A stretch of DNA of 62,463 nucleotides, counting the filler, from Stramenopiles sp. TOSAG23-3 (lineage: Eukaryota): assembly GCA_900128585.1 (NCBI GenBank). It is 13 parts of 13 records of this genome, joined end to end, with 100 filler letters (N's around TTAATTAATTAA, not from the genome) between each part and the next. Parts side by side here need not be neighbours in the genome. Positions count along the whole stretch, not along the records: positions 38,556 to 43,265 come from LT643730.1; 12 more parts are not named here. The stretch is one strand, 5' to 3'. Under the pieces are notes generated by a model. The model was not told the DNA's origin and made no database searches. It was given only the letters and a program-made list of their open reading frames with translations. This document shows positions 1 through 62,463 of the stretch, one piece after another (position 1 is the first letter of the stretch; each line of letters begins with the position of its first letter). The translations under genes were made by a program, and so were the position numbers.

Positions 1-1
1 G

Positions 2-1186
2 CAAGAGTCGCACGATAAACTAAGCAACGAGTACAAAGCCATGCTGTCCTCAAAGGATGAAGCAGGATCAGAAGTAGAAGTTCTGAAGAAAAAGATAGCA
101 ACGAGCAACGAGCAAACAAATATTAAAATGGAAAGATTGCTAGCCGATTACGAAAGCTTGGAAGAAGCGCTTGCAAAAAAGGACCAAGCACATAAAGAAG
201 CCGTTTTGAAATTAAAAGAAGCTTTTGATAAAGACAAAGCTTCTGTAATGAGTGAGACAGCGGAATCGTGCAAAACATCACATATGTTGACGTTAACTGC
301 TGCTATTGATGAGCATCGAGTAAAGGTCGAAGGGATAAAGGCCGCCCATTCCGATGAAATAGCGAATTTAAAGTCGGAACTTCAAAAGCAAAATGAAACG
401 CTAGAAGAGCGGCTAAATGAAACCATAACCGAAAACGAAGTGCTTCAGAGAAAACTTGAGGAAGCAGATGAAATGCGAAGCAATGAAAAGGGGGGTATGG
501 AAAAGTCGCTAAAAATTCTTGAGGAAAAACACTCTGGCTTATCCGATCAGTATTCTCTGTTAAAACAAAAATCTTCGTTTGCTGTTATCGAGCACCAGAA
601 AGAAGCTGCCGAGTACAGGAAAAAGGTTGAAGAAGTTGAGAAACGAACAAGGGTTCAGCTAGAAGAGATGCGGAAGCGAATGGACGAGGCATTAACAGAA
701 ATGACAAAGAAAGCGAGCGAGAACCGATCAATGCGCACTGACACTAAAAAGCACCAGGCGAAACACAAGGATGAGATGGAAAACCTCCAAAAGCGTTTTG
801 AGTCCATCAAGCAAGCATTGCATCATGAAAGGGAAACAGCAAATGCCATCAAAGCCGATGGAGAATTGATCGAAGAATGGAAGAATAAAGTAGAAGAAAT
901 TGAAAACAAACTGGTCGACGTGAAAAAAACCGACAAGGCTATAATCGCAGAAATAAACCAAAACGCGCAAAAAGAAGTTTTTAAAGCAAAACAAGAGGCC
1001 AACGAACAGACGAAAATTACTATGAAGGCCCTAGAAAGATTGCGTCAAGAAGAGAGCCGTAGTGACAAATACAGAGACGAGGCGAGGTCCCTGAAGAAGA
1101 AACTTCAAGACAGCGATATGCAAATTAAAATGGCCAAAGCACAAATACAACAGCTAGCAACGTTTGCAGGGTCCAGGGGACGTTGA
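2..1186 (+). CDS. Long coiled-coil protein, 5'-partial
   Basis: Frame is open from base 2 to TGA at 1186; E/K/Q/L-rich heptad-like sequence throughout; no family-diagnostic motif. Confidence 0.75.
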   Translation, partial: QESHDKLSNEYKAMLSSKDEAGSEVEVLKKKIATSNEQTNIKMERLLADYESLEEALAKKDQAHKEAVLKLKEAFDKDKASVMSETAESCKTSHMLTLTAAIDEHRVKVEGIKAAHSDEIANLKSELQKQNETLEERLNETITENEVLQRKLEEADEMRSNEKGGMEKSLKILEEKHSGLSDQYSLLKQKSSFAVIEHQKEAAEYRKKVEEVEKRTRVQLEEMRKRMDEALTEMTKKASENRSMRTDTKKHQAKHKDEMENLQKRFESIKQALHHERETANAIKADGELIEEWKNKVEEIENKLVDVKKTDKAIIAEINQNAQKEVFKAKQEANEQTKITMKALERLRQEESRSDKYRDEARSLKKKLQDSDMQIKMAKAQIQQLATFAGSRGR

Positions 1187-1223
1187 ACGCAGTTTTGCTC
1201 CTCTCACAAATTATTATATTCTG

Positions 1224-1686
1224 CGAACTGAACTCTACTGGTGTGATTATAGTAATCAATATAGCCTTGTCACTTAAACTTGACTATCATTGTCATATAT
1301 GTACTTCATGCATGATCCGAATCAGTGAGTGAAACCGCGTTAACGCCATAAGACCCATAATCAACTTCCTCATCCAATATCTCACTCATAGATGAACCAT
1401 TCCTTGTGTGGTTTTCCAAGCAGCGGCGTGAATGTTTTAAAGGTGCTCGTTGTCTGTCATGTAAATCAGCTTAGGGAATCTAAAATCAAAACACAAAATA
1501 CTGGTCGAACTTATCTCTACTCTTATGGTTTTACTAATCAATATATCATACCCTTTGTCACTTAGTCTTGACTATCACATCACGCTCAAATGTACTCCAT
1601 GCGTGGTCCGAATCGGTAGGTGAATTTGCTTCAATGGCAAAGCAAAAGACCCGTGATCAACTTTCTCATCCGATGTCTCACTCGTA
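1224..1686. repeat. Diverged direct duplication, two copies of about 170-180 bp (about 1224-1390 and 1506-1686)
   Basis: Collinear shared blocks: CGAACT..CTCTACT, TAATCAATATA, TTGTCACTTA..CTTGACTATCA, ATGTACTYCATGCRTGRTCCGAATCRGT, AAGACCCRTRATCAACTTYCTCATCCRATRTCTCACTCRTA. Confidence 0.8.
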
Positions 1687-1709
1687 ATTATCTTTACAGA
1701 ACTTCTCTC

Positions 1710-3884
1710 TTATTTTGTCCTCAACGAATCCAGTTTCTTCTCCAAACTAGCAATCCGGCTGTTTGTGTTATTCGAGTCGTTAATCAAAGTATCCAAACTA
1801 TCGCGCATTAAATGCACGCTGCTAATTACCTCTATGATTCTCGCAGCTTGGTTTGAACTAGCAGGCCTACTTGCCACTGAATCAAAACTGTACTCACTAA
1901 GCGGCATCCTCGTTTCCACAACCGATCGCCTTCGTTTCTTGCCTACTTCTGTAACACTGCTGCTTTCTCCACCAACGGAAGTGTCACTTCTAAAATTGGT
2001 CCCAGTTTCGGTCACATCATTATGTTTGGAGACTTTAGTAATTTCATCCCTGAGATCCGGGAAATCTATGCAGATATCTTCGAAATCCCGCTTCATGAGA
2101 ACCCTGGTGTCGCAGTTTGCATTTGCTATGATGCTGACGGCGTTCCGGTGGTGCATAAGGAGCGATTTTTCCCCAAAGTAGTCGCCCACCACAAGCAACC
2201 CGAGGGGCATCCGATGCCCTTGTTGCATTATTCTTGCTGTCCCATGTACAATAAAAACCATGTCTTGACTCGCCTGCCCTTCTTCGGCAAGAACATCGTC
2301 TGCCAAGAAAACCCGATACCGGAAAGCGTGGACTAGCCGTAAAATACACTCGTTCGAACATTTTCGGAAAAACGAACAATGAATGATGACGTCTTTGTTC
2401 ATATGCAACAATATTTCGCTTCGCAAGGTAGGGGACAGGTCATTAGTAAACCGGGCTCTAGAGGGGTCGAACGTACGATGTCGATTCCACAGGTATTCGT
2501 AATATGCCAAGGTCCTGTCCATTAATTCCGGGGGTAAGTTCAGCGCCCTCATTTCATCGGTAACCATGTCCATCTTGCTCTGGTATTGGTACGATGTACT
2601 ATTTTGGTTTGAAACCACAAAACTGACCTGACCCACAATCACTGCAGTAACCACCGTCCCCAGCAGCAAGACAAACGTGCCGTAGGCCTTTTCATACGGC
2701 GTTACCATATCCATGCCTTCCCCAATGAGCATTTTGAAGGCAGCGTACATCAGTGTTGAATACTGATTCATCAACGATAATCCTTGCGGATTTAAACCCA
2801 CGTTTTCTTCGAGCCAAGTGCCCCGGCCCAATTCACCCTCTAAGTTCATGATGAAAAAAAACGCGCACCCCACCCAGTGGGCGATCATGATTATACCAAG
2901 GATGAAACGAAGAATTTTCATCGCGCCAGCATACTTGAAACGTTCAATGTACTTGAAAATTCTTCCCAAACGAAGCAGCCGGGGAAGCTTCAGCAATCGC
3001 AACAGAGTCGTCAACTTTACATTTTCTTCGCCGCTTTCGGCGCTTCCAGCGAATAGTATTTCAAGTGGAAAACAAGCTAAAAAATCAATTGGAAACCATC
3101 CACTAAGGTAATTGTTGATAATCAGTTTGCTGTCCAATTGAATGTCGCCATTCTTCAGCTCATACCCTGTTCTAAAGCATAAGCAAACGTCTAAAATAAA
3201 TATCCAGTCAATCAGAACTTCTATAGTCTTCTCCAACCCCGGTTCTTGGGGGAATGCCAGTGAAAGGGGTATCTCTACAGCACTGAACAACACCAAGCAA
3301 ACACACACCAAATCCCAAGTTTCTTTTGCGGGGTGGCGCGGGTTTATCGGGGCCTTATACCATTTTCTCTTTGCCCTCTTCAAATCTTTGGCTTCTTTTT
3401 CTTTCTGAGCATCTATTTTCTCCTTCATTTTTCCAGCCTGTTGGATACGGATTTCATCGATCTTTTCTGTTAGGCTGTGTGTTCGATCGCGTTCGTGCTT
3501 ATGTGTATCGTTGAGAATTTTCTTCATGCTGTTCCGTTTCTTTGCGCCTTTGAAAACACTTTCTCCTTTCTCGTGCGCGTCTCGCACTTTTGCCCACGTC
3601 TCCTTTCCTTTTTGCACCTTCTTAACGTTCTTTACTATTGCGTCCTTTAAATTTGAGTGGCCTGTTTGTTTGAACACGCTCTCTTGCGATGGATCGTTTT
3701 GCAGTGCAGAGAGCACCATGCTCTTTTGTCGTCCATCGTCTTCCACGGCTTCCGCAGGTGCTACCTTCGAGCTCTTGGACCAACTTCGTAAGTCGGTGTC
3801 TTTTTCAGGCGCACTAAACTCCTCTACCTTCGTAGTGTCACTCTCCACCTTTTTCTTCGCTGACCAAGAACGCAGACCGGACAT
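1710..3884 (-). CDS. Cyclic-nucleotide-binding-domain cation channel (CNG/HCN/EAG superfamily)
   Basis: Six TM segments; S4 LLRLLKLPRLLRLGR; pore helix AAFKMLIGEGMD; C-linker LPPELMDRTLAYYEYLW; cNMP domain GDYFGEKSLL. First ATG at 3884 (MSGLRSWS). Confidence 0.92.
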   Translation of the reverse strand: MSGLRSWSAKKKVESDTTKVEEFSAPEKDTDLRSWSKSSKVAPAEAVEDDGRQKSMVLSALQNDPSQESVFKQTGHSNLKDAIVKNVKKVQKGKETWAKVRDAHEKGESVFKGAKKRNSMKKILNDTHKHERDRTHSLTEKIDEIRIQQAGKMKEKIDAQKEKEAKDLKRAKRKWYKAPINPRHPAKETWDLVCVCLVLFSAVEIPLSLAFPQEPGLEKTIEVLIDWIFILDVCLCFRTGYELKNGDIQLDSKLIINNYLSGWFPIDFLACFPLEILFAGSAESGEENVKLTTLLRLLKLPRLLRLGRIFKYIERFKYAGAMKILRFILGIIMIAHWVGCAFFFIMNLEGELGRGTWLEENVGLNPQGLSLMNQYSTLMYAAFKMLIGEGMDMVTPYEKAYGTFVLLLGTVVTAVIVGQVSFVVSNQNSTSYQYQSKMDMVTDEMRALNLPPELMDRTLAYYEYLWNRHRTFDPSRARFTNDLSPTLRSEILLHMNKDVIIHCSFFRKCSNECILRLVHAFRYRVFLADDVLAEEGQASQDMVFIVHGTARIMQQGHRMPLGLLVVGDYFGEKSLLMHHRNAVSIIANANCDTRVLMKRDFEDICIDFPDLRDEITKVSKHNDVTETGTNFRSDTSVGGESSSVTEVGKKRRRSVVETRMPLSEYSFDSVASRPASSNQAARIIEVISSVHLMRDSLDTLINDSNNTNSRIASLEKKLDSLRTK

Positions 3885-4732
3885 GGTTGCACGTAATAAT
3901 AACTTCTTATCTAGACGCGCAAACCCAAAACCGACGTTGCTGCTTTTCAAGTTCAAAAGAAGAATGTACCTGAACAAAAACCTTTCAATGACCGCAAAGC
4001 ACACCACGATTTGTGTAACGAATTAAAGTTCCGAAGTAGTTAACGGTTTGCCTCGGTAGTTTTCTTTATCCTTCATATAATTAATTATATTTGCAAATAA
4101 TGTTTAAGGGATCATATTTTATTGATTAATACTAAAAACGAATAAATTACTATTATCACAGCACAGAACTAAAAGTGATGTTCTATAAAAAAAACGAATA
4201 AAAAAAATAATAATTTAAGAGAGAAGAAGAAAAGGAAGGAAGAGAAGGAAAGAGAGAAACTAACAGGATTGTGTGTGCATGTTATTTATATTATATTCTC
4301 TCACAGTTTATCTGAATATAGATAGGTACGGTCGTTTCCTTTTTTTGCTTTGATAATTAATTATATAATAAGGTTCATCTTGAGTAGTATATTAAAAAGA
4401 ATTATTAAATAAAACTATATTTTATTATAACTCACATGTTTACTTTCTACAAAAATAAAATAGAATTCCCTTATGGAAATCTATTCCTTAATTACGAATC
4501 TTTGGATATATTATCCATTTTATTAAAATCAACTCTCACTTGCCTTGCTATGCCTATATTATAAACTACAATTACATATAAATAGTACTTATTATATATT
4601 AATAACATATATACACACTACTGTATTGATAAACCATCAAAATCTATTTTAGTATAAATTGGTTACAATATTTTAAACAAGAAAATTGGCTGTGTTATTT
4701 ATAAGTAATTAAAATTAATGTGTAGTACTGCG

Positions 4733-4832
4733 NNNNNNNNNNNNNNNNNNNNNNNNNNNNNNNNNNNNNNNNNNNNTTAATTAATTAANNNNNNNNNNNN
4801 NNNNNNNNNNNNNNNNNNNNNNNNNNNNNNNN
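4733..4832. other. Artificial contig linker (N44-TTAATTAATTAA-N44), first of 12
   Basis: Identical 100-bp spacers at 4733, 9562, 14382, 19200, 24018, 28832, 33645, 38456, 43266, 48072, 52873 and 57671. The core places stop codons in all six frames. Confidence 0.99.
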
Positions 4833-6588
4833 TAATGGCAATCTTGTAGAACGATCGTGGAATCGGGCCGCCCCATGGATCTGGAAACACCTCTTTGTCC
4901 CCCATTGCCCGTTTCGCGGCAGCCGCGGCGGCTACGTCGTCGATGATTTTGTAGCCGTCGGCGATGTACTTGTCGCGAAACTTGCTTCGGGCGGCCTCCC
5001 TCGCGTCGTCTTCCTTCAACTCTTGCTCGGTGTACTCATCTGCAATTACTGCCAACGCAAGGTTTAGCATCACAAAGTTACAGAGAAGGACCATGAGAGA
5101 ATAATAGAAGACAACAATGAAGTACAAGAATGGGCTTGAGTCACTGTAGGAGTTCCCGACGGCATACATCGAGTCGACCCACCCCTCAAGGGTAATACTT
5201 GCAAAAATCCAAGCAACGGCGACGCCAATGTTGTCGAAACTGGACCATCCAAAGTTTGGATTGCCGTTTGGTAGACACACCATCGTGCCTGCTTCGTGGG
5301 TCCAGGTATCATTGCCATACGCCCGCGCCGAGCACCGACGACCGTTAGCCCACGTGTGTGCGGACTTGCGACAGCCCTTTGGGAACGAAGTAATCAATGG
5401 GTTCTCTGCGGTGTAGCTGGCGTTGCCGCTTATGGTGGCAAGGTTGTGAGCAACAAACCCTTCGTATCGACAGTCCTGGCCGTACGAGGTTTCAGGGAAG
5501 AACTGCAGACCGCACAGCGAGCCTTGGTCGCCATCATGTGTCCACCCGCCAGTCTCTGCCGTAATGGCGGCCTGGTCCAGGTAGTAGCACTGCCCTTCCA
5601 GAATCCCGGAGAACAGCTGCACGCCCAAGATCCCGAACAGCAGGAACAGGGAGGACCCCAGCAACAAAACGGAGCCCATGCTTTTTGCCGATTCCATCAA
5701 CGAGGAAACAATGGTTTTCATCCCTGGAATGGCAGTCATGGTTTTCAGAGGCCTCAGCACACGGAATGTCCTCAGTCCTGAAAAGTTAGCAACGCCTGGA
5801 AGCAGCGCTAGGAAGGCCACAATGACGACGACGAAATCGAGCCAATTCCAGGGGTCTTTCAAGTAGGCACCGTTGATCCCTTGCTTCATGTCCGGATCAC
5901 CGAACCAGAAGCCCTGGGCAATAATCTTAGCTACCATTTCAAACGCGAAGGCAACGAGAAAGACCCATTCCATAGAGCTTGAAATGCTGTCGAGGACCAA
6001 ATCGTTGCACTCGGTTGGTCTATCGGCGATCTTGCCTGTATCCTCGTTCTTTGGCGGCTTCACTCCCTCAAGTTCCAAATCGACGCAGCACCTTTCGGAA
6101 GCCGAAGTTGTCCAGACTTTGGCACTTAACAGCCCCTCGTCACGAGGGCCGACAGCCGGCGACACGCCGAGGTTCATCTTCATTAAATAGTTATCTGAAC
6201 TACATTTGACGATGCCATCGGTTGAGGCGGGGTCGGGACTTGGCTGGAACCCGGTCTTGACAGCGGAGTCCAACCAAGGCAAATCCGGTCTCTCTCCCGT
6301 CGTTGAGGGGCAACACAAAGGGTGCGGCTTTGCCATTGCCAGGAACAGACAATTCAGCAAAATAAGACTGATGATAAACCATTCGAACCATGCTGCGTGC
6401 ACAAGTCTAATAAAAAACTTTCGGCACGGGTTATTGGGTTTAAGAATATACAACGATGTATTGACATATCTCGGTACGAAACCAATCGGAGACTTATTCA
6501 GCTCCAGTTCGGCTTCCTCTAATATTTGCGACTCCTTTACCGTCGGTTGGGTCGCCATGTCCAGCGACGAGGAAACAGGCGTGTCCAT
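4833..6588 (-). CDS. Voltage-gated Ca2+/Na+ channel alpha subunit, domain I, 3'-partial
   Basis: WFEWFIISLILLNCLFLA (S1); YLKDPWNWLDFVVV (S3); GLRTFRVLRPLK (S4); pore SFDNIG..SITLEGW; S6 FVMLNLALAVI. Runs into the linker at the start of domain II. Confidence 0.92.
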
Positions 6589-7853
6589 GCTGTAACTATT
6601 TGCCTGCTTTGTATTCAACTAACCCGTTTGATTACAGTTTGTCTTAGTATTCCGCAGACCCTTTCACACCTTTCGTTTCTCGTATGAGCAATGTAGAGAG
6701 CTGGTCGAAGCGACTCGAAAAAGGCTACGATGCAAGTTCTTTGCAGCGATGTATCTCCTGGCAATATGATACAATTAAATTGCACGATATTTCAGATGAC
6801 AATTGTTTCTTTTCGTTCCACTGAACATGAAATGCAAACCGGAGAAAAATTAGCAAAGGGATGAAGTATCGTCATGGGAGCAGACGTTCCAGACTTAGTC
6901 CCAGTTCCTGCTCCATTGGTGTGCACATGAAATTACAAGAAGAGACAATTTTGGAAGCAGCCGAGTAGTAATACATCGTCACAGCAGTATTAACTTGCTC
7001 ACCGCTAACAATAACGTTGCATTTCCGCGTGCTCTAGAAAGTTTGAGTAACGTATTAAAAATGGCAAATTAGTATATTTTTTGATAGGGGCAAATTACCA
7101 CGACGTGCAAAAAATCGGCAGCATATTTTACGGGTAATAATAATGAGCGAGCGAATAACTCAGGTTTTATTTTGAATGCCTTGCAATAATATTTATTCGG
7201 GCGCTCATATTTTTCGGCACAAAATGAACACAGCATTGGAACTCCGTTCTAAATTAAACGAAAAAAAAAAAAGGTTTGTTAGCAATGTTTTTTTTCTCCC
7301 TTCCTAGAACGCTTTGTCGGTGTTTACACTAACACAGCATTAAAAATAATGTGCACGTTGGTTTCTGTTCCGCCTACGAAAATAAAATAAAAGACAAACA
7401 AGTGAACAAGTGGAGGAAAAGAGAAAAAAATAAGCCAACGATAAAATGTGGATCTTTTGCTGCAATGGTATCCCACGTTAATTATTAATACAGATTTTCG
7501 GGCGTTGATAGAAGTGACGCTGCAGATATTTGCAACGTTATGATCCGGGACGCCATCGGATTTGCCGAAACCCACTACATAGGAATTCGTTTGCACCAAG
7601 TGCGGGAACATCGTACTGTAAATGCGCCAACATTAAATCTATTTTTACAGCCGACAGCATTAATTTCGGTATTTTGCACCGCAACGGAGAAAAAAACTGC
7701 CCTTTTAATGCTAACGGAAAGGGGTGTTGCAGTTGATGCGAACTCAACTTCTACAGCCGGAGCTAAGCGCCCCGATATATTTTGATACCTCTTCACTAGG
7801 GGAGGAAGCTTACGACAATAATTGCAACGAACACAGACATCACAGGCAGATTG

Positions 7854-7898
7854 GTTTTGGGCTTTTTTTGGGCTTTTGGGCTTTTGGGCTTTTGGGCT
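7854..7898. repeat. Short tandem repeat (TTTTGGGC) about x5
   Basis: ttttgggc tttttttgggc ttttgggc ttttgggc ttttgggc read directly. Confidence 0.8.
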
Positions 7899-8515
7899 CG
7901 TGCGGTGCGCGCCGGCTCCTTTATGAGCAGAGATGCCCCAAATCGAACTTGTACTGTAATCCAGAAGATAACTACAAAACTGAAAACACAATACATTAAG
8001 GTATCAAACAAACATGGCATTATAAAATATCAATCCATTTTAAGAATCCAACATTTTATCCGAATGAAATCGGATTGGGGCTACTCATTCTAATCATAAT
8101 ACTACAGAGACGAGTTTACAAGACGGATGAATCGATGTGTTTCAATGTAATAAACTAGAAAAATAATGATAAACTCTATTGTTTTTAGATAGTACATAAT
8201 TGTACTTCTTAGTTACATAATTTATAATAATCTACATACTATACATGCCTATTCAAAAATATAACAAATATTAAAATGAGAATCATATTAACTACTACTT
8301 CCCAAATTTCTGAGTGTGATGGTGCTATGTGATGTTGTTACACCACCACCGTCAGTCACCACCACCACTGTCGCTTGGTGCAAAAAAAGGCGAAATTAAA
8401 ACAAGATAAATGGACGCCGTCAGTCGTTCGACTACGGTACCATACCCTCCTTCTTCCGCGCCCCTGGGGTCCTCCTTCTTTCGAAAAAGGAACAAAGCCT
8501 TGTTTTACGCGAAAG

Positions 8516-9561
8516 TTACTTTTTTGAAGTGTACAAGGTTGCCCACGACAGCTTTACGATGCGGACGCCATCGGATCGTTTCTCAACGACAGAACCTTCG
8601 CCGAATTCCGTCGACATAGTCTTGGGAACCTTTTCTTTCTTCTCCGCTTTCTTTACCACGGGGCGGGGGAGGGTGTCAAAGTGATCACGAACTTTCTGCA
8701 AGGCGTCCAGCGTGTCTGGAATATCTTCAGTGCAGCTGGGTGGGATAACATCAATTTTGGACTTGGACTTCAGTTCCGAGAAGTTGGCGATAGTGTCGAA
8801 CGTGTGGATCAGGTCTTTGTCCCTTTGTTGTTTCATTTTCTGCTTTTTCAGCTTCTTGCGCTTCTTCTTGCCTCTGGTATTGTTTCTGGCATACTCGGCC
8901 TCGTCGTCTCCTTTCTTTTTCATAATTCTGAGCCCCTCAAAACCTTTTGCAACACTATTGGTCTTTGCAGCGGGCTTATCTTCTGCTTCCGGAGCTGCCT
9001 GCTTTGGCAAAAGTTCTTTCAGGTAGTTGGACAGCAAGTCGCACATCGCGATCTCGGCCAACCAGGGCTTTTGCTTCGCGAGCTCGGCCTCGTACTCAAT
9101 GCGGCGCTGTTCTTTCTCTTTCGCCCACGCTTCGTCCTCTGCTTTACGAATGATAGCTTTCACCTTGCGCAACTCCAGAACGTATTCGTAGTATTCGTCG
9201 TTGATAACCTTCCAGTTCTTTCTCTTCTCTCTGATCAACGCGATCTTTTTCTCCTGGACCCCCTTCAGCTCGTCCAGCTTTTCGCGCAGAGGGGTTACGT
9301 CGGCGGTGGAACTATTCTGTTTCTTTTCAATAGCTTCTAACGTTTTTTTCGCGGCAACAATCTTCTCGCCGATTTCCTTCAAGGCTTTGTTCTTTTCACT
9401 GATAAGAGTGGCCAGCCCTTTCCCGGAGTCGGCTTCTGCCCTCAACTTTTCGTTGTGGGCGGAGAACGACGCAACGGTCTTCTTCATGCTTGTAAGTTGG
9501 TCGATTTGTTTGATCAAGTCCTTCTCGTCCCTGAGGGACATGTTCGTCGTGTTCTGCCGTT
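8516..9561 (-). CDS. Bfr1 / proton-pump-interactor-like coiled-coil protein, 5'-partial
   Basis: SLRDEKDLIKQIDQL, KPWLAEIAMCDLLSNYL, a K-rich tract and LIHTFDTIANFSEL..IPPS..DIP resemble Bfr1-type proteins. Frame is open to the linker. Confidence 0.65.
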
Positions 9562-9970
9562 NNNNNNNNNNNNNNNNNNNNNNNNNNNNNNNNNNNNNNN
9601 NNNNNTTAATTAATTAANNNNNNNNNNNNNNNNNNNNNNNNNNNNNNNNNNNNNNNNNNNNATAATATTAATATTTTTTATAGAAGAAGTACTCCCTCTC
9701 TTCTTCTTATTTTATATTTTACTCTCCTCCTCCTCTCTGATGATGCTGCACAGGTTTTTTTTTGTACTCACTCACATTTTTTATTTTTTCCCCTCAATTT
9801 TTTTAATAAACCAATGCAAAAAAGGGAAAAGAAAAAATCCCATTTGATCATTCATCTGCTTCGTTTCTTCTTTATATCAACAAGGAGAAACCAAACCTAT
9901 GAGTCGTTGTTTTGATTCAGAGTATTTCAAATCGTGCGCGTGTATTTTTTGATTCTCTGTTGTCCACGAA

Positions 9971-11266
9971 ATGCGCAGGGTTCTCCTCCAGTATGGCACG
10001 ACCGTCCCGAGGCTGTGGACTAGGGCGAACAGTGCAAACGGCCACGGGTGCGCGGTTAAGCACGGGAAATTGACGGGACAGGTTTTTCGCCGTTATAGAA
10101 ACAGCGGGGCGATCGTTGGCCGTAGTTTTTCAGCAGCCGTGTCCGCCCGCACAGGGGGGGCAGACGGCTCGGATAGCTCAGGCAAGGCCTTGCTGCAAAT
10201 TGCAGGTGCTGCAACGCTTGCCAGCGTTTGTTACGTTTTGTCCCCAGAGAACTCAGAAAACGATGCCCCAGAAGAGGCCGAAAGTATGGTGGAAGCACAG
10301 AAAGGCGGCGGTGCAGAGGTGAAAGGCGGGGAGGACATAGAGTTAGAAAAGAAAGGGCAAGAAAACCGAAAACGGATTCGAAATATTCTTCGGCGCAAGA
10401 CCTCTGCTTCACTGAAAATCGGTGGCCGGTATGTCTGCGGCTCGGTGGTTGGCCAAGGGTCGTACGGCCTGGTTCGCACGGCAAAGGACACGCAGGACAA
10501 CGATTCCCCTTGCGTTATTAAAGAAATAGACGTTGCCTTAACCAGCAGTTCGAGGGTAGACACGGAGATAAACATATTGATGAGCATCGGAAACCACACG
10601 GGTCTGTGCACGCTGCGGGACGCTTCCGAAGAAGATGGCCACAGGTTTCTTGTTTTTGACTTTGTTTCTGGGGATACCCTATTAGATTATGTACGAGCGA
10701 ATGGCCCCTTTGACGAGGTGACGGCGAGCAAGCTTGTACGCGAACTATTGCACGCCGTCAAACATCTTCACGACCAGGGCATCATTCACCGGGACATTAA
10801 ACCTGCAAATTTGATTTATCGGGAAAACAGGGACCAAGGCGAGAACAAATCAGATCTTGTGCTGATCGATTTTGGTATGGCGTGCCAAGTCAAGCGCCCA
10901 ACGGACAATGTCCGCCCCGGTGAAAGTGACGGCACGTATGCGTTTTGGTCCCCCGAAATGATGAAGCGGGAAAAGTACAGCTCAAAAGTAGATCTGTGGT
11001 CGGTTGGTGTCACGCTATACATAATGCTTTGCGGGCTGCACCCGTTTGATCCTGAGGGAAAGCGGTCGGACAAAGAGCTGTACCAGGCGGTCATCTCTCG
11101 CAACATTTCGAAGAATAATATATGGAAGAAGGAGCTTTCTGTACCGGCAAAAGCATTTCTGAAAGCGCTGTTGAACACAGACCCCAACCAAAGGCCAACT
11201 TGCTCGGAGGCTTTGGACCATGAATGGTTTAAGGAGATAGATGAAATGGTCGCAGGAGAGGAGTAA
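9971..11266 (+). CDS. Ser/Thr protein kinase, CAMK-like, with N-terminal targeting-like extension
   Basis: VGQGSYGLV, VIK, HRDIKPANL, DFG, GTYAFWSPE, DLWSVGV and a terminal RPT..EALDHEW motif. Confidence 0.93.
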   Translation: MRRVLLQYGTTVPRLWTRANSANGHGCAVKHGKLTGQVFRRYRNSGAIVGRSFSAAVSARTGGADGSDSSGKALLQIAGAATLASVCYVLSPENSENDAPEEAESMVEAQKGGGAEVKGGEDIELEKKGQENRKRIRNILRRKTSASLKIGGRYVCGSVVGQGSYGLVRTAKDTQDNDSPCVIKEIDVALTSSSRVDTEINILMSIGNHTGLCTLRDASEEDGHRFLVFDFVSGDTLLDYVRANGPFDEVTASKLVRELLHAVKHLHDQGIIHRDIKPANLIYRENRDQGENKSDLVLIDFGMACQVKRPTDNVRPGESDGTYAFWSPEMMKREKYSSKVDLWSVGVTLYIMLCGLHPFDPEGKRSDKELYQAVISRNISKNNIWKKELSVPAKAFLKALLNTDPNQRPTCSEALDHEWFKEIDEMVAGEE

Positions 11267-11554
11267 TGGCTTATTACTCTTGAAGTGAAACACAGTGAAG
11301 TGAATATAACATAATTTCCAGTCTCAGATTTCAGTGGGGGCGTTGACGAAGTGCCCACATATCGTTCACTTTTAAAACGCACTATGGGTCGGTACAAATA
11401 AATTAGAACCCAGTATTTACAAATTTACAAAACGAAGAATTTACGTAAATTCTTTTCAAGAATTCTTATTATTTTCATATTTAAATTGCGCGCTGTTCGT
11501 TGCGATGCTTTTAAAACAGATTTCACTAAAAATCCTCCTGGGTTACTGCACTTC

Positions 11555-14188
11555 TTACTTCTTCCCAACTTTCGTATGGACAAAGGTTACCACGTCGCGC
11601 AAGGAAGTCTCCACTGCTGCTTTCAATACATCATCGTCAATATCTTCTGGCCCCGTATAATTCTTGAACGCGTTAGTCCGATATTCCTCATCGACCCCCT
11701 TCATGTTCGAAATCAAATCGTACGTGTGACAACGCGTATCTTTTGGCGGAAGAAAAAGCTGTTTCAGCTCATCGTGGCTGAAGTTTCTGTCCGGGCCAAG
11801 CTGGTTCGAAGACCCTGCCTTCGTTTTGTTGACGTCAACAACGGCAGCAGAGTACTCTTGTTTCAAAATTTGGCGTTGGTAGACCCTTTCCTCGACGGTA
11901 CCGGTGGATAAAAGTCTGTATATAAACACGTGCTTTTTCTGCCCGTCGCGCCAGATGCGTGCCATGGCTTGTTCGTCTATGGCAGGGTTCCATGACGGAT
12001 CGAACAGTACCAGACGGTTCGCCCCAATCAAATTCAGTCCAGCCCCACCCGCCCTGGCGCTCAACAGAAACACGAAACAATCAAAGGAAGGCGAATTGAA
12101 ATTATCGACCAGCCCCTGGCGTTCTGCTTGCGGGGTAGACCCATCCAGCTGCATGTATGACCATTTCTTCGATTTGCACAGGTCGGCCATCAGCTTTAGC
12201 GTTTTGGTCGACTGACTAACAAGCACAAACCTGTCCTTTTCCGGGGCGTCTCGCACGCGTTGCAAGAGCTGGGAAAGGACATAGAATTTTCCAGACCGGT
12301 AAAGGTCTTCGCGGTGCGCGTCGACTATGTTTTTCGTTCCCACGAAATACGACTCGTCCGGGTCCCTCCTGCCGCGTCGTCCAAACTTGTCCAACTCGCC
12401 CTCGTCTTCGTTCCTCGGCAAGTACCGGTCTTTCAAAAGCTCAGGGTGGCTGCAGAGCTTGGTCAGGTGCTGAATGATTACTAAGGGGCCTTCCGACGCG
12501 TGCGCAGCCTTGTGGTGCCCCGACCTTGTGTACCGCTTCACTTTAGGCGCCGCTGTGATATGCCGGTACAACGCGTCCTGCTCCGGCGAAAGTTTGCAAA
12601 ACACTGCCAGGTTCACTTTAGGCGGCAAGAACGCCTTCAGCAAATCGGCTGTCCGCCGGAGGACGAAAGCTCTTGTGAACTCCGCAAGCTGGGCCGACCT
12701 CTCTTCTCCTAGGCGCTTTTCCTCCTGGCTAGCACGCTTGTCTCTGCCTTTTTCGATCGGAATTTGGTACACACGCTTGAAGGTTGCAAGGTCCTGTAGA
12801 ATGCTGGGATTGCAGAAATCTGCCATCGCAAAAAATTCGGACAGTTTATTTTGTATTGGTGTCCCTGTCAACAGAACCTTTCGCGGCGTTGCGATTGAAC
12901 GAAGGGCGTTGATGGTCTTGTTTCCAGCACTATTTTTTAGCCGGTGAGCCTCATCGCATACCAAAAGCCCTACGTCTGCTTTTCGTATCACGTCAATGTA
13001 TTTTGTCGTCATCTCATAACTTATGATCATAACTGGCCGTACCCGTGCGCTACCGTGGGTGAAATCTTCCACCAAGCCTTTCGCCTCTTTCCCTTGTTTG
13101 GTGATGACGATGGGGTCGCACCTTGTTTTTCCGAGCCACTTTACGAACTCTTTGGCCCAATTCTGCACCAGGGAACTAGGTGTAACAATCAGCGCGCGTC
13201 TGATAGACGGTTTTCCCCTTGGCCCTTGCTTTAGCAACGTCCACACTAACGTTATCGATTGCAGCGTTTTCCCTAGCCCCATCTCGTCGCATAGCAGGCA
13301 CCCTCCTCGAGCGCTTTTCCCGCTGACGCAATCGTACATGAACTTGACGCCATCGCGCTGGTGCGGGCGCAAAAATTCGCATAAGAATGGCGAAACTACG
13401 ACCGGGACAGTCTTGCCAGGGACACCTTGGGACAACGGCAAGGCGTTTGGCGCGTTTGGGTCATGGACTGGTTTGATTTCAACGACTTTCTTCTTGATGC
13501 CCTCTGGCCGCAGACCGTTCTTGCCGCTTGGAAGTGCAAACGGCTTGCTGGCTTTGATGGACGACGAGGCGGCGACGTTTGCCAGGCGGTTTCCTGATAC
13601 TTGTGCAACGTCCATGAAAACCCTCCCGGACGTGTACTCTGATTCATCGATCGTTTTCACTAACTCTACATCATACCTCCCCACGGCTATTTCGGACCCC
13701 ACAGCAAGAACAGAAAATTGAGTGCTGCATCTGGCAACGTCCTTTCCACCCATATCTAACATTCGGCACTTCTTTTTAGGAGTGAAGATGAGAACCCCAT
13801 CGTGCCACGTTTTCTTTTTTTTCTTCGACCACTTGGTGTACAAAACGGTGTAATAAACCGCTGCCATGGTCGCAGTACCGGGGACGGCCCGGGGCACGCT
13901 GGTGGGCTTCGCTGCGGAAGAAGTCGCCGGCCCATTGCTTCCGCCGGGGGCTTTGAACGGCTGTGTGTTCCGACGGGGTAAACGAAACGCACCTGGGCGC
14001 CGAACTATTGGTTTCTTCTTCGGTTTCACCTCGGTGTTCGCACTAATTTTGTTTTGCACATTGTCCACGTTCTTGTTTTCCCCTGCGGCGGGCGCGCTCC
14101 CCGCACTAGCTGCGCCAATCATCCTCGGCCGCTTGAAGGCTTTAAACAACGGCTTCCCTGATGCGTCACCGGTGCGACGTTTGTACAT
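11555..14188 (-). CDS. RAD54B: SNF2-family DNA repair translocase RAD54B/Rdh54-like
   Basis: LRPHQRDGV, DEMGLGKT, CDEAHRLKN, LTGTPIQN, AGGAGLNL, WNPAIDEQAMARIWRDGQ; N-terminal YYTVLY..KKKKTWHDGVL motif typical of RAD54B. Confidence 0.9.
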   Translation of the reverse strand: MYKRRTGDASGKPLFKAFKRPRMIGAASAGSAPAAGENKNVDNVQNKISANTEVKPKKKPIVRRPGAFRLPRRNTQPFKAPGGSNGPATSSAAKPTSVPRAVPGTATMAAVYYTVLYTKWSKKKKKTWHDGVLIFTPKKKCRMLDMGGKDVARCSTQFSVLAVGSEIAVGRYDVELVKTIDESEYTSGRVFMDVAQVSGNRLANVAASSSIKASKPFALPSGKNGLRPEGIKKKVVEIKPVHDPNAPNALPLSQGVPGKTVPVVVSPFLCEFLRPHQRDGVKFMYDCVSGKSARGGCLLCDEMGLGKTLQSITLVWTLLKQGPRGKPSIRRALIVTPSSLVQNWAKEFVKWLGKTRCDPIVITKQGKEAKGLVEDFTHGSARVRPVMIISYEMTTKYIDVIRKADVGLLVCDEAHRLKNSAGNKTINALRSIATPRKVLLTGTPIQNKLSEFFAMADFCNPSILQDLATFKRVYQIPIEKGRDKRASQEEKRLGEERSAQLAEFTRAFVLRRTADLLKAFLPPKVNLAVFCKLSPEQDALYRHITAAPKVKRYTRSGHHKAAHASEGPLVIIQHLTKLCSHPELLKDRYLPRNEDEGELDKFGRRGRRDPDESYFVGTKNIVDAHREDLYRSGKFYVLSQLLQRVRDAPEKDRFVLVSQSTKTLKLMADLCKSKKWSYMQLDGSTPQAERQGLVDNFNSPSFDCFVFLLSARAGGAGLNLIGANRLVLFDPSWNPAIDEQAMARIWRDGQKKHVFIYRLLSTGTVEERVYQRQILKQEYSAAVVDVNKTKAGSSNQLGPDRNFSHDELKQLFLPPKDTRCHTYDLISNMKGVDEEYRTNAFKNYTGPEDIDDDVLKAAVETSLRDVVTFVHTKVGKK

Positions 14189-14561
14189 GGTCCGTCACAA
14201 AAATGCAAGAAAGAAGGTGCTCTAATGTTCGACTTTTCCGTTAGAAAGATAGACTACTCAATGGTTCTCTTATGAAATTTCATTTTCTTTCTTCTTCTAT
14301 CACACATAGTATAATATGTTTAATGATATATAATTCTCTTCAATTCAACAATCTTTTCACATTCTATATAAAATATATTTTNNNNNNNNNNNNNNNNNNN
14401 NNNNNNNNNNNNNNNNNNNNNNNNNTTAATTAATTAANNNNNNNNNNNNNNNNNNNNNNNNNNNNNNNNNNNNNNNNNNNNTATGTTAAAACAGCCATTT
14501 AAGTTGTTTTTGAATCTTACAATCATTAAAACTGAACGTATTTTTTACGCGCGTTAGTAAT

Positions 14562-15689
14562 TTAATAGAATGCAGCGAGAAAAAGAAAGCGTTTGCCAGC
14601 TGTGATGGGCACGCCTGCATGCGCATGCGAAATCCCACCTGGGTACAATATTGCCGCCCCAGGGTGAGGAGGATATGCAGTATAGTTCCATTTCGGAAAA
14701 TGTGTTCCACCTCCTTCATACTCCGGAGGTGCATTCAAGTACATCACGAGAGAGACGGTTTCGTCGTCTTGGTGCACATCCATTTTTGTCACTCCGCCAT
14801 GCGATTCATACTTCAAAACATAAGCAGAGTCTACTAGTTGCACGTAAAACGGATCCCATAACTGATGTATTAATAACAGAAGATGCTTCTTCACAAAACT
14901 TTTCCACCAGTGCGACATGCCCATGTCATTTAGGTGTATGGTGACGTCGGGTTCGTCTATGACAATAAGACTGTCCTGGGAATGATCGTCTGTGGCAACT
15001 TTTTTGTATTTATAATCCCATGCGTCTATATGTTCACACTCGTCTATTAACTTCTTTGCAAACTCTTCCGAAAACAATGATATCATGTACACTTGCTCAG
15101 CGACTTCGGTATACTGGAAGCTTCCATTACTGTCATAAAGGTTAGGGTGCACTTTCGTCTTCGTGTTGAGGCTGTAAATATCAGTGTGCAGAGGCTTATG
15201 ACCGAGATCATTCAATAGAGGTAAGTCTCTACTACTATTTGCCAACTCGGCCAGAAGATCTCTTGCGCTTTCTTCCATGTGAACGCCTTCCAGCATGGCC
15301 CCCTGAATAACGATGTTGTCTTTTTTAATGTATTCCTTTCTTCCTTTGCGTTCAGCGTTTTTGGACGGCAGAATTGCTGTATTGAATGTCAGCGCTGACG
15401 CGTTGTACGTATAACAAGGCAAAGACACATTTCGGGCAAGAGAGGACAATACGTGCTTACCCATGTACAATTCATGGCCTGTGTAATTTGAGACATTCAA
15501 CTCCATGTGGAAGTACTCCATTTGTTTGTTATTTCCAAGACTTGCATCGCAGCTTTTGTCCTCAGCTGCGTGGTTGGGTTGCTTTCTGGGTCTGACGAAG
15601 ACGATGATTTGGTGGCGACGCTGTACAGAAGAAATGCTCGGAAGGCGTTTCTGGCTTTGCTGCCTGAAGTTGAACCAGATATCTTTCAT
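14562..15689 (-). CDS. 2OG-Fe(II) oxygenase, PLOD/lysyl-hydroxylase-like; true 5' end uncertain
   Basis: VYMISLFSEEFAKKLIDECE, HxD (VHQDD), YEGGGTHF, distal His (SHAHAG) and Arg (GKRF). The first ~60 codons overlap an opposite-strand paralog. Confidence 0.8.
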   Translation of the reverse strand: MKDIWFNFRQQSQKRLPSISSVQRRHQIIVFVRPRKQPNHAAEDKSCDASLGNNKQMEYFHMELNVSNYTGHELYMGKHVLSSLARNVSLPCYTYNASALTFNTAILPSKNAERKGRKEYIKKDNIVIQGAMLEGVHMEESARDLLAELANSSRDLPLLNDLGHKPLHTDIYSLNTKTKVHPNLYDSNGSFQYTEVAEQVYMISLFSEEFAKKLIDECEHIDAWDYKYKKVATDDHSQDSLIVIDEPDVTIHLNDMGMSHWWKSFVKKHLLLLIHQLWDPFYVQLVDSAYVLKYESHGGVTKMDVHQDDETVSLVMYLNAPPEYEGGGTHFPKWNYTAYPPHPGAAILYPGGISHAHAGVPITAGKRFLFLAAFY

Positions 15690-16024
15690 TTCCCGTTTTT
15701 GACAAGAGCGTTTTGTGAGGATTTACTAGAATATATTAATTTGCCGGAGGTGGAGGAATTGTGGGTATACAATACCGATGGGCAGGAAAACGAGAAGAGT
15801 GGAGCGAGAGACCTGTTGTTTCAGGTTTATCCTTCATTATTGTTTTGGCTGATAATTACTCTGGTGGAGGCACTTATTTTCCACGATGGAATTTGACAAT
15901 TACTGGACAAGAACCTGGATCTATGGTAATGTACCCTAGTGGTCTCTCTCATCTCCATGCAGGAAAGAAAATAACATCAGGAGAACGGTATGTTTTATTA
16001 GGGGCCACCACTGGTGAAGACTAA
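15507..16024 (+). pseudogene. Second PLOD-like 2OG-Fe(II) oxygenase, frameshifted with an internal deletion
   Basis: One frame gives EVEPDIFHFPFLTRAFCEDLLEYI. After a frame change near 15820-15826 another gives YSGGGTYFPRW..GSMVMYPSGLSHLHAGKKITSGERYVL. The HxD-bearing middle is absent. Confidence 0.65.
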
Positions 16025-16144
16025 GTCAGACAAAAGTTACTAATTCTTAAAAAATTAAATTGACAAATTTTAATCATTTTAAACCGGGGCAAACTGCACA
16101 AGCAGGAAAATGTTGAACATGATTAGGGCTACGTTTCTTCCTTC

Positions 16145-16993
16145 CTATGCCTTCTTGTCGTCTGCGCTTTTTGGCATGGTGTGCCCGTTGGAGGTTCCAT
16201 GTTGATCGTGCGGGTCGGAATGGTCGTTCGGGGCATCTCCGTTGAAATCGTTGTTGGACAGTTTTGTAAAGTCTTCCGTCTCCATCTCTTTGCTCTCATT
16301 ATCGCCGAGCTGCGGTGCTTTACCGTCCTCTTCCTTTTTGTCCCCAGGGGCAGCCTGCATGTCTACTCCACCTTTTGCTTCCTGCTTCTCCTCCATTGGT
16401 GTCTTCCCGTCTACGGACCCTTCCTTGGTCTCCATAGACGGGTCCCTCAAGTCCCCCAGAGGGGTGCCTTTCCAGTTCTGGGGCTCGTCCAGGTTCGTGC
16501 CTTTCGCAGCCATTATATCATTGAATATTTTAGTCGCCTTTGGCTGGCCTGCAGGGCCTGCAAGCTGAGCGTTCACTGCTGGGCCGTAGAAGTTGCCGAT
16601 TGTGATTGGCTTAGTCTTTGGATCCGGTACGACCGGGTTCCCAACCGGTGCCGCTTTTGGCGCCCCCCCGTTCACCGGACTGAGGCCTCCCGGCTTTGTG
16701 TAAAGGAGCCCGTACGGGGAGGCTTCTAGTGGTCCTTTATTGCCAGGCTCGGACTTCGCGGTATTTCCATTCCCGTTTCCACTGGATGGCTTGTATAGTT
16801 TATATGTGTAATCTTTCGCCAAGTCCTTCATGGCGCTGGGACCCATCCACCACGGGGGGAAATTCTTGTACCAAAACGGCGCCTTCGTCGGCATCCTCAA
16901 GTGCGCCCCCATTGAATTGATGGGCAGATTCGCCAGCGTTACAACTGCCATAAAAGTGAGTCTACCAATCATAGAGACCCAGCATGGACTCAT
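16145..16993 (-). CDS. Hypothetical, probably secreted protein; Pro/Gly-rich with acidic tail
   Basis: 282-aa ATG ORF with hydrophobic N-terminus and coding-like composition; no recognised domain. Confidence 0.65.
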   Translation of the reverse strand: MSPCWVSMIGRLTFMAVVTLANLPINSMGAHLRMPTKAPFWYKNFPPWWMGPSAMKDLAKDYTYKLYKPSSGNGNGNTAKSEPGNKGPLEASPYGLLYTKPGGLSPVNGGAPKAAPVGNPVVPDPKTKPITIGNFYGPAVNAQLAGPAGQPKATKIFNDIMAAKGTNLDEPQNWKGTPLGDLRDPSMETKEGSVDGKTPMEEKQEAKGGVDMQAAPGDKKEEDGKAPQLGDNESKEMETEDFTKLSNNDFNGDAPNDHSDPHDQHGTSNGHTMPKSADDKKA

Positions 16994-17111
16994 GGTCGCC
17001 CAACACGAAATCTATATATATTATATATAATCAATCAAAACACGGAGACAAAAATACTCTTAAACACACATGAAAATGAAAACGAATCCTCCAGCACCAA
17101 AGTGTCTAAAA

Positions 17112-18257
17112 CTAAAAATGTACTCTTCTTCCGGTCAAAGAAAGAAAGAAAAATGATTCCTCCCCCTCCCTTCCCCCAATCGCGTCCCGGTAGCCCGGGG
17201 AAAGTTTGGTCGGGGTGCTGGGCGACCCTGGAGCGTTCGGCTCGTTGAACAGCCCCATTGCCCCCTTTTCGTCGGCTCTCTCTGCGTCCATGGCCATGGT
17301 TCGGTCCCCTTGCCCCCCCGTGGGAGTGCTCGGTGAGAGCGGAGCATCACTATCGTCTTCCCCTTCCTTCTCGTCCTTTTTTCCTGGCGCCAGGTCCGGC
17401 TCAAACACTACAAGGGCCAAAACCCGGCAAAACAGAGTCAGCTGGCGCTGGGACAACCCGAGCAATATCTGATGGATGCGAGGGACTCGGTCTAGCAAAA
17501 ATATTTCTTTCCTGGTAGAAATAATCTCTTCGAGCAAGCCAACGGTCGCGTCAAACGTGTGGCCGCTCAACAGCTGGTCAAAGAGGTAGAGAATAAACTT
17601 TTCGCTACCGAACATTCTAGTCTTGGCCAGTTGCGGAAAGACAAATATGATCTCCCGCAGAAGCCCCATGGTTTCGTTGACTACTTTCGTTTGCTGCAGC
17701 GTGTGCCTGTCACGCCTCACGTTGGATGCACCTGGGGCCTGAGGCAACGTGTTCGCCAGCGGCACTCTCATGACGATGTCCATCAGCAGTTGGCAGCCAC
17801 CCAGACTAACAAAAATACCTGCAATGCGGTTCCCCCGAGAGAACGGGGGCTCGCTGTTCGCTCCCCCCTCTCCATCATCCCCATCTTCTTCCTCCATGGC
17901 CTGCTCATCGCCGCCGCTGCCGCCGCCACCGTATGGACTTCCAGACTCAAAAATTTGCGTCGACAAATTCTTCAAGGTCAATATAAGATTTCTGCACGAC
18001 TCGGAATCAGCAAACTTCTTGCCGCTAGGCACACGCAAGAACGCGTTGATTTCTTGCACAATCCTCATAATCCCCTCGTTCTTTGAATTAACGTTTTTAA
18101 CAAATATCAAAGGAAGGCAGTCCACCCGTTTTCGGTTCCTACCCAATACTCGGCTGCGGAGAAAAGAAGACAGAACATTCGGCCGAGACTCGCCCTGTCG
18201 ATAGCGTTGAAACTTTGGGGAAAACCTGCTCCGCGCCGCGGGCTGGACAAAATTCAT
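17112..18257 (-). CDS. TRPC4AP/TRUSS-like protein, apparently C-terminally truncated
   Basis: FVSLGGCQLL, FILYLFDQLL..TFDATVGLLEEII and LSQRQLTLFCRVLALVVFEP resemble the N-terminal half of TRPC4AP. The ORF ends abruptly in T-rich sequence. Confidence 0.6.
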   Translation of the reverse strand: MNFVQPAARSRFSPKFQRYRQGESRPNVLSSFLRSRVLGRNRKRVDCLPLIFVKNVNSKNEGIMRIVQEINAFLRVPSGKKFADSESCRNLILTLKNLSTQIFESGSPYGGGGSGGDEQAMEEEDGDDGEGGANSEPPFSRGNRIAGIFVSLGGCQLLMDIVMRVPLANTLPQAPGASNVRRDRHTLQQTKVVNETMGLLREIIFVFPQLAKTRMFGSEKFILYLFDQLLSGHTFDATVGLLEEIISTRKEIFLLDRVPRIHQILLGLSQRQLTLFCRVLALVVFEPDLAPGKKDEKEGEDDSDAPLSPSTPTGGQGDRTMAMDAERADEKGAMGLFNEPNAPGSPSTPTKLSPGYRDAIGGREGEESFFFLSLTGRRVHF

Positions 18258-18604
18258 TCGAACCACTTCAAAGCTTGTTGTTGTTGTTGAACGAAAAATC
18301 GGTTTGGTTTCTTCAAAAAATAACGAAACTCTTTCCCGTTCGTTCGTTAATATAAAATTATAAATCCATCTGTTTATCACAAGAAAAGAAATCATTGCAT
18401 TTAAATTTAACAATCAGACGATTAAAATCAATAATCCAAAAACAACAAATTAATAATAATATATTATAATATTATTTATTAATAATTATTATTAGACTAC
18501 AAAAATAATAATAAAAATAATAAAAAAATAATTTTATTTTTATTTTCCCCTCCTCTCCTCATCTGTTGTCTGTCTCTCTTCTTCTCTTTCTTATTATATA
18601 AAAA

Positions 18605-18785
18605 AACACTTCTTTCTTCTTCTTTCTTCTTCTTTCTTCTTCTTTCTGCTTATTATTTCTTCTTCTTCTACTTTTCTTCTTCTTCTTCTTCTTTCTTCTT
18701 CTTCTCTCTTTCTTCTTCTTCTCTCTTTCTTCTTCTTCTCTCTTTCTTCTCCTTTCTTCTTCTTCTTCTTCTCTTCTTTCCTTCT
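18605..18785. repeat. Degenerate (TTC)n pyrimidine-rich microsatellite
   Basis: Runs of ttcttcttc and tctctttc. Confidence 0.9.
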
Positions 18786-19012
18786 GTACCAAGGGTTAAG
18801 AAACCAACGATAGTAGATCCGATTATGAAAAAAAGGACGACACTATTATCTTATACAGAGCGGTATTGTTGTTGTTTTGAGAACTAGTGGCAGAGGAATA
18901 TATAAACATAGAACAAGAAACGGTTCCTAAGAAACAATTACTATCTTCCTTCCTATCTTATCTTTCTTTGCACCCTAGTATATTATTTCTATTGCACCAC
19001 CCCCTCAAACGA

Positions 19013-19199
19013 ATGGCGTCCCTCAGCACTTACAACGGGAGCTCTATGAGCGTCTTAAAAGGCCGGGCTGCTAATGAAGCCAACGCAATGAACGAGATGG
19101 ATGGCAAAGACGAGAAGGGCGACCTTCGAGTGACTGGGACAATTGAAAAAGCTCTTGTCGCTCTTAAATGCCTCATTCCCCCGGTCGCGAAGGATGACA
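19013..19199 (+). CDS. N-terminal fragment of an unknown protein, cut by contig end
   Basis: ATG at 19013 coincides with a switch to coding-like composition; open to the linker. Confidence 0.45.
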
Positions 19200-19533
19200 N
19201 NNNNNNNNNNNNNNNNNNNNNNNNNNNNNNNNNNNNNNNNNNNTTAATTAATTAANNNNNNNNNNNNNNNNNNNNNNNNNNNNNNNNNNNNNNNNNNNNC
19301 CAAATAATAGCCAATTTTTTGTTTTAAATACGATGGCGTGTTTTTCTAAAAATATCTTCTGTCATATATGCATATTCACCCTTCATTTCATAATTGTTTA
19401 GTTATTTGGAGTAGTTGGCAAGAATTATTAGTTTCTGTTTACACTTCCGAATATCCCCTCCACCTTACTACTCTTAATATCCCCAACGTCCGTTCTCGCC
19501 GTGACGTTTTGTTTGTGTTAAGTCGAGCGAAAC

Positions 19534-22500
19534 ATGGAAAACCCCGAGGGCCAGTATTACAAAGTGGTGCTGCAGCATCGTGGGCAGCAGAAAACAGTGC
19601 TTGTGTATGGAAACATGCCTCGCAACGAGCTGTACGACAACGTATGCGCTGCGTTCAACCTAGATCACTTGGATTTGGCAGGGATCCGAAGCGAGACGGG
19701 AGTGAGCTTTCCCCTGTCGCTGGTGGCCAAAGCCCCGTCCTACTTTACGAACGGTGTCTTCACCGTCGTTGGGACCTCCACGGAAGAGTCGGCCCCGAGC
19801 GCCCCCGCGGCTGCCCCCGCCATCCCAGTTCCCCCGCAGGCTGCGAACACGGTGGAGGTGCCCGTGGAAGAAGACGCGGCAGAAGACGACGTGGAAATGG
19901 AGGAACCCTTTACGTTGGCCGACACGAGCATCAGGGCGATCTTCGCCGCGGTTGAAGGTAAGGTAAGCGATGACGGTCGCGTCTCACGCAAGGCCTTCAC
20001 GGAAGTCTTTGAAAACCTCGTCGGGGCAGAGTCCATCAGGCGGCAGACAAGCGCGGCGGAGTACCTCGGCACCCTGTTTGACGCCTTCGACACGACCGAG
20101 GAAGGGTCGGTGGACGCGGGAGAACTCCTCAGCGGAATGATCATGTTGGCCGCAGACGACCACGAAACGAAAATCCAATCCGCGTTCAATTTGTTTGACA
20201 CGAATGGCGATGGGTTCATTGCTTACGAAGAAATGCTGCGGTACCTTCGAGCCTTGTTCATAGTCATTGCAAGGCAGCGCCCAGAAGTCTTCGAAATCAA
20301 CAACGTCGGCCCCGTGGAGTTGGCCGATGCGACAGCAGAGCAATGCTTCCTGGAAGCCGACTTGAACCACGACGGCCGCCTTAGCTACGACGAGTTTAGA
20401 GAATGGTACATGCGGGAAACCCAAGGGAAAATGACCAACATTGTGGGCCAATCGCCCTCTTCGGCCGAGGCCGGGGCGCTTGTCCTTGACTTTACGTTGC
20501 AAGAACTGCAAGAAAAAAGTGGCCTTGGCCTCTTTCAACCCGATGACGTCGTGCAGCTGTTTGCGAAGAATGCATCAACCGAAGGAGGCATAGACATTGG
20601 CGGGTTTGCGCAAAGCATCAACACGACGATGACTATGAGGGGGGAAGACGTTTCGGTAGACGAGTACTCCGCGATCGTCCGAGCGCTGTTTGATATGTTT
20701 GACCAGGACCATAACGGTGTTGTCGATTTCGCGGAACTAACGGCGGGCTTGTCCGTTTTGTGCGCGGGCTCTCGCGCAGAAAAAATCAAGGCCGCGTTTG
20801 ACCTGTACGACCGAAACGGCGATGGCTACATCAGCTTAGAGGAACTTACTCGATACTTAGTAAGCGTGTTCCGCATGCTCTACGCAACATCCGAAGAAAC
20901 TCGGAGCCGCATGGCGGTTTCCCCAGAAGATCTTGCCAGGGTGACTGCGGAGCAGTGCTTTCTTGAGGCAGACCTGAACGCAGACTCCAAACTAAATTTA
21001 GAAGAATTTACCAAATGGTTCAATCGCTCCCCCGATAGTGTCGCGTCTGCGGAGGAAGATGGCGGGGAGGATGACGAGGGGGACGACGAGGACCAGGACG
21101 AAGAGCTCGAATGGCTCGATCTGAAGGAAGCCCGCCGCCTCTCCTGCCTGAAGAAAGACCACCCGGAAGACGTATTCGAAGACTTTGCCGTCGTTGCGGA
21201 CAACGACGGTATGATCGACCATCATAGTTTTTTGACTGCCTGGTTTCAGATTGTCAACCGGAACGGGGGCTTTGAATCGGAGAGCGAGTACGAGCGTGCA
21301 GAAACGCTTTTTAATCGTCTGTTCAAAGCCTTCGATTCGAACGGCGATGGGTTTGTTGATTTCAGTGAGCTGAGCGCAGGGCTGACCGTCCTCTCTGGGG
21401 GATCACATGAGGACAAAGTGAAAGCAGCGTTTGACCTGTTCGACTATAACGACGACGGGTATATATCGTTGCCAGAGATGATAACCTACCTCACTTCCGT
21501 GTTCAAAGTCCTGTACCAAGCGCAGCCTGGTACTGCGGACTCTGCCGGGGTCAGTGCAGAGGAGCTTGCGCAGGCTACTGCGGTCCAAGCCTTTGAGGAC
21601 GCGGACTTGAACCATGACGGTCGCCTGAGTTTTTCCGAGTTTCAAATATGGTACTTGAAAAACAACGCCCCGGCAGCAGGCGCTGCCTCCAACGAAACCG
21701 TTTCTCAAAAGAACGAAATGACTTTGTCCGAAGCAAAGCGGCTGACTTGCCTTGACCAATTTGATGTCCACGACGTATTCGCTGAATTTGCGATTGCTGC
21801 AGATGAAGAAGGCCTTTTGAGCCGGGCGTCTTTCACGGATTGCTTTAAAAATATTATTCACTCAACCAGAGAATTGAACAACCAAGAAGAGGCTGCCTCT
21901 TTCAGCGTCATCGATAGATTATTCGACCTCTTTGATTCTGATGGCAATGGCGTCGTTGATTTCAGCGAGCTTGCGAGCGGTTTGTCTGTCCTTTGCGGTG
22001 GAAGCCGTGACCAAATGGGCGTGTCTGCGGAGGACCTTGCAACTGTCACGGCAGAGCAGGCGTTTGAAGATGCCGATTTGAATCACGACGGTCGTTTGTC
22101 GTTCGCCGAATTCCAAAAATGGTACGGCCAAGCCCCAGCCGGCCAAGACGTTCAGGACGTAGTCGAGAGTATCCCAGATTGGGTAAGCCTGAAGGAAGTG
22201 CGCCGCTTAACGTCATTGGAACAGTTTGACGTAGAAGACGTGTTCGAAGAGTTTGCCGTAAAGGCAAATGATGACGGTGTCCTTGACCGAGAGTCATTCG
22301 ACTCGTGTTTCGCTACTTTATTGGAGCAGGTGGGTGGGCATGAAGATGACGATGAAGACCCCCAACGCTTTGACGTCGTTTTGGGCCGATTGTTCGACAT
22401 CTTTGATTCTGATGGCAATGGCGTCGTTGATTTCAGCGAGCTTGCGAGCGGTTTGTCTGTCCTTTGCGGTGGAAGCCGGCAGCCAGGGACGGCCGACCAA

Positions 22501-23832
22501 ATGGGCGTGTCCGCGGAGGACCTTGCAACTGTCACGGCAGAGCAGGCTTTTGAAGATGCCGATTTGAATCACGACGGTCGTTTGTCGTTCGCCGAATTCC
22601 AAAAATGGTACGGCCAAGCCCCGGGAGCTTCGGGGCAAGATGATGGCTCCGAAGATGATCTGTCTGATGAGTTTATGAACCTTCCTGATATTCGAGCGCG
22701 CAGTGGTTTAGACGTTCAAAATGCCCAGGATGTGTTTGCAGTCTTTTCCGCAAAATCATCTGCCCAGGGCCTTGATTTACCAACATTTAAGAACTGTATG
22801 GCCACTTACGCTGACACCAGTGATGATTATTTCCACATCTTGTGCGAAAGAATATTTACGCTCTTTGACGCTGATCACAACGGTTTCGTAGACTTTGCGG
22901 AGCTGGCGAGCGGCCTCACTGTCCTCTGCGGTGGTACGGACCAAGACAAAGTTCGCGCAGCGTTCAAGCTTTATGATGTCAATGGGGACGGGTACATTTC
23001 AATGGACGAAATGACACAGTATCTACACTCGGTATTTAGAGTGATGTACTCCACCCACGAAGGCATGGAAGAATCCATTGGTGCCTCGTCTGCGCAATTA
23101 GCAGCTGCCACCGCACAAGAAGCATTTGCAAATGCTGATTTAAACCATGACGGTCGACTCTCTTTCGAGGAGTTCAAGAGGTGGTACGACTCCTCGAATT
23201 CTTCAGGGGAGAAGAATGTGGGAGATGCTGTTGAATCAAAGGAAGTGAGTGACGCACTTGTGGAGACTCCTCTTAGTTTAGATCGTGTCAAAAACTTAAC
23301 AAAGCTCGCCGCCTTCGATGCAAACGAAGTTTACGAAATATTTAGTGAAATGTCCCCTTCCGGTGGTCTTACCGAAGCAATGTTCACACGATGTTTCAAT
23401 CGCATTATTACACTTGGTGGTGGTCATGAAAATGAGGCAGATGCCAGAGATGCCAAGAAAGTAGTAGCTAGTCTTTTTAAAGTTTTCGATTCGAATGGCA
23501 ATGGGTCTGTTGACTCTCGCGAATTAGCTAGTGGCATAAGCGTACTCTGCGCAGGGCAGCGAGACGAAAAAATCAGAGCTGCTTTCAGTTTGTTTGACTT
23601 GAATGATGATGGCTTTATTTCACTCGGTGAAATGACCACTTACCTCACCTCTGTGTTCAAAGTCCTGTATGAATCGAACAACGGGACCAAAAAGGCGATT
23701 GGTGTTAGTGCTGACGAATTGGGGAAAATAACTGCAGAAGAGGCGTTCGTGGAATGCGATTTGAACCACGATGGTAGGTTATCGTTCGACGAATTTAAGA
23801 AATGGTACACAAACAGTGGGACGATGTTGTAA
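19534..23832 (+). CDS. Large multi-EF-hand protein with 7 tandem recoverin/NCS/calcineurin-B-like modules
   Basis: Repeated LFD.FD.D.NG.VDF.EL..GL.VL.GG / K..AAF.L.D.NGDGYIS / ADLNHDGRLSF.EF..WY blocks; 1432 aa. Confidence 0.93.
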   Translation: MENPEGQYYKVVLQHRGQQKTVLVYGNMPRNELYDNVCAAFNLDHLDLAGIRSETGVSFPLSLVAKAPSYFTNGVFTVVGTSTEESAPSAPAAAPAIPVPPQAANTVEVPVEEDAAEDDVEMEEPFTLADTSIRAIFAAVEGKVSDDGRVSRKAFTEVFENLVGAESIRRQTSAAEYLGTLFDAFDTTEEGSVDAGELLSGMIMLAADDHETKIQSAFNLFDTNGDGFIAYEEMLRYLRALFIVIARQRPEVFEINNVGPVELADATAEQCFLEADLNHDGRLSYDEFREWYMRETQGKMTNIVGQSPSSAEAGALVLDFTLQELQEKSGLGLFQPDDVVQLFAKNASTEGGIDIGGFAQSINTTMTMRGEDVSVDEYSAIVRALFDMFDQDHNGVVDFAELTAGLSVLCAGSRAEKIKAAFDLYDRNGDGYISLEELTRYLVSVFRMLYATSEETRSRMAVSPEDLARVTAEQCFLEADLNADSKLNLEEFTKWFNRSPDSVASAEEDGGEDDEGDDEDQDEELEWLDLKEARRLSCLKKDHPEDVFEDFAVVADNDGMIDHHSFLTAWFQIVNRNGGFESESEYERAETLFNRLFKAFDSNGDGFVDFSELSAGLTVLSGGSHEDKVKAAFDLFDYNDDGYISLPEMITYLTSVFKVLYQAQPGTADSAGVSAEELAQATAVQAFEDADLNHDGRLSFSEFQIWYLKNNAPAAGAASNETVSQKNEMTLSEAKRLTCLDQFDVHDVFAEFAIAADEEGLLSRASFTDCFKNIIHSTRELNNQEEAASFSVIDRLFDLFDSDGNGVVDFSELASGLSVLCGGSRDQMGVSAEDLATVTAEQAFEDADLNHDGRLSFAEFQKWYGQAPAGQDVQDVVESIPDWVSLKEVRRLTSLEQFDVEDVFEEFAVKANDDGVLDRESFDSCFATLLEQVGGHEDDDEDPQRFDVVLGRLFDIFDSDGNGVVDFSELASGLSVLCGGSRQPGTADQMGVSAEDLATVTAEQAFEDADLNHDGRLSFAEFQKWYGQAPGASGQDDGSEDDLSDEFMNLPDIRARSGLDVQNAQDVFAVFSAKSSAQGLDLPTFKNCMATYADTSDDYFHILCERIFTLFDADHNGFVDFAELASGLTVLCGGTDQDKVRAAFKLYDVNGDGYISMDEMTQYLHSVFRVMYSTHEGMEESIGASSAQLAAATAQEAFANADLNHDGRLSFEEFKRWYDSSNSSGEKNVGDAVESKEVSDALVETPLSLDRVKNLTKLAAFDANEVYEIFSEMSPSGGLTEAMFTRCFNRIITLGGGHENEADARDAKKVVASLFKVFDSNGNGSVDSRELASGISVLCAGQRDEKIRAAFSLFDLNDDGFISLGEMTTYLTSVFKVLYESNNGTKKAIGVSADELGKITAEEAFVECDLNHDGRLSFDEFKKWYTNSGTML
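21929..22622 (+). repeat. Near-identical intragenic duplication of about 200 bp (about 21929-22136 and 22400-22622)
   Basis: tctttgattctgatggcaatggcgtcgttgatttcagcgagcttgcgagcgg...tggtacggccaagcccc occurs twice, in EF modules 4 and 5. Confidence 0.9.
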
Positions 23833-23918
23833 GTTTAACTTGTTGGGTATTTTGTTCGAGCGTAAATTTCAAAATTGTCATGACGCGCGCGCATTTAAAA
23901 AACAAAAACAATTAACGA

Positions 23919-24012
23919 AAAATTGGCTGTTATTAAAGAAAACCAAAATATATAGTATGTTTTAAGACTCTCATTTTAAATCCAATACTTCAAATCCAAC
24001 CCTAATCCTATC
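23919..24012 (-). repeat. Dispersed AT-rich element with telomere-like motif, copy C
   Basis: Reverse complement reads TAGGATTAGGGTTGGA..AAAATGAGAGTCTTAAAACATACTATATA..AATAACAGCCAATTTT, matching copies near 31115 and 54501. Confidence 0.7.
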
Positions 24013-24613
24013 TCGATNNNNNNNNNNNNNNNNNNNNNNNNNNNNNNNNNNNNNNNNNNNNTTAATTAATTAANNNNNNNNNNNNNNNNNNNNNNNNNNN
24101 NNNNNNNNNNNNNNNNNATATTTCAATCTCGTCCCGTATTGTATTAGTACATATGTTGATAGGGGATAATGAAAATCAAAATTTAAGGAACTGATAAATA
24201 GTTGCTTCTTGAATATATTAAATATAGTACCGTTTCTATTTCTATACTGTCCTCATTGTAATCGTCTATTTTTATCCTGTCCTCATTGTAATCGATCTAT
24301 TTATTATATATTTATAATCCAATTGGATTCCAGCCTCTTCTTCGTAGCAGCAGTGTATAATGAAAATCAGTCTAATTTAATTGATGTTGCCAATTGTGAC
24401 GAAGTACAATATGCATCATTACATTAGTCCTACTACTGCGAAGAATAATGAATAGGGATACAGCAGCACAGGAATGATCACCAATAACGTTGACCCGCAA
24501 CCAAGAACAACAACACAACAACAAAACAAGTAAAAGCGCGACGAGAATCCCTTCTTCTGCTGACTTTTGACTTGCGCACTTCTCAAGTTCTGACAAAAAA
24601 AGAAAAAACAAAT

Positions 24614-27600
24614 TTACGGGCCCATATGATCAATAACCATCGAAGAGACGATCAATAGTGCCACAATGACACCTACCGCCATCAATGCCCGATTGGCAGT
24701 AGCAGGCGGGCACTTGGCACATTGCATTCCCCCGCCGTCCAGCCTACGGTACCCGACAGCACATGTGGCACACAAGCGGCACCGCTCGTCCTCGCGACGG
24801 GTGCAGACGGAGGCGTAACCAATTGCAGTGTTGCAGGACTCGTTGCGTGGCATGATTGCGACGTCCTCCCCTTCTGCACCCGCATACTTTCCTTTGAACG
24901 CAAAGTTCCGGGCCCCGAGGCAGGCGGGAGGGTAGCTGCATTGTGTAAAGTTGCTCGCTGCGTCCTCGAGCCAAATATTGTTCCGCCACCAGCCAAACAA
25001 AGGCTTCACGTCCTCCCATGTCGTCTCCACACCTTCGCACCAGGCTCCAGTTGGGCAGCTATCGCATCGCCAGTCGGCAAATGGCCCGGAAGTATTCAAG
25101 TACTGCTGCGTCATGTCGCACTGCTTTGCAATTTGCCAGGCGTTCGACACGGCCGACCAGGGGCTCGGGGTGGGCCCAACCACCCGCACGCGCACGTATA
25201 AAACGTCCAACGTGAGCGGTCGGGTGACGTTCAAGCTTACCGAGAAGGACGACGTAATAGTAGAGTTTGTACCTGGGTCAAAGGCGTCGTTGATTTGGCT
25301 CCACTGGACTTCGAATGCCTGTGTGGCCAACAGAGTGTCTGAATGCGTCCATTCTACCCTGGTCGCGAACAATGAATTGGCCACGCGGACCAGCGCGGGC
25401 TTCCCCGGCGGGGGTGGAACAATCGGGTCTTCCAACACGTTCAACGGAAAGTCGATCGTCTTGGAATATGACGCGTCGGTGCTTCGACATACGATCCGAG
25501 CGACCATCCCCTGGTATCCCGAGTAGTCCCCTTTCTCGATCCGAATAGAAAACGAAAGGTTCTGTGATCGAACGGCCCTCCAGTCGGTAAGCGATTCATA
25601 CATACGACTACTTGGGCTTACCGATACCAGCCCGGCGGGAACTCCTTGCAGCACTAGGGTCATGTTGACCGGGGCTCGTGGGCGGGTGCGGAAGCGAACG
25701 ACATTGATGGTCACCCCTTCCCCTTCCTGCACACTCAGCGTGCCCGCCAACGGGGCAAATGCAATGCCGGCAACATCTTCCAGATGGTCGGTGACTTGGA
25801 CAATTGCCGTAGCGTTCGTCGCTGTACTTTGGAACACGGCGTCCTTTGTCTTTATGAAATAATGAATGCGCACGCTCTCAATCTCAATATCATTATCGAT
25901 GTAGTCTCGGGCAGAGGAAATGGTGACCGATTGAGGCTTGGACCAGTCGTCGTTGAATTTCTGCGCATTGTGAAACATGCTATCCATACGGGTGACTTTC
26001 GATGTATTCCATGCCGACAGGTCGCCGTTGAATTTCTGCGCATTGTAAAACATCCACTTCATATCGGTGACTTTCGAGGTATCCCACGCCGACAGATCAC
26101 CGTTGAATTTAAGCGTACTGCTAAACATGTATCCCATAAGGGTGACTTTCGAGGTATTCCATGCCGACAGGTTGCCGTTGAATTTAAGCGCATTCTGAAA
26201 CATGCTCCACATAGAAAAGAGTTTCGAGGTATCCCATGCCGACAGGTCGCCGTTAAAGTTCTTCGCATAGTTAAACATGCCAGCCATATTGGTGACTTTC
26301 GAAGTATCCCATGCTGACAGATCGCCATTGAATTCCGGCGCTTTGTAAAACATGCTATACATATAAGTGACTTTCGAGGTATCCCATGCCGACAGATCAC
26401 CGTTGAATTTAAGCGTACTGCTAAACATGTATCCCATATTGGTGACTTTCGAGGTATTCCATGCCGACAGGTTGCCGTTGAATTTAAGCGCACCAAAAAA
26501 CATGTCATGCATATCAGTGACTTTCGAGGTATCCCATGCCGACAAGTCACCGTTGAATTCTAGCGCATTGTAAAACATGTGATTCATATCGGTGACTTTC
26601 GAGGTATCCCATGCCGACAGGTTGCCGTTGAATTCCTGAGTACCGTAAAACATGTGATTCATACGGTTGACGTTCGAGGTATCCCACGCCGACAGGTTGC
26701 CGTTGAATTCCTGCGCATCGTAAAACATCCAATCCATACGGGTAACTTTCGATGTATCCCATGCCGACAGTTTGCCGTTGAATTTATGCGCATTGGAAAA
26801 CATGCTGTGCATACGGGTGACTTTCGAGGTGTTCCATGCCGACAGGTCGCCGTTGAATTTCTGCGCTTCGTTAAACATGCCATGCATATAAGTGACTTTC
26901 GAGGTATCCCATGCCGACAGGTCGCCGTTGAATTCCTTCGCACTGATAAACATGTTACTCATATGGGTGACTTTCGAGGTATTCCATGCCGACAGGTCGC
27001 CGTTGAATTTCTGCGCATAGTGAAACATAAGTGACATAGAAGTGACTTTCGAGGTATCCCATGCCGACAGGTCGCCGTTGAATTTAAACGCATTGTAAAA
27101 CATTATCTGCATATCGTTGACTTTCGAGGTATCCCATGCCGACAGGTCGCCGTTGAAATTCTGCGCATCGTAAAACATCTGATTCATATGGGTGACTTTC
27201 GAGGTATCCCATGCCGACACGTTCCCGTTGAACTTTTCCGCGCCTTGAAACAACTCTTTCATGTCTGTAACTTGAGAAGTGTCCCATTCTGACAGAGGGA
27301 CCCCACAGAAGGCGCACGTCGCACCAGTATCGTCCGACTGCAAACAGGCATCAATGGCAGTTTTCAGGGCCGCCCTATCGTAGAAAGTGCAGTCGCATGC
27401 GCTCTGCGGCGGTGGCAAGGGGCTCGTACTATCAACAACTAGCTTTTTAGCCGGAGAAGGGCAAGCTATGGAAGTGTCGTAGTCGCAGAGCACCCCCAGC
27501 AAAGGATCAGTTCTTGCCGAGCATGATCCCAAAAAGGGTGAAACAGAGCAAGGGGAGGAGGTGCAGGTGGTTGGGGTTGGGAAATAGTCTGCGCCGTGTG

Positions 27601-28636
27601 GTCCCGAATGCCAGCTACCGGAATACAAAAACCCATAAAAAGGCCACGATCTCTCTATTCCAGAAAAATTAGTGTTGACCAGTGTAATGGAGGGAGTACC
27701 TTCTGTGCTAGATTTCAACGTCATTATCTCGTGCCCATGTTTCGCCGCTCCACTAGTATATTCCGTTGCTTCGTTTCGTACAAAGGTGCACTCTCTAATG
27801 TTTGCATACACTTTGAAGGTTAGATGAAGCCCACCACCACCCCTATAACCAGTTGTCCCCCCACTCGTTTGTTTATTTTCAGTCAGAGTACTTCTTGTCA
27901 AATTGATGTAAATTGATGACCGTCCAACCATATATATGGCACCTCCTTCGAATCTTGCTGTGTTCCTTCCGAAGAATGAATTTGTACTCGAAACAACCGA
28001 GCCTCTTTCAATGAGCATTGCGCCACCAAGTTGTCCTGCTGTGTTGTTCGTAAGTATATTGAAGTTACCAACGAAATTTGCATGGTATAAATATACCGCC
28101 CCCCCTCCTCTATCAGTGCCATCCTCCCAACCTGCGTGGTTCGAATGAAACAGTACAGTATCGAATGATAAAGTCGGGTCGTGATTCTTAGCATAAATAG
28201 CACCGCCGTCACAGGCACGGTTGTTGAAAAAGACACAATGTGATACGTACACATAAGCAGTGGTATCAAAAACAAGAATTGAACCGCCATTGCCGCTGCT
28301 CTGAGTGACATCTCCACCTGTCATGTTCAACCACTTCAATCTCAGCGTGTGCGCCCCACCGTCTATCTTAAAATGCCGACTCCCACTCGCTGCCGTGAGT
28401 GTAGAGTACACCGTCTCTTTCCCCGTCACCGTCAAGTCCCCGGAAACGGCAACTTCATCGGTCATCGTACAGTCCGTGCTTCGATTAAAGGTTCCGTTTG
28501 TCGCGGCGCAATCCCACTCATCTCCCAAGACAGGGTAGACTGCTAAAAAAGACAGCGCAATGTAACCAACCAATACAAAACGAAACCACCGGATGCGTGA
28601 GAAGAAGGCCTTCCGCCACGGCCATCCCCACCACAT
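24614..28636 (-). CDS. Surface protein: signal peptide, POMP-like beta-helix repeats, DUF285/BspA-like repeats, FN3-like and Cys-rich regions, TM helix
   Basis: GGAIY / F..N motifs; 18 x 25-aa LSAWDTSKVTxMxxMFxxAxxFNGD; PPGKP..W..W..YVRVR..SPWS; C..CP.GA.C; C-terminal hydrophobic helix. Confidence 0.88.
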   Translation of the reverse strand: MWWGWPWRKAFFSRIRWFRFVLVGYIALSFLAVYPVLGDEWDCAATNGTFNRSTDCTMTDEVAVSGDLTVTGKETVYSTLTAASGSRHFKIDGGAHTLRLKWLNMTGGDVTQSSGNGGSILVFDTTAYVYVSHCVFFNNRACDGGAIYAKNHDPTLSFDTVLFHSNHAGWEDGTDRGGGAVYLYHANFVGNFNILTNNTAGQLGGAMLIERGSVVSSTNSFFGRNTARFEGGAIYMVGRSSIYINLTRSTLTENKQTSGGTTGYRGGGGLHLTFKVYANIRECTFVRNEATEYTSGAAKHGHEIMTLKSSTEGTPSITLVNTNFSGIERSWPFYGFLYSGSWHSGPHGADYFPTPTTCTSSPCSVSPFLGSCSARTDPLLGVLCDYDTSIACPSPAKKLVVDSTSPLPPPQSACDCTFYDRAALKTAIDACLQSDDTGATCAFCGVPLSEWDTSQVTDMKELFQGAEKFNGNVSAWDTSKVTHMNQMFYDAQNFNGDLSAWDTSKVNDMQIMFYNAFKFNGDLSAWDTSKVTSMSLMFHYAQKFNGDLSAWNTSKVTHMSNMFISAKEFNGDLSAWDTSKVTYMHGMFNEAQKFNGDLSAWNTSKVTRMHSMFSNAHKFNGKLSAWDTSKVTRMDWMFYDAQEFNGNLSAWDTSNVNRMNHMFYGTQEFNGNLSAWDTSKVTDMNHMFYNALEFNGDLSAWDTSKVTDMHDMFFGALKFNGNLSAWNTSKVTNMGYMFSSTLKFNGDLSAWDTSKVTYMYSMFYKAPEFNGDLSAWDTSKVTNMAGMFNYAKNFNGDLSAWDTSKLFSMWSMFQNALKFNGNLSAWNTSKVTLMGYMFSSTLKFNGDLSAWDTSKVTDMKWMFYNAQKFNGDLSAWNTSKVTRMDSMFHNAQKFNDDWSKPQSVTISSARDYIDNDIEIESVRIHYFIKTKDAVFQSTATNATAIVQVTDHLEDVAGIAFAPLAGTLSVQEGEGVTINVVRFRTRPRAPVNMTLVLQGVPAGLVSVSPSSRMYESLTDWRAVRSQNLSFSIRIEKGDYSGYQGMVARIVCRSTDASYSKTIDFPLNVLEDPIVPPPPGKPALVRVANSLFATRVEWTHSDTLLATQAFEVQWSQINDAFDPGTNSTITSSFSVSLNVTRPLTLDVLYVRVRVVGPTPSPWSAVSNAWQIAKQCDMTQQYLNTSGPFADWRCDSCPTGAWCEGVETTWEDVKPLFGWWRNNIWLEDAASNFTQCSYPPACLGARNFAFKGKYAGAEGEDVAIMPRNESCNTAIGYASVCTRREDERCRLCATCAVGYRRLDGGGMQCAKCPPATANRALMAVGVIVALLIVSSMVIDHMGP
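25946..27295 (-). repeat. Coding tandem array, 18 x 75 bp (DUF285/PARCEL-type)
   Basis: Plus-strand scaffold gtgactttcgaggtatcccatgccgacaggtcgccgttgaatt recurs at exactly 75-bp period, separated by about 30 variable bases. Confidence 0.95.
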
Positions 28637-28931
28637 ACTATGCTCAATCTGGCAAACAAAAATAACTAAAACTATTTTCTTCTCTCAAAACTTTACAGAA
28701 ATATAAAAAAGTCTCCCATGGAAAATATCTCATTCCCAAGGAAAATTCGGTTTATTTCTAATTCAATTTTAAGAAAGTCCATTCAAATGAATCGTTTCAT
28801 TTATTCAATAAAATATAATTAAATCATTCTTNNNNNNNNNNNNNNNNNNNNNNNNNNNNNNNNNNNNNNNNNNNNTTAATTAATTAANNNNNNNNNNNNN
28901 NNNNNNNNNNNNNNNNNNNNNNNNNNNNNNN

Positions 28932-29230
28932 AGAAAGAAGAAGAAGAAGAAGAAGAGAGAAAGAAGAAGAAGAAGAAGAAGAGAGAAAGAAGAAGAAGAA
29001 GAAGAAGAGAGAAAGAAGAAGAAGAAGAAGAAAAAGAAGAAGAAGAGAAAGAAGAAGAAGAAGAAGAAAAAGAAGAAGAAGAAGAAGAGAGAAAGAAGAA
29101 GAAGAAGAAGAAGAGAGAAAGAAGAAGAAGAAGAAGAAGAAGAAGAAGAAGAAGAAGAAGAAGAAAGAAGAAGAAGAAGCGAGAAGAAAAGAAGAAAGAA
29201 GAAAGAAGAAAAGGAAGAAAAAAAGAAGAG
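28932..29230. repeat. (GAA)n purine-rich microsatellite at contig start
   Basis: About 300 bp of gaagaa with gagaaa interruptions. Confidence 0.95.
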
Positions 29231-29468
29231 AATTGAAGTCGTTCGTTCTTCTGTAATATATTCGTATATTCGAATATATATAGTTTGTAAAGAAAAGGAA
29301 TTCAATGAGAGAATTTGACATTGGGATTCTCAGCCTGATGTGTGATGTGCTCTCAGTGTATGTTGTGCTTTCACATCCTGGTATCTCCCTTCTCTCTCTT
29401 TGTCTCGGTGACTTTACAAGCTCTACTACTGGCAAACAGGTTATTTATTTTCAACAAACAGACGAACC

Positions 29469-30617
29469 ATGGACGCCGGGAACGTTGCAACTGTGGTAGC
29501 TTTGAAAGTTGCCGACACGGTCCAAAACAAATATTTTGTGGCTGGGTGCATTTTGGGGGGGTCGATAGTATACCGTTTGGTTAGTCAGAAACAATATGTT
29601 CGGTGTCTGTCCGATGCTCAGCCAAAATCGAAGGGAACCAACATGATGGAGGGAGCCCTGGACATTAGAAGAAAGTATCAAATTGTTAAAGGAGGGCCAA
29701 CTGACCACTCCGGGGAAGTGACCTTCATTGTGGACGAAAATTTTGACATTGACCGAACCATTTTTGGTTCAATTTCTTCGTCCGTTCTGCGCTACTTTCA
29801 AAGTGCAAAATTAGGGGTAAAGCTGTACTGGAGCGATAAACTGGTCGGAAGGGCCGTCAGCGCGTTCGAGAAAGTTCCCCAGGCACCGAAGTATGACAAG
29901 CCGCTCGTAGAATTCATTTCGAACCAGTGCGACTTTGCGATGGAACACGCAGACGGTTCCTTTATGGACCACTTGAAATTTTGCTACGAGTATAGCTACG
30001 CGCATTACCCGGAGAAAAGCGCACGGGTTCTTCTGCTCCATTCGATCATGGGGGTAGGAACGAACTTCTTCCCAATGGGAAAGGAAAAGATCCCCGAGCT
30101 TCAAAGTTTGCTTACGGAGTTTGAGTTCCTTCACATCGCAATGTTCCCAACCGTTCTGAGATTATTCTACCAGGGACCCCTGCGGTACGAGCTGGAAGAC
30201 TTGGTGGCGAACAACCCGAAGAAGTTAGATCGCTTAAAGACAATCGTTATGTACCGCGTGATCGATAACGAAAGAATGGAAGTTGACGCGGAAGAGTTTT
30301 GGACCCAGCTGAATTTTCAACTCATCCATCTGTTAGATTTCCTACCAGCGGCCAACTGGGAGCATCACCTCGGCGATAACTTTTTGGACAACTTCAAAGC
30401 GATGTACAGCATCTTGGACAGCACCAACAGGCTGCGCGCCAAAGTGAACTTTGATGCATCGGAGACCACACCGTCTGGCGGAGGAGAGCCCGCGACTCTT
30501 GCAGGGATTCTGCGAGGATTCCTGCCGTCAAGCCTTCAGCTTGCACTGGCGCAGCGCCAAATTTCAAAATTCTCTAAACAGATAGGCCACTCGTTGGAGT
30601 ATGAGCTTGTGTTCTAA
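29469..30617 (+). CDS. Hypothetical protein with a His-rich putative metal-binding motif
   Basis: 382-aa ORF of globular composition; EHADGSFMDHL ... LLLHSIMGVGTNFF. Confidence 0.75.
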   Translation: MDAGNVATVVALKVADTVQNKYFVAGCILGGSIVYRLVSQKQYVRCLSDAQPKSKGTNMMEGALDIRRKYQIVKGGPTDHSGEVTFIVDENFDIDRTIFGSISSSVLRYFQSAKLGVKLYWSDKLVGRAVSAFEKVPQAPKYDKPLVEFISNQCDFAMEHADGSFMDHLKFCYEYSYAHYPEKSARVLLLHSIMGVGTNFFPMGKEKIPELQSLLTEFEFLHIAMFPTVLRLFYQGPLRYELEDLVANNPKKLDRLKTIVMYRVIDNERMEVDAEEFWTQLNFQLIHLLDFLPAANWEHHLGDNFLDNFKAMYSILDSTNRLRAKVNFDASETTPSGGGEPATLAGILRGFLPSSLQLALAQRQISKFSKQIGHSLEYELVF

Positions 30618-31114
30618 ATTGTAAATATATAATTAGAAGAAAAAAAGGCTTCTCCTTTGATTTTGTTGTTGTTGCAATCATTCATTCGTTCATCCCCCCC
30701 CCCCTCAATTTATCTAAATTACCTATATGAAACAAGTAAAACGTTACGTGTAACATATATTCTATTGAAAAAAAAAATGAACAGAGGTTCAACGTTCAAC
30801 CAAACAAAACATTTCAAAAGCAATCCGTCCATTATTAAAGTTTTTGCTTCCTTCATGTACTGCGAATTTATCTCCTGCTCCTGTGATTTTCTTTTCGTTT
30901 AACATAATATCAGATTTACTATATTTGTCATTTGGCCTTGAGTATTATTTTATTAACAATATAATCAAAAATACTCTAATGTGCGTTGTGTAAAGCTAAA
31001 TTTCAATTAAGATATTGTCTTTAGTGTTTGGATAGCCTTTAGTGATTGACAACTAACGAAATTAAAAAAATCATATGATATTATATAATCAGTTTTTTTT
31101 TTAAAAAATCCATT

Positions 31115-31245
31115 TTAGGTTTAGAGTTGGAACTGAAATCGTCATTGATATAAAATGAGAGTCTTAAAGCATACTCTATAAAAAACCAAAATATATAGTA
31201 TGTTTTAAAGCATTAAGCATACTCTATATAATTTGTTTTTTCAAT
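31115..31245 (+). repeat. Dispersed AT-rich palindromic element with telomere-like motif, copy A
   Basis: TTAGGTTTAGAGTTGGAACTGAAATCGT..AAAATGAGAGTCTTAAAGCATACTCTATA followed by the inverted TATATAGTATGTTTTAA. Confidence 0.7.
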
Positions 31246-31294
31246 AAGATATAGCTTTTAAAAAAGAAAACAGACTGGAAGCACACGGTTTATC

Positions 31295-33644
31295 TCACAG
31301 CGACGCGCTTACGTGTTCTGCCGCAAGGGCCGCTTCGCAGACTTCCTTTACATTATCGCTGGCCCCATCGTTGTGCAAAATGCTTGTCAACTCTTCTTTT
31401 ATTACTCCACGTCGCATGGGGTCGTATACAGTCCAATCCAAAAATAGTTTTGCTAGCGCCGCCCCCATTTGTGGATTGAGCGGGTCTATCTGTCTAATAA
31501 CACCTCCCAGGAATCGATACCCACTCCCGTCTTTCGCGTGGAATTGTTCCACGTTTCCGCTGCAAAACGCACCTACCACACTGCGCAATTTGTTTGGGTT
31601 TGTAAACTGAAAGCATTCGTGCTTCATCAGCGCTTGGACTCGTTCGATGCCGTTGGGAAGAGATGACGCCGACTGCACCTGAAACCATCGATCCATGACC
31701 AAACTGTTTTGGTTCCATTGGCGATGAAACGATTCCAGCGCTTGCTCTCTCTCAGGAACGGCCAAATCGGACAAACACCCCATCCCTGCCGCTTGGTCTG
31801 TCATGTTGTCCGCATTGCGAAAAAGGCTCGTGCACAATCCCACGACGACCTGTTCTGCCAGCACGGCCTCCGCACCTCCCACATTTTGGCCGACCAAGTG
31901 GGTCAAGTAGCGAAGGCAAACGTGGGCCAGCCGTCTGTTGGCCACTTGGTGTGGAGAAAATTCGTACGATTTGCATTCCCCGCGGCATGCCTTGTATTGT
32001 CTGAGGAGAGAATCCTTCAGCTCTCGCGCAATTTCCAGGCGCACTTGCTTCCGCGCGTTCAAAATACTGTCTGGGTCGATGGGTATGCTCCCAGCACTGA
32101 CCAGGTCGCCTTTTAAATCCTGAAACGAGGGCAGTACTAGCGATGCTGCTTTCAACGCTGGGTCAACCCCCGGATCGTCCAAGAGTTCCCTGTAGCAAGA
32201 CACCAACATTTTCAGATTCCCTTCGTTGCCATCCATGACGTCAAACACGACGCGCTTTCCGAACCTTTGCGCGGCATCGTACCGGTTCAAAGAGTCCCCA
32301 TCTGCCTTGCACATGAACGCCAAATCGTCCACAGTTTGCGACGGAATGTCAACCCGAACGGGCGCGCTGAGCCCGCGCATCACAGACAAGACGGCGTTGC
32401 TGGGGATTCCCTGGAAGGTTATCGTCTCCGTGGGTTCGGTCAAGACCAGGGTATCGCCATGAAGCAATGGGGTGGTGGTGCGAGCGCTGGGGGCCAGAAC
32501 GATGTCCGCACCAGTCTGCGGGTCCAACACCCCAAGTTTAACAGGAATGCAATAGGGAAGTTTCCGGGGCTGTCCCCTGCTGGGGGCGCACGATTGCGTA
32601 AACGTTAGCGTCAGATCCTCGCCGTCCTGCCGGCGCTCCACGCGTATGGTCGGCGTCCCGTCCTGGGAGTACCACAGCTCAAACTGCCCCGTAAGCAGGG
32701 CGGAGAGGTAGGCACCGTGCTCTCCGCCGCCCTCGCGCGCCGCTGCTGCCATTGCCATCCGAAAATCATCGCACGTGACAGCTTCCCCGTCATGTTTGTC
32801 AAAGTAGAGGTCCATCCCTTTTCGGAAGAGCGACGGCCCGAGCAGAGTGTGGAACATGCGAATTACTTCCGCGCCCTTGTTGTACACCGTAGGCGTGTAG
32901 AAATTGTCTTGGACTTTAACACTCTCCGGGCGAATGGGGTGCGCCATTGACCCGGCGTCCTCTGCGAACTGGACGGCCCGTAAGATGGCCACTTCGTCGA
33001 TCCGCTTCGACGCATGGCTGGTTTCGTCCGCCGTAAACTGCTGGTCACGAAAGACGGTGAGGCCCTCTTTCAGGGTAAGCTGGAACCAATCGCGGCAAGT
33101 GATCCGGTTGCCGGTCCAGTTGTGAAAGTATTCGTGCCCGATGACCCGCAGGATATTGGTCAGCTCACCATCAGAGCTCATGTCTTTGTGGCCGAGAACG
33201 TACGCTGTATTGAAGACGTTCAACGATTTGTTCTCCATGGCCCCCATATTAAACGAGTCCGTCGCGACGATGTTGAACCGGTCCAGGTCGTACTCTCGCC
33301 CATACTTTTCCTCGTCCCACTTCATCGACTGTTTCAGGGAAAACATGGCAAAATCGAGCTCCCCGACGTTCTTCTTCTCGCTGTATATGTACAGGTCGAC
33401 GTCTTTCCCGGACATCGTCCGAAATTGGCCATGGACGTGGCCCAAGTCGCCGGCGACCAGCGCGAACAAATAGCTCGGTTTCAAATGCGGGTCGTGCCAG
33501 AGGGTGGTGTGCCTCCCATCCTCGTGCTCTTCTGAGTGAACCAGGTTCCCGTTCGACAGAAGAACCGGGCAAGCGCCTTTGTCCGCCGTCAGGCTCACCA
33601 AATATTCGGACAGTACGTCCGGCCGATCGAGGCTGTACGTGATT
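31295..33644 (-). CDS. pepN: Aminopeptidase N (M1 family, PepN-type), 5'-partial
   Basis: KPSYLFALVAG, GAMENK, HEYFHNWTGNRITCRDWFQLTLKEG, VYNKGAEV and C-terminal NPNKLRS / NPQM. Confidence 0.95.
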
Positions 33645-34329
33645 NNNNNNNNNNNNNNNNNNNNNNNNNNNNNNNNNNNNNNNNNNNNTTAATTAATTAA
33701 NNNNNNNNNNNNNNNNNNNNNNNNNNNNNNNNNNNNNNNNNNNNAAGCATCATCGAAATATAAGAATTATACAAACACAACAACAACAACAACAAAATCA
33801 AACAACAACAACGAACAGCAGTATTATTATCCGGTGCAGGTATAATATTAATACAGGTACACATGATTTATAAATAGAATATTTCAATCTTCTATCTTCT
33901 AAATAAAATACTGCTGTGATGTTGTTGTCAAGTCCTTCCACTTTTTCAGTTTTTTTATTTAAATAATGAATATTATTATTAATAGTTAATAATAGTGTAC
34001 GACGGACGACGACGATTTTTTTTTCCTTCTTTCTTTTTATTTTTTTTATTTTTTGATTTGTTGTTGCTCTGTTGTGCTTGTTGGGTGTTGGGGTGTGTGT
34101 GTGGTGGGATGGTTGGTGTTGTTGTTGTTGTCGTCGGTTTATTTTTGAATTTTTTGAATTTAATATTTATATATATAATTATGTACCTTCTAAATTTGAA
34201 TAAATATGAAAGAAGTTTTTAATAAACAACCACAAATCATTTAAGATTCTTGTACATAGGATGACACCTAGGGAATTACAACAATAGTTTCAAAGAGCAT
34301 TCACTAAGAGAGGGTTAGTGGGGCACAAG

Positions 34330-36204
34330 ATGGCGGACGATAAAGTCGACGCTGAGGTGAAGCAGAGAATAGAAAAGCTTCTGGAAGAGAAGAAGGTCCT
34401 TCTAGGAAAGACCAAGGGCATAATGGCGAAATACAAGGCGTTGTTGGTAAAAAATAAAGAGAACGAAAGTGTTATCGGGGCACTAAAGGGGAGCCTTGAG
34501 GCCGCGAAGCAGGAGGCCGCCGAGATAGACTCTGAAAGCGGCAACGAAGAAGAAATAAAAAAGTTGAAACAGAAACTAGAAGAGACCAAGAAGAGCACCA
34601 AAACTATCCTCGTGAAGTACAAAAAGTCTCTGGTCAAAAACAAAGAGCAGGGCGAGCAGATCATAGTATTGCAAAAGGAAGTCGGTGGAAGAAAGAAAAC
34701 CGATAGCGGGGAAGATGCGGCTGTGCTGGAAACGCAAGTCGCGGGGCTTGCGCTGAAGTTGGAAGAAGCGAAAGAAAAACTGAAACAACAAGTGCAGCAG
34801 GCGAAGGACGCTTCGAAGTCACATTTGGCCCTTGAAAACGAGAACTCTCAGCTTTCTTGGACTCTGAAAGATATGAAGAAACGCGCGAATGAGGCGGAGC
34901 TCGGGTTTCAGCAGGCCAGGGAGGAAAGTGAAAAGTGGAAAAGCGCTGCGGAACGGCGAAAGGATAAGGTCGAGGAACTGACAATAACCTTGGAGGGGTT
35001 GAAGGAAGAGATGAGTGGCGTGGGGTCTATATCGGAAGAGCGACGCCTAGAAATTGTATCGATTACCGACGAATTTCAGAAATACCGGAGCCGCGCGGCA
35101 ATGGCGATGAAAGAGGTGCAGCAAAAAGCTGACACCGAAGCGCAGAAGGCGCTAACCGCCGAATTAGAAATGGTAAAGAAAGACTTTGAGAAAACTAGGA
35201 ATGACCTGGACTGTGCTTTGGTCGATATGAAAATAGAACAGGAAGAAAAAGATGGGCTAAGGAAAGAGCTTCTGGAAACTTTGGAGCGTGTCAAAATTGT
35301 GGACAGCGTAAAAGAAAAGGATTCCCAAATTGACGGGTTAAATAAAACGATAGCAGAAATGAAATTGGCGGAGGAACAAAGAGTCGTGGGCCAGCGAGGG
35401 ATGGAGAAAAAGCACCAGTTGGACCTAAAGTCAAAAACTGAGATGGCTAGAAAAACCCTTGTGGAGAATGAGATGACCATTCAGAGCTTGCGAGCAGAAA
35501 TAAAGAAGGGCAAAGAAGCGAGAAGTGTGCTAGAGCAGAATATTGAAAATTTAAACGCAAAACTGTCCAGGAAGGAGTCTGCAGAGGACCAAGCAAGGCT
35601 GCAGCAAGAGAAAGAAGAGGAAGCGCACAATGCAATAGTTCGTATGGCGCAAGAGCAAGCTCGTAGGGACGCTGCGATGACAACGTCCGAACAACGCATT
35701 ACATCGTTAACCTCGGAGATAAAGGTGTTAAAGGAAAGTAATGTCGAGCAATCACATCGCTTAGAAACACTCCAGAAGAAGTACGATGCGATCTATCGTA
35801 AGTCCTCTCAAAAGGATAGAGAGAATGAGTCTCGTCTAAAACGTGAAATTGACCTCGGAAAAGACGTCAGTGCGACCATTCAGGGAACAACCCCAGAAAA
35901 TGAGACTTTTGCCACCCCAGAAAAAACACCAGCCAGCCCAAAAGAATCAATGCGACAAGCTACGAACGTGGAGTACCTAAAGAACTGTTTGTTTGGATTT
36001 TTGTCATCAGAATCGCAAGATGAACAGCGCTCCATGTTGCCCGTTTTGGCAACCATTTTGCACTTCACCGCAGAAGAATTGGACCGAGCAAAACATGCCT
36101 TAGAAGTAAGGTCCCAAGGGCTCTTTGGCTCGGCGCTGAATTTTGTGACGTCCTATGCCACTGCTTCTAGTGGGTCCAACTCCCCTTATATTCGACCGAA
36201 CTAA
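34330..36204 (+). CDS. GRIP-domain golgin (coiled-coil)
   Basis: Long coiled coil ending in NVEYLKNCLFGFL..EQRSMLPVLATILHFTAEE (GRIP consensus). First ATG at 34330. Confidence 0.88.
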   Translation: MADDKVDAEVKQRIEKLLEEKKVLLGKTKGIMAKYKALLVKNKENESVIGALKGSLEAAKQEAAEIDSESGNEEEIKKLKQKLEETKKSTKTILVKYKKSLVKNKEQGEQIIVLQKEVGGRKKTDSGEDAAVLETQVAGLALKLEEAKEKLKQQVQQAKDASKSHLALENENSQLSWTLKDMKKRANEAELGFQQAREESEKWKSAAERRKDKVEELTITLEGLKEEMSGVGSISEERRLEIVSITDEFQKYRSRAAMAMKEVQQKADTEAQKALTAELEMVKKDFEKTRNDLDCALVDMKIEQEEKDGLRKELLETLERVKIVDSVKEKDSQIDGLNKTIAEMKLAEEQRVVGQRGMEKKHQLDLKSKTEMARKTLVENEMTIQSLRAEIKKGKEARSVLEQNIENLNAKLSRKESAEDQARLQQEKEEEAHNAIVRMAQEQARRDAAMTTSEQRITSLTSEIKVLKESNVEQSHRLETLQKKYDAIYRKSSQKDRENESRLKREIDLGKDVSATIQGTTPENETFATPEKTPASPKESMRQATNVEYLKNCLFGFLSSESQDEQRSMLPVLATILHFTAEELDRAKHALEVRSQGLFGSALNFVTSYATASSGSNSPYIRPN

Positions 36205-36435
36205 AATACGTGCCCCTGCCATCACTCTCTCGTTAAATTAAAAATACTTTCTTGGCGTAAGATAAAAGAGGACTAATATCGATGCTGTTTGATGTTAAAC
36301 CACTTTATTGATTAATAATAATAGAGTTTTTAAGAGTTATGAAAAGGTTTTAAAAGATCGTTTGAAGATTACTATCATATGATATGATATCTTATATGAT
36401 GCAGCTTAAATAAATAAACTTACTCTTATACAAAT

Positions 36436-38418
36436 TCACTGTCGTTTTTTTGAGCTAGCGCGGGACTTTCGCTGGCGCACTGTCGTGCGTTTATGGCTGG
36501 CACTCGCTGCGATGGCCTTGTGATCGGTATCATTAAATCGTTTTTGACCTACAAAAAAATAGTAGGGCGATTTAATGCACATCGGGACGTACGGAAACCC
36601 TCCTGCTCGAACGGAGCAGGTCTTTTCATCAAACATCTGCTGTAACGCAGGGATATGCTCCTCGTTGGGGTGCACGTTGTCGTTGGCGAATACCGTTTTC
36701 CAAAACTGTCGGGTCATGTAGTAGTGGTCATTCGTAACAGTAAAATCGGCGACACATATATGACCCCCTGGTTTCAAGCACCGGTACGCGTTCTCTAAGG
36801 CTGCTTTCCAGTCCGGAATCATTGTTAACGAATAAGAAAATGAGACGACGTCGACGGATTCCGACTCGATCAATGTCTGGTCGGTGGCATCGCCGACGAC
36901 CAACTCCACGTTTCCCCAGCCATTAGTTTCAACTCTTTGTTTTGCAACTTCGATCAGTGGCCGACAAAGGTCAAGCACAATAACTTTTTGAAACAAGTCT
37001 ATGCTCTCTTTTAAATCTTCCAGATTCGCTGCCGTGCCCCCTCCTAAATCCAACCACGTCCCCCCGACTGGCGTTGGCATGTTTTCCAACATTGGCTTTC
37101 GGCCGTGAAGGAAACGGTGACGAAAGGCATCGTAGGACTGCGCTTGTCCCCGGTAAAACGACTCCAACTTTTCTTGGTGCGAGCTGCCAGATATGGGGTG
37201 AAGAAAATTAGCAAACAGGACTCTTGCATCGTCGCAAACGGTTGCCTTGGGGCGGAAGGGCGTCCGCTTCACAATATTGAAACCTTCGTCCAGGGACGGA
37301 ATGCGCGCGTAATGGCACGAGTTGTACATCGCAACGCGATCCGGCAACGCGGCCTCGACCTCTGCGACCCCTTGGTGAAAGTCGAGGAATTTCAACGGAC
37401 CAATGTGCTGTTTGGGAGAAAACGACCTCCAAAGCACGTGGGCCTTGCCACGCTGGCACTTCTTGGCAAATATTTCCCACTCGTCCAGGATGGCCTCGGT
37501 GCTCAGCCAGTCCTGGTGGTCCAACAGGACGTACCGCGTGAAGTACTCGTCGGGAAACGAGGCACAGACATCCCGCAACGTTCCGGTCCGAATGGTAACC
37601 CGGTCGACGAACTTTCGAAGCGTGTCGAAGTGTTCCTCTTTCAGGTAGCGAGGGCAGCACTCTTTGGTAAAGTGTCCGTAGACGTAGCCGTAGTAGAAAT
37701 AGTTGTCCTGGGCAACGAAAGTGTGCTCCATAATGTGGTCCAACAGGTCCTTCACAATGTTGCCATCGTAGAGGCTGAGCTGGGAATCGGGAACGCCAAT
37801 AAAAGGTGCCCATATGCGGCGCGTGCTGTTAACGACATCGGCAAAGGTATGGAATCGTCCCTTGTATTGCTGGTACAGCTCCCGCTGCTCCGCCAAGCTT
37901 CTGCAGCCCTTCAACGCCTCCATCATGCCCCCCAGCCCCAACAGCCGCGCAATGCTACCGACTGACTGGCCAGCCCGACCCGACATTCCACGCCACAACG
38001 GCTGCTCGAAAAACGAGGGGCCCGAGGTATCAAAGTACTCCCGAAACTCCTCCTTCAAGTGTTTCCTTAACTTTGTCCGGTATACGCGCTTGAACAATGC
38101 AGAGTCGCCTTTGGCGAAGAGTGTAAAAAATTCTTCGTACTCCAACTCCTTTATCGCAGCAAGCTTTATGGCGAGCAACCCGTTCTGGCGAGGGTTCAAG
38201 TCCACCGCAACTATCTCCGCCGGGCCTTCCAGCAAGTAATCGAGAACGTTGCACCCTGCAGAAGTAAGCATCATCATCCTATCCTCCGGACCCAGTTTCA
38301 ACAGAGCACGGTCGATCCTGGGATCTTCCCACGATATGTTGTAAATTATTTTATTGCCGATCAAGTTAAACATGACTTTGTCTTGGAGCTGCCCAACATA
38401 CGATTCGGAACCCTGCAT
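36436..38418 (-). CDS. BTA1: Betaine lipid (DGTS) synthase, BtaA-BtaB fusion
   Basis: N-terminal BtaA/DUF3419 motifs (YNISWEDPRID, TSAGCNVLDY, VDLNPRQ, LLDHQDW, WRS). C-terminal BtaB methyltransferase (LESFY..QA..YD.FR..FLHGR, WLDLGGGT, FSYSLTMIPDW). Confidence 0.9.
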   Translation of the reverse strand: MQGSESYVGQLQDKVMFNLIGNKIIYNISWEDPRIDRALLKLGPEDRMMMLTSAGCNVLDYLLEGPAEIVAVDLNPRQNGLLAIKLAAIKELEYEEFFTLFAKGDSALFKRVYRTKLRKHLKEEFREYFDTSGPSFFEQPLWRGMSGRAGQSVGSIARLLGLGGMMEALKGCRSLAEQRELYQQYKGRFHTFADVVNSTRRIWAPFIGVPDSQLSLYDGNIVKDLLDHIMEHTFVAQDNYFYYGYVYGHFTKECCPRYLKEEHFDTLRKFVDRVTIRTGTLRDVCASFPDEYFTRYVLLDHQDWLSTEAILDEWEIFAKKCQRGKAHVLWRSFSPKQHIGPLKFLDFHQGVAEVEAALPDRVAMYNSCHYARIPSLDEGFNIVKRTPFRPKATVCDDARVLFANFLHPISGSSHQEKLESFYRGQAQSYDAFRHRFLHGRKPMLENMPTPVGGTWLDLGGGTAANLEDLKESIDLFQKVIVLDLCRPLIEVAKQRVETNGWGNVELVVGDATDQTLIESESVDVVSFSYSLTMIPDWKAALENAYRCLKPGGHICVADFTVTNDHYYMTRQFWKTVFANDNVHPNEEHIPALQQMFDEKTCSVRAGGFPYVPMCIKSPYYFFVGQKRFNDTDHKAIAASASHKRTTVRQRKSRASSKKRQ

Positions 38419-38555
38419 GGTGTGGTCTTAATCTTGAGGGGGGGGGGGGGGGGGGNNNNNNNNNNNNNNNNNNNNNNNNNNNNNNNNNNNNNNNNNNNNT
38501 TAATTAATTAANNNNNNNNNNNNNNNNNNNNNNNNNNNNNNNNNNNNNNNNNNNN

Positions 38556-41500
38556 CTGGATGGTCAGGTGGTAGGATACGTTTAGATAACGCCAACGTTT
38601 CCTTCTCCAATCGAAGCGCATCGTCATGACGTCCTAAAGCACTGTACGTACTTGAAAGGTATGTCAACGTATACCCCACTGCTTCATCACCTCTCTCCCT
38701 TCGCAGTAACGGAAACGTTTCTAAAATAAAATTACCGTGGCTTGCCCACTGTTGTCGAATACTGGTCTGCTTCCCCCACGATTTATATTTGTTTGTTTTG
38801 TTAAACCCTTTATTAACAATACGAACACCAATGCGCGCCAATGCTTCTCTCCTCTCCCCTGACATTGCATCCAACTGGACCTGTTGTACCAACCGATGGG
38901 TGGAAAACGTGCTCTTTCTGTTTTCATTCCACTCTATAAGAGAATATGTTGAAAGTTCACTCAGGAGTGCAGCTGTATTTCCCCCCTTAAAATCATTCTC
39001 AATGTCGAAACTATCTCTTTTCTCAAGTATTTCCGATGCCATTTCGACGATCTCTACCGGTTTGTCGTCTGGCGCAAAGCACGACGCGAGCTGAAGCAGT
39101 AACTTTGCGCTCGGAGACAGTATTTCCCTATTCATGTGCCATGTTGTTTTGACCGTTGTTGTTTCTTCCGCAAAATCAAACGATTGAAGCTTTTCTTTTT
39201 CCCGCATAAATCGGCGTTGCTCTGGTAGCTTCATAAACGCTTTGACATCGCCCGCTTCTACTTCCAACATGTCTCTCAGAGATTCAAATCCCAAATCGTT
39301 CAAGTCTGCAACGTGATTCTGGAGTCCTTGCGTTTCTAACCATTTAAAAAGCCTTCCTTTATCCTTTGATTCACGCATCTCCGTGCCATCAAACAGTTCC
39401 GTGCGTTTCTGTAGATATGCCGTCTTGAACTCCGCCCACGACATCCCCCTCTCCCGCACAAAAGAACCGGCCTGACGAAGTGCCAACGGGAGCCCGGCCA
39501 ACCCATCCGGTCCTGCTAGCCACTTTAGGGCATTGGCATTTTCTCCCTCTTGTTTCTCTACGTCTTCGTCGTGCCCTGCAACACGCAACAGTAGCGTCTC
39601 TGCTGTTCCTTGTGGCAGTGTTGAGATACTAACAATGTCCTTCTTCACATCAAACCCAAGCATTGCAAATTCATTTGAGTCTTGCTTCGCTCGCGTTGTC
39701 AACAAAACGTGCCCTAGGGCGTGCTTGTCCGGAAGGAGAGACTTCAGCAAGCCAAGGTCGTCTGCATTGTCGTAGATGATCAACCAATTCCGATGATCTT
39801 GAAACCATTTCAGAACAAACCCAATGATTTCCTTGATCGTTGTATCTTTCCCAAGCCCCTCCATCTTCAAATCAACGCTTGCAATAACCCGAAAGCTGGC
39901 TCCAATAGAATCTATCGTGTCCGTGGATACCCAGAATACGCCCCCTGAATATTCTTCACGGTAGATACGCGCGTACTGCTTCACAATCGCAGTCTTACCA
40001 ATGCCCCCAAGGCCACGCAAAACATTCATATCCTGACATATTGCCTTGCTCGCACTTTCCGTATTCATGCGATCGTGCAACGATTGTAGGAGCTCTTCGT
40101 TGCCGGTGAAGAATGGATCGTTCGATTCAATTTCCCTCGGCCAAGGCGGACTTTCGTTCCTACGCTCTGAGAGATGCTCCATTTCTAATTTTTTGATTCG
40201 GGATTGGCTTTCGAACGACTTCGGGGCGAGAAACAGGGCCATGAATAGGAACAGAAATGCCAATAGTATGCTGTATTTGTTGAGAGTTCCTCTGTTTTCT
40301 ACAACTCCGGCCGTGTTCCTTTGAACTTGCACCTCCAGCTCCCCCAGACTAGACGCTAGCTCTTGGATCGCTTTCGTCTGCAACGAATTGAAAGCATTTT
40401 GCTGCACCACCAACTTGCCATCGGACAGCCCCTTCGCATTGATTTCTTTCAGCGACTTTGGGATTTCCCCGGTCTTTGCATAGACCACCACTCCCGGAAT
40501 ATGCTCCGTAAACAGCTCAAAAAGGTGCTGGGCCATGGGGCCGGCGTCTGGCGTGCCGTCTTTCCACCTGTAGGTGTACTGCTGTAGTTTTCGGAGCGCT
40601 GGCAGTACCCCATCGGGCACCGGTTTCTTGTTCTCCTTGAGACGTTCGTCGGAGTATGCACGTAAATGTTGTGTGATAAGGGTATTGCACTTGATGATAT
40701 TGTCCACATGCAAATTGTCCCACGGATAGTCGATGATTGAAACGGGGGTAGAATCGGTGGGAGTTCCTACCGTCAATTGGTTAAGATGTGCAGGGTGGCT
40801 CGAAGAACCGCCCCCATGTCTACTGAGATTGCCTGCCTCGGCATTTTCGGGATGGCTAGGTAGAGTCTCTGCGGTATTGCTTCTGGTCACTGGCCTTTCG
40901 CTTCCAGCTTCTTCTTGGCGATCCGGTGAAACGACTGCGGGAAGTCGCGCAGTTTGCCATTTAGCCAAGACTTCAATATAACTTGCAGTTTCCCCAGAAT
41001 CGTTTAACTTTATGTTGGTTCGCTCATATTTATTTTCGCCCTTATGGCGGTACAACACGTACTTCCCACTGATATTTGGAATGGGTTGAAATTTCACCGT
41101 GTACGGCCGTCTTCGACTCGTTATTTTTCGAACACGGATGAGATATTCGTGTCTCTTTCTCTTCTTGTTTTTCGGGTTCTTGTTTTTCGGGTACTTACCT
41201 AGATGATTTTCATCCTGCCATTCCCATTCCTTTGACTCAAGATTTAGTTCTATTTCGTCTTTAAGATTTTCTTTGTTTTCGTGATGGTCAACGAGCAAAT
41301 AATTGGCAGGGACTTCTGTAGACCAGCGTCCTTCGAAGTTTTTGTAGATTTCAACTTGGGTTTTTTCCCCTTTGTTCCCCGCATTGGGTACAAGTAAGGC
41401 GCCACCTTTGACTCTTGGTTGGAAGTAGTCTTTCAGGTCTTTGAGGTCTTTCTTTCGGTCTTTCAACGAGAGCTTGACCGTAGGTACCAAAATGGCGGAA

Positions 41501-41634
41501 CATCTCGCGGCACCTCTTGCCAATTCATCATCTCCTTCAAGTTCATCATCAACGATTGCAGTAAGCTCACTCAGGGGAACGTCAAGCGGACCCCCAGCAA
41601 ACCATTCCGCAAGATCCATATTTTGCTGGTTCAT
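38556..41634 (-). CDS. NLR-like STAND protein: basic N-terminal domain, peptidase S74 (ICA) domain, TM helix, NB-ARC with SAM-like insert, TPR; 3'-partial
   Basis: YSDERLKEN..L..YTYRWK..G.MAQ (S74); SILLAFLFLFMALFLAP; FTGNEELL, GLGGIGKT, WLIIYDNADD, LLTTR, GLPLAL, HRLVQ (NB-ARC); LSSTYSALGRHDDALRL..LPPDHP (KLC-type TPR). Confidence 0.88.
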
Positions 41635-42281
41635 ACTTCCTATACTTAAGTTCCGTGTCACAGCTTTTTTAAAAAAAGGACAAGAAGAAGATAGTGCAGC
41701 TCTATACAGCTCTTCATCGCTTCTTCTTTATTCAGATACTTAAGATTATTGTGTCGTGGACGACGGCTTATCTTTTGTTGCTTAAACCTTTAGTTGAAAA
41801 TAAGAATAATATACGCGCTATTATTATTTTCTTCATCACTCACCACCCCCACGCACGTAACGCAGCTATCATCTCTTGGTATAAAAAAAAAGAAAAGTAA
41901 AAAAAATCGCCGCAGCATCAGGCAGTAAGTAGCACACGCAACAATTATCAAATTATTTGCTTATGGTGATAGAATTCGCGTTGTATTGTAGTATTGATAC
42001 AACATGGTATTACAATAATAGTCTAATAAGCTATTACACATTACCCGATCCCTTCCCCCCTACAGCAATGTAGTATTAATACGGGAGTACAACACTTACT
42101 AGACTACTCGTAGTGTAAGATGTTTTAATAGGATTATTACAAAAAACTCGTCTAGGCACTATTGTATTACGTTATTACACAGTCTAATGTGGGTTTTTGT
42201 TACTTGTCCTTTGATCTGTGAGCCAATAATTCATAACATTTTTACCGATTAAGGCTTTGAAATAATATTTATATACCATTG

Positions 42282-42310
42282 GCGGTCGGTAAGCGGTCGG
42301 TGAGCGGTCG
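42282..42310. promoter_or_regulatory. Triple GCGGTCGGT(A/G)A direct repeat in a divergent promoter region (candidate only)
   Basis: gcggtcggtaa gcggtcggtga gcggtcg in AT-rich DNA between divergent starts at 41634 and 42665. Confidence 0.3.
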
Positions 42311-42664
42311 ATCAGGACAAAGGACATTATCATATAATTAGAATAATGTACTACTACATATTTGTACGGAAATTTTTAACAGTGAGATAGCATTACGTTT
42401 GATTTTGATCAAACTGAATCGAATGACTAATAAATACAGGTAAATAACAAAGAACATCCATCTACTCTTCTTCTTTTTTTTCTTCTTTTCTTCTTTTTCT
42501 TTCATCATAATACAACACACACACAACGAACTACAAAACACCATCCTCCTCCTCCTCCTCCACCACTTCTTCTTCTCCGACAACGGGGTTTCAAAAAAGA
42601 AAAAATATCAACAGTGTAAAAAATATAATATCAACACAAAACAAAACAAGTATATCAAAAAAGA

Positions 42665-43265
42665 ATGAAATTTAAAATAATTTTGTTGATATTCATCGTT
42701 GCGGTTTCATGCGGCGACGTCGCGCATGGCGTTGACTGCCAAGGACCGGAATGTGCAGCCCGAGAGACAAACCGATCGGCATCGTACGCTGAAGGTACGT
42801 GGGCGGCTGATGGGAAAACTTGGACTGGACCAAAAGGCACGGGCGGTGTGGCCTCTGGTCAAAGTGCACCCGCTGCAACGGAAGACGAGGAATCACTCCT
42901 CGGACGTCTGTCGCAAAAACTGTGGCAACCCATTTCGCAAATGGCATGGGAACCCAAGAAACCCATAGGTCGCATGCTGTGGGAAACCAAGAACGTCTGT
43001 GCGGTCGAGGAAAGGTTCAGAGCCGCCCGCGACGATACTTTTGACCCGACGACCGTGGACTCTGCCGCGTGGATTGACACGGAGGGTCAGCTTAACTTCG
43101 CCTACAAGGCGAATACGGCCATTTCGTCGGTGTCCTTCGGGGATTCCTGCCCTCACAACTACGACGCCAAAGCGGAAAACACCGCATGGACGATCATACA
43201 GGGGGACGGCACGGAGGACCAGCAGGTTCGGTACAAAAAGGACTACCACACGTTCGTGGAAGACT
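42665..43265 (+). CDS. Secreted hypothetical protein, 3'-partial
   Basis: Signal peptide MKFKIILLIFIVAVSCG; open to the linker. Confidence 0.75.
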
Positions 43266-43365
43266 NNNNNNNNNNNNNNNNNNNNNNNNNNNNNNNNNNN
43301 NNNNNNNNNTTAATTAATTAANNNNNNNNNNNNNNNNNNNNNNNNNNNNNNNNNNNNNNNNNNNN

Positions 43366-45255
43366 TTGTATTTTCAATTTCCAAAAGGTCATGCGGAGTG
43401 GTTGTATCGGATCGATGGGCCGTACAAGGCGACGGGGAAACTGGTAAGGCAGAGTTCAGGGAATAATGACGAGCCGCAAGTCGTCCACTCGTATGAATCG
43501 GGCGAGTGGACGCAGTGGTTGCCTTTCAGCCCTTCCGATTCTGAAAAAATGGAACGGGCTGCAGCTTTGGACAAAGAAGAAATTTCTGTGGTGAACGGCC
43601 TTTACGATGTACTTTTTAGCAAGCGTTCGATGGTGCCCATCTATTGGGAAGGGGGAACCGCTGTCCCGATACGAAGAGCCACTTGGTGGAGCAAAATTCC
43701 CCCAAACATTGGGATCGATGCACTGGCCCTGGGTGCAATGGACTACGCGCCCTTGTCGGAAGAGGAAGCGTTGGAGGCAGAATCTGCGATGTTGCTGCTC
43801 TACAGCTCGTCCGATGAGCAGTTCCTGGCGTCTCGCATTATTTCGCGGGAAAAAAATGTAAAGAAGTACTCCCAAAATCCAGGAGAAGATGCAGTTGATG
43901 TCGCATTTGCCCCGTTGCTGTCGGGCAAACTGGAAATCCTGGACAGCGTCCGAAAAATACACTTTGTGCCTGATGCAATCCCAAACATATTAGAGAATAC
44001 AGAAGAGGGCGAGGTTCCACGGCCTCCAGTACCATGGCCCATGGGCATTAGCGAAGCGATTGCATCCCTTGAAAAGGCATTGGAAGCGGGATACACGAAT
44101 TCTGTCGGGTTGTTGGGAGGCCTCCTTCGGCAACGTGCCAGCATCAGGAGGGGACGGCCTTGTCCGAGCAGCATCTCGGGGGGAAGCGACGGTGAACATG
44201 CACACGAAGCTACTGCTCCGCCGAAAAACATTGCTTTTGTCGTTCATGGTATTGGGGAAGCATTTGCGCAGGTGCACGCAGGAGAATTTTTTGGGACCGT
44301 CATTGAAGCCGCCGGAGAACTGAATTCGAGTGTGGCGATGGGCGACGTTGTCTACCTCCCTATCAGCTGGGCCTCAGTTATTCATGAGGGAAATTCGTCC
44401 ACGTCGAACAAGATAAAGGCAATAACATTGCCCAATACGCCCATGCTACGGAATGTCGGTAATGACGTGATCAGTGACATCTTGTTCTACGGCAACGAGG
44501 TTCACAAGCAAAACATTTTGCGGACTGTTACTGAGCAAATAAACGAAGTCTACGAGACGTTTCTTGTCCGAAACCCTGGCTTCAGTGGGGAGTGCTCCAT
44601 TGTTGCGCACAGTTTAGGAACTGAGGTTGTTTTCGATTTGTTGCAGCTGCAAAGGGGGGAAAGCGAAATTTCAGAAGAAAGGTTGGCTTTGAACATGCCG
44701 ATTCAGAACGTCTTCAACTTGGGAAGTCCTCTTGGATTGTTTCTTGCCATTAGGAACATGGAAGGGTTTAATAGAAAATTTCGCTTACCCAACGTGAAGC
44801 GTTTCTTTAACATTTTTCATGAATTCGACCCCGTCGCGTACCGGCTGGAGCCTTTGTTTGACACTGTTTTTTCCGAGCTAGAGCCTGTCGAGATTGAGCG
44901 CGCGGACAAAAGCGTGCCGGCTCATGCCAAACTTAAGACGACTGCGAAGGCAGTGTACGAGAGCTTCAGCTTGTTCTATGAAAAAGCTGCAGGGCTGAAG
45001 GACATGATTGTACCTCGCACCAATCTTGGCAGCACAGAAAGCGGGAACGAACTGTCTTCGTCGGAGACAACACCATTGGCTAGCTCTATTGCAGAAGGTT
45101 TCGGTAACATAAACGGTGGTAACCGTGTTGATTATCAGCTCGTGTCCTCCGATTCAGAAGTGATGAATCCGTACCTGACAAGTGCAAAGGCGCATTTCGT
45201 GTACTGGAGTAGCAAGGATTTTGTCGAATTCATGAAGGAGCAACTTTTTTTTTAA
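43366..45255 (+). CDS. DDHD-domain phospholipase A1 (DDHD/SEC23IP-like), 5'-partial
   Basis: FVVHGIG, LPISW, DILFY, AHSLG (lipase Ser), GSPLGLF, FFNIFHEFDPVAYRLEP, RVDYQL, AHFVYW; upstream WWE-like W.PF segment. Confidence 0.92.
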   Translation: MYFQFPKGHAEWLYRIDGPYKATGKLVRQSSGNNDEPQVVHSYESGEWTQWLPFSPSDSEKMERAAALDKEEISVVNGLYDVLFSKRSMVPIYWEGGTAVPIRRATWWSKIPPNIGIDALALGAMDYAPLSEEEALEAESAMLLLYSSSDEQFLASRIISREKNVKKYSQNPGEDAVDVAFAPLLSGKLEILDSVRKIHFVPDAIPNILENTEEGEVPRPPVPWPMGISEAIASLEKALEAGYTNSVGLLGGLLRQRASIRRGRPCPSSISGGSDGEHAHEATAPPKNIAFVVHGIGEAFAQVHAGEFFGTVIEAAGELNSSVAMGDVVYLPISWASVIHEGNSSTSNKIKAITLPNTPMLRNVGNDVISDILFYGNEVHKQNILRTVTEQINEVYETFLVRNPGFSGECSIVAHSLGTEVVFDLLQLQRGESEISEERLALNMPIQNVFNLGSPLGLFLAIRNMEGFNRKFRLPNVKRFFNIFHEFDPVAYRLEPLFDTVFSELEPVEIERADKSVPAHAKLKTTAKAVYESFSLFYEKAAGLKDMIVPRTNLGSTESGNELSSSETTPLASSIAEGFGNINGGNRVDYQLVSSDSEVMNPYLTSAKAHFVYWSSKDFVEFMKEQLFF

Positions 45256-45368
45256 AAAAGCGGCGATTGATCCTCTGCTTCACTAATTCTATTTTAATCA
45301 AGTTAGGATTAGGGTACGATGAAGCTAAATTTAATTACGAATATCAAGTAAAATAATAATATGAAGTT

Positions 45369-47114
45369 TTACTGGTAGGCTCCAACTGCCCGCTTCTTCT
45401 TACAGTCTTTATACATGGAGTACAGAGCAGTGAGGATGGTAGCAATAAGCATTAAGATGTCGGCTACGAGTGTCCTTTGGTTTGCTTCGTCGACCTTTCC
45501 AATGGTAGTTCCTAGGTAGGCAAACACTTCATTCGTTTCCGGATCCGAGCACTGTGCCTTCCCGACCGTAGCAAAAAACGTCTTGACTCCTCCGGACGCC
45601 TGGACCGCCAAAATCAAAGGAATCCATTTGGATATCTTTGCAATAAATCCGCACACTGACTTGGCCTTCTTGATGTTCTTTTCTTCCACTTCCCCAGAGC
45701 CTGGAATGCACGGTAAGTCGGAGTCTTTGTCGAAGATGAACATGATCACCGTGATTGGAAAGACAATACCCAATATAAAAAGTCCGAAGATTCCGTTTAA
45801 TACAGTGAGCGTTTGTTGATGGCCCTGGAGTTTTTGTACTGGCTTCAAGTTCTTCGATAAGTCTTCCATACTGCCAGCGGTACAATTCGCGGCCCATAGC
45901 AGCTCCCGGCGGTAACTCAGGTAGTACTTATACGTGCTTTGGCCAGTGCCTCCAGTGAAGGAAACCGTGGGCGTTTTCTCACCTACGGGTACAGCGGTCG
46001 CGGCTCCTTCGCTATTTGCTCCTGCAGCTGTAATTTTTCTCATCGTATTGCCACCACCAGTACTGATGCCGTTGTTTGTGAACATGTTATCTTCAACGCT
46101 CTCATCGAATACCGTGTATCGGCTATCGTAGTCCTTCTTACCCTTGGAGTCACGGCATGGTTTGGGGTTGTTGTATTTTGCACGGTTGTATTTTTCCCGC
46201 CCCTCCCATCCCTCTTTGCCATGATCGCACATCCATCCGAGAGTCATGCGAACCTCGACAATGGGACGCTCAGTTTTGACCCTCGAGGCAAATGTTGTCT
46301 CGGTAACAGAGTTTAAAGTCGTTATTGGACAATCTGCTGCTTTCTCAGCGCAGTACACGCCTGCGTCTTTTGCGTTTCCACACTCGACCGTGCCGTCGGG
46401 GCACTTGTTCTCCTTGGGGTCGGGCTTGGGGCGATCGATTGCGGACTTGCCCCCACGTTTGTAGCAAACCTTTTTGCTGTTGAATACATTTAGTTCTTTC
46501 TCTTTTTCGCCTGACTCGCTGTAACACCCAGCTTTGGTCTTGTTCGTGGTACACACACCTTGCACATTCGTATCAAACGTTTTCACCTGATAGGATGGAG
46601 TGCTGTCAAGTTTATTTTTGCACCCCGCACTTTTTTGTTGCGAGTTGCACCCATTTGCACTGCTTGACTGGCAAATCACTCCTTCTTTATTGCTATCACC
46701 TTGGCAACCGGAAATTTTCCAGTACTTGTACCGAAATGAACGGGTCCTGCCACTCGCATCTTTACAAATACAAAATTTTGCTGTTCCTGGCCACACGGCT
46801 ACGCTTTGCAGAGTGTCGGCGGATTTGTCTTCGGTGTATTTATTCGCACTAGTAGCGTACCCAGTTCCTTCCACAAAGCCCGACGGGCAGTTCCCGGTCT
46901 TCGCCACAACCGTTGCGGCTACAAGCGGCGTGGCGTTCCAATTCTTAATAATAAAATTGAAATCATCTGTGTTTTGCGTGAGCAAATTCTGAGCATCGAG
47001 GCAGTTTACAAAAGAGTAAATACTCATAACGAAGGAGAAAAAAGCAGAGACGCCCATAATGAATTTATGCCTCTTCCTGGGGTCCTTTAGTATTGCACGC
47101 AGTACATCACACAT
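45369..47114 (-). CDS. Membrane protein with large Cys-rich ectodomain (1 N-terminal and about 3 C-terminal TM helices)
   Basis: Hydrophobic FIMGVSAFFSFVMSIYSFV; many Cys (NW..CP..WPG..C.C, CPIT); hydrophobic C-terminal segments. Confidence 0.75.
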   Translation of the reverse strand: MCDVLRAILKDPRKRHKFIMGVSAFFSFVMSIYSFVNCLDAQNLLTQNTDDFNFIIKNWNATPLVAATVVAKTGNCPSGFVEGTGYATSANKYTEDKSADTLQSVAVWPGTAKFCICKDASGRTRSFRYKYWKISGCQGDSNKEGVICQSSSANGCNSQQKSAGCKNKLDSTPSYQVKTFDTNVQGVCTTNKTKAGCYSESGEKEKELNVFNSKKVCYKRGGKSAIDRPKPDPKENKCPDGTVECGNAKDAGVYCAEKAADCPITTLNSVTETTFASRVKTERPIVEVRMTLGWMCDHGKEGWEGREKYNRAKYNNPKPCRDSKGKKDYDSRYTVFDESVEDNMFTNNGISTGGGNTMRKITAAGANSEGAATAVPVGEKTPTVSFTGGTGQSTYKYYLSYRRELLWAANCTAGSMEDLSKNLKPVQKLQGHQQTLTVLNGIFGLFILGIVFPITVIMFIFDKDSDLPCIPGSGEVEEKNIKKAKSVCGFIAKISKWIPLILAVQASGGVKTFFATVGKAQCSDPETNEVFAYLGTTIGKVDEANQRTLVADILMLIATILTALYSMYKDCKKKRAVGAYQ

Positions 47115-48570
47115 AGTATTGCACACAGACTTTTTTAGTTATTTTCTTTTGTATTTTGATATGCGAACTTGACAAAGTCTTTGTTGAACGGAAATAATAA
47201 AAAAGAAGATACAGAATAGATTGCACAATTCGGGGTGGTGGTGGGGAGTTAAAAATCACACGTGCCCCTGGACCCTGGACTACTTGCTCAGAATTTTGTG
47301 AAAGAAAAAAAAAGTACTATTATAGCTAAAATATACTGCTGTAGTAATTTGTGTTTTTTATTAAAAAAACGACGACCTAATAAAAAAAGTCGTCTTCTAT
47401 TCTTCTTCTTCTTCTCGATATTCTCCTGCTGTACCAACAGTGCTAACTTTTTCAGAGTATAATTGTTGAATCAATCAACAACAACACGTATTTTAATTAT
47501 TATTATATAGAAAGAGTAATTAACCCAATAATTTTAAAAATATAAACAACGACAAAACAATTCTTCTTCTAGTATAATTATAACATAGACACAGAACAGG
47601 CACCGGTAAATGTTGTTGTAGAGAAGAAGAAGAAACAAAAAAGAAGAAAAAATCACTCATACAACAACAGTATAATAAAAGCTTTATAATAAAAAGAAAG
47701 ACGACTATGAACTATGATGAACGGGTCAGAAAATAAAAATCCAAACCAACTTTTTAGACGACAATTTTCAATCCTCTTCTTTGACTCTAGTTGGACTAGT
47801 ACGCATTATTAGAATACGCCTCGAGGTGGGTATTAATAATATTATTTACCTGGGGTACATGGGGGGGTACCGTACCGGTATAATAGTCTCTCGTACTAGT
47901 CCTCGTAGTTAATTGGTTTCAAGAATGAGCAGCTCACAACATGTTCGTATAGTCTGTATAATAATATACGAGGAGTCGAGTCGTTCTACCGTATTATAAT
48001 AAGCTATTAGGATGAAAATATAAAAAAAAGTGTTGTAGGTAGAGTCATCGTCTTCATATAATAACTATGACNNNNNNNNNNNNNNNNNNNNNNNNNNNNN
48101 NNNNNNNNNNNNNNNTTAATTAATTAANNNNNNNNNNNNNNNNNNNNNNNNNNNNNNNNNNNNNNNNNNNNAATGTTTGGTTCCTCAGCTTTAAATGCAC
48201 TTAAAGTTGAAGTTTCTTCATAATAGGGATGGGAGGGGAGGGCAACAGATTATAGAATCAATGCAATGCAAAAGAAGTACTGCTATACCATATAGTGTGT
48301 TGTTGCCTTTTATTCCATTTTTTAATTATTTTTTAATGAGTGTACGTACTATGTTACTACTATGTATATGTATATGTATATGAAAGAACAAAGTAAAAAC
48401 AAACTAACCAACCAACAATTCACTGTGTAATTTGAACTTTGATTTTAAACGATTCCATAAAGTAACTTATACGTCTCTTGGAGAAGCATTTCGTTTTAGC
48501 GTTTATAAGAATTAAATCTGTATTTCTTAGTTTTTAATAATACTACGAGACATATACCGCACACATTATA

Positions 48571-50145
48571 ATGAAAATGAAACTACGATTGATTTTATTG
48601 ATTGCATTTATAGGTTTATGCTCGGCAACGTCAGTGTCGTTTATAAAATGGTTAAAAAAAATTGGAAATAAAATAACCGGGAAAAGCGACGGCCCCGCTT
48701 GGCTGAGTCTATATAAAAGCACATTTTGGAATGGACTAAAGCCACCATTCATTTATGATGTTAGGATAAAGGAGGAAGAACTTTACAAACTGAGACCTAT
48801 CAGAAAAACAAAAATGAAAGAATTGATTAAAAAATTTTGTATCCAAAAGGGCACACGTTCGTTTTTCTTACCGTCCGAAAAAACTAATGATTGCTGCAAA
48901 AAGTGTTTAAATGGCATGACGTCAGAAAATTTGGCCGAAATTCTGTCGATGGACCTTAATCGCAAAGAATGCAAACAAAAGGAAACGCCTTCCAAGCGTG
49001 TGCTTGCCCAAGATGTTATGTACAACAAATGTACTTCCAAATGTGGCGCTGGTGATTCCTTAACGTTTGAAGAATATATTCGTATGGAAAGTAAGATGGC
49101 AGTTTTGGAGAAATTGCAGGCAGAAGAAAAGATGGTTGAACGTGTGAAGCATATTGCCATTGAAGGAGGAACTGATGTTTTTACTTCACAAGTTGAAACA
49201 CTTCAAACACTATATTCAACGAAAAGTGGAGACGTCGATACGTGGCGCAACATCATTCAACGCAGAATAAAGGATGTGAGACTGCTTGAGCGGATTCTTG
49301 AGATCACGGAAATTCAAAGAAGGCCCAGGCCTAAGACCTGGAAAGCGAACCCAATCAAAGACTGGCGATCCTGGACTTTTTATTTCAATCAAAAAGGCTA
49401 CACAGTCGAAGATGCACAGTATGTAAAAAATATTGCAACGTACTCGTATAGGAATGCCGAAAGGAACGATCTCAAATCGATTCTCAAAAATCCAACCTAT
49501 GATGGATTGGTAAATTTTATCCATCTAAAACAAGCTTTTCTGAAACAGAAAAACTGTGACAAAAAAAGTTTGAATGCTTTTCTGGATTTTCAAATTTTTT
49601 GGTCAGACGAAAAAGACTGGGGAACGCAACTCAATATTGAGAAACACATCTTGTGCTGCATGAAGACATTTTCTACAGTAAGAACAGTAAGAGGAAAGGA
49701 TTGGTTTGAAACTAAAGCGCACAAAAAGTATCTTGAAGACTATGCTGGGCTCTGTACAGATGACGACAGTCCATCTCTTCTTGAAACTGAAAATGGTGTT
49801 AAACATATCGATGTGATTCCCCAAGATGGCATAAGCGTTAAAACAGTCAATGGTTGTAAAATGTGTAAACGAGAAATGTTACCTAAAGAAACTAAAATAT
49901 TTGAGAAGGACTCGAAGACTGTGCTTGAACTGTACAATAACGCTAAAACGAGCGATATGAACAAGTGTCTTGAGTGTGTTATAAAAGATAACCAGAAGAA
50001 AGTAATTATGACAGTTAACAAAGGCCAGTTTGAAGGTGAATGGATGGAAGTGAGGATGAAAGACAATATACTTGTGTGGTTTATTTATCCCAAAGAACAA
50101 AGGCGCCGGCTGTTAGGTGCACACAAAAGCTCCGGTAGTTGCTAA
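48571..50145 (+). CDS. Secreted Lys/Cys-rich hypothetical protein ending RRRLL..GSC
   Basis: 524-aa ORF with signal peptide MKMKLRLILLIAFIGLCSA; visibly more AT-rich than most genes here. Confidence 0.75.
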   Translation: MKMKLRLILLIAFIGLCSATSVSFIKWLKKIGNKITGKSDGPAWLSLYKSTFWNGLKPPFIYDVRIKEEELYKLRPIRKTKMKELIKKFCIQKGTRSFFLPSEKTNDCCKKCLNGMTSENLAEILSMDLNRKECKQKETPSKRVLAQDVMYNKCTSKCGAGDSLTFEEYIRMESKMAVLEKLQAEEKMVERVKHIAIEGGTDVFTSQVETLQTLYSTKSGDVDTWRNIIQRRIKDVRLLERILEITEIQRRPRPKTWKANPIKDWRSWTFYFNQKGYTVEDAQYVKNIATYSYRNAERNDLKSILKNPTYDGLVNFIHLKQAFLKQKNCDKKSLNAFLDFQIFWSDEKDWGTQLNIEKHILCCMKTFSTVRTVRGKDWFETKAHKKYLEDYAGLCTDDDSPSLLETENGVKHIDVIPQDGISVKTVNGCKMCKREMLPKETKIFEKDSKTVLELYNNAKTSDMNKCLECVIKDNQKKVIMTVNKGQFEGEWMEVRMKDNILVWFIYPKEQRRRLLGAHKSSGSC

Positions 50146-50233
50146 TTCGTAAAACATATCTGGTGCAAAAATTGTTGCCAATATTTTGTTTATAAATAAC
50201 AGCCACTATTTTGTTTTTTATTTATGAAATTAC

Positions 50234-52072
50234 TTACTGTGCACAATCTCCCCCATCATGACTACATGGTGGCTGGTTGCATTCTAGGTCGCATATCTGG
50301 TCCGCTCTCCATTCGTTTAGGCATGTTGCAGTGCATTGCAGCGTGCATCCTTTTCCAGCCTCCGCTAACAGTTCTTGAACATTTCTAGGGCATTCGGCAG
50401 AATTTGTCCACCCATTTGTACACATTGGGTTTCCCGCAATCCACAAACTTGTTATTGGAGACTGCCTGAAGGAACCAGGAAGGTGTATTAATCGATTATG
50501 GCGAACATCGAGTTGTCGCAGGGTGTTTGCTGAACCTATCCAATCCGGCAATGAAGAAATATTGTTTGCAGACAAATATACATCCGTGAGTAGAACGCCT
50601 TTTAAATTTAGTGGCAAAGACTTTATCATGTTGGCGTGTGCCACCAAGTACTGTACATGTCTCCAAGAACCTACAGGGATCTCTGCCAGACTATTGTTCT
50701 GCACCCGAAGAACGTATAAAGAAGATAACTTCCCAACAACGCTTATATCTTTTAAATTATTGAAAGATACATCCAAAAATACTAGACCTGTCAAATGTGC
50801 CATGTTGTCCGGAAGCCGTTTTAATTTATTAGCACTTGCGTCCAATCTGATTGTTGTCGTCCCAATGTCGTCTGGAAGGGTCTCCAAGCGATTTTCCGCC
50901 ACGTTCAATTGCGACAAGACGGAAAAGCGAGACAAACCTGGCAACCGCTGCAAAGGCCCTTTTCTTACCGTTGCCTTTCGCAATGCCGTCATTTCATCGA
51001 TTTCCAAAGGCAATTCCGTCATGTTATGAGTAACGATCTTCAGCACAGCGCAATTGCAAGTTGGGGTAAAAAGTCTTCCACAAAATGGAACCTGGACCTC
51101 GCATTTGGCCCACAGTATCGGGTGGCATCCCATTGCCCGAACGCTGACCTGTATGATGGCAATTGCCGTGTAGAACAGTGCTGACAGCAACAAAACCCCC
51201 ACGATTAATCGCTTTGCAGGCGCCGGGACGGACTTGTCTTGCTTCTCAGCCATTGCTATGACCTCCGGTTTTTGGAACAGGCTAGAGCGCCGCCTGCTTA
51301 AGCGCATCGACGAGTTGCGTTGCTGCTCCATCACAAGTGTTGCCTGGTGTTCCTGCACGTTCTCTTCCAAAAGTTCGTGAATTTTCAACAAAGTAGAAAA
51401 TGTAGGCCACACTGTCAGTAGAAGCAAGTCTGGGATGTTCATCGGCACTTGAAAAGCAAACCAAAGGAAGAGCAGAGGGATCGTGGTGCAAAACACGTCT
51501 ACACCCAAATCTATCTTGACCTGACAGTTCCTCCGACCCGGAGTATTCGGTTGCAGCATGCTGAGAACACAGACCAAATTATCAATGGCAAGGCCGACGC
51601 AGAGAACGCACACGGGAGTCACGGGAAGGGAGCATGCATATATTGTGACAAGGTTGTAGGTTTGCAGGATAATCTCAACTATTTCCAGGATGTACAATTT
51701 CCAGAGAAAGAACTCCCCGTTGATATCAAACATTGCCATGGTGCGCTTGGCACGTAGAATTAGTGACTTACTCTCGTTTGTGTGCTTCGTTTCAGCTCCT
51801 TTGGTTAGCTTCCTCCAACAGAAGAGGTGGTTGATGACAAGGGCAAAGCTTCCTGCCGAAAGGATGAAGAATGGCCAGGAATTTACCCTTTTTATTGTGA
51901 AGCCTTGGTGTAACGTAAATGCTATATAGAAATGCCCACCGCTGATGCAGATGGCAAGGAGCATAAGACTCACCCCAGAGCATCCAACATGTTTGCAGAA
52001 TGAATCCTTGACCTCCAACTCCAAATCGACTTCAAAGGACTTCAAGACGCTGGTGCTGGAGGAACTTGGCAT
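50234..52072 (-). CDS. Multi-pass membrane protein with LRRs and a C-terminal LNR (Notch) repeat
   Basis: About 7 hydrophobic segments, then L..L.V..N.L..LP repeats, GNPMC cap and CLNEWRADQICDLECNQPPCSHDGGDC. Confidence 0.85.
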   Translation of the reverse strand: MPSSSSTSVLKSFEVDLELEVKDSFCKHVGCSGVSLMLLAICISGGHFYIAFTLHQGFTIKRVNSWPFFILSAGSFALVINHLFCWRKLTKGAETKHTNESKSLILRAKRTMAMFDINGEFFLWKLYILEIVEIILQTYNLVTIYACSLPVTPVCVLCVGLAIDNLVCVLSMLQPNTPGRRNCQVKIDLGVDVFCTTIPLLFLWFAFQVPMNIPDLLLLTVWPTFSTLLKIHELLEENVQEHQATLVMEQQRNSSMRLSRRRSSLFQKPEVIAMAEKQDKSVPAPAKRLIVGVLLLSALFYTAIAIIQVSVRAMGCHPILWAKCEVQVPFCGRLFTPTCNCAVLKIVTHNMTELPLEIDEMTALRKATVRKGPLQRLPGLSRFSVLSQLNVAENRLETLPDDIGTTTIRLDASANKLKRLPDNMAHLTGLVFLDVSFNNLKDISVVGKLSSLYVLRVQNNSLAEIPVGSWRHVQYLVAHANMIKSLPLNLKGVLLTDVYLSANNISSLPDWIGSANTLRQLDVRHNRLIHLPGSFRQSPITSLWIAGNPMCTNGWTNSAECPRNVQELLAEAGKGCTLQCTATCLNEWRADQICDLECNQPPCSHDGGDCAQ

Positions 52073-52506
52073 GTTTAATTGAATGGGTTTATATTAATGC
52101 AATTTTTCTGTTAAACCTGGAGATGCATTTGCACAGAAAAAATACGCTTTGCAATAATTATTAGTCCAGCATCACGGAATCAACTTTATGATAATTATTA
52201 CAACTATAAAATCAGCGCGTTAAATTCAATGTAATAAAGTGTAACAACATACATGAAAACAAATGAGACTAAAATATATACATGTTACAAAAAAAAAAAA
52301 GAAGAAAAAGAAAATATAATAAAAATATATAAGAGACATTACTACCTCCCCACCTTTTTGGTCCCCACCCTATTTTCATGTTTTTCCCTTAAGAAAACTT
52401 GAACGACGACATCATTTATAAATTCTGGCAGCCGGAACATTTTTTTACGTTATTAACTATTTCCAATTTTGTATTATATATAGTACAATTCAACCCTATA
52501 AAGTGT

Positions 52507-52672
52507 ATGACCCTTCGGGACGCCTGGCAGGGGCCTATTTCTATAATTTACCTAATCTCGTATGCTGTGTCAATACGAAGCTATAGCAGCAACGATGAGC
52601 GGCTCCTCCCATTCTATCAAGAATTAGGTAAATTATCGAAATAGGCCCCTGTCAGGCGTCCCGAAGGGTCAT
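52507..52672. repeat. 50-bp inverted repeat (2 mismatches) around a 66-bp spacer; MITE-like or hairpin element
   Basis: 52507-52556 atgacccttcgggacgcctggcaggggcctatttctataatttacctaat is the reverse complement of 52623-52672 except at two positions. Confidence 0.9.
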
Positions 52673-52800
52673 TTCATTATTTTGATAGAATATTTAATTG
52701 TATCAAAATGGTATACTACCAATACAAACTATGTACTGTACTCACAAAAGGAAAGGATCCAATAATAATGATGTGCGTGCGTGCTCGTTGAAGGAAGAGA

Positions 52801-52872
52801 GAAGAAGAAGAAGAAGAAGAAGAAGAAGAAGAAGAAGAAGAAGAAGAAGAAGAAGAAGAAGAAGAAGAAGAA
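52801..52872. repeat. (GAA)n microsatellite at contig end
   Basis: Perfect gaa run up to the linker. Confidence 0.95.
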
Positions 52873-52972
52873 NNNNNNNNNNNNNNNNNNNNNNNNNNNN
52901 NNNNNNNNNNNNNNNNTTAATTAATTAANNNNNNNNNNNNNNNNNNNNNNNNNNNNNNNNNNNNNNNNNNNN

Positions 52973-52973
52973 T

Positions 52974-53050
<77 letters not shown>
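52973..53050. repeat. (TTTC)n microsatellite at contig start
   Basis: Perfect ttct run. Confidence 0.95.
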
Positions 53051-53524
53051 ACTTACTTTACTAATTTTAAGTTGACTTTGTTCCTATTTCTATTTAGATA
53101 AAATAAAAAGTTACAACTGCTGTGTTTATTGTATCCATTGCTGTGTTCTTATTATTTAATATGGAAGGAAAAAAAATTACTTTTTTTTTGAATAAATTAC
53201 TACTCTTTTCAATTGAATGAGATGCTCTGTCTATGTACGGTACATAATAATATTGAAATTATTATTATTCAATTATTATTAGATAGAGTTAACAGGTAAA
53301 TAAGAAGGAGAAGAGGGGAAATTCGTTTGTTTGTTTTCATTTAAAATATTTGTACGAAATGAATTCTTACTACGAGAGCGCATTAAAAGATGAATCCAAC
53401 CGAGTTCATGTTCAATTGAAAACGGAAGGTTAATCTATCCGTTCATCCAACTATTATCATATAACAATAAGGCAATCTTTTTGTTTACGTGCGAAGAAAT
53501 AAATCAGAACTACGTGCGTTGATC

Positions 53525-54337
53525 ATGTCTGACAGTGATGGGGAGAGTCGGTCGAGCAAGCTACGGGCTCGAATGGCACGTAATCGAAAGAGGAAGGAGG
53601 CCATGGCCACAGCGTCTGGATCAGACTCTGCCTCGGAAAACGAAAGCACCGTTGGTCGTAGAGGTGGTAACTTGAAGGCTATGGCTAGTATAAGCGAGAA
53701 CGGGACCTTGTCCAGCACCGGGGGGCGTTCCAGGATGCGGAAGGGAAAGTTAAGGAGCATTCAACGCCGACGCCAAGAAGTCGCGGACAAGCAGCCCGAA
53801 GTCCACATTATTGGTGAAATCGTCGGTGGCACTGGCTTCGAGAACGGGGTCGCTTGCAGCTTCGTCGTTGATTACAACACCGACCACTGGGACCTGCTGG
53901 ATGGGGACGTCCGAGGGAAATCCCACGTCGACTACCCGATGGACGATGGGTTCAGCGTATGGGCGCACCCCATCGACGTCCATTTTTCTTGCCGGAGTCT
54001 CCAGGGTTGGCCACGCATATTGTTCACAGTGTGGCGCTTAGATGAGTTTGGAACGTCAGACTTGGCAGGATATGGCTTCTTGCACGTGCCCACGTCGCCT
54101 GGGTGCCATACGATAGAATGCCCGACCTGGAGGCCAGTCGGAACCGACCGTGAGGAATACTATTCGTTCTTCCTCGGCGGGAACCCCCGCTTGAAGCGGG
54201 AGAACTTCGACGTCTTGTACGCAAAGGCCTGGGAACAGCGTTGCCACTTGACGACCATCGCGTCTGGCAAAGTGCACATACAGTTGGACGTAATTTTAAA
54301 ACATTTCGGAGAAGAAGGTGTGGAATGGTTGCCGTAA
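53525..54337 (+). CDS. B9D2: B9 domain ciliary transition-zone protein, B9D2/MKSR2-like
   Basis: EVHIIGEI.G..GF, WAHPIDVHF...LQGWPRI, GYGFLHVPTSPG.H.IECPTWRP.G, FFLGG.P.L. Confidence 0.88.
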   Translation: MSDSDGESRSSKLRARMARNRKRKEAMATASGSDSASENESTVGRRGGNLKAMASISENGTLSSTGGRSRMRKGKLRSIQRRRQEVADKQPEVHIIGEIVGGTGFENGVACSFVVDYNTDHWDLLDGDVRGKSHVDYPMDDGFSVWAHPIDVHFSCRSLQGWPRILFTVWRLDEFGTSDLAGYGFLHVPTSPGCHTIECPTWRPVGTDREEYYSFFLGGNPRLKRENFDVLYAKAWEQRCHLTTIASGKVHIQLDVILKHFGEEGVEWLP

Positions 54338-54440
54338 GCAGGCGCGAGGGATAGCATTTCAATGCGTGTCTGCGTGGAAACGAATTTATGATATGATACA
54401 AAACAATAATTTTATAACTTTCCTCTTTAAAAAAAAAAAC

Positions 54441-54645
54441 AATAACAGCCAATTTTCTTATTTAAAAAAAAAAATTATATAAAATATAGTAATGTGCTAA
54501 GTTAGGTTTAGGGTTGGAACAGAAATCGTAATTGCTATTAAAGAGAACGTCTTAAAACATAACAATATAAAAAAACAAATTATAAACATAAAACAGAGTA
54601 TATAATTTGTTTTTTTTAGTATGCTTTAAGACTCTCCTTTTTGTT
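54441..54645 (+). repeat. Dispersed AT-rich palindromic element with telomere-like motif, copy B
   Basis: AATAACAGCCAATTTT..GTTAGGTTTAGGGTTGGAACAGAAATCGT..GTCTTAAAACATA..AGTATGCTTTAAGACTCTC (inverted partner). Confidence 0.7.
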
Positions 54646-54727
54646 TTTAAATAAACTTACAGCTTCATTCCCCCCCACAACACACCCGAAACAAACCCAC
54701 GATCGATATGCACAGAAGAATCAGTCT

Positions 54728-56089
54728 TCAATAGATCGACCCATGGCTGCTTGACCTCGACATGCCCCCTCGTTGCCGGTTCCTTCCCTGCCTCCTGGTC
54801 CCAGCGCGGGAATCTATCTTGAAACTATTGCGGAAGAAATTCGGTTCCACTGGTGGCTTGGACCGGTGGCTTTTGCTCAAAATTTTCTTGTTCGTCCTCT
54901 CCCCGAGCTTCTGGAACCAAGGCTTGTCGTGAGCTGAACGGGACCCGTTCTGCCTGATAATTTCCAAAGCAACGGGAAACTGGACGATCCCATTCCCACT
55001 CTTGTCGTACCGCTCGTCGAACAAAGCCTGTATGTCCCCCTGCGTCGCTGGAATTCCCAACCGGTGAAGCACCTTTTTGAAGTGAGAAACCGTGATCCCG
55101 TTGCTCGGACGGCCGAAGATGTCGTATATTTTTCGATATTCGTCCTGGCCTACCCGTGCGTGTCCGATTAGCTTTTCGTACAGCGCCTTTTCAATCTTGA
55201 TCGTATTCATTTTAAAATTTTTCAAGCAAGTTGGGTACTCCGTTTGTTCGAACATTTTCCCTTTGGACTCGTCGTTCCGGGAGGCGCGGTTGTGCAAAAA
55301 CCTTCTCGCGTCTTGCTCTCCACGTTTTTGGTACCAAGGTTTCTCAGGGTAATCCTTCGGCAGCAGGTTGTTTATGAATTCGTAAAAATCCAAGCGCCCG
55401 TTTCCGTCGGAGTCGTACCGTCGGAACAGGGCCCGGCAGTCATCGTTCGTTGCAGGGATGCCAAGCTGCCTGACTTGGTGCTTGAAGTGCTCCATCGTTA
55501 TCCCGTCCTGGGGCCTGCCAAACATGTAGTACGCATGCCTCAGCACGTCGGTCGCCTTCTTGGTCCCCGCGACGATCTTGTCCTGCAAGATTTTTTCCAT
55601 TTCTTCCACCGTGATTGGTTTCACGCACTTGCGCAAATTTTTTGGGTACCGTACCCCCTGAAACTGGCGGTCTTGGTACTGTTTTAGGGCGTTCTTTCGC
55701 GCTTCTGCCTTTCCACGGCGAGCTCGGTCGGCTTGCACAATCCATGTGCTGCCGTCATAGTCCTTCGGTAGCAAATTTCGCATCAGCTCGTAGATGTCCA
55801 TCCTACCATTCCCGTCCTCGTCGTACGATCTAAACACCCTTTCGGCATCGTCCACGGACAGCACGATCCCTTGCTTTGCGATTGCGTGCCGAAACTGCGA
55901 CGGGGAAATTCCGTCTTTATTCCGTCCAAATATAGAGAATGCCCCTCTAATCTCATCGGCCCCATTAATTTTGCCGATAATTTTGTCCTGGATGATTCTC
56001 CGCAGATGATTGATGCTTAGCCCCTGCGTCCCAATCGTATGTGAGGGTCTCTTTACCGGGGATGTCCTTATGGAGCCTCTCGATGACAT
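54728..56089 (-). CDS. EF-hand protein with three internal repeats
   Basis: YDEDGNGRMD, YDSDGNGRLD and YDKSGNGIVQ; repeated QDKI..FGRP.DGIT..LGI..LLPKDY..PW. Confidence 0.85.
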   Translation of the reverse strand: MSSRGSIRTSPVKRPSHTIGTQGLSINHLRRIIQDKIIGKINGADEIRGAFSIFGRNKDGISPSQFRHAIAKQGIVLSVDDAERVFRSYDEDGNGRMDIYELMRNLLPKDYDGSTWIVQADRARRGKAEARKNALKQYQDRQFQGVRYPKNLRKCVKPITVEEMEKILQDKIVAGTKKATDVLRHAYYMFGRPQDGITMEHFKHQVRQLGIPATNDDCRALFRRYDSDGNGRLDFYEFINNLLPKDYPEKPWYQKRGEQDARRFLHNRASRNDESKGKMFEQTEYPTCLKNFKMNTIKIEKALYEKLIGHARVGQDEYRKIYDIFGRPSNGITVSHFKKVLHRLGIPATQGDIQALFDERYDKSGNGIVQFPVALEIIRQNGSRSAHDKPWFQKLGERTNKKILSKSHRSKPPVEPNFFRNSFKIDSRAGTRRQGRNRQRGGMSRSSSHGSIY

Positions 56090-56644
56090 GTTTGTACAAC
56101 AACCACAGCAACGTATTTCAAGACTTTTTCTTCCTCAAAATCGTTGTTGTCTGCAAACAAAGCGACCAACACCGTTCATGTTTCCCTTTTCCACCACGTG
56201 GAATTATAAAACGATCGTCTTCTACAATTAACCGTCGATATATTTGCTGTTAAGCAAGAGACTTCAACGTATGAAGAAGATGATTCATTCAAAACACCAA
56301 TCATTATTAGTATTATAATAACGATATGATGATGTATTTAGTAGGATAAAATAATAAAAAACGGATAAAAATAATAATAAAAAAGAAATGTACTTAATAT
56401 ATAATATAAAATACAAAATTATATAGGAAACATAGTATATAGTATAATTATTATGATAGGAATTTATATAAATTAGACTATTATTACCATGTTTAACTAC
56501 TACTATTGTTTTTTCTTATGCGTACCTCTTTTTTCTTTCTTTCTTTCGTTCTTCTTCCTTATTTATCAGAATTTTGGGTTTTGGGCCTCCTGAAGAGGAG
56601 TCGTCTGTTTCTTTCATACTCTTTTTAACAACATTTGTTTTGTT

Positions 56645-57259
56645 TTACACGAACAAGATGTAGACCAAAGCAGCTGGAATCAGCAGGAACGGTAGTTTCC
56701 CGTAAGGACGGACTTGAAGGTTCATTTTGTAATCGACTTCCATGAAATAAAAGTGGGCTACGGAGGCAAACAGCAAGCAGGCGGCGACGGAGACCAGTTT
56801 CTCCGCGTACAAGTAATAGATGAGCGAAACAATCCCAATTGCACCAAAAATATTGCTTATCTTTTTAACACCGACTGCGTTTACTTTTGCTGATTTAGAC
56901 CCGAGGTCCGACGCCGTTGACAAGAACGTCGTAAAGTATGGAATGCGCCCGTTGTCCCCATAGTATTTGTACGTGGAGTACAGCGAGTGAACAACTTGAG
57001 AGTAAAAGCCGACGAGCAAGAGCTCCGTCTTGATCTCTGCAAACATTCCCAAAGGGAGAAAGCCAAAGGCAATCAGCGTTATTCCTGCCAACGCGACGAC
57101 TTTATTTACTTCAATAAGGGTGTGGTCAAAACTTTTTTTAACAAGGAAGACATCTCCCAGTTTACTAAAGATTAAGCGCTGCTCCGTCTTATCATACGCA
57201 GTGTACAGCAGAAAGTTCAGCAGGTATACCACGGCGGTTACGGTGGAGGCCGAAAACAT
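56645..57259 (-). CDS. Small multi-pass membrane protein, unknown function
   Basis: 204-aa ORF with about 6 hydrophobic helices; HFYFMEVDYKMNLQVRPYG segment looks conserved. Confidence 0.75.
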   Translation of the reverse strand: MFSASTVTAVVYLLNFLLYTAYDKTEQRLIFSKLGDVFLVKKSFDHTLIEVNKVVALAGITLIAFGFLPLGMFAEIKTELLLVGFYSQVVHSLYSTYKYYGDNGRIPYFTTFLSTASDLGSKSAKVNAVGVKKISNIFGAIGIVSLIYYLYAEKLVSVAACLLFASVAHFYFMEVDYKMNLQVRPYGKLPFLLIPAALVYILFV

Positions 57260-57594
57260 TATATGCTTTTGAACAATAAACCAAATGAAGACTGGACGCC
57301 TAATTTAGCAATTAAACGTTCGTGTAATGTGTTCTTCGTTCTACCAAGAATCATTCCTCTCTTGGTGGGAACATAAAGTTTTGCTATGCATTCGAGGGAC
57401 ATCCTTTCCGACAAATTAATTATTTGAGGTTGGTTGTGGGGGCGCTGGCGCTGGCTATTGTTGATTGAAACAAACAACGAACAACGAAGATTCAAAATAA
57501 TAAAATATGAAACGAAGAAATAAAAGGAGGAACGAAGAAAGAAGCAGCAAGCAGCATTGTTGTTGAAATTAATACATAATATAATAATTATAAA

Positions 57595-57596
57595 TA

Positions 57597-57668
<72 letters not shown>

Positions 57669-57670
57669 AA
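57595..57670. repeat. (GAAA)n microsatellite at contig end
   Basis: Perfect aaag run. Confidence 0.95.
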
Positions 57671-58118
57671 NNNNNNNNNNNNNNNNNNNNNNNNNNNNNN
57701 NNNNNNNNNNNNNNTTAATTAATTAANNNNNNNNNNNNNNNNNNNNNNNNNNNNNNNNNNNNNNNNNNNNTAGCACTTTCTCCAAAAAAAGTTAGTCGGT
57801 GCTCTGTGCCTGGACATTTGCGCCTAGTGAAAAAGTACAGGCAATAGCATACCACCACTTCACCGATTTTCGGATCTAATTATTTATTTTAGGCTTATTA
57901 TTATAAGAAGAAAAAAAAAAAAAAAAGAAGAAGAAATAAGAAGAAGAAGGAAAAAAAAGAAGAAGAGGACAAGAATTGTTATATTTTATTTTCCAAAATG
58001 CATACGCGTATGTATTAAATAAAGTTGCACTTTCTTTACTTTTTAATCAAATTTTGTGCATTAGATTTCATTTGTTTCCTGGGTTCTTTTGCCTTAATTT
58101 AAACTTGTAGGGGGGGAA

Positions 58119-58595
58119 ATGGCGAAAGAAGACGACAAGCCTCACACGAAAGGGGCGGACGCCGACGCGGTCGACCTGTACCGAGACACGCCCGTGCGGT
58201 ACCTTGGGTACGCGAACGAGCTTGGGGAAGCGTTCCGGCCGATTGTACCAAAGTTGCTGGTCCCATCCTACTGCGTGTCGTTTGGTTATGTGTTTGCAGA
58301 TACAATAGACAAGGCAAAGAAAGCTAATAATTCAGGGAAGAGTAGTGGGGAAGTTACAAAAGCAGCAGCAGATACATTACTTTGGCAGTCGTTTGCCAGT
58401 GTCATTATTCCTGGGTTCGTTATTCATAAGGTCGTCGACGCCGTCAAGTGGACGGGGGAAAAGGCCAAATTTTCGCCCGCCTTAAGGCGTTGGGCGCCTA
58501 CTGCGATAGGGCTCTCCGCAATACCGTTTATTATCCACCCGATAGACCATTTTGTAGATTATGCAATGGATAACACAGTACGAAAAATGTGGTGA
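58119..58595 (+). CDS. MTFP1: Mitochondrial fission process protein 1 (MTP18)
   Basis: DLYRDTPVRYLGYANELGEAFRP, DTLLWQSFASVIIPGF, WAPTAIGL..IPFIIHPID. Confidence 0.93.
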   Translation: MAKEDDKPHTKGADADAVDLYRDTPVRYLGYANELGEAFRPIVPKLLVPSYCVSFGYVFADTIDKAKKANNSGKSSGEVTKAAADTLLWQSFASVIIPGFVIHKVVDAVKWTGEKAKFSPALRRWAPTAIGLSAIPFIIHPIDHFVDYAMDNTVRKMW

Positions 58596-58786
58596 ACCAC
58601 CGCAAGGTACCGGCGGCCGAAACTGTTCGCAAACATTTTGTTATATCATAAGTATTAAAAAATATCAAGTTTTAGTGTGTACACTTCGTACGACACAATA
58701 TACAAGAATGTATGGGTACCTATATACCACTCGAATTTTTCTATGACAATATGATACAAATTATACTGGCACCTCCCTGGGCATGC

Positions 58787-61700
58787 TTACTTCAACCCGT
58801 ACGTCTTGCCCAAAGAGTCTCGCGCAAGCTGGGACCGCTGTTGGGTGGTTGGATCGCCGTCCCCACTCAAAAGTCGAGCAATATCGCGAATTTGATCAGA
58901 CGGTTGCTTGAACAGGGCAGCTGCCTCTGCGTCCTTGCCTGCCCTTTTTGCGATCGTTAAGATGCACTTTGCAACCTCGCTGCGAACTTGGTGGTACTTT
59001 ACGTCTTTGGCTCCGACGTTTAGAATCTCGATTGAAGTGCTGAGGAAATGGCTGTTCGAAACGTCGCTCAAGACCTTCTCCAGCATCATGGTAACGGTGG
59101 ACACGATGGCGACGCGAACGCGCCACAGGGCCGCCTTCATGCTAGTTCCAAGCAAGTCAATCAACGGCCCGATCGTCTCTTTCTGGGTTTGAGAAGAACA
59201 CTTTGGCCAACATCGCCCCAAGCACTCTATCGCACGGGCACGCAAGAGGGGCTCGTCTTTTCTTGCCCTCTCCTCAATCTCCAGCACAACCTTTGACACG
59301 CTGGCATAGTAGTCGCTGTCGGCCAAAGTTTCTACCAGACGGCCGAGGGAGTCCACACAGTCTCGAACGTACGAATCGTCAACTTCTCGTTTGCACTCGC
59401 GAAGCATCAATTCGATTAAACGACCGTTGTGCTCTGAGTTCGTGGTCTCCGAAGATTTTACAACTGCCACCACCGAGCGGAGAACGGCCTCTTTCCCGGC
59501 CCAGTACCTCCCCGACATTACTTTGGTCAGCGTCTCCACGATTCGCGGCATTTCGCCGGTGGAGGCGTCTCCCGCCACTCCAATGGCCTCTGTTAACGCC
59601 TCCGCTCCTTGCCGGCGGATTTCGTAGGAAGATGCGTCAAGACATTCTAGCATAAGATTAGTAATCCCTTTAATGTGCGCCTTAACACCCGCTGCAGTTG
59701 TCGATGTAAGCGCTTCCCACACCTCCACCCACACCCGCTTCACCTGGTTGTTCTTGCTAAACTTGGCCATAAACGTCAGCGGTATCAGCTCGCCCAGGCG
59801 TTTCTTCAGTTTAGACGGTGCAGCGTTTGCGAGTGCCAGCAAGACCATACCGCTGGTGTGGCGCACTTTATCCCCCGAATCGCTCGGGTCCGCGGTTTTG
59901 TACTGGTCTGTAATTCTCACGAGCAGTTTTCGGACTGAAGACGACTTTGACAATTTGGCGACCTGGGCTATGGCTTTGCTGTAGGCTCGGCGGACCGTCG
60001 CACTCCGGTCGTTCAGTCCCCCGGCCAACGGGTTCAGCAACGGCGAGGCGTAAGGCTTAAATTTCTTTGGTTTTTGAACGGCAAGGTCTGTGATAAAATT
60101 CGCGGTTCCGTTTCGAGTCGCCAACCCTGTCCCATTGCGTATGAGCTGCGCCAGGGAAGGAACGAGCTTCTCGATCCCCGATTTTTTTACGTACTGCAGG
60201 CACAGTTGCAGGGACTCTGCGAAAGGCCCGCTCTGGGCCACCTGCAGGCGCAGCTCTTCCAGCCTCTCCGCAGAGATGTTCATTTTGTCGGTATGAAACT
60301 GCAAATAGACCAGGTCCTGCGATTCCATAGCAGACAGGTACTCCAACAGCACTGGTGCGATAACGGGCACGTGCACGGTGAGCAAATTCCCCGCCCCTCG
60401 GACGATTTTGATCAAAAAATGCATACTTAGGGCACGCGTAGACTTGCAAGCATCAACAACACCTTTCTCAATAAAGAACGGCAGGAGCGTTGCAAAACAT
60501 TTTTCCGCCTGGGGCTTCAGGGTCTGCTTCGGATCGCAGAGCCTGACCGTCAACTTTCCCAGCGACTTCACCAACTTGACGGCCGCCACGGCAACGGTCT
60601 CCTTGATATCGTCCGCAACCTTCATCGCACTCTCCCACAGGGTGTCCAGGTAGGGCAGCACTTCCACTGCTTTTCGCCCGATACTGAGCAAATCGTTCAG
60701 TGCCTCGCACGCGGCTTCACGCTCCCTCCACTGCGGGTCCGCCAGGGCGGGCAAGGTAAGGGTGATGATTTTGCCAAAATACTTGTCGATTGTTTTCTTC
60801 GACTTTTTCCCGACAAGGGATTCCCAAAGGCGGTGCATAGCGATTCGAGTCTTGGGGTCGGGGGAGAAACGACTGCGGTACAGCCTGGGAACGATGGCCC
60901 CAAGCTGCTGCCGAAGGGCCTCCATGCCCGCCTCCCCTGCAAGTTCTGCAATGCCAAACGACGCACCCCTGCGAGAATTCCATTGCGCATGCTCTGAGGA
61001 CAAGGAAAGGAATTTATAGATCAGCGACGGGTCGCCCATGTCCGTTGCGGCCGCGCACATTTGCTTGTAGCTCTGGGAGCCAGCCGCAGAAAGTGCCGCG
61101 CCAGCCGGTCCCCCTTCACCGTATATGTCCACGGAAGCGCCTTCAACTTGCTGGCGCTTTCCCGTCGAAAACGAGCGAACCAACGATGCCAAAAGCTTTT
61201 TCCTCTGCTTTTCGTCCGCAATTTCATGGATTAAAGAGAGTCCTTTCCCGCCTAACTCTTGCAAAAACTGGCTGCGTTCGCCGAGCAGCAGTGTAAAGGC
61301 GGCTTGCAAGTCCCACAGCCGTTCGCGAAACAAGGAGCACTTTGAACCAGCAAATTTCACCAACGAAAGCAACCAAATTGCGGCCGCCGACCTCACCGAG
61401 GGGCGCGCATCTTTCAACTCCGTCAGCGTGCTCTGCAATATTTGCCCCATGGTCGCCATGCCCTCTTTCTTTACCTCGTCCGACGCGATGTCTGTTGCCG
61501 CTAAGTCTGCGACCCCAATGCGGGCAAACGTCTCTCCAACTGCGAACTGAATCTCTTCGTATTTGATGAGATGCATTTTTAGCAGGCCCTCGATCGCCAT
61601 CTCCCGTGCCTTCCCTTTCTGTGTTTCGCAAATGTTCCCAACGGCAACGACGGCGCGCTCGATTAGTTTGTTTGCCTCTTCGGATTTGGTTTTGGTGATC

Positions 61701-62463
61701 TGGAGCAGCGCCGTGACGCCATTCAGCGATTCCTCTTCTACCAGCCGCCCAGCTTTCCCCATCCCGCCCACCGCGTTGCAAGCGGCAATCATGACCGGCA
61801 TTGGGCTCTTCTTGCTCTCGTTTTTCAATGTAGACAAGATGCACTTGACGATGCGCTCCCGCGGGCAGGAGGACTCGGCCGTTGTGCCGATCACGATGCT
61901 CCCCAGGGCCGATATAGAACCGTGCTTCGCCGTTTGCTTGCTAGCAGAATCATCGACTGCCCGCTCAAGCAAATACTCGACCAGCTGCTCCATCGACTCG
62001 GCCGGTATGAATTTTACTGTAAGTTTCAAAACCCTCGCAGCTGCGGTGCGAAGGTCTTCGTTTGTGTTGGACAGCCATGACTTTAAGCGACGTATCGAAG
62101 CGTCGTCGGAGAAACTCGGCCCAACCATTTCTGGGACTACCTCTGCAAGGTCGCCCACGCAAAGTGCGGCCTGGCAAAACAGCTCTGACGCCCCTGCTGC
62201 CGCCGGGTCGCTTTCCAGGCCAAAATTCAAACTGCTCGCGTACGCGGTGACGGCCTGTTTCAAGTCCTCGTTCTTTTCCACCTTGCCGTCCGTGGTTTTT
62301 AGGTAGCCTTGAAAGCATTTACCAATGTACTTGAAACTTTGGGACATTTCCAGCGCCCTGAGCTGCCGCAGTCGGTCCTTGCTCTCCAGGTACCCCACAA
62401 GTTTGCAGAAATCCGCCATCTGGCCGGAGCTCGAGTCCTCTTCGGAACCGTGCCCTTCTCCCT
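58787..62463 (-). CDS. ECM29: Proteasome adaptor ECM29 (HEAT repeats), 5'-partial
   Basis: SYKQMC..A..MGDPSLIYKFL, WNSRRGASFG, PRLYRSRFSPDP, WREREAAC.AL.DL, DDIKETV, GRYWAGKE. Confidence 0.9.
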   Translation of the reverse strand, partial: GEGHGSEEDSSSGQMADFCKLVGYLESKDRLRQLRALEMSQSFKYIGKCFQGYLKTTDGKVEKNEDLKQAVTAYASSLNFGLESDPAAAGASELFCQAALCVGDLAEVVPEMVGPSFSDDASIRRLKSWLSNTNEDLRTAAARVLKLTVKFIPAESMEQLVEYLLERAVDDSASKQTAKHGSISALGSIVIGTTAESSCPRERIVKCILSTLKNESKKSPMPVMIAACNAVGGMGKAGRLVEEESLNGVTALLQITKTKSEEANKLIERAVVAVGNICETQKGKAREMAIEGLLKMHLIKYEEIQFAVGETFARIGVADLAATDIASDEVKKEGMATMGQILQSTLTELKDARPSVRSAAAIWLLSLVKFAGSKCSLFRERLWDLQAAFTLLLGERSQFLQELGGKGLSLIHEIADEKQRKKLLASLVRSFSTGKRQQVEGASVDIYGEGGPAGAALSAAGSQSYKQMCAAATDMGDPSLIYKFLSLSSEHAQWNSRRGASFGIAELAGEAGMEALRQQLGAIVPRLYRSRFSPDPKTRIAMHRLWESLVGKKSKKTIDKYFGKIITLTLPALADPQWREREAACEALNDLLSIGRKAVEVLPYLDTLWESAMKVADDIKETVAVAAVKLVKSLGKLTVRLCDPKQTLKPQAEKCFATLLPFFIEKGVVDACKSTRALSMHFLIKIVRGAGNLLTVHVPVIAPVLLEYLSAMESQDLVYLQFHTDKMNISAERLEELRLQVAQSGPFAESLQLCLQYVKKSGIEKLVPSLAQLIRNGTGLATRNGTANFITDLAVQKPKKFKPYASPLLNPLAGGLNDRSATVRRAYSKAIAQVAKLSKSSSVRKLLVRITDQYKTADPSDSGDKVRHTSGMVLLALANAAPSKLKKRLGELIPLTFMAKFSKNNQVKRVWVEVWEALTSTTAAGVKAHIKGITNLMLECLDASSYEIRRQGAEALTEAIGVAGDASTGEMPRIVETLTKVMSGRYWAGKEAVLRSVVAVVKSSETTNSEHNGRLIELMLRECKREVDDSYVRDCVDSLGRLVETLADSDYYASVSKVVLEIEERARKDEPLLRARAIECLGRCWPKCSSQTQKETIGPLIDLLGTSMKAALWRVRVAIVSTVTMMLEKVLSDVSNSHFLSTSIEILNVGAKDVKYHQVRSEVAKCILTIAKRAGKDAEAAALFKQPSDQIRDIARLLSGDGDPTTQQRSQLARDSLGKTYGLK

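What the first reader, a model, noticed from the sequence alone, without database searches (positions are those of the whole stretch)
38556..41634. MYRF-like self-cleaving front end fused to an NB-ARC/TPR NLR: candidate one-component sensor and released effector
Seen: one uninterrupted ORF with the order basic N-terminal domain, low-complexity linker, YSDERLK (Ser codon 40651-40653, Lys codon 40636-40638), coiled coil, 17-aa hydrophobic helix, complete NB-ARC motifs, then TPR. Established: peptidase S74 / intramolecular chaperone domains of phage tailspikes and of MYRF trimerise and self-cleave through a Ser-Lys dyad with this S-D-x-R-x-K spacing; in MYRF this frees an N-terminal transcription factor from a membrane anchor. 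NB-ARC-TPR proteins are ligand-triggered oligomerising immune switches. Inference: NLR oligomerisation could drive S74 trimerisation and cleavage, releasing the roughly 325-aa N-terminal fragment. I do not know a described NLR with this effector module.
Basis: partly seen in the sequence, partly recalled or inferred. Interest (0 to 1): 0.88.

Follow-up and report, generated by a model that had tools for sequence, protein, structure and literature searches.

The report
Phage-type self-cleaving module on protist NLR-like ATPase
A marine protist gene joins a phage tail-fibre self-cutting domain, carrying an unknown basic front part, to an immune-type ATP switch, an arrangement that I found in no paper and that may signal by cutting off its own front end.

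Summary
On the minus strand, 41634 to 38557, there is one open frame of 1026 codons. Its order is: orphan basic domain, low-complexity linker, Peptidase_S74 with Ser328/Lys333, coiled coil, 18-residue hydrophobic helix, NB-ARC, SAM-like insert, winged helix (DUF7779), first TPR.

Two caveats. The window is a chain of about 4.7-kb contigs joined by N/stop linkers, so only 38556-43265 is true context. The gene is cut at its 3' end by the contig end.

The fusion is not a chimera:
- A EukProt protein is 77% identical straight through S74 into NB-ARC.
- A contig from an independent seawater metagenome covers 40032-40311 without a difference.

The same S74 module sits on NACHT-like and helicase-like ATPases in relatives. 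The same NB-ARC subfamily carries FYVE or HEPN fronts. S74 therefore fills the effector slot of a shuffling STAND family.

A homotrimer model passes (0.95 against 0.01 for the best control). The hydrophobic helix is a 29-residue insert absent from the closest relative.

It is not a MYRF family member: no Ndt80 or MRF_C domains. Coupling of cleavage to the ATPase state is inference. No paper joining S74 with a STAND ATPase was found.

The parts
38557..41634 (-). Open reading frame, 1026 codons from the first ATG. It is open at the 3' end because the contig ends there.
40930..41499 (-). Orphan basic, strand-rich N-terminal domain (residues 46-235; 40 K+R against 25 D+E). No family or fold assigned.
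   Evidence: Composition. No Pfam hit at E up to 10. No Atlas lead. AlphaFold2 pLDDT 34-38. Homologous to the N-terminus of P0006, E 6e-06 over residues 36-212.
41149..41172 (-). Basic cluster KNKKRKRH (residues 155-162), which looks like a nuclear localisation signal.
   Evidence: Similar clusters lie upstream of the dyad in 4 of 5 distinct relatives that carry 140 or more residues upstream. Reading it as an NLS is recalled knowledge, not tested.
40735..40929 (-). Low-complexity S/T/P/G-rich linker (residues 236-300).
   Evidence: 30 of 65 residues
40321..40725 (-). S74 intramolecular chaperone / self-cleavage module with its upstream stalk (residues 304-438).
   Evidence: Pfam PF13884 at 328-378. 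Ten PHROG tail-fibre families match within 291-448; the five longest, full-ICD matches end within 14 positions of the profiles' C-termini. PDB profile: phi29 gp12 and T5 fibre. The trimer interface includes 304-339.
40651..40653 (-). Ser328 codon, the predicted nucleophile. The predicted cut is between Tyr327 and Ser328.
   Evidence: The cut-off phi29 gp12 chaperone chain 3gud starts at the aligned Ser. Equivalence to MyRF S587 rests on the i/i+5 spacing described in PMC8326128.
40636..40638 (-). Lys333 codon, the predicted general base of the Ser-Lys dyad.
40276..40386 (-). Coiled coil after the S74 fold (about residues 417-453).
   Evidence: Helix in the single-sequence model with pLDDT 71-84 over its last 20 residues. 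Interface contacts at 3-4 spacing in the trimer model.
40201..40287 (-). About 29-residue insert relative to P0015 (within residues 442-478). It holds the hydrophobic helix 454-471 (40222-40275).
   Evidence: an identical metagenome contig spans it (X4 record 29)
39397..40200 (-). Start of the NOD module (residue 479) and the NB-ARC ATPase (Pfam 538-746) with P-loop, Walker B, TTR and GLPL motifs.
39199..39363 (-). SAM-like insert between NB-ARC and the winged helix (residues 758-812).
   Evidence: It aligns to the SAM_TNK domain (549-602) of P0050. On its own it scores only E 0.12 against SAM_KSR1.
38851..39126 (-). DUF7779 winged-helix domain (residues 837-928) with the FSTHRLVQQ motif.
38557..38709 (-). 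First TPR unit(s) (residues 976-1026), cut by the contig end.
   Evidence: (TPR_10, TPR_12)
38456..38555 (.). Artificial linker (N44, a stop in six frames, N44) that joins two unrelated contigs.

Best explanation
This is a real gene of an intron-poor marine eukaryote. It encodes a STAND (NLR-like) ATPase of the NB-ARC / winged-helix / TPR type. The N-terminal slot, where relatives carry TIR, HEPN, FYVE or HTH domains, holds a phage-tail-fibre-type S74 module. That module consists of a stalk, a Ser328/Lys333 dyad and a trimeric coiled coil. In front of it lie an orphan basic domain with an NLS-like cluster and a disordered linker.

Proposed mechanism. The S74 module can cut only when three copies fold together. 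When it does, the chain breaks between Tyr327 and Ser328. The 327-residue front part leaves as a trimer, probably for the nucleus. The ATPase-TPR part, membrane-anchored in this copy, stays behind. I propose that ligand binding at the TPR and ATP-dependent oligomerisation of the NB-ARC supply the proximity that lets S74 trimerise. Sensing and effector release would then lie in one polypeptide.

What is shown: the domain identities, the conserved dyad, the reality of the fusion, the two-way shuffling of modules, and a trimer model that passes its controls.

What is inferred: that cleavage occurs, that it depends on the NOD state, and what the released part does.
For: Domains: (S74 39.8 bits, NB-ARC 29.4, DUF7779 44, TPR_10 33.8, all above cut-off). 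FxSxx_TPR at 160.9 bits over residues 507-932.

S74 identity: (phi29 gp12 E 5.6e-05, T5 fibre E 6.9e-05); 10 of 10 PHROG hits are virion structural proteins, 7 of them tail fibres. All lie within 291-448; the five longest, full-ICD matches end within 14 positions of the profiles' C-termini.

Dyad: S-D-E-R-x-K is kept in 9 of 10 stored family sequences that cover the site, and one has Cys. This is 6 of 6 in alignment A2.

Trimer dependence of cleavage in this fold: passages of PMC8326128.

Trimer model of residues 286-457: score 0.95 in 3 runs against a best control of 0.01. The runs agree in at least 90% of contacts and pLDDT is 86. The tool's calibration: 21 of 30 proteins solved as pairs of one chain reached the mark, and 0 of 23 solved as single chains.

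The fusion is real: P0015 is identical at 342 of 444 residues across S74 into NB-ARC. X4 record 29 covers 40032-40311 with no differences.

Module shuffling: the S74 front sits on a helicase-like P-loop (P0002), on NACHT-like ATPases (P0003, P0007) and on NB-ARC (this gene, P0015). The same NB-ARC subfamily carries FYVE (P0049) or HEPN_Swt1 (P0050), and bacterial relatives carry TIR or HTH.

Basic clusters lie upstream of the dyad in 4 of 5 distinct relatives with 140 or more residues upstream.

Near-identical contigs occur in oligo-dT RNA libraries over the NB-ARC/SAM/WH part (X12 records 3-6 with 1-4 differences; X16 record 11 with 1).
Against: No evidence bears on cleavage itself or on its coupling to the ATPase.

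In phage fibres and in mammalian MYRF the cut follows folding and trimerisation with no outside trigger (established knowledge; passages). The default expectation is therefore constitutive cleavage.

The hydrophobic helix (454-471) has no signal peptide before it. It would most simply put the 453 N-terminal residues in the cytosol and the NB-ARC-TPR in a lumen or outside the cell, where no STAND ATPase is known to work.

One relative has Cys in place of the Ser (P0015).

The N-terminal domain has no assigned fold (pLDDT 34-38), so 'nuclear effector' rests on a basic cluster alone. P0003's front part is not detectably related (E 2).

The trimer pass may come from the model's memory of solved S74 trimers, and the calibration was made on pairs, not trimers.

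The RNA evidence is contigs only and does not cover the join. In the S74 part the RNA contigs are 6 of 77 and 9 of 196 letters different, and one runs on into a paralogue.
Confidence: 0.5

Rival explanations
1. Constitutive processing, as in MYRF and phage fibres. S74 trimerises as the protein folds and cuts at once, whatever the ATPase does. The gene then yields two products. One is a trimeric front fragment. The other is an S74/coiled-coil-trimerised (here membrane-anchored) NB-ARC-TPR protein. Any regulation lies in transcription, trafficking or a later non-covalent hold.
For: Established behaviour of this fold: the cut needs only the trimer (passages of PMC8326128; abstracts of PMC3742443 and PMC3742440 in the listing). 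The trimer of the isolated module is modelled with high confidence without any NOD. The strong coiled coil directly after the fold would drive trimerisation by itself.
Against: It gives no reason why the module is found only fused to P-loop switches of three different classes. All 5 family members long enough to show what lies downstream (this gene, P0002, P0003, P0007, P0015) carry one. In C. elegans the MYRF cut is regulated by a partner and by location (abstract of PMC8099431, listing), so the fold can be held back.
Confidence: 0.27
2. S74 serves here without cutting. Either it acts as a trimerising adaptor, or as a bait that co-assembles with the S74 domains of viral fibre proteins, so that infection by a virus with such fibres is sensed at the N-terminus.
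For: S74 C-termini are described as ubiquitous in fibre proteins of polinton-like viruses of most protist groups (passages of PMC12220804). The module is nearer to viral fibres than to MYRF. One relative has Cys for Ser.
Against: The Ser, Arg and Lys of the cleavage centre are kept in 9 of 10 stored sequences that cover the site, which a mere adaptor would not require. A TPR sensor already sits at the usual C-terminal place. The front cargo with its basic cluster is conserved upstream.
Confidence: 0.1
3. The gene belongs to an integrated virus or other mobile element (polinton-like or giant virus) and is not a host immune gene. The front part would be a structural fibre that the S74 chaperone folds.
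For: The S74 domain's usual home is virion fibres. The contig is short, so its wider context is unknown. The family is rare: 9 hits among 1.84 billion representatives.
Against: No relative in viral contigs. No virus hallmark on the contig; the only neighbour is a secreted-type orphan protein. In fibres S74 is the extreme C-terminus, whereas here 590 or more residues of STAND ATPase follow it. The front part is short, basic and linked by a disordered stretch, unlike a fibre shaft.
Confidence: 0.08
4. Assembly chimera or dead gene.
For: The assembly is fragmentary, with contigs of about 4.7 kb chained by linkers. P0015 shows an odd partial duplication of the S74 C-half at its start.
Against: The frame is open for 1026 codons. 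The join is reproduced at 77% identity in P0015 and letter for letter in an independent metagenome contig. All motifs are intact.
Confidence: 0.03

Closest known systems
MYRF / Dictyostelium MrfA (membrane-tethered transcription factors with an ICA domain)
   Same: An internal (not C-terminal) S74/ICA domain with the S-x-x-R-x-K centre, followed by a trimeric coiled coil and, in this copy, a membrane helix. A basic front part with an NLS-like cluster would be set free by the cut.
   Different: No Ndt80-type DNA-binding domain and no MRF_C1/C2. MYRF matches the S74 profile only at E 0.16, against 5.6e-05 for phage proteins, and no MYRF appeared among the 9 hits at E up to 0.001. The part behind the helix is an NB-ARC-TPR ATPase. 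The helix is missing in the closest relative.
Phage tail-fibre and tailspike C-terminal intramolecular chaperone domains (Peptidase_S74: K1F endosialidase, phi29 gp12, T5 pb1)
   Same: These are the closest sequence relatives of residues 304-438. They share the Ser-Lys centre and the trimer.
   Different: There the domain is the last part of the protein and is discarded after folding the fibre. Here it is internal, the upstream part is not a recognisable fibre, and a large ATPase follows.
Bacterial and eukaryotic NB-ARC-TPR STAND proteins (FxSxx-COOH-system TPR proteins, AfsR-type NB-ARC, fungal NB-ARC-TPR NLRs)
   Same: NB-ARC, DUF7779 winged helix and TPR_10/12 in the same order, with a swappable N-terminal slot.
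   Different: Below the NCBIfam equivalog cut-off (160.9 against 300 bits). It has a SAM-like insert shared only with marine relatives. The N-terminal slot holds S74, which none of the 120 listed relatives carries.
Apoptosome and inflammasome (proximity-induced protease activation by STAND oligomers)
   Same: In the proposed logic, oligomerisation of the NOD brings protease units together so that they become active.
   Different: In those systems a separate caspase is recruited through adaptor domains and cuts other proteins. Here the protease would be part of the sensor, would act once on its own chain, and would need a three-fold rather than a two-fold arrangement. This comparison is from recalled knowledge and was not tested.

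Membership tests
Peptidase_S74 / intramolecular chaperone auto-processing domain (PF13884) | Profile match above the curated cut-off | tested here: met
   39.8 bits against cut-off 22, E 5.7e-10, residues 328-378. Relatives P0002, P0003 and P0015 also pass.
Peptidase_S74 / intramolecular chaperone auto-processing domain (PF13884) | Ser nucleophile and Lys base five residues apart at the start of the domain | tested here: met
   S328 and K333. The Ser aligns to residue 1 of the cut-off phi29 gp12 chaperone 3gud. Kept in 9 of 10 stored family sequences, with one Cys. The role of the pair comes from passages of PMC8326128.
Peptidase_S74 / intramolecular chaperone auto-processing domain (PF13884) | Homotrimer with a C-terminal three-helix coiled coil | tested here: met
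   Model only: score 0.95 against a best control of 0.01, pLDDT 86, runs agree in at least 90% of contacts. The pass may come from likeness to solved S74 trimers.
Peptidase_S74 / intramolecular chaperone auto-processing domain (PF13884) | Actual self-cleavage before the Ser | not testable with these tools
   Needs protein expression with S328A and K333A controls.
MYRF family | Ndt80/PhoG-type DNA-binding domain in front of the ICA domain | tested here: not met
   No Pfam family at E up to 10 on residues 1-240 or at E up to 1 on the whole protein. The PDB profile of A3 finds only phi29 gp12 in that range. A distant structural likeness cannot be excluded because the models are poor.
MYRF family | MRF_C1/MRF_C2 region behind the membrane helix | tested here: not met
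   Not among the Pfam hits. NB-ARC, DUF7779 and TPR stand there instead. The Pfam names MRF_C1/C2 are recalled.
MYRF family | Membrane helix downstream of the ICA domain | tested here: inconclusive
   Present here (454-471, Kyte-Doolittle 2.23). It lies in a 29-residue insert absent from P0015 and from a variant in a seawater metagenome (X4 loose end at 40313).
STAND ATPase, NB-ARC (AP-ATPase) clade | NB-ARC profile with P-loop, Walker B, sensor-1 TTR and GLPL motifs | tested here: met
   29.4 bits against cut-off 23.5. AfsR NB-ARC is the best solved relative. Motif names are recalled.
STAND ATPase, NB-ARC (AP-ATPase) clade | Winged-helix domain with a His motif, then a C-terminal repeat sensor | tested here: met
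   DUF7779 at 44 bits. TPR_10 at 33.8 bits against cut-off 27.5. The TPR array is cut by the contig end.
FxSxx-COOH system TPR protein (NF040586) | Score above the equivalog cut-off | tested here: not met
   160.9 bits against cut-off 300: a related clade, not a member.
NLR in the strict sense (NACHT or NB-ARC with LRR) | Leucine-rich-repeat sensor | tested here: not met
   No LRR family; the repeats are TPR. 'NLR-like' is used in the wide sense applied to fungal and bacterial proteins.

The most novel reading that the evidence does not exclude
A lineage of marine protists has built a one-protein immune pathway. A STAND sensor, on oligomerising, forces a domesticated viral S74 domain to trimerise and cut the sensor's own chain. 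This sends a trimeric, nuclear-targeted factor straight from the site of detection to the genome. The same cleavable connector is reused on NB-ARC, NACHT and helicase-type sensors, sometimes with a membrane anchor. The capture of S74 would be independent of the one that gave MYRF.
Probability: 0.3. Interest if true: 0.9.

Novelty: new variant of a known kind. Interest (0 to 1): 0.76.

Why it matters
NLR-type switches are known to act through death folds, TIR, pore-forming or nuclease domains, or by recruiting caspases. A sensor that signals by cutting itself with a built-in, trimer-dependent protease would be a new output mode. It is directly testable with three point mutants.

It would also be a second, apparently independent domestication of the phage/virus S74 domain by eukaryotes, beside MYRF. 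Here the domain acts as a shuffled connector between variable cargo and variable ATPases.

Finally, it gives a first handle on innate-immunity-type genes of uncultured marine protists. In these organisms the same NB-ARC subfamily also carries HEPN and FYVE fronts.

Tried and rejected
Fold of the N-terminal domain:
- AlphaFold2 gave mean pLDDT 38.0 on the single sequence (residues 1-470) and 34.4 with a 10-row alignment (residues 1-330).
- Both models are too poor for a fold search, so none was run.
- Two ESM Atlas calls gave no usable hit.
- The PDB profile of A3 found only the S74 part.

Whole-protein scans show no family there.
- Whole genome: none is held.
- Supplementary files of papers are closed. 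Supplementary tables of NLR domain surveys could list an S74 architecture that I could not see.

Searches that added little or nothing:
- Rfam on the window: no match.
- First metagenome scan: 311 pattern matches, none a relative. The second gave one 1021-base contig, L001, that adds little.
- Viral contigs: none.
- GTDB genomes: only a weak helicase match in one MAG, L002.
- PADLOC: no family for this protein.

Intron reading of the hydrophobic helix: rejected. The DNA at 40201-40287 has ordinary codons and no plausible GT..AG pair that keeps the frame. A metagenome contig holds it unchanged.

SAM domain: Pfam on the segment alone gives only E 0.12. It is kept as 'SAM-like' only by alignment to P0050.

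Read laying:
- No single contig of X3, X4, X12 or X16 spans the whole gene.
- Parts without RNA cover (40606-42481 in X12) are not evidence of anything.
- Small-share runs were not used for habitat claims, beyond noting that the two laid DNA holders are labelled marine or seawater metagenomes.
Full report
WHAT THE WINDOW IS

The 62,463-base window is not one piece of chromosome. It holds 12 linkers of 44 N, TTAATTAATTAA and 44 N, spaced about 4.8 kb apart. It is therefore a chain of unplaced contigs of about 4.7 kb.

The finding lies on the contig 38556-43265. Genes on other contigs are no context for it. They do show that the organism is a eukaryote with long intron-free frames: ECM29, a GRIP golgin, SNF2, a cyclic-nucleotide-gated channel and a DUF3419-methyltransferase. 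No whole genome is held.

The only neighbour on the contig is a divergently placed orphan frame, 42665-43265 on the plus strand. It has a signal-peptide-like start, is cut by the other contig end, and has no Pfam family.

THE OBSERVATION

The minus strand is open from the first ATG at 41634 to 38557, where it runs into the linker. That is 1026 codons with no stop, so the C-terminus is missing.

Four Pfam families pass their curated cut-offs:
- Peptidase_S74 at residues 328-378, E 5.7e-10, 39.8 bits against 22.
- NB-ARC at 538-746, 29.4 bits against 23.5.
- DUF7779 at 837-928, 44 bits against 27.
- TPR_10 at 989-1026, 33.8 bits against 27.5.

The hydrophobic helix is at residues 454-471. It holds the highest Kyte-Doolittle 19-residue windows of the protein; the top eight start at residues 450-457 and the maximum is 2.23.

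The P-loop, Walker B, TTR, GLPL and His motifs are all present (the motif names are recalled).

THE S74 PART

The family profile (A2) finds the cut-off chaperone of phi29 gp12 (3gud, E 5.6e-05), with the profile's Ser aligned to its first residue. It also finds the T5 fibre pb1 (6f45, E 6.9e-05). MYRF (7dc3) scores only E 0.16.

Ten of ten PHROG hits are virion structural proteins, seven of them tail fibres. All lie within residues 291-448. The five longest, full-ICD matches end within 14 positions of the profiles' C-termini.

Passages of the MyRF ICA structure paper state three things (PMC8326128):
- S587 and K592 form the catalytic pair.
- Each Ala mutant abolishes the cut.
- Cleavage is activated only in the trimer, which the C-terminal coiled coil drives.

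Here the spacing is the same: S328, R331, K333.

A three-copy model of residues 286-457 scored 0.95, 0.94 and 0.95, against a best control of 0.01. pLDDT was 86 and the runs agreed in at least 90% of contacts. The interface ran through 304-339 and down the helix at a 3-4 spacing. The tool's calibration counts are 21 of 30 proteins solved as pairs of one chain and 0 of 23 solved as single chains. Because S74 trimers are solved, the pass may reflect likeness rather than independent evidence, and the calibration used pairs.

IS THE FUSION REAL?

Yes, on two independent grounds.

An exhaustive HMMER search with residues 1-470 over 1.84 billion representatives found only 9 proteins at E up to 0.001. 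A profile search for longer proteins added P0015, from EukProt. P0015 aligns without a break from the S74 stalk into the NB-ARC, with 342 of 444 residues identical. Its only sizeable gap, 29 residues in all, lies exactly at the hydrophobic insert.

In a seawater metagenome that is not the likely source, a 280-base contig covers 40032-40311 with no difference. This span runs from the coiled coil through the helix to the start of the NOD (X4 record 29).

In the same run another contig matches down to 40313 and then reads, by my hand translation, T-E-T-I-A-A-H-D-K-R. That is the insert-less P0015-type form. Both forms therefore exist in the sea.

RNA-library contigs lie on the NB-ARC, SAM-like and winged-helix parts with 1-4 differences (X12 records 3-6, X16 record 11). 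They show no joints inside the frame. This hints at expression without introns but does not prove it.

THE FAMILY PICTURE

The S74 module is the constant part.
- P0002 (886 residues) has a related front domain, then S74, then a ResIII/AAA_19 helicase-like P-loop.
- P0003 and P0007 carry S74 on NPHP3_N/NACHT-type ATPases.
- This gene and P0015 carry it on NB-ARC.

All 5 members long enough to show what follows S74 have a P-loop ATPase there.

The front cargo is shared with the P0002/P0006 group (E 6e-06 over residues 36-212). It is not detectably shared with P0003 (E 2).

The NB-ARC half has 650 relatives at E up to 1e-10.
- The nearest are marine or EukProt proteins with other fronts: FYVE in P0049 and DUF4559/HEPN_Swt1 in P0050.
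- The bulk are bacterial NB-ARC-TPR proteins whose precomputed domains include TIR, XRE-HTH and PNP_UDP.
- NCBIfam places residues 507-932 near FxSxx_TPR, below its cut-off.

The alignment with P0050 shows that the NOD module begins at residue 479. It also shows that P0050's SAM_TNK domain corresponds to residues 758-812 here.

The 29-residue insert with the helix therefore sits exactly at the seam between the two modules.

This two-way shuffling is the pattern expected of an effector or adaptor module in STAND immune-type proteins. That expectation is an inference from established knowledge of fungal and bacterial NLR-like families.

MECHANISM

The best-supported reading has four steps.
1. 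The S74 module trimerises.
2. It cuts between Tyr327 and Ser328.
3. It frees a trimeric 327-residue front part. This part carries a basic cluster, KNKKRKRH. Similar clusters occur upstream of the dyad in 4 of 5 distinct relatives with enough sequence.
4. The ATPase-TPR part remains, membrane-bound in this copy.

That NOD oligomerisation triggers the cut is attractive. It explains why S74 is always found on an oligomerising P-loop switch. It is nevertheless pure inference, and the default behaviour of this fold is constitutive cutting.

The helix raises a problem. With no signal peptide, an N-in orientation would place the NB-ARC outside the cytosol. The flanking charges (+2 before, +1 after, counted) do not settle this. 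Since the closest relative lacks the insert, I treat the anchor as an accessory.

COMPARISON AND NOVELTY

The protein works like MYRF in layout but fails MYRF membership: it has no Ndt80-type domain and no MRF_C.

It is a member of Peptidase_S74 and of the NB-ARC STAND clade.

No paper in the library joins S74, ICA or endosialidase terms with NB-ARC, NACHT, STAND or NLR terms:
- Searches returned none.
- One search returned one unrelated review.
- Searches showed none among the rows listed (20 of 4,695, 25 of 194 and 10 of 115).
- Two survey papers were checked by full-text look-up and have no such term.

Supplements were closed.

A cryptophyte virus paper describes S74 as ubiquitous in fibre proteins of polinton-like viruses of protists (passages). 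That is a plausible source for the domain.

VERDICT

This is a real and rare new architecture: a new variant of the NLR-like kind, with a testable and unusual proposed output. The architecture is near certain. Self-cleavage is likely. Coupling to the ATPase is open.

Noticed in passing
window 4733-57770 (12 linkers; list): The window is a pseudo-molecule. Contigs of about 4.7 kb, in order of falling length, are joined by N44-TTAATTAATTAA-N44. Gene neighbourhood across linkers is meaningless.
   Followed up: yes
window 39199-39363 (-): There is a SAM-like insert inside the NOD, between NB-ARC and the winged helix. It is shared with a marine relative that scores as SAM_TNK (P0050). A SAM inside a STAND core is unusual and could add a second oligomerisation surface.
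   Followed up: partly
P0015 residues 1-125 (EukProt relative): The gene model starts inside a first partial S74 C-half and coiled coil. A new stalk and a second S74 follow, and in the second the nucleophile is Cys instead of Ser. This is either tandem S74 modules or a model or assembly artefact.
   Followed up: no
window 42665-43265 (+): A divergently placed frame on the same contig has a signal-peptide-like start and no Pfam family. It is cut by the contig end.
   Followed up: partly
window 42459-42638: A simple purine-rich or GAA-like repeat in the intergenic region draws very high summed contig depth in the metagenomes (89 and 123) and many loose ends. It is probably a common low-complexity repeat.
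   Followed up: no
window 36436-38478 (-), previous contig: A DUF3419 plus methyltransferase protein, whose layout looks like betaine-lipid synthase (BTA1; the name is recalled). Its contig ends in a run of about 18 C just upstream of the ATG, which looks like a cloning or tailing artefact.
   Followed up: no
window 24614-28636 (-) and 19534-23832 (+): A 1340-residue protein is made of DUF285 repeats (E 4.5e-180). A 1432-residue protein is made almost wholly of EF-hands. Both are on other contigs.
   Followed up: no
L001 1-1021: A low-coverage metagenome contig puts a family member (S74 with only about 50 residues upstream) next to a bacterial-looking 4Fe-4S ferredoxin frame. It may be a chimeric contig.
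   Followed up: no
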